21,812 bases of DNA from an uncultured Aquificales bacterium (GTDB lineage Bacteria; Thermosulfidibacterota; Thermosulfidibacteria; Thermosulfidibacterales; Thermosulfidibacteraceae). The position numbers and the translations under genes were made by a program. Under the pieces are notes generated by a model. It ran no database searches, had not been told where the DNA came from, and worked only from the letters and a program-made list of their open reading frames with translations. The stretch covers positions 1 through 21,812 of the forward strand of contig CAYVOC010000023.1 of the NCBI GenBank assembly GCA_964453345.1. The letters run 5' to 3'. This document shows positions 1 to 21,812 of this stretch, in pieces. The stretch's first letter is position 1, and the number at the start of each line of letters is the position of its first letter.

Positions 1-21
1 GCCGGCCCGCAGGGGGCCGGC
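1..21 (-). terminator. GC-rich hairpin, probable intrinsic terminator of the CoA-transferase operon
   Basis: Perfect 8-bp stem GCCGGCCC (1-8) / GGGCCGGC (14-21) with a 5-nt loop, 21 nt downstream of the last operon stop codon (43). The U-tract would lie just outside the window and cannot be verified. Confidence 0.6.
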
Positions 22-42
22 AGATAAAACCACCACAAAAAC

Positions 43-576
43 TTACGGCGGGACATAGTCGATGTGGAAGTCAAGTTTCATCTTATCATCAGGCCACCAC
101 TTGCGCTGCTTCATCTCTCCAGGATAGACCTCTATCTCCTCATAGACGGGCACCTTCTTGATTTCCTTCACAGCCTCCATGCGCTCTATGTCCTCCTGGG
201 TGAGGGCTTCAGCGGAATGATCCACCGTCTCTTCCTTGTAACCCTTGAGTCTTTTGATCTTCTGAATCTCAAACTCGATGAAATGGAACTCTGTAAGCTT
301 GAACTTTACTATTGCTGACCCAGGAACCACCACCGCATACCCCGACTCCTTGGCCGTGGGCCACTCAACGTAAAGGTTGGGTTCATCGGTCTTCTCGCCG
401 TTGTAGTTATACACTGCAAGGAGCTTACCGCAGACAACATCGCCCGGCTTCACCTGATATTCCTCGTATAGCTCCTTCGGCAGATACCACCAGAGGGCCC
501 TGAAGCCCGTCTTCACGTATCCTCTAACCAGCATGGGGTCAAATCCACACAAAATCACTCTGCACCTTTCAGGCAT
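43..576 (-). CDS. Hypothetical protein (177 aa), possible tandem AbrB/MraZ-like cradle-loop barrel
   Basis: Start moved from 645 to the ATG at 576 (MPERCRV...), which has GGAGG upstream and lies 2 nt after the previous stop. LPKELYEEYQVKPGDVV resembles the AbrB-type IPKxxRxxLGIKPGDxV motif; weaker second copy VVVPGSAIVKFKLTEFHFIEFEI. Confidence 0.75.
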   Translation of the reverse strand: MPERCRVILCGFDPMLVRGYVKTGFRALWWYLPKELYEEYQVKPGDVVCGKLLAVYNYNGEKTDEPNLYVEWPTAKESGYAVVVPGSAIVKFKLTEFHFIEFEIQKIKRLKGYKEETVDHSAEALTQEDIERMEAVKEIKKVPVYEEIEVYPGEMKQRKWWPDDKMKLDFHIDYVPP

Positions 577-578
577 CT

Positions 579-920
579 CTAACCTCCCGAAGATTCTTCT
601 ATTTTTCTTATGTAGTCCCCCAGCTCCTCCACCTGCTGCGCACAAAAGTTCATAAACTCGTCATACTCTTCATGGGTGATGAATCCACACATCACCATTC
701 TCCAGATGTAGGGGGAGGCGAACTCCCTCACGTCCATCCACAGCTCTTCACAGAGGAACTCGCCTCCCCCGAGCTCATTCGCCTGCCGCATGTAGGATTT
801 TTTCCATTCAACAATCATCATCTTTACATCCGCCAGCTCCTTCAGCACCCGCTCCTTAGGAATCTGGGGGACTTTGCCCAGCACAAAGGCCGGTTCCCTA
901 CTTCTTGGATTCATAGGCAT
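579..920 (-). CDS. Hypothetical acidic, predicted helical protein (113 aa)
   Basis: AAGGAG 5 nt before the ATG at 920; overlaps the upstream gene by 23 nt; fills the operon gap exactly. No family recognised. Confidence 0.7.
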   Translation of the reverse strand: MPMNPRSREPAFVLGKVPQIPKERVLKELADVKMMIVEWKKSYMRQANELGGGEFLCEELWMDVREFASPYIWRMVMCGFITHEEYDEFMNFCAQQVEELGDYIRKIEESSGG

Positions 921-1134
921 AACACTCCTTTATCACGTATTTTTCGGGAACCACCCAGTAGAAGGGCCAGTGTATCTTCTTGCAGTAGCCTATAATATCC
1001 GCCGGGGGAAAGCTTGAACCCTTAAGCACGGGTTTGAAGTATTTGCACCCCCAGCATATGTGATCGGTTTTCTTCTCAGGCTCAAGTATTGAATCCAAAA
1101 ACTCAACCGGTGTCATTTCTCTCTTATCTACCAT
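898..1134 (-). CDS. Small 4-Cys protein (78 aa), putative [4Fe-4S]/metal-binding, BssC-like spacing
   Basis: GGGAGG RBS; C-x2-C-x20-C-x19-C with CWGCKYF...GYC...FYW...CYAY pattern. Confidence 0.7.
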   Translation of the reverse strand: MVDKREMTPVEFLDSILEPEKKTDHICWGCKYFKPVLKGSSFPPADIIGYCKKIHWPFYWVVPEKYVIKECYAYESKK

Positions 1135-1145
1135 CTCATCCCTCC

Positions 1146-1613
1146 CTACCAGTCCTTAACCTCTCCTTTTTTCTTCTTCTCAAGGAACTCCTGCCAGACC
1201 TCAGGGGACAGCTTCTCTATGTCCCACTTGAATCCGTGAGAGCCGGCGATACCGGCAGAGGGCGGCTGAGGCGCCCATGCCCTCATAGGGTATCCACGGA
1301 TGCTGAACTTCCTGTGATCGGCCCTGCCCAAATAGATCTCCCTGGGCAGACAGTTGTAGGGCCTGGTTTTTCCGGGAGTGCCCGGAAGTATCTTCTCATA
1401 CCCCTGGTTTGGCTTGTCCGCATAAAGGGGCAGTATATCAGGCTCCTCCCCGGGTCTCTCCTCGGGTCCCCTATACATGTGCCCCTGGATCATGTGTATG
1501 TAGTAAACCGTGCCGCATCCGGCACACTTTATCTTCCCCTCCCAGTTCCAGAAGTTGAAGGGATCAAGGTAATTAACGGTATCGCACTTTTTGCACCAGA
1601 TGATATCACACAT
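1146..1613 (-). CDS. Zn-ribbon-like protein (155 aa) with a Pro/Gly-rich C-terminal region
   Basis: Perfect TAAGGAGGT SD overlapping the upstream stop; N-terminal CKKC...CAGC (C-x2-C-x19-C-x2-C). Confidence 0.8.
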   Translation of the reverse strand: MCDIIWCKKCDTVNYLDPFNFWNWEGKIKCAGCGTVYYIHMIQGHMYRGPEERPGEEPDILPLYADKPNQGYEKILPGTPGKTRPYNCLPREIYLGRADHRKFSIRGYPMRAWAPQPPSAGIAGSHGFKWDIEKLSPEVWQEFLEKKKKGEVKDW

Positions 1614-1626
1614 CTTTCACACCTCC

Positions 1627-3039
1627 TTAAATGAGTCCCTTCTTATACCACTCTTCTATCTGGCTGATGGGGTATCCAAGCATCTCGTGGTATATCTTCA
1701 CATTGTCGGCTCCCACGGGCCTGAAGTCCCAGTATTTACGTCTGGGCGTTTTGGAAAGCAGACCGCAGGAATAGGTGGACTGAACCAGCTGATCACCGAA
1801 GATGGGATCGAACTGCCACCTTATTGTTCCCCTCTCCCTGTAATGGGGGCTTTCATAGACCTCCTTGTCGTTGTAAACGGGCATGGCAAGCAATCCAGCC
1901 TCGGTCAGTATCTTTACAACCTCGGATCTGGACTTGTCCGCCGCCCACTTCTCAAGGGCATCGTAGATCTCAACCTGAGCCTCGGCCTCAACCCTGTCCT
2001 TAAACTTCTGATACTTCTTCCAGAGATCCTCCCTCTTTATCACCTTGCACAGCTCTTTGAAGTCGTCATCCTGGAAGGCGCTCACCATAACATACCTTGC
2101 CTCGTCCCTGAGCTGGGGATTCTTTGCGTCGGGATAGTCGGATTTACCGCAGATGATTATGCCATGGACACAGAGCTGGGTATCCCAGTTGCCCCAGCGC
2201 TGCCTGACAATTCCAAACCTACCGTAGAGGGGAACACCGTATCCGAGACACCTGGTCGCACACTGGACCTGGGAGAACTCTATCATGGTGCCAAGCCCGG
2301 TCTTGCGCCTCCAGTATAGGGCCGCCAAGATGGCAACGGTGATCATGGTTCCGGAATACCAGTCTATACACCAGTTGGTGTGCTTAACCGGGTGTCCCCC
2401 AAAGTCCTCGTGGAAACCGGTGACCGATGCAAGTCCAGCATGGGCCTGTCCAAGTATGTCATAGGAGCCACCGAACACCTTGGGACCGTATCCAAAACCA
2501 CCACCCCAAACGTAGATGAACCTGGGGTTTATCTCCTGCAAATACCTATAGGACTGTTTCCACCTGTCGAAGGTTCCGGGTCTGTAACACTCGGTGAGAC
2601 CATCGCTCATGCGCACGAGCCTGTAGAAGACCTCCTTCATCTCCTCCCTGTGGTAGTCCATGGTGATGAAATACTCGTTAACATTACAGTTGATACAGCC
2701 TATACCCTGTCCGGTCATGGGACGTTCATCGTGCAGGGGATAGTAGTAACACTCATTGAAGGGAGAGGTGTGCTTCATGGGATCGCCCATTCTGGGCATC
2801 TCAATCTTCACCACCTCAGCCCCGAGCTCCGCCAGGTTAGAAACAGCATGGGGAGTGAAAACATACATGGTGCAGCTCATCCACCTGACACCCTTCAGAG
2901 CCACGGGCTTCTCAAACTCGTTTCCGGGATCAAACACCTTCTTGCAATACTCCTCGAAGGGCACCTTGTTGGCGTCAAGCTCCTCTTTAGACTTGGGTCC
3001 GGGCTGCTCTTCAATTGGTATTCTTTCCTTCTCCAACAT
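1627..3039 (-). CDS. Family III CoA-transferase (CaiB/BaiF/Frc superfamily), paralog B
   Basis: ALKGVR...[12 protein letters not shown]...[32 protein letters not shown], catalytic-position Asp in [19 protein letters not shown] at 3039 overlaps the upstream TGA (TGATG); GTG at 3042 is an alternative start. Confidence 0.9.
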
Positions 3040-4520
3040 CACACTACCCCCTTCTCTTTAAGTTCTCTAAGTTTGAGCTGATCTATTCCAAGATACTTCA
3101 TGAATATCTCCTCATTATCCTTGCCCAAGGGCCTTCCGAGCCACTTGACCCTTGCAGGCGTCCTCATCTGGAAGGAATTGGGGCTTGTGGCGTAGAGTAT
3201 GGTTCCATAGTGCTCATCCTCAATGGGATAAACCCAGGGTCTATACTTGAAGTGCGGGAACTCACAGGTCTCATCAATGTAGAGAAGCGGTCCAGCAGCG
3301 ATGTCATACTCAAGCAGCTTCTGCTCAGCCTCAATTCTGTTAACATTCCTCAGCCACCTGGTGGTGAGGGTGTAGGTTTTAACCAGGGCCTCAAGGGCGT
3401 TTCTCGCAGCCATCTCTTTGAGCTGGGGATCCTCGGTTATGAGCCTGCCGAACTCCGGATCGTCCCTTTCAATGCACATGCAGATCCTATACCAGAGCCT
3501 GTCGGTCTGACCTCCGATCATCATGTAGCCGTCCTTACAGGGGTTCCAGGCATACTGGTTGAGGTTGGGATCCCAGGATCCGGTTCTGGCCTTGATGGAG
3601 GCGTTGAAACCATACCAGGTGATGTCAAAGTCCAGAATGTCCAGCAAAGCCTCGGCAGCGGTCACCTCTATAAACTGCCCTTCACCGCTTATCTCATCCC
3701 TCCAGTAAAGGGCAGCCAAAGCGTTGACCGCAGCCTGCTCTCCAGCCACATAGTCGGCAAGCCACACACCCGATCTTGTGGGATCTCCACCCTTGCCCCT
3801 GGGCATCAGATCGGGCGGATAGCCGGTGTTGTGGACGAAGGAACAGGCACACTGCGCAAAGGGATCAAGCATCCACTGACCAAATTTTGAAACCCTGTCC
3901 TTCCAGGGTCCCCACTGACCAACCTGCCCTATCCAGACATAGATCAATTTGGGATTGAGCTGGGAAAGCTGCCTGTAGCCAATTCCCCTCTCATCGGTCC
4001 AGCCCGGAGGATACCCCTCGAAGATAATGTCAACGTTCTTGGCCAGCTTCTTGTAAAGCTCCCTTCCCTCCTCCGTCTCAAGATTCAGGGTTATGGAGTA
4101 TTTGTTCCTCATCTCGTGGATGAATTCCAAACCACATTTCTCTCCGGTGTAGCGATCCTCGACCATATACTCTTCCCTGCCGAAGGGGGTGAGCTTCCTC
4201 AGGGGATCTCCCTCTGGCGGTTCAACCTTGATAACTTCGGCGCCAAGCTCGGCCAAAAGGGATGCGGCAAACATGTGACTCAGACGCCACAACCCCACCT
4301 CAAGAACCCTGACCCCCTGAAGAGCTTCAGGCTTGCTCCAGGCCTTCTCAAACTTCAGATTCTCCTCACACCACTTGCCAAACTCCTCCGCCTTCCTCTT
4401 CGCATAGACCTTCATAACCTCCTCTTCGGAAGGCGGTGGCGTGATGGGCCAGGGGCGCTCCTCATACGAGGTGAGCTTCATGGCATCTTCACGACTTTTG
4501 ATCACTACCTCCTTAGCCAT
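3039..4520 (-). CDS. Family III CoA-transferase (CaiB/BaiF/Frc superfamily), paralog A
   Basis: ALQGVRVLE...[37 protein letters not shown], catalytic-position Asp in [22 protein letters not shown]. Start moved to the ATG at 4520 (MAKEVV), which has GGGAGG upstream. Confidence 0.93.
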
Positions 4521-4603
4521 CACAACCTCCCAAACCATATTTTGAGAATTACAAAACAACTAACAGATAATTACACAACCAACCCCAAGACCTTCTGTTT
4601 TGA

Positions 4604-4632
4604 GAGATAGCAAAACTAACCATGGTTGTCAA
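4604..4632 (-). promoter_or_regulatory. Putative sigma70 promoter of the CoA-transferase operon
   Basis: Minus strand TTGACA (4632-4627), 17 bp, TATCTC preceded by TG (extended -10); AT-rich tract upstream; AACCATGGTT palindrome (4618-4627) in the spacer. The -10 lacks the conserved final T. Confidence 0.5.
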
Positions 4633-4795
4633 GACTAAATAAAAAAGCTTGTCATTTTTCGTGAAAGCAGATCATAGTCTAAAATCATTATTATTCAATA
4701 CCTTATTCTGGGTCAGATTATACTAACATTATATTAATTCAAGTTAAGCAAGCGTTTTGAACAACTTAAGATAACGGTGTATCAACTATGCGGGG

Positions 4796-4824
4796 TTGAA
4801 GGGAAAACAGAGAAGGTGTAAGCT
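4796..4824 (+). promoter_or_regulatory. Putative sigma70 promoter of the GNAT gene
   Basis: TTGAAG (4796-4801), 17 bp, TAAGCT (4819-4824), 21 nt upstream of the ATG. Confidence 0.45.
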
Positions 4825-4845
4825 TTTAACCAAAGGGGGGAAGCG

Positions 4846-5406
4846 ATGACCATAGAGGAAGTTCTATCAGGGTTTCCTAAAAGGATCACCCTTAAAAATG
4901 GGAAAAGGGCACTTATAAAGCCTCTTGAGAGATCAGATTATGAAGGACTCCTCAACTTCTTCCTGAGGGATGTGAAGGAGGAAGACGTTGTCTTTCTCAA
5001 GGACAACGTCAAGGACCCCAGCACCATAAGGGCGTGGTGCGAGAACATAAACTACGAGAGGGTCTTTCCCATAGTGGCAGTCGTTGACAACACCATCGTG
5101 GGCAATGCTTCTCTACACATGCGGGACTTTGGCTGGGCAAGATACCTCGGCAAGATAAGGGTCACGGTTTCGGTAAACTTCAGAAAAATGGGACTGGGGA
5201 AGGCCATGGTGAAGACCCTTGAAGAGGTGGCAACGGGCCTTTTGCTGGAAAGGTTATGGGCGGAGGTGGTTGAAGGAGCACAGGCAGCTGGAGCAAAACT
5301 ATTTCTGGATTTGGGGTATCAGAAAGCTGGGACCCTGAAAAGCATTGTCAAGGCCCCTGACGGTGCCCTTTACGATCTCGGCATATACATCAAGAGGATT
5401 GCTTAA
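4846..5406 (+). CDS. GNAT-family N-acetyltransferase, Pat-like stand-alone domain
   Basis: [15 protein letters not shown]...L..FF N-terminus typical of Pat-type GNAT domains; acetyl-CoA motif FRKMGLG; purine-rich RBS. Confidence 0.88.
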
Positions 5407-5590
5407 ACCGCCTCTCCCAATCGCCCAGCGGTATAGCCTCCTCGACCAGCATCACCGGGATCCCCTCTTTAACCGGATAGACGAGCTGGCAGGATCTGCA
5501 TATAAAGGATTCGGGATCCCTGATATATTCAAGCTCCCCCTTGCACTTAGGACAGACCAGTATTTTTATCAACTCCTCAGAGACCGGCAT
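5390..5590 (-). CDS. Trm112-like (YcaR/UPF0434) small Zn-binding protein
   Basis: [14 protein letters not shown]...[21 protein letters not shown] family signature. Confidence 0.92.
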
Positions 5591-6515
5591 CCTCTCCCCC
5601 CACGACCCTGGTTCCCAGCTCCAAACTCCTATACTGTTTATAAACGACGCAGGAGCTGGTTCTTTTCTCCGCCTTCACCACCACAAGCTCCGCAACCCTG
5701 TGGTTCCAATCGGAAACCACGGCATAAACCAGATTGCCCTCCCTGAGCCCGGCATCCCTGCCGGCATCTATCACAACCACATCTCCAAGACTCGCCATAT
5801 TTTTGCCACTCTCAAGAACAACCACCCTCGCCCTCAAACTTCCCTGAAAGGGAAGGATTTTATATATCGGCTGCGGCTGCACAAATTTGGTAACATAGTA
5901 GCCTGAGAGTATGGACTCCGAAGTCCTCAAAACCTTAGCAAGAGCAGTATCCCCCTTTATCTTCACAACCCTTACCAATCCCACGTTCTCCACGTAGTAT
6001 CCCAGCAGCCTGTGGTCAAAGGGATCTTTGTATTCCGGCTCCACAACGTTAAATACCAGAAGAACATCACCCTCCCTTACACCGCTGCGGCGCAACCTGA
6101 TATTCAGAAGATCTCCGGTGCTGTAGATGGTCTTTTCGGGATCAAAGGCCTCCTCCGAAACCATCCCATACACCTCGGGCAAATTCTCAACCACACAGGG
6201 AATGAACACCTGCTTTTCCAGGCTGAAGATGGGCTTTTTAACCCTCTTTTCTTCTATCCACCCTCCCCGGGCCTTTATGCTCGCCCTTATCTCCTCCATG
6301 GAGGGGACTATCAAAGTCTGCCCCGGATATATCCAGTGGGGATTTTTAACCTGAGAAGCGTTCTTCTCCCATATGAACTGCCAGAAGGCGGCGTTGCCGT
6401 AAAACTTCTCCGCTATATTCCAGAGGGTGTCACCCTCTTTCACCACGTATTTCGTGGCAGCCCCCGCGGATCCGGCAAACACCAAGATCAGGACAAGTGC
6501 CCTAAATAGCTTCAT
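5577..6515 (-). CDS. Secreted LysM peptidoglycan-binding protein, TsaP-like architecture
   Basis: Signal peptide [19 protein letters not shown]; Lys[19 protein letters not shown]...[17 protein letters not shown]; beta-rich C-terminal region. Confidence 0.85.
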
Positions 6516-6525
6516 AATACCCCTC

Positions 6526-7065
6526 TCAATGTGAGCACTTTTTTATTATCTTACGCAAACCGCATCCCAACTTCAAAGATTTGTAGTAGGCACTGCACAC
6601 AAAGGGAGAATCGCTGTATCTATTGATGAAGTCCTTTAGAATCCTGCAGGCGGCCCTCTTCTTACCCACCCTATAATAGGAATCTGCCAGAAGAAGCCTT
6701 GCCTGCTGAACCAAAAACTTATCCCTGTATCTGGCTATAAAGACGGAAAAGGCCTTTATGGCCTGCCTGTAGTCGCCCCTATACCAGAGCATGTAGGCTT
6801 TGGTGTAAGCCTGCCCAACCTCAGACTTGAAGGTTAAATCAAGCCTCCTTCTTTGAAATTTCTCAAGCCTCTTGACAGCCTGATCCACAAGATTCCACCT
6901 GCTCAGGGCCTCATCCAGCATCTCCTCTATAAGTTTCTGTCTTTCCTGAACCACCTCAAGTCTTTTTTCACAGGCATCCAGCCTCCTTTCCAGAGGGGCA
7001 ACCCTATCGGTCTGGGTCGCACAGCCAAAGGCAAGAACCATTAGAACCAAAAGGAGCCGTCTCAT
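6526..7065 (-). CDS. Lipoprotein with coiled coil and TPR, CpoB/YbgF-like
   Basis: Lipobox LAFGC, heptad-like segment, TPR-like AY..AY....GDY.QAI.AF..F...Y and A.L.LADSYY..G...AA; ATGA overlap with proS. Confidence 0.7.
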
Positions 7066-8792
7066 GGTTCAAAGGCCCTATACAGATCACTTCTCAATCT
7101 GCAAACCCTATCAACAACCTCATCAACGGCAACCACCTCCACCTCTCCCGTATCCCTGAGCTTGATCTCAACCTGGTTCGCCTTCGCCCTTCTCTCCCCC
7201 ACCGTCACCCTGATGGGTATCCCTATCAAATCCGCATCCTTAAACTTCACCCCGGCCCTCTCATCCCTGTCGTCGTAGAGGACCTCAACTCCACAATCCA
7301 GCAACTTGCCATACAGCTGCTCGGATATCTCCCTGACCCTTTCGTCCTTCATGTTGGTGGCAAGCAGATAAACCTCAAAGGGGGCAATGGTTATGGGCCA
7401 CTTTATTCCGTGCTCATCGTGCCTCTGCTCGATAACCGCAGCAGCGATTCTGGTTACCCCTATGCCATAGCATCCCATAATGAAGGGCCTTTCCCTGCCC
7501 TGTTCGTCGAGGAAGGTGGCGTTCATGGCCTCGCTGTATTTTGTGCCAAGCTTGAAGATGTGCCCCACCTCAATGCCCCTGGAAAAGACAAGGGGCCTGC
7601 CACAGTTGGGACACCTGTCCCCCTCCTCAGCGAAGACTATGTCGGCGTATTTATCGACCCTGAAGTGAACGCCGGGGGTTATGTTCACTATGTGGTAATC
7701 ATCCTCATTGGCTCCGGAAGCCAGATTCACCCTGCCCTCAACGGTCCTGTCCGCTATTATCTCCACGGGCTTTTTCAAGTTGCACGGGCCAACGAATCCC
7801 ACAGAGGCCCCGGCCACATCCATCACCTCATCAAACTCGGCCATCTGGATGGAGGAAGCACCTGCGGCCCTGGCCGCCTTGGCCTCGTTCAGCTCCCTAT
7901 CGCCCGGTAGCAGAAACAGAACAAACCTTCCATCGTCGGTCTTATAAACGAGGGATTTCAAGAGTCTTGAAGGCTCTATGTTCAAAAAGGCGCTGACCTC
8001 CTCTATGGTCCTCACATTGGGGGTGTGGACCTTCTCAGGCTCCTTCACCTGCTCGGAGGGAGGCTCGGGCTCCCACATGAAGGAGGCGCGCTCCCTGTTT
8101 GCCGCATACCCGCACCCTTCACAGAAAACGATTATATCCTCGCCGTTCTCAGCCCAGACCATAAACTCGTGGGAGACATCCCCTCCTATGGCACCGGTCT
8201 CCGCCTCCACCACCACAAAATCCAGTCCGCAGCGCTTAAATATCCTGCAGTAGGCCTCATACATCTTCCGATAAGAGACCTCCAAGTCCTCCCAGCTTTT
8301 ATCAAAGGAGTAGGCGTCCTTCATGATAAACTCCCTGGCCCTTATGAGACCGAAGCGGGGCCTTGCCTCATCCCTGAACTTTATGTGTATCTGGTATAGG
8401 TTCAGGGGAAGCTGCCTGTAGGAACGCACCTCCCCCCTGACAAGGTCAACTATAACCTCCTCGTGGGTGGGGCCAAGGCAAAAGTCCCTCTGATGCCTGT
8501 CCTTAAACCTGAGCAGCTCCTTGCCAAAGACGTCCCAGCGCCCCGACTCCTGCCACAGCTCGGCCGGTTGAACCACAGGCAGAAAAACCTCAAGGGCACC
8601 GGCCCTGTCCATCTCCTCGCGCACAATACCTATTATCTTTTTCACCACCCTCCATCCGGCGGGCAGAAAGGAGTAGATGCCGGCTGCAAGCTTCCTCACC
8701 AGACCGGCCCTCAGCATATACTGATGGCTTGGGATCTCCGCCTCCGCGGGCTTCTCCTTGAGGGTGGGAATATAGTAGCGGCTCATCCTCAT
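7062..8792 (-). CDS. proS: Proline--tRNA ligase, bacterial type with INS editing domain
   Basis: [82 protein letters not shown]. Confidence 0.99.
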
Positions 8793-8803
8793 GGCCTACC
8801 TCC

Positions 8804-9046
8804 CTACAATCCCTCGTCAAGATCCCCGAAATCCCTCATATCCATCTCTTCCGCCGTATACATGGCCTCAAGTGCCCTGTTGATGAGATCCCCCAGGGCC
8901 CTGAGCTTCTCAACCCTGTCCATCACCTCGTCAAGATTCTCGGGCACGCCCTGTTTAATAAGATACTTGCAGGCATTCACCACATATATGAGGGATAGTT
9001 CGGAATACATGTTGAGGGTCTCCTTCAAAAGGTCGCTTCCCGGCAT
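8804..9046 (-). CDS. Hypothetical helical protein (80 aa) with an acidic C-terminus
   Basis: AGGAGG 5 nt before the ATG at 9046, which overlaps the mutL TGA; fills the mutL-proS gap. Confidence 0.65.
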   Translation of the reverse strand: MPGSDLLKETLNMYSELSLIYVVNACKYLIKQGVPENLDEVMDRVEKLRALGDLINRALEAMYTAEEMDMRDFGDLDEGL

Positions 9047-10623
9047 CACATCCTCCTTTTAAAAAGGGCATCCAAATCAGACCTTTTTAGCTTCACTACC
9101 ACAGGCCTCCCGTGGGGACAAGTAAGATCCGTTCCCCTTTCCTCCAGAATCCGAGCCACCTTCAGCCCATCGTAGTAAAGGCTTCTGTCGCCCGCCTTGA
9201 CCGCAGCCCTGCAGGCAACCCTCGCTATCTCCTCATGGGAGGGATTCACCGGGATCCCTTCCTCCACCATCCTCTTCAGAACAGACATTTCCCGCCCATA
9301 GGCCCACTTGGGAACAGCAACCAGAAGGCTTCCGTCCTCCTCAAATCTGAAACCAAGGGGCTCCAGATACTCCACCCACTCGGACAGATCAAAATCCAAG
9401 GGGAGAAACACGGGCAGGCTCTCCTGCCTCTTCTCAAGCAACTGCTCGAAGAGCAATCTCTCGTGCAGGGCATGCTTGTCCACCAAAAGAAGCTGCTCTT
9501 CCTGAAGATCCTCAAATAACATGTAAACGGAAGCGAACTCCCCCAAAAATCTATATCTTCCTATTTTTCCAGAATCCCCATGGAAAAGGGAAGGCTGCTG
9601 AGCATCTCTATATACAACAGGCTCGGACAGGCACTTTGAGCCTTCCGCGGAATAGGAGTATGCCACACCCTGCCTCGTCCCCAAGGCCTCAAGCAGGGTC
9701 CTCTCCACCTCCGCATGAACCTTGGCCCTCGACCTGAACCTGACCTCCCTCTTCGTGGGATGGACATTCACATCCACATCCCGGGGATCAAGGTTTAAAA
9801 ACAGAACAACGGAGGGCGTATCCCTACCCACGAACCTCTGCTTCAAAAGCCCTCTGATCAAAAGCATGAGAGACCTATCGGAAACCGCGCGCCCATTAAC
9901 AAAGAAGTAAAAATCCGAAGTCGTTGTAGAAACCAAATAGAGGGTTGCCATCCCCCGGGAAAGGCCGGCGAGTATCTCCCCCCCAAGCACCCTCTTTATC
10001 CTCTCCTCCGGGCCTTCCTGGGGCAGATTATACAGCAGCTCCTCCCCCTCCCAGTATTTAAAGGCGACCTTGGGATAGGCGATGGCATACTCCTTTACGA
10101 TCCTTCTTACATGCTCCTGCTCGATTCTCTTGCTTCTAAGAAACCTCCTTCTCGCCCTGAGGTTGAAGAAGAGCCTCTCAACCCTGACGGTGGTTCCGGC
10201 CTCCGCCCTGTAAACCCTGTCAACTCCCTTTAAAATCCCACCTTCGATTTTTATGCGGGCGGCAAGCTCATCCTCCCTCCTTCTGGTGATCAGGGTAAAT
10301 ACAGAAACGGAAGATATGGCATACAGGGCCTCCCCCCTGAAACCCAGGGTGCTTATACGCCCCAGATCCTCCTCCGAAGAGATCTTGCTCGTCGTGTGCC
10401 TTTCAACGGCAAGAAGCGCCTCCTCCTCCCCCATTCCGGTGCCGTTGTCGGAAACCTCTATGAGGGATTTGCCCCCATCCTCCACCCTGATAACAACGCA
10501 AGAAGCACCAGCATCCAGGGAGTTTTCCACAAGCTCCTTAACAACAGAGGCGGGGCGCTCCACCACCTCCCCGGCTGCTATACGCTTGATCAGAGAGGGT
10601 GGCAGGCGCCTTATACGGGACAT
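9046..10623 (-). CDS. mutL: DNA mismatch repair endonuclease MutL (compact, 525 aa)
   Basis: IAAGEVVERPASVVKELVENSLDAGA, TLGFRGEAL, DVNVHPTKREVRF, C-terminal DKHALHERLLFE, ACR, CPHGRP, FKR. Confidence 0.97.
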   Translation of the reverse strand: MSRIRRLPPSLIKRIAAGEVVERPASVVKELVENSLDAGASCVVIRVEDGGKSLIEVSDNGTGMGEEEALLAVERHTTSKISSEEDLGRISTLGFRGEALYAISSVSVFTLITRRREDELAARIKIEGGILKGVDRVYRAEAGTTVRVERLFFNLRARRRFLRSKRIEQEHVRRIVKEYAIAYPKVAFKYWEGEELLYNLPQEGPEERIKRVLGGEILAGLSRGMATLYLVSTTTSDFYFFVNGRAVSDRSLMLLIRGLLKQRFVGRDTPSVVLFLNLDPRDVDVNVHPTKREVRFRSRAKVHAEVERTLLEALGTRQGVAYSYSAEGSKCLSEPVVYRDAQQPSLFHGDSGKIGRYRFLGEFASVYMLFEDLQEEQLLLVDKHALHERLLFEQLLEKRQESLPVFLPLDFDLSEWVEYLEPLGFRFEEDGSLLVAVPKWAYGREMSVLKRMVEEGIPVNPSHEEIARVACRAAVKAGDRSLYYDGLKVARILEERGTDLTCPHGRPVVVKLKRSDLDALFKRRM

Positions 10624-10629
10624 AACAGT

Positions 10630-11346
10630 TTATATACCCAGATAGGCCTTTCTCACCTCGTCGGACTTTTCCAGCTCCTCGCCCGTTCCCTCCATAACGA
10701 TCCGGCCCTCGGCCATAACATAGGCCCAGTCGGTAAGCATAAGGGAAAGATGCACGTTCTGCTCAACCAGAAGCATGGATATGCCTTCATCCCTCAGCTT
10801 CTTTATGGTTTCAAAAACATCCAGAACCAGCTTGGGGGCAAGTCCCAAACTCGGTTCATCAAGGATAAGCAGCTCCGGACAGCCCATAAGACCCCTTCCG
10901 AGGGCCACCATCTGCTGTTCGCCGCCTGACATGGTCCCTGCCTTCTGATGGAGCCTCTCCTTAAGCCTGGGGAAAAGTTCCAAGACAAACTCCAGGCTCT
11001 CCTTGAACCTCGGACGGGCCCTCTTGTTGTAGGCTCCCATCTCAAGGTTTTCATACACCGTCATCTCCGGAAAGAGCATTCTCCCTTCCGGAACCATTAT
11101 GAGACCGAGATCGGCCCTCTTATAGGCGGGAAGATTGGTTATATCCTCGCCCTTAAACACAATCCTCCCCTTCCACGCAGGGATAATACCCGTTATGGCC
11201 CTCAAAAGGGTGCTCTTCCCGGAACCGTTTGATCCTATAATGGTCGTAAGCTTGCCCTTGTAGGCCTTTATACTCACATCCCAGAGTATCTGGACCTCAC
11301 CGTAGCCCGTATCCAGATTTTCCACCTGAAGAATCACCTCAGACAT
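10630..11346 (-). CDS. livF: HAAT-family ABC transporter ATP-binding subunit (LivF-like)
   Basis: GSNGSGKST, VPEGR, FPRLKER..QKAGTMSGGEQQM, LDEPSLGLAP, VEQN. Confidence 0.93.
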   Translation of the reverse strand: MSEVILQVENLDTGYGEVQILWDVSIKAYKGKLTTIIGSNGSGKSTLLRAITGIIPAWKGRIVFKGEDITNLPAYKRADLGLIMVPEGRMLFPEMTVYENLEMGAYNKRARPRFKESLEFVLELFPRLKERLHQKAGTMSGGEQQMVALGRGLMGCPELLILDEPSLGLAPKLVLDVFETIKKLRDEGISMLLVEQNVHLSLMLTDWAYVMAEGRIVMEGTGEELEKSDEVRKAYLGI

Positions 11347-12101
11347 CAGGCAGATCCCTCCTTCTTCACAAGCTTCAAGGCCAGATCGGGATCGCCGAGG
11401 TAGGCCTCTATAACCTTGGGATCGTTGGCCACCTCCTCTGGTGTCCCCTCGGCGATCTTGCGGCCGTAATCGAGCACCATGATTCTATCTGAAACCTTCA
11501 TGATGGCGTGCATAAGATGCTCTATCATGAGGATGGTTATCCCCCTGCTCTTTATACCCTCAATAACCTCCAGCATCTGATCAACCTCTGTGGGATTGAG
11601 ACCGGCAAGCACCTCGTCCAGCAGTATAAGATCCGGCTTGGAAGCCAAGGCCCTGGCCAGCTCAAGCCGCTTCTTCTGAGGAACATTCAACTTGCCTGCA
11701 AGGGTCTCGGCCTTATCCGCAAGCCCAACCGTGTCCAGCACCTCCTCAGCTATGCGAGCCGCATCCTTAAGGCTGGCATTTGCCTTGCCGAAGCACGCCC
11801 CAACCATAACATTCTCAAGGACCGTCAGTTCACTCAGAGGTTTGACTATCTGGTGGGTCCTCGCAATACCGAGCCTTGCCCTTTTGAAGGGGGGCATCTT
11901 GGTTATATCCCTTCCCTTGAAAAAGACCTTTCCCCTTTCAGGGAAGTAGACCCCGCTTATCACATTGAACAGAGTGGTCTTACCAGCACCGTTCGGGCCT
12001 ATAACTCCAAATATCTCCCCTTCCTTAACCTCAAAGCTCACATCGTTAACGGCCACGAGGCCGCCGAACATCTTGGTTGCACCCTCAACCTTCAGTATCA
12101 T
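11346..12101 (-). CDS. livG: HAAT-family ABC transporter ATP-binding subunit (LivG-like)
   Basis: [50 protein letters not shown]. Confidence 0.93.
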
Positions 12102-13060
12102 TCCAGAACCCCTCTGAGCTTCTTAAATTTATCCCTTAGATAGCCCACAAGGCCTCCAGGCGCAAAAAGAACAATCACAAGAAGGACAAAACCCGAAATG
12201 GCAAGGTGAAGATTTTTAAAAAGATCGCTCACAAGAAGAATCCCCTTCAACCTCTCGTAGATCATTGCGCCAATAACGGGACCGCTAACCGTTCCGTATC
12301 CACCAAGCATCACCATGAAGATCATCTCTATGGACTTCACAAGATGGAAGGCGTCCTCGGGCTCAATGTTGCCGGACTTGAAGAAGAACACCGCCCCCAC
12401 AAGTCCGGGGAAGAAGGCCGAAAAGGCGTAGGCTAAACTCTTGAACCGTTTGGTGTTCACCCCCAAAACAACCGCCGCATCCTCGTCCTCCCTTATGGAG
12501 AACAAACCCAGACCGAACTTGGAGGTCTTTATGAGATACGAAACCAGCACGGTAATAACGGCCACAGCCACCATGATGTAATAGGCATACCATATGGCCT
12601 TGGCGGCTCCTCCGTAGGTCCTGTAGATTTTGAAGTTGAAAAACATTCCGGTTGCCCCACCGAGGAAGTTCAAATTGGTCACCAGGGACTTTATAGCCTC
12701 GTTAACGCCTATGGTCGCTATGGCGAAAATAGCGCCCCTGAGCCTCAAAACCGCTTCCCCAACGGCAAGGGCAACCAGAGCGGCCGCAACGCCTCCTGCA
12801 AGCATGGCGGGTATCAGATGAAGGCCGAGTTTGTGCATGAGGTAAAAGGCGACGTATCCACCTATGCCGTAGAAGACTATATGGCCGAAGCTGACGTATC
12901 CCGTGTATCCCATTATGATGTTCAGGCTGGCTGCAAGAGTAACATACATGAGAATTATAAAGACGGTTTCCCTCGCTATCACCGATTTAGTCACCACAGG
13001 ATAGGCTGAAACAGCCAAAAGCAGCGGAATAAGCCAGAACAGTGTATATCCCCTCTTCAT
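12098..13060 (-). CDS. livM: HAAT-family ABC transporter permease (LivM-like)
   Basis: [38 protein letters not shown], multiple TM segments. Confidence 0.92.
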
Positions 13061-13065
13061 TCCTC

Positions 13066-13920
13066 CTACTCCTTCCCCAGCAGTCCAGAAGGTTTAACCA
13101 GAAGAATAACCACAAGGATCAGAAACTCTAAAAAGGGCACATAGCCCACGGGTATCTTCAGGGTCAGCACATTCTCAAGCAACCCCAGAAGGATACCTCC
13201 CGCCAGAGCCCCCAGAGGGCTTCCCAATCCTCCGAGAACGCATATAACAAAGCTCTTAAGCTCATAAACGCCGCCGGAAAGAATGGTGAAGGGGAAAACA
13301 GCAGCTATCAGAGCACCCGCAACCATGGCAAGGGCAACGCCTATTCCAAAGGATAGAGAAAGTATGTAGTTGGTATTTATGCCCATGAACTTCGCAGCCA
13401 CCTGATTCATGGAGACGGCCCTCACGGCCTTGCCCGTCCAGGTCTTGTAAAGGAAAAGGTAAAGAAGGATCGTGAAAACAAGCGAGTAGATCCCGGTAAG
13501 CACCTTCACCGTAGGAATGTAGGTTCCGAAGAGCCTGATGGAGCCAAGCCCTGTATCGATGGCCCTGGGATTAGTGGTGAAAAAGAAGGTGCCCAGACCT
13601 ATTATGATCAGACTCAGAGAATAGGTGGAAAGAAGGGTGGAGAGTTCAGAGGCGTTGATAACCCTGTGAAGAGCGATAAAGTAGGCAACCATTCCCACAA
13701 GCAACCCCACAATCAGCACCAGCACAACAGAAACAAAAGGGGAGATGCCTGCAGCGTGAAAGGCAAAGTAAGCTGCAAACATGCCGAGAGCTATGAAGGC
13801 GCCATGGGAAAGGTTGATGACCTTCATGACGCCCCATATCAGGTTAAGGCCCACGGCCGCAAGGCCGTAGGCCAGACCAAGCAAGATCCCGCTTACTATA
13901 GCACTGATCCAGGCATTCAC
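13066..13920 (-). CDS. livH: HAAT-family ABC transporter permease (LivH-like)
   Basis: YGLAAVGLNLIWGVMKVINLSHG, G.AVRAVS.N..AA..MGIN, VLGGLGS, KPSGLLG; GTG start with GAGGAGG. Confidence 0.92.
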   Translation of the reverse strand: MNAWISAIVSGILLGLAYGLAAVGLNLIWGVMKVINLSHGAFIALGMFAAYFAFHAAGISPFVSVVLVLIVGLLVGMVAYFIALHRVINASELSTLLSTYSLSLIIIGLGTFFFTTNPRAIDTGLGSIRLFGTYIPTVKVLTGIYSLVFTILLYLFLYKTWTGKAVRAVSMNQVAAKFMGINTNYILSLSFGIGVALAMVAGALIAAVFPFTILSGGVYELKSFVICVLGGLGSPLGALAGGILLGLLENVLTLKIPVGYVPFLEFLILVVILLVKPSGLLGKE

Positions 13921-13935
13921 AGCTTGCTATCCTCC

Positions 13936-15183
13936 TCAGTATTTCTTGTAGTAGGGATACACAAGCTCAGAAGAAGCGGCGGACTTGGGCCACACGACCT
14001 CCTTGACCAGTTTGCCGCCCTTCTTCTGCCACTGGAGGAAGACCATCTCATGGGCCGCCTGCCTGCCGTAGTAGTCGCCCGTGTCAAACTTTATCCTGCC
14101 GTAGAAGGTCATAATATTCATCTTCTCAAGGGCCTTCACCACCTTTTCCGAATCGAGGCTGCCGGCATCCTCTATGGCCTTCTGGAGAACAAGCCCGGCC
14201 ACAAATCCGCCCGCCGCGTGATAACCGGGGGTCTCGCCGTAGGCCTTTTCATACTCCTTAATAAACCAGTCTGCGGTGGGACCGAACCACTCCACACCGA
14301 GCTTTTCAGCGACCTTCTTGGAATACTTGGCCTTGGGTTCCCACTGGGAGGGAGCCGTGACGTAGAGGGCGGCCTTACCTATCTCGGCAAACTTGGGAAC
14401 GGCGGGCGCAACAAGCAGGGACACCAGCTTCACCTTTATCCTCTGCTCAAAGATCTGTCTGGCAAAGGTCTCTCCATCGGCGAAATGACCACCACCTATA
14501 ATGGCATCGGGCTTGACTGAGGCTATCTTGTTGAGGAAGGAGGTGAAGTCCGTCGTTCCCTTGGCATAGGACTCAAAGAGGACAACCTTGAAGCCCTTCT
14601 TCTCAGCATACCTTTCGGCGGCAGTGGCAACCGCCTTGGCAAAGTTGCTCTGCTCATAGATTATGGCAACCTTCTTGGCAGAAGGATCAACGGCCCTAAG
14701 CATGTCGAGGGCACCGGTGAGGTAGCGGCTGGCAGGGGTGTAGATCTGGAAGACATGGGTATAGCCCTTGTTGAAGATGCTATCGGATGCGGCACCAACC
14801 GCCATCATAACCTTGCCATACTGCTCGGCGATTATGGCAGCGGAGGCGGTAAGACCTGAGCTGTAAGGGCTGATGAGAAAATCCGCACCATCCTTGTTGA
14901 TAAGCCTCACATAGAGCTGCTGGACCCTGTCCTTGCTGCTCTCGTCATCGTAGTAGACGAACTTGACGGGAAGCCTTTTGCCCAAGGACTTAACATAGAT
15001 GCCCCCCTTGGAGTTAACCCACTTCTGCCAGAGCTTGAGACCATCAAACTGATCCTTGGACTCCGCATTCAGCTTACCCGTCTGGGAGAGGGTAAAGCCT
15101 ATAACAATGGATTTTTTCGCCCAGCTGACCCCTGTAAAACCAATAAACAACAGAAAAGACAAAAGGTAAGCCAACCTCTTCAT
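13936..15183 (-). CDS. HAAT-family (LivK/LivJ-like) periplasmic substrate-binding protein, ligand uncertain
   Basis: Start moved to the ATG at 15183 (GGGAGG RBS, signal peptide MKRLAYLL...VSWA); IG..LSQTG, VNSKGGI, YYDDESS, PYSSG, TFYGRIKFD. Confidence 0.9.
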   Translation of the reverse strand: MKRLAYLLSFLLFIGFTGVSWAKKSIVIGFTLSQTGKLNAESKDQFDGLKLWQKWVNSKGGIYVKSLGKRLPVKFVYYDDESSKDRVQQLYVRLINKDGADFLISPYSSGLTASAAIIAEQYGKVMMAVGAASDSIFNKGYTHVFQIYTPASRYLTGALDMLRAVDPSAKKVAIIYEQSNFAKAVATAAERYAEKKGFKVVLFESYAKGTTDFTSFLNKIASVKPDAIIGGGHFADGETFARQIFEQRIKVKLVSLLVAPAVPKFAEIGKAALYVTAPSQWEPKAKYSKKVAEKLGVEWFGPTADWFIKEYEKAYGETPGYHAAGGFVAGLVLQKAIEDAGSLDSEKVVKALEKMNIMTFYGRIKFDTGDYYGRQAAHEMVFLQWQKKGGKLVKEVVWPKSAASSELVYPYYKKY

Positions 15184-15226
15184 CCCCACACCTCCCTCGG
15201 CAAATTTGATCAAAACCGCTTGGTTT

Positions 15227-15278
15227 AAACTACACCCAAACCCTTCCCCTTTTCAACAACCGGAAAAAGTGATAGTCT
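15227..15278. promoter_or_regulatory. Back-to-back divergent sigma70 promoters (ABC operon / thiDN) with overlapping -35 boxes
   Basis: Minus: TTGAAA (15256-15251), 18 bp, TAGTTT (15232-15227). Plus: TTTTCA (15250-15255), 17 bp, TAGTCT (15273-15278) with TG extended -10. Confidence 0.45.
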
Positions 15279-15285
15279 TCAAAAC

Positions 15286-16620
15286 ATGCTCAAGCTGCTC
15301 AGCATAGCAGGATCGGATCCCTCCGGCGGCGCCGGTATACAGATGGACTTAAAGGTCTTCTCCTCTTTGGGCGCCTACGGCATGGCCATCCCCACCAGCC
15401 TGACCGTTCAGAACACAAGGGGAGTTTATGAGGTAGTTGCCCTTGAGGCAGGGCTGATTTTGGAACAGCTGAAGGCGGTGTTAGACGATGTTGCTCCCCA
15501 TGGAATAAAGATAGGCATGCTGGGAAGAACCGAAATCGCAAGAGAACTGGCCTCCGCTCTAAAGGAATTTTCAGGTCCCATCGTTTTCGATCCTGTGATA
15601 AGGGCCACCACGGGAGGAAAACTGACAGAAGGGGATCTCCAAAACCTGCTCTCCCTCATGAGGATAAGCGCCGCCATAACCCCCAATAGATGGGAACTTG
15701 AAGCCATAACGGGCAAAAGAGGGGTGAGAGAAGCTGTGGATTTTCTGAGGGAGCACGGCGTCACAGGATGCGTGGTGGTAACAGGCGGAGACACCGAGGG
15801 AGAAGAAGCCGAAGATCTGGTAATATGCCCCGGGCTGGAGACGACCCTCTCATCCCCAAAAATAGAGGTTTCACAGGGCACCCATGGAACGGGATGCGCC
15901 TTCTCAAGCGCCCTGCTCTTCTATCTCTGCCAGCTAAAAGACCCCATTGAGGCCTGCCGCAGGGCGAAGGAGTTCATAACCTGCGCCATAAAATATGCGG
16001 TTCCCGTCGGAGAAGGTGTAATTCCGGTAAGACCCGAAGCCAACACAGAGGCAAACGCCCGGAAATTTGTGGTGCTTGAGAGGCTTAAAAAGGCCTACGA
16101 AAGACTAAGGGGAATAAAGAACATCCACAGACTTATTCCTGAAGTCCAGAGCAACTTGGCGGAGGCCATAGAGGGGGCGAAGGGCACAGAGGATGTGGCG
16201 GGCTTTCCGGGAAGGATAGTTAGATTCAAAAGGGAAGTAATAGCACCCGGATGCCCAGAGTTCGGTGCGTCAAGCCATGTGGCCAGAATAGTGCTCACCG
16301 CCATGAGGTTCAATCCGGAATACAGAGCCTGCATGAACATAAAATACAAAGCAGAATGGATAAAAAAGCTTCAGGATGCGGGTTTCTCCGTAAGCCACTT
16401 CAGCAGACAGGAAGAACCCCGGCACATAAAGGAGAGAGAGGGCAGCACCCTGGACTGGGGCACGGAGGTGGCAATAAAAAGGGCCGGCAGGGTCCCTGAC
16501 ATCATCTACGATGAAGGCGATGTGGGCAAGGAACCCATGATAAGGGTTCTGGGCAAAGACAGCTTGGATGTGGTGGAAAAGATAGAGAAGATCTCGCAAG
16601 TCCTACAGGAAGAAGGATAG
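15286..16620 (+). CDS. thiDN: Bifunctional HMP/HMP-P kinase ThiD fused to ThiN-type thiamine-phosphate synthase
   Basis: ThiD: IAGSDPSGGAGIQ.DLK, TVQNT.GV, KIGML, DPV, TPN..E, THGTGCAFSSAL. ThiN: LIPEVQSN, GRIV, PEFGASSHVAR, MNIKY, D.GDVGKEPMIRVLG. Confidence 0.93.
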   Translation: MLKLLSIAGSDPSGGAGIQMDLKVFSSLGAYGMAIPTSLTVQNTRGVYEVVALEAGLILEQLKAVLDDVAPHGIKIGMLGRTEIARELASALKEFSGPIVFDPVIRATTGGKLTEGDLQNLLSLMRISAAITPNRWELEAITGKRGVREAVDFLREHGVTGCVVVTGGDTEGEEAEDLVICPGLETTLSSPKIEVSQGTHGTGCAFSSALLFYLCQLKDPIEACRRAKEFITCAIKYAVPVGEGVIPVRPEANTEANARKFVVLERLKKAYERLRGIKNIHRLIPEVQSNLAEAIEGAKGTEDVAGFPGRIVRFKREVIAPGCPEFGASSHVARIVLTAMRFNPEYRACMNIKYKAEWIKKLQDAGFSVSHFSRQEEPRHIKEREGSTLDWGTEVAIKRAGRVPDIIYDEGDVGKEPMIRVLGKDSLDVVEKIEKISQVLQEEG

Positions 16621-18240
16621 ACCCCACAGAGCAAGGGCACCCAGCAGAAATACAACCGGCAGAACGGGATACCCCTTGACCCAGCCAACCCTGAATCCCC
16701 AGCAGAAGAGAGCCGCCAGAAAGATCCCTATCCCCGTGGTTGAAACAACGAGTCTGTTGCCCAGCTTCCTCAGCTCCCTGTCCCTTATCTCATCCTGCAG
16801 GACCCGAACCCTCACCCCCTCCTCCCTGATCCTCAGGGCCGCCTCCGTCGCAAGGTTTGAAAACACAACAAGATTATCCCTCAACTGCAAAAGCTCTTTA
16901 TAGATCTTCGCCGCCTCCTCCTTCACCTGCCTCCAGTCAAATCCCCCTGCCACAAACTCGGAAGCGTATGGGGAGACTATATCTATGACACTTACCCCCC
17001 TGCACAGCTGCTTGACGGTCCCATCCACTATGAGCATGGCCCTTGCAAGCATCAAAAACTCCACCGGGAACCTGACGCCATACCTCATAGAAATCCCCAC
17101 AATCTTCTGAACTATCTCGCCCACATTTATCCTTTCAAGGGACTGGGAAAGATAGGGATCCACAAGCCCCATAAGCTCAAGTTTGAAGCGTCTCTCATCC
17201 ATGCGCTCAACAAGCCCCATCCTCTTGTAGGCATCAACTATGGCGTCGTAGTCCCTTCTCACTATCGCAACAAAGACTCTCTTCACGAACTCCCTCATAT
17301 CCCTGTCGAGGAATCCCACCATTCCAAAATCGATCAGGTATAAATTTCCATCCTTCCCGATAATCACATTGGCCGGATGGGGATCCGCATGAAAGACTCC
17401 CCCCTCAAGCACCTGCCTCAAAAAGGCCACCGCAAGTCTTTGAGCCATCTCGCATGCCTCATCCGTGGAAAGATCGGCATCCTCAAGGTTTTTGCCCTCC
17501 ACATAATCCATAACCAGAACCCTCTTTGTAGTGAGATCCCAGTGAACCTCCGGAACCCTGACCCCTTCCTCCAAAAGCACAGACCCTATGCGCTCCAGAT
17601 TGGCCGCCTCCACCCTGAAGTCCATCTCCCTCCTTATAGTGAAGGCGAACTCGTCCACCAGCCGCGGGAAATCGTATATCCTCAGCTCCTCAAAGTGTCT
17701 GTGAAGGATATTGGCTATCCTTGAAAGAACCGCCAGATCAAGGTCCACCACCTCTTCTATGCCCGGTCTTCTCACCTTCAGAACCACCTTTCTGCCGTCG
17801 GCAAGCGTCGCCCTGTGGACCTGCGCTATGGACGCAGAACCAACCGGAACAGGATCAACCTCCACGAACAGAGATTCCCACTCCTCTCCAAACTCCTCCT
17901 CCAGAATCCTCTGAACCTCGGGCCAGGGGGAAGGGGGCACCTCATCCCTCAACTTCATCAGCTCGGAAATCCACTCCTCAGGCAGAATATCCGCCCGGGT
18001 GCTGAGAACCTGCCCCAGCTTCACAAAGGTAGGGCCAAGGCTTTCAAGCGCCCTCCTGAAGCGGACCTGGGGAGGATCGGAGGGCACCTTTTTGCCCCAG
18101 ATCCACCTCTTGAGAAGATACCAGGGGGTTCTGGGCAGAACAAAGACCTCTATCCCGTAAGCGAGGAAGGTGTTTATTACCTGCCTCAGGCGCCTTGCTT
18201 CCCTGTATCTCGACACGATTCGGAAGATGGGGACTCCCAT
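16603..18240 (-). CDS. UbiB/ABC1 family atypical kinase-like protein
   Basis: LGPTFVKLGQVLSTRAD, SASIAQVHRA, KVRRPGI, E.DFR.EA.N, FHADPHPAN, IDFGMVG; two C-terminal TM helices. Confidence 0.93.
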   Translation of the reverse strand: MGVPIFRIVSRYREARRLRQVINTFLAYGIEVFVLPRTPWYLLKRWIWGKKVPSDPPQVRFRRALESLGPTFVKLGQVLSTRADILPEEWISELMKLRDEVPPSPWPEVQRILEEEFGEEWESLFVEVDPVPVGSASIAQVHRATLADGRKVVLKVRRPGIEEVVDLDLAVLSRIANILHRHFEELRIYDFPRLVDEFAFTIRREMDFRVEAANLERIGSVLLEEGVRVPEVHWDLTTKRVLVMDYVEGKNLEDADLSTDEACEMAQRLAVAFLRQVLEGGVFHADPHPANVIIGKDGNLYLIDFGMVGFLDRDMREFVKRVFVAIVRRDYDAIVDAYKRMGLVERMDERRFKLELMGLVDPYLSQSLERINVGEIVQKIVGISMRYGVRFPVEFLMLARAMLIVDGTVKQLCRGVSVIDIVSPYASEFVAGGFDWRQVKEEAAKIYKELLQLRDNLVVFSNLATEAALRIREEGVRVRVLQDEIRDRELRKLGNRLVVSTTGIGIFLAALFCWGFRVGWVKGYPVLPVVFLLGALALWGLSFFL

Positions 18241-20156
18241 CTCGTATATCTCACCAGAAACTGGGCAAGATGCAGAACCTCAACCCTCAAACCAGCCTTC
18301 GCAAAACCGTCCTTCAACTGCAGAAGGCAGCTGGGACATGTGGTTACAACCACATCCGGCCCCAGATCCCTCACCATCTCCACCTTTTTCTCAAGGATAT
18401 CTCTTGAGACATCGGGCTTTTTATACCTGTAAAGCCCCGCCCCGCCGCAGCACTCGCTCTCCCTATCGTCCCTCAACAACTCCACCCCCCTGATGGATCC
18501 CACCAGCCCCTCGAGAAACCTCTGTTTGGATGTAGCAATGAGATGGCAGGGAATGTGGAGGGCAACCTTAACGGGACGCACAGCCTCAAAAACCACCCCT
18601 CGATCGAGCAGCCACTCCGCAAGGCTGTATATGCGCAGCGACACCCCGAGGTCCTCCTCATACTCGGCAAAGGCGGACATGCAGGTATCGCACACAAATA
18701 CCACGGGCCTGCCCTCATACCTTTGCGCATTGGCAAGGGCTAAGCGGAAATACTCGGCCCTGTCCCCGTAAACCCTGGCCGGAAGCCCGCAGCACAGCTC
18801 CCTGTCCAGGGAAGCCTTAGTCCCGGAGGATTCAAGCAGATCAAGGGCGCACACGCCTATATCCGGCAACATCTGATCAATAAGACACCCAAGATACAGG
18901 TGGACATCCCCCTCCCTCTTTCCCCTTTCGGCAACAACGGGGGATCTGTTCTCAAACCTGCCCACAACCTTCGCCGCCTCGGAAAGCGGAAGCAGTATCC
19001 TATCCCTCTTTGAAACCACCTTCGGTCCCACCCTTTCAATAAGGTCCCTTCTATCCGCCCTTGCCCTCACCTCCTCCACAAGACGCGAAATGGGTATTTC
19101 AACGGGACAGACCTCCTCGCACCTCTTGCACCCGGTGCACCATCTCGCAACCCGGTAGGCGGCTTCCACCCCCTCGGTTATTGCAGTCCAAGCAACCCCT
19201 ATCCCTCCCATGTAAACCCTGCTGAACCTGAGTCCGCTGACCACCCTATACACGGGGCACACATTCATGCACGCCCCACAGCGGATGCATCTGAGAGCGT
19301 GGGACATAACCGGATCCGAAAGGGCCTTCTTCCTGCCGTTGTTAAGAACAACAACCACCCACCTTCTGTCATCCCGCCACCTGAAGGGACCCCTGAAGAT
19401 GCTCACATAGCTGGAAAACCTCAAGCCCACCGAGTTTCTCGGAAGCACTCTCAGTATCCACAGGGCATCGGACATGCCCTCAACGATCTTCTCATACCCC
19501 ACAAGGGTCACATACAGGGGAGGAACGGTTGCACAAAGCCTGCCATTTCCCTCGTTGGTCATCAGATAAAAGGCGGCGGGATCGGCAGAAACGACGTTGA
19601 TACCGGTGAATCCCGCCTGGGCGCCGAGGAACCTCTCCCTGAGATCGGCCCTGACCAGCTTGGTTATCACAAAGGGATCGGGGGGAACCTCTCTATCAAA
19701 GTATCTGGAGAAAAGCTCCGCCACCTCCTCCTTGGTGTTGTGGACCGCAGGAACAATGAGGTGAGACGGCTTCTCCCCCTTAAGCTGGATTATCCTCTCC
19801 CCCAGATCCGTCTCAACAACCTCTATGCCCCTGACCTCCAGGTAGGGATTGATCCCTATCTCTTCGCTGGTTATGGATTTGCCCTTGACGAGAAGCCTGA
19901 CCCCTCTTTCCTCAAGCAAACGGTATATAAATCGCCTTGCGTCCTCAGCCGTTTCCGCCTCGAAGAACTCCACATCCTTCTTCGAAAGCTCCTCATAAAC
20001 CCTGAACCACAGGGATTGCGCATTCTCCAGCGCCCTCTCCTTAATCGTTCTGGTTCTGGCTCTTATCTCGGCAAAATCCCCCAGCTCGGCAAGGGTTTTT
20101 CTTCTGCCCTCCGCAAACCTGAAGGTAGCCCTCTCAAGAGCCTCCTTTACGCTCAT
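18186..20156 (-). CDS. LutB/LldF (LUD + 2x[4Fe-4S]) fused to two CCG domains (LutA/LldE-like); LldH-like lactate dehydrogenase subunit
   Basis: KGKS..SEEI, ETDLGE.IIQL....PSH...PA.H, TNEGNGR, CIRCGACMNVCP, CTGCKRCEEVCPVEI, then GC...CCG...CDTC and PCH...CCGGAG...CPSC. Confidence 0.9.
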   Translation of the reverse strand: MSVKEALERATFRFAEGRRKTLAELGDFAEIRARTRTIKERALENAQSLWFRVYEELSKKDVEFFEAETAEDARRFIYRLLEERGVRLLVKGKSITSEEIGINPYLEVRGIEVVETDLGERIIQLKGEKPSHLIVPAVHNTKEEVAELFSRYFDREVPPDPFVITKLVRADLRERFLGAQAGFTGINVVSADPAAFYLMTNEGNGRLCATVPPLYVTLVGYEKIVEGMSDALWILRVLPRNSVGLRFSSYVSIFRGPFRWRDDRRWVVVVLNNGRKKALSDPVMSHALRCIRCGACMNVCPVYRVVSGLRFSRVYMGGIGVAWTAITEGVEAAYRVARWCTGCKRCEEVCPVEIPISRLVEEVRARADRRDLIERVGPKVVSKRDRILLPLSEAAKVVGRFENRSPVVAERGKREGDVHLYLGCLIDQMLPDIGVCALDLLESSGTKASLDRELCCGLPARVYGDRAEYFRLALANAQRYEGRPVVFVCDTCMSAFAEYEEDLGVSLRIYSLAEWLLDRGVVFEAVRPVKVALHIPCHLIATSKQRFLEGLVGSIRGVELLRDDRESECCGGAGLYRYKKPDVSRDILEKKVEMVRDLGPDVVVTTCPSCLLQLKDGFAKAGLRVEVLHLAQFLVRYTRWESPSSESCRDTGKQGA

Positions 20157-20608
20157 CTTCCCTCCAGAACCAGTATGAGCCTGCCGGGCCCGTGAACCCC
20201 GGACACATGGATAAGCTCTATATCACCGGTTTTGCTGGGTCCGGTAACAACAGATATGTAATCCCCCTTTATACCGGAGAGGGCCTCATCTAAGGTATCG
20301 TAGATCCTCCTTCTGCTTAAAAGGGCCACATGCACCTCGGGAAGGGTGATGAGCTTAAACCCCTCCTCCTCCGCATAGGCAAACACCAAACTTCCGGTTT
20401 CGGCCACACCGGCCTTCGCCCTGGTTATGGAGACCTTGGCCTGCTCCGGAGCCGACAGGGGAAGATTGAACCTTGCAAGGCGCCTCTTCAGAGAGGCTTC
20501 TACGGCAAAGGGACCATCGGGGAAAAGATCAACAACCTCCGACAGTCCGTCAAGAACCTCTCCCCCCGCGTCCACAAAATTCTTCAAAAAGAGCTCGACC
20601 CTGTCCAC
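20153..20608 (-). CDS. LutC/LldG-like LUD-domain protein
   Basis: GVAETGSLV, LPEVHVALL, VTGPSKTGDIE...V.GVHGP; GTG start directly after the PII stop; ATGA overlap with the next gene. Confidence 0.9.
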   Translation of the reverse strand: MDRVELFLKNFVDAGGEVLDGLSEVVDLFPDGPFAVEASLKRRLARFNLPLSAPEQAKVSITRAKAGVAETGSLVFAYAEEEGFKLITLPEVHVALLSRRRIYDTLDEALSGIKGDYISVVTGPSKTGDIELIHVSGVHGPGRLILVLEGR

Positions 20609-20953
20609 CTACTTCAGAGCCTCCTCGCCCCTCTCCTTGGTTCTGATCCTTATAGCATCTTCAACCGGCAAAACAAATATCTTTCCGTCCCCCGGATGCT
20701 TCGTCCTGCAAACATCAATTATAACATCAACAATCTCATCAACCCTATCGTCGGTGCACACAACCTCCACCCTGGTTTTCGGGAAAAACTTGGGGATGGC
20801 ACCGTGCTTCTCCATAAGCTCCTTATACTTCATCATGGGTTTGCCGATACCCATAAAGTTATCAACACTCATACCGGGAGCGCCTATTTCAAAGAGCCTT
20901 TTCTTCAGCTCCCACAGCTTCTCAGGATTGACATAGGCAACTATCATCTTCAT
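20609..20953 (-). CDS. PII-family signal transduction protein with a non-canonical T-loop
   Basis: MK.I.A...P.KL, GMSV...G.G, PK.RVEVV, GDGKIFV.PVE.AIRIRT.E.G..A; GGGAGG RBS. Confidence 0.92.
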   Translation of the reverse strand: MKMIVAYVNPEKLWELKKRLFEIGAPGMSVDNFMGIGKPMMKYKELMEKHGAIPKFFPKTRVEVVCTDDRVDEIVDVIIDVCRTKHPGDGKIFVLPVEDAIRIRTKERGEEALK

Positions 20954-20980
20954 GCTCTACCTCCCAGCAAAGTTTGTTTT

Positions 20981-21025
20981 ATTTTACAACTCTTAATTGC
21001 AGGCCTCAAGGGACGATGGTATATT
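20981..21025. promoter_or_regulatory. Interdigitated divergent sigma70 promoters (PII-lld operon / Cache sensor)
   Basis: Minus: TTGAGG (21009-21004), 17 bp, TAAAAT (20986-20981). Plus: TTGCAG (20997-21002), 17 bp, TATATT (21020-21025) with TG extended -10. Confidence 0.55.
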
Positions 21026-21065
21026 AAGCAGAAGGAAACCAGAACAAAAATTCCCGGAGGAGAGC

Positions 21066-21812
21066 ATGGAGGGAAGGAAGAACTGGTGCACCTGGTGGTT
21101 GATCTACATAGCCTCCGCCCTTGGCTTGGCAATGGCGCTCTGGGCAATATTTATGCATTTCTCCGGCACTCTGGAAGGAAGTAAAACATTAAAAACACTT
21201 ATAAACCCAGTAAACCTTATTTGGGCAATAATCTACGCTGTCCTGACATGCGCTCTGACAAGGGCCATGTCCGCCGGAGCGGACGAAGATGTAGAAAGGG
21301 CGAGAAACTTCGCCCTGAACTATCCCAAGATCCTGTTTTTCCTGAACGGCGTCTTCGCCGTAGTATCCTCCGGCATAGCAACCTATATAGCCTACAACAG
21401 GGGATACTTTTCACAGACCGTAAAACCCATCTATCCCTTTATAGGTAGCGCCCTCATAATAATGGGCACCACCTACCCGGCCCTGGTAAAAGTAACCTCC
21501 GCCATATGGGAATACTACGGCAAAAAATACGGATTCTTAGGGCTATCCTTCTCCGTCAAATCAAAGGTCATGTTCGCAGTGATCCTTTTCTCCCTGGTAT
21601 CCGGTGTGGCAATATACGTGACGGGATTGAACTCCTCCTCACAGCAGATCTACCAGGTCATGCTCGAAACCTCCAAGAAGGAGGTGAAGCAGATCGTTCA
21701 AACGGCCACCTCAATAGCGAAGCATTACTACGAGCTCTACAGGCAGGGCAAACTGACCGAAGAGGAGGCGAAAAGGCTGGCCTTAGAAACCATCGGCAGC
21801 ATCAGATACCAG
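21066..21812 (+). CDS. Membrane sensor with ~5 N-terminal TM segments followed by the start of an sCache_2 domain (MCP/kinase/cyclase; 3' end outside the window)
   Basis: Manually translated: GGAGG-N5-ATG at 21066, open for 249 codons to the window end: MEGRKNWCTWWLIYIASALGLAMALWAIF...KVMFAVILFSLVSGVAIYVTG...KKEVKQIVQTATSIAKHYYELYRQGKLTEEEAKRLALETIGSIRYQ. The last segment matches the Cache_2 N-terminal signature (G.L.EEEAK..AL..I..IRY). Not in the supplied ORF track because it has no stop in the window. Confidence 0.85.
   Translation, partial: MEGRKNWCTWWLIYIASALGLAMALWAIFMHFSGTLEGSKTLKTLINPVNLIWAIIYAVLTCALTRAMSAGADEDVERARNFALNYPKILFFLNGVFAVVSSGIATYIAYNRGYFSQTVKPIYPFIGSALIIMGTTYPALVKVTSAIWEYYGKKYGFLGLSFSVKSKVMFAVILFSLVSGVAIYVTGLNSSSQQIYQVMLETSKKEVKQIVQTATSIAKHYYELYRQGKLTEEEAKRLALETIGSIRYQ

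Follow-up and report, generated by a model that had tools for sequence, protein, structure and literature searches.

What kind of enzyme, if any, is encoded by a locus that joins two divergent CoA-transferases to four small proteins of unrecognised family? The window, that is, the whole 21.8-kb stretch of DNA that was analysed, contains six co-directional open reading frames on the minus strand between positions 43 and 4520 (g1 to g6, defined from the ORF list and the sequence), and we consider it fairly probable that these six genes encode a single multi-subunit family III CoA-transferase. The features on which this proposal is built are listed here.

3039..4520, minus strand: g1, CoA-transferase subunit A, 493 aa; PF02515, 250 bits; conserved N-terminal extension of ~65 aa.
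1627..3042, minus strand: g2, CoA-transferase subunit B, 471 aa; PF02515, 228 bits; GTG start at 3042.
1146..1613, minus strand: g3, 155-aa zinc-ribbon protein with C7, C10, C30 and C33 and an extended tail rich in Pro, Gly and Arg.
898..1134, minus strand: g4, 78 aa, with a presumed metal site; H25, C27, C30, C51 and C71 invariant, H55 near-invariant (alignment A2).
579..920, minus strand: g5, 113 aa, poorly conserved; W39 invariant, C93 near-invariant; 23 nt at its start are shared with g4.
43..576, minus strand: g6, 177 aa, a small beta-barrel with an invariant N-terminal motif of R6, V7, C10, G11, D13 and P14 (alignment A3).
1..51, minus strand: hairpin pair past the g6 stop, the first at 51-30 followed by a T-run, the second GC-rich, at 21-1 at the contig end.
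4604..4632, minus strand: promoter candidate TTGACA-17-TATCTC, read from the sequence, with TTGACA at 4632-4627 and a 17-nt spacer.
4846..5406, plus strand: divergent GNAT acetyltransferase gene (PF00583), a recurrent neighbour of the cassette.

The layout of the genes agrees with the preliminary description of this DNA, which had them overlapping or at most 13 nt apart and preceded by SD-like sites: the gaps from g1 to g6 measure -4, 13, 11, -23 and 2 nt, and purine-rich motifs (GGGAGG, AGGAGG, AAGGAG) lie 5-8 nt upstream of all six starts. Started from its GTG at 3042, g2 shares 4 nt with the end of g1, and an ATG at 3039 is an alternative start. Because the products are conserved across dozens of distant genomes, g1 to g6 are protein-coding beyond chance. 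The contig ends at window position 1, directly past g6, and sequence beyond g6 is absent from the assembly at that point. The hairpin that had been placed at 1-21 folds as proposed, and the one at 51-30, with its T-run, comes in addition to it, immediately after the g6 stop; region 1..51 has a minimum free energy of -26.2 kcal/mol (z -2.97), and terminator-like sites in the region show no enrichment (6 found, 4.9 expected from shuffles). The motif of the promoter proposed near 4604-4632 is visible, but it is missing from the scanner's output, and promoter-like sites occur at chance level (4 found vs 4.2 expected). A sigma-54 -24/-12 motif was sought upstream of g1 and none was found. The divergent GNAT gene upstream of g1 is also present in 11 related loci.

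Profile searches support the assignment of g1 and g2 as a divergent family III pair, since they match PF02515 at 250.4 and 228.1 bits (cut-off 23.3), cover positions 1-365 of the 366 in the profile, and share only ~29% identity with each other. The four small proteins were likewise correctly described as being of unrecognised family: g3 to g6 have no Pfam or NCBIfam match above cut-off and no relative in the PDB, so the six-gene unit contains no recognisable dehydrogenase, hydratase, thiolase, ligase or transporter, and the Pfam and NCBIfam profiles bear out the earlier statement that such enzymes are missing from it.

One indication that the small proteins belong with the transferases comes from their co-occurrence, which the preliminary description had named as a check. 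Among 62 related loci with enough DNA, A is followed by B, g3 and g4 in every case (62/62), g6 is found in order in 60 and g5 is detected in 57, and all six genes are in order in 56; g5 was undetected in five loci, and g5 and/or g6 are out of order in two archaeal ones. These loci come from Aquificota-labelled genomes, Thermodesulfobacteriota, Chloroflexota, Acidobacteriota, Firmicutes and Archaeoglobi, so at least six phylum-level labels, Archaea included, are represented, and the g1 orthologues in the 56 syntenic loci are 66-92% identical. This type-1 cassette is present in roughly 230 species genomes. A further 195 species carry a type-2 cassette, in which A, B, a g3-like and a g4-like gene are kept in the same order and joined by a CoA ligase, with an unrelated 124-aa protein instead of g5 and g6. 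Among the carriers are sulfate reducers, syntrophs, Archaeoglobi and an entire vent-dwelling phylum with genomes of 1.2-2.0 Mb. Within the window's own small phylum, g3 was found in 16 of 18 genomes and in all 10 of the high-quality ones.

The pattern of aspartate conservation in A and B bears on how such an enzyme would work. Family III CoA-transferases use a ping-pong mechanism that runs via aspartyl intermediates, and the catalytic aspartate that forms these covalent intermediates is Asp169 in O. formigenes Frc. Alignment with solved structures of formyl-CoA transferase places its catalytic aspartate at Asp256 of g1 and Asp227 of g2, so the residue is present in both subunits in this window. 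In B, the aspartate is present in 67 of 68 type-1 and all 56 type-2 rows of the alignment, the single exception being a mis-assigned A gene. In A, it is kept in 69/76 type-1 and 50/52 type-2 rows and replaced in 9 of 128 overall, by Ser in seven of the type-1 orthologues and by Glu in two of the type-2 sequences. Since A retains Asp256 here but some lineages have lost the aspartate, A is probably a structural or second-site partner. The two paralogues are ancient, as a phylogenetic tree (SH-aLRT 100 for each clade) puts the split between A and B before the divergence of the type-1 and type-2 cassettes.

Conservation of g3 equals that of the A and B enzymes (66-88% identity across phyla, about 75%; mean column identity of 72% in alignment A1), and its homologues are all named 'hypothetical'. 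Interaction prediction, another of the checks suggested earlier, places g3 on both transferases with scores of 0.76, 0.81 and 0.75, against 0.21 for the best of three controls; 58 of 80 solved complexes attain the mark used, as do 2 of 110 mismatched pairs, a calibration that is only roughly valid here, where the N-termini of A and B were trimmed and g3 was cut at residue 140. The partners were modelled with a pLDDT of at least 73, and the runs share at least 70% of their contacts. No PDB relative of g3 was found, so this result is not the recall of a like complex. The predicted interface uses invariant residues on all sides: G96, R106, R111, Q116 and P117 of g3, W302, Y303, S308, I309 and K310 of g1, and S93-E97, Y99, P102 and D105 of g2. 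The g2 loop that g3 would contact is an insertion relative to the solved formyl-CoA transferase; more generally, the N-terminal extensions and loop insertions that are conserved in g1 and g2 are placed against g3 in the model. In the proposed enzyme, g3 would be anchored via its zinc ribbon, with the invariant extended tail running over both subunits on these family-specific loops, and such a tail would make g3 a clamp that fixes the pairing of A and B.

The other small proteins can be placed less directly, and it is conceivable, if unlikely, that g4, g5, g6 and possibly g3 are co-transcribed helpers rather than stable subunits, acting for instance in assembly, in regulation or, within the same pathway, in the binding or carriage of a substrate. 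The complex job held A, B and g3 and scored only g3, so predicted interaction speaks for that protein alone. In addition, g5 is poorly conserved (pairwise identity 27-47%, mean column identity 37% in alignment A7; no Pfam, NCBIfam or PDB match), the type-2 cassette does without g5 and g6, which suggests that these two may not be core subunits, and g6 is modelled confidently on its own by AF2 (pLDDT 92.8), as expected of an independent protein. The best fold matches of g6, which has a lineage-specific acidic insert of ~35 aa, are 2glw (Z 7.9, rmsd 2.9, 90 residues aligned) and 2d9r (Z 6.7), both in the range that the tool calls common, and Foldseek gave no match at E<=0.001. Against a helper role stand the tight packing of the genes, with overlapping g4 and g5 reading frames, and g4 itself: it occurs in 62/62 loci, and the distant type-2 cassette has a g4-like CxxC...C...C protein, which in some cases forms one chain with the small protein that follows. 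The AF2 model of g4 is poor (pLDDT 48), and failure to fold alone would be expected if a partner or a metal were required. The preliminary description had called g4 a four-cysteine, Fe-S-like protein; the four invariant cysteines and a histidine are there, but the Fe-S identity finds no support in a model of this quality or in Pfam, NCBIfam or PDB matches, of which there are none.

Taking these observations together, we infer roles for g4 to g6, a mechanism and a substrate class for the proposed multi-subunit transferase. Its core would be the two ancient paralogues A and B, an arrangement shared with other family III enzymes that two genes encode, with Asp227 of B as the indispensable catalytic aspartate that passes through acyl-aspartyl anhydride and CoA-thioester intermediates in a ping-pong cycle. 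A g4 Cys4/His metal-binding mini-protein would belong to the same ancient core as g3, g5 and g6 would be lineage-specific accessory subunits, and an MBL-fold hydrolase would complete the module in most relatives. Most likely, a common acyl-CoA and a small carboxylic acid would be the two compounds that exchange the CoA.

It is improbable, in our estimate, that the CoA-transferase fold has been put to other chemistry here, as in a racemase or epimerase, an intramolecular transferase or a transferase-lyase, with the metal subunits as a catalytic or redox centre. This is the new, redox-coupled or lyase-like chemistry that the preliminary description had put forward, and in this window both subunits keep the transferase aspartate. 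The family does include such enzymes: alpha-methylacyl-CoA racemase is among the PDB matches, and DddD and Mct are PF02515-family enzymes with chemistry beyond intermolecular CoA transfer. Four extra subunits, one with an invariant Cys4/His set, are not needed by characterised family III transferases, A tolerates loss of its aspartate, and g1 and g2 fall far below all NCBIfam equivalog cut-offs that were scored (curated cut-offs for Frc, CaiB, succinyl-CoA:mesaconate, succinate-glutarate and CoA:oxalate transferases), the best values being 137.6 bits vs 700 for g1 and 133.8 vs 442 for g2, with the rest lower. However, an invariant catalytic aspartate in B is what a transferase mechanism predicts, g3 to g6 show no recognisable signature of a redox domain, a flavin or an Fe-S family, and the cysteines of g3 are arranged as in a classic zinc ribbon, a motif whose role is usually structural.

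A bolder version of the multi-subunit transferase, which we regard as doubtful, is a metallo-protein-decorated holoenzyme of a novel kind. B alone would be catalytic and A a scaffold, and the metal-binding g3 and g4, whose conservation predates the divergence of the type-1 and type-2 cassettes, would control the reaction or add to it; CoA transfer might, for instance, be tied to a further conversion of an unstable small acyl-CoA. The enzyme would then catalyse a central step in anaerobic carbon metabolism that the cell could hardly do without. If such a step existed, it would explain both the retention of the genes in every high-quality genome of a chemolithoautotrophic phylum with small genomes and their exchange between Bacteria and Archaea.

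Neighbouring genes offer some guidance on the substrate. A seventh gene, absent from the preliminary description, encodes an MBL+TPR hydrolase in 52 of the related loci; its MBL-fold hydrolase is closest to the thioester-hydrolysing glyoxalase II, and the homologue in this genome is on another contig, not adjacent to the cassette. Other neighbours are a 4HBT thioesterase (9 loci), an AMP-forming ligase (4 type-1 and 63 type-2 loci), an acetate-uptake transporter (3 loci) and the GNAT acetyltransferase already mentioned (11 loci). These genes hint weakly at the handling of small carboxylic acids and acyl-CoAs, as neighbours vary widely among loci and each substrate hint comes from few of them.

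That hundreds of bacteria and archaea which avoid oxygen have kept this gene set together is a sign of a multi-subunit enzyme that has so far escaped study, and the breadth and conservation of the module probably mark an unrecognised reaction in anaerobic acyl-CoA metabolism. Assigning its substrate would make the metabolic models of many uncultured anaerobes more complete. At present, all four small protein families bear the annotation 'hypothetical'.

How does this module compare with known systems? The textbook family III CoA-transferase is an interlocked dimer of like or unlike subunits, and SmtAB and the phthalate enzyme are other examples encoded by two genes. The A/B pair of the present module, unlike these dimers, always travels with the putative zinc-ribbon clamp and the Cys4 mini-protein; in most cases two further small proteins and a thioesterase-like hydrolase go with it as well. 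BbsEF, the succinyl-CoA:(R)-benzylsuccinate CoA-transferase (PDB 9fn0), likewise consists of two adjacent, diverged PF02515 paralogues, presumably as a hetero-oligomer, but its similarity to g1 (E 1.1e-21 and 4.3e-13) and g2 (E 4.7e-21) is only remote. We know of no small Zn- or Cys-rich subunits of BbsEF, literature searches found none, and the operon setting of BbsEF is not reproduced here, as bbs beta-oxidation genes (dehydrogenases, hydratase, thiolase) are missing from the six genes and from the window. The best PDB sequence matches are Frc/YfdW (10uh, 1p5h, 1pt5; formyl-CoA transferase, E 2.6e-30), whose catalytic aspartate aligns with those of g1 and g2. Frc is a homodimer that is not known to have accessory proteins, and g1 and g2 score 120-134 bits against Frc cut-offs of 442-504 (for example, 120.5 vs 504). 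The window contains neither an oxalyl-CoA decarboxylase nor carnitine genes.

A type III CoA-transferase pair followed by a hypothetical protein is also found in the 'Magic' cluster of the benzene-degrading 'Ca. Anaerobenzenivorax'; in the available portion of that report, the pair is uncharacterised and highly expressed, with relatives in hydrothermal-vent MAGs, and the cluster, which is confined to organisms that degrade benzene, is built on MaoC dehydratases, an AMP ligase and a flavoprotein/Fe-S trio of GlcDEF type (Toth et al., 2026; PMC13101534). None of these defining genes is in or beside the window's cassette, and the present module occurs in hundreds of species, so on the portion available the two are set apart by gene content rather than by sequence comparison. 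Despite the named relatives above, it is therefore extremely improbable that the cassette is a described pathway (BbsEF, Frc, CaiB or 'Magic'), and the remaining check proposed earlier, a match to a characterised pathway, gave none in full-text literature searches or among NCBIfam equivalogs.

With a small zinc-ribbon protein that would tie CoA-ester enzymes together, the module may also be compared, by analogy, with DUF35/ChsH2-type scaffolds. Zinc-ribbon scaffolds of the DUF35 type include BbsA, which works with the thiolase BbsB, and that of the archaeal thiolase/HMG-CoA synthase complex. Membership of g3 in this family was rejected, as it matches the zf-ChsH2 ribbon faintly (E 0.023; 14.9 bits vs a cut-off of 23.2) and has no OB_ChsH2 match. 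Unlike the DUF35 scaffolds, g3 has no OB-fold, carries an extended tail of ~115 residues and would have CoA-transferases rather than thiolases as partners. The module, as modelled, would be a new example of small metal-binding subunits recruited to a classical enzyme fold.

The six co-directional genes that follow one another on the minus strand of the window form a cassette that is real and strongly conserved; their layout, and that of two hairpins beyond the last gene, is as follows.

3039-4520, minus strand: g1, CoA-transferase subunit A, 493 aa
1627-3042, minus strand: g2, CoA-transferase subunit B, 471 aa; its GTG start overlaps the g1 stop, with a later ATG at 3039
1146-1613, minus strand: g3, zinc-ribbon protein, 155 aa
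898-1134, minus strand: g4, Cys-rich mini-protein, 78 aa
579-920, minus strand: g5, 113 aa
43-576, minus strand: g6, small beta-barrel protein, 177 aa
51-30, minus strand: hairpin with T-run, 3' of the g6 stop
21-1, minus strand: GC-rich hairpin, 3' of the g6 stop

The intergenic distances from g1 to g6 are -4, 13, 11, -23 and 2 nt, and a purine-rich SD-like site can be seen by eye ahead of every one of the six starts. Both transferase subunits are full-length members of PF02515 (250 bits for g1 and 228 bits for g2, at a Pfam cut-off of 23.3), g3, g4, g5 and g6 have no Pfam or NCBIfam match above cut-off, and the database names of all six proteins are generic or 'hypothetical'. The GC-rich hairpin at 21-1 is the one claimed in the preliminary description; terminator-like sites around the cassette show no excess over shuffled sequence. 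A promoter candidate proposed in the same description, of the σ70 type (TTGACA-17-TATCTC, 4632-4604), is legible in the sequence but absent from the output of a promoter scanner, and promoter-like sites around the cassette are no more frequent than in shuffles. Position 1 of the window is the end of its contig (C23), so that coverage of this genome stops just past g6; the genome, of 1.5 Mb in 64 contigs, is 99.9% complete. A PAS/σ54 activator gene lies upstream of the cassette in 30 related loci; control by σ54 was considered and rejected, since a -24/-12 motif occurs within 250 nt of g1 in 4 of 72 loci, the reverse-complement control giving 2 of 72. The window has no such motif upstream of g1.

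A scan with g1 across one genome per species recovered 231 stretches with relatives, from which 80 loci were kept, and gene order was scored by tblastn of the six proteins in the 62 loci whose sequence extends for 4.7 kb or more from the start of g1. In all 62, g2, g3 and g4 follow g1 in order; g6 is in order in 60, g5 is detected in 57, and the complete six-gene order is found in 56, so the proposed co-occurrence of the small genes with the transferase pair is borne out. The two exceptions for g6 are archaeal loci with g5 and/or g6 out of order, where g6 is found at another place in the same locus. With the nearest relatives excluded, median identity is 72% for g1, 76% for g2, 74% for g3, 67% for g4, 34% for g5 and 48% for g6.

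By record title, bacterial carriers include Aquificota/Aquificales, Thermosulfidibacter, Thermodesulfobacteriota (Syntrophobacterales, Desulfacinum, Desulfosoma, Desulfobacca and Thermodesulfatator), Chloroflexota/Anaerolineae, Terriglobia and Firmicutes (Ammonifex and Desulfovirgula), and archaeal carriers are Archaeoglobales; Desulfacinum infernum and Desulfovirgula thermocuniculi are cultured carriers. One Archaeoglobales g1 protein has bacterial proteins among its closest named relatives (Desulfovirgula, 75%) and nests among bacterial sequences in a quick maximum-likelihood tree, which suggests transfer between Bacteria and Archaea. Within the window's GTDB phylum, a g3 profile detects g3 in 16 of 18 genomes, including 10 of 10 high-quality ones; the two genomes in which it was missed have completeness values of 71% and 88%. 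This makes the module a core feature of the phylum, whose members are chemolithoautotrophs with small genomes (1.2-2.0 Mb), and its universal presence there speaks for a role that is central and not peripheral.

A g3 profile, run against 1.84 billion representative proteins, returned 57 hits only, among them a distant group of 125-140 aa with the same ribbon and an NYLDPxxFWN motif. This group led to a sister cassette (type 2, as distinct from the type 1 of the window) in 195 species, of which 80 loci were kept, with hosts mainly among Deferrimicrobia, Methylomirabilota, Rokubacteria and Acidobacteriota. Its gene order matches that of type 1: an A-like gene (44-51%), a B-like gene (44-54%), a g3-like gene and one for a g4-like CxxC...C...C protein of 62-72 aa (a weak hhalign match, E 0.002, with identical Cys spacing). 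A 124-aa protein without similarity to g6 comes next in 76 loci, fused in some to the g4-like protein, and an AMP-forming acyl-CoA ligase follows in 63. In a quick maximum-likelihood tree, all A and all B sequences fall in two clades (SH-aLRT 100 each), within each of which types 1 and 2 are sisters; the row named B_T1_L040 is in fact an A gene, mis-assigned because its contig is truncated. A and B therefore duplicated, and became associated with g3 and probably with g4, before the two cassette types diverged. The genes for g5, g6 and a hydrolase found beside many type-1 cassettes are type-1-specific.

Upstream of type-2 cassettes there are often co-directional genes for proteins of ~130 aa, ~450-520 aa (conserved) and 68 aa, all of unknown function and, like the ~520-aa protein, unmatched in Pfam and the PDB. 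In 40 type-2 loci, paired genes of the peptidase U32 family lie near the cassette, IclR regulators are found near those of Methylomirabilota, and the g4-like protein of Methylomirabilota carries a long Lys/Ala/Pro-rich N-terminal tail.

Both A and B retain an Asp, at positions 256 and 227, respectively, that aligns with the catalytic one in solved structures of formyl-CoA transferase. Asp227 of B is present in 67 of 68 type-1 rows, the odd one being a mis-assigned A gene, and in all 56 type-2 rows; Asp256 of A is present in 69 of 76 type-1 rows (the other 7 have Ser) and in 50 of 52 type-2 rows (the other 2 have Glu). By these counts, B is the subunit that never loses the Asp. The Ser-bearing A subunits (motif WLPSYV) are those of L024, L025, L057, L065, L071, L074 and L075, in all seven of which B keeps its Asp, and the Glu-bearing ones are those of the type-2 loci L161 and L162.

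A physical link between g3 and the transferase pair was addressed by complex prediction, in which g1 residues 62-493, g2 residues 44-471 and g3 residues 1-140 were supplied with their own alignments, trimmed to 1000 residues, and g3 was scored. The scores were 0.76, 0.81 and 0.75, and the best of three controls gave 0.21; 58 of 80 solved complexes attain that mark, as do 2 of 110 mismatched pairs, a calibration that is rough for a three-chain job with its own alignments. The partner pLDDT is at least 73 and at least 70% of contacts agree between runs. The modeling supports binding of g3 to A and B, and the earlier proposal that small proteins interact with the transferases thus gains a predicted instance. 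As g3 has no PDB relative, the score is not a recall of a similar complex. The predicted interface involves g3 residues 86-124 and parts of the ribbon, g1 residues 234-239, 302-312 and 356-391, and g2 residues 93-106, 217, 307-314 and 409-419, many of which are invariant in the alignments and lie in family-specific loops; the g2 loop 93-106 is inserted when compared with a solved formyl-CoA transferase.

Alignments show that the g3 ribbon (C7/C10...C30/C33) is followed by ~115 Pro/Gly/Arg-rich residues with many invariant positions, a pattern that would suit a chain running along a partner surface. The invariant residues of g4 are H25, C27, C30, C51 and C71, and its AF2 model alone is poor (pLDDT 48). 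The g5 protein is weakly conserved; in two orthologues (L016:10683-11027 and L021:5069-5407) the upstream frame reads MPMNP, meets a stop and then continues, so that the true start is probably past that stop, and the extended N-terminus that the window and L009 show is not shared by all orthologues. A confident small β-barrel is predicted for g6 (AF2 pLDDT 92.8), with best fold matches by VIA to 2glw (Z 7.9, rmsd 2.9, 90 residues) and 2d9r (Z 6.7), both structural-genomics proteins of unknown function; these Z values lie within the tool's 'common' range, so no function is assigned from them, and Foldseek returned nothing at E<=0.001. The window's g6 contains an acidic insert of ~35 residues (~115-150), which its nearest relatives (L001-L003, L009 and L015) share and the ~140-aa orthologues of other phyla lack. 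The best E in PDB profile searches with g3, g4, g5 and g6 was 0.025, ESM Atlas gave only unnamed clusters for g3 and g6, and no paralogues of g3-g6 were found in the window's own genome, where the search yielded only a weak zinc-ribbon match on contig C29 (E 0.003).

To identify neighbors of type-1 cassettes, flanking ORFs were clustered and then scanned with Pfam and NCBIfam. Immediately 3' of g6, 52 loci encode a protein that combines an MBL fold with TPR, its MBL domain being nearest to glyoxalase II thioester hydrolases, though far under cut-off. In the window's genome a homologue, 49% identical to the Thermosulfidibacter copy, is not beside the cassette; it is on contig C18, flanked by ruvC and by phosphate-transport genes. 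Other neighbors include a divergent GNAT gene (11 loci, and the window at 4846-5406), a 4HBT acyl-CoA thioesterase (9 loci), an AMP-forming ligase (4 loci, one with an acetyl-CoA-synthetase N-domain) and, in 3 loci, an acetate-uptake transporter that passes the cut-off of NF038013. Together, the transporter, ligases, thioesterases and GNAT are a weak hint that the substrate may be a small carboxylic acid, with its CoA ester.

The window's genome contains nine PF02515 genes, including g1 and g2. Four are in tandem at C2:72269-77772, near an MBL gene and directly 3' of a gene of the HpaB family, which includes 4-hydroxybutyryl-CoA dehydratase; two at C34:158-2779 have a 4HBT thioesterase and an SBF transporter nearby; the remaining one is at C4:5260-6336. 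Those on C2 and C34 are paired as A-like and B-like genes, have no g3-g6 with them and are placed by the tree outside the clades of the cassette. Elsewhere in the window, two neighboring LUD-domain genes adjoin a P-II gene (18186-20608, minus strand), the larger of which (656 aa) has a LUD domain, a 4Fe-4S dicluster domain and two cysteine-rich CCG domains, so that an Hdr-like module is fused to an arrangement like that of LutB/LutC, and a 444-aa fusion of ThiD (phosphomethylpyrimidine kinase) and ThiN (thiamine-phosphate synthase) is encoded at 15286-16620 on the plus strand.

The cassette is most likely a multi-subunit family III CoA-transferase; gene content, conservation and the computed interface are results, and the rest of this reading is inferred from them. 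Its core would be formed by A and B, of which B would be the obligate catalytic subunit; g3 may act as a zinc-ribbon clamp spanning both, g4 would be a putative metal-binding core subunit, g5 and g6 may be lineage-specific accessories, and the thioesterase-like hydrolase would be the usual companion.

Among known candidates, Hocking et al. (2014; PMC3949148) report an Archaeoglobus fulgidus acyl-CoA transferase pair, AF0973-AF0974, that is induced on H2/CO2; it would be at most a possible counterpart of g1 and g2, and no type-strain protein of A. fulgidus is among the 120 homologues listed. Readings as Frc/oxalate, CaiB, BbsEF or the 'Magic' benzene-degradation cluster were discarded on the basis of gene content and NCBIfam cut-offs, g1 and g2 missing every equivalog cut-off by a wide margin. 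The claim that the cassette matches no described pathway held against each of these. The Gaia paper is unrelated to the cassette (PMC12180486). Full-text literature searches found no paper that describes the cassette.

To our knowledge, no extra subunits have been described for BbsEF-type or formyl-CoA transferases. Zinc-ribbon scaffolds of the DUF35 type belong to thiolase complexes, and their likeness to the cassette is one of functional analogy alone; the domains that define the DUF35 type were not found in it above cut-off. The nearest characterized systems, two-gene family III transferases (BbsEF, PDB 9fn0) and formyl-CoA transferase, show remote similarity to the cassette. The 'Magic' cluster (PMC13101534) has a likewise uncharacterized CoA-transferase pair, in a gene set that differs from that of the cassette. 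As far as literature searches reach, the cassette would represent a family III CoA-transferase with undescribed subunits.
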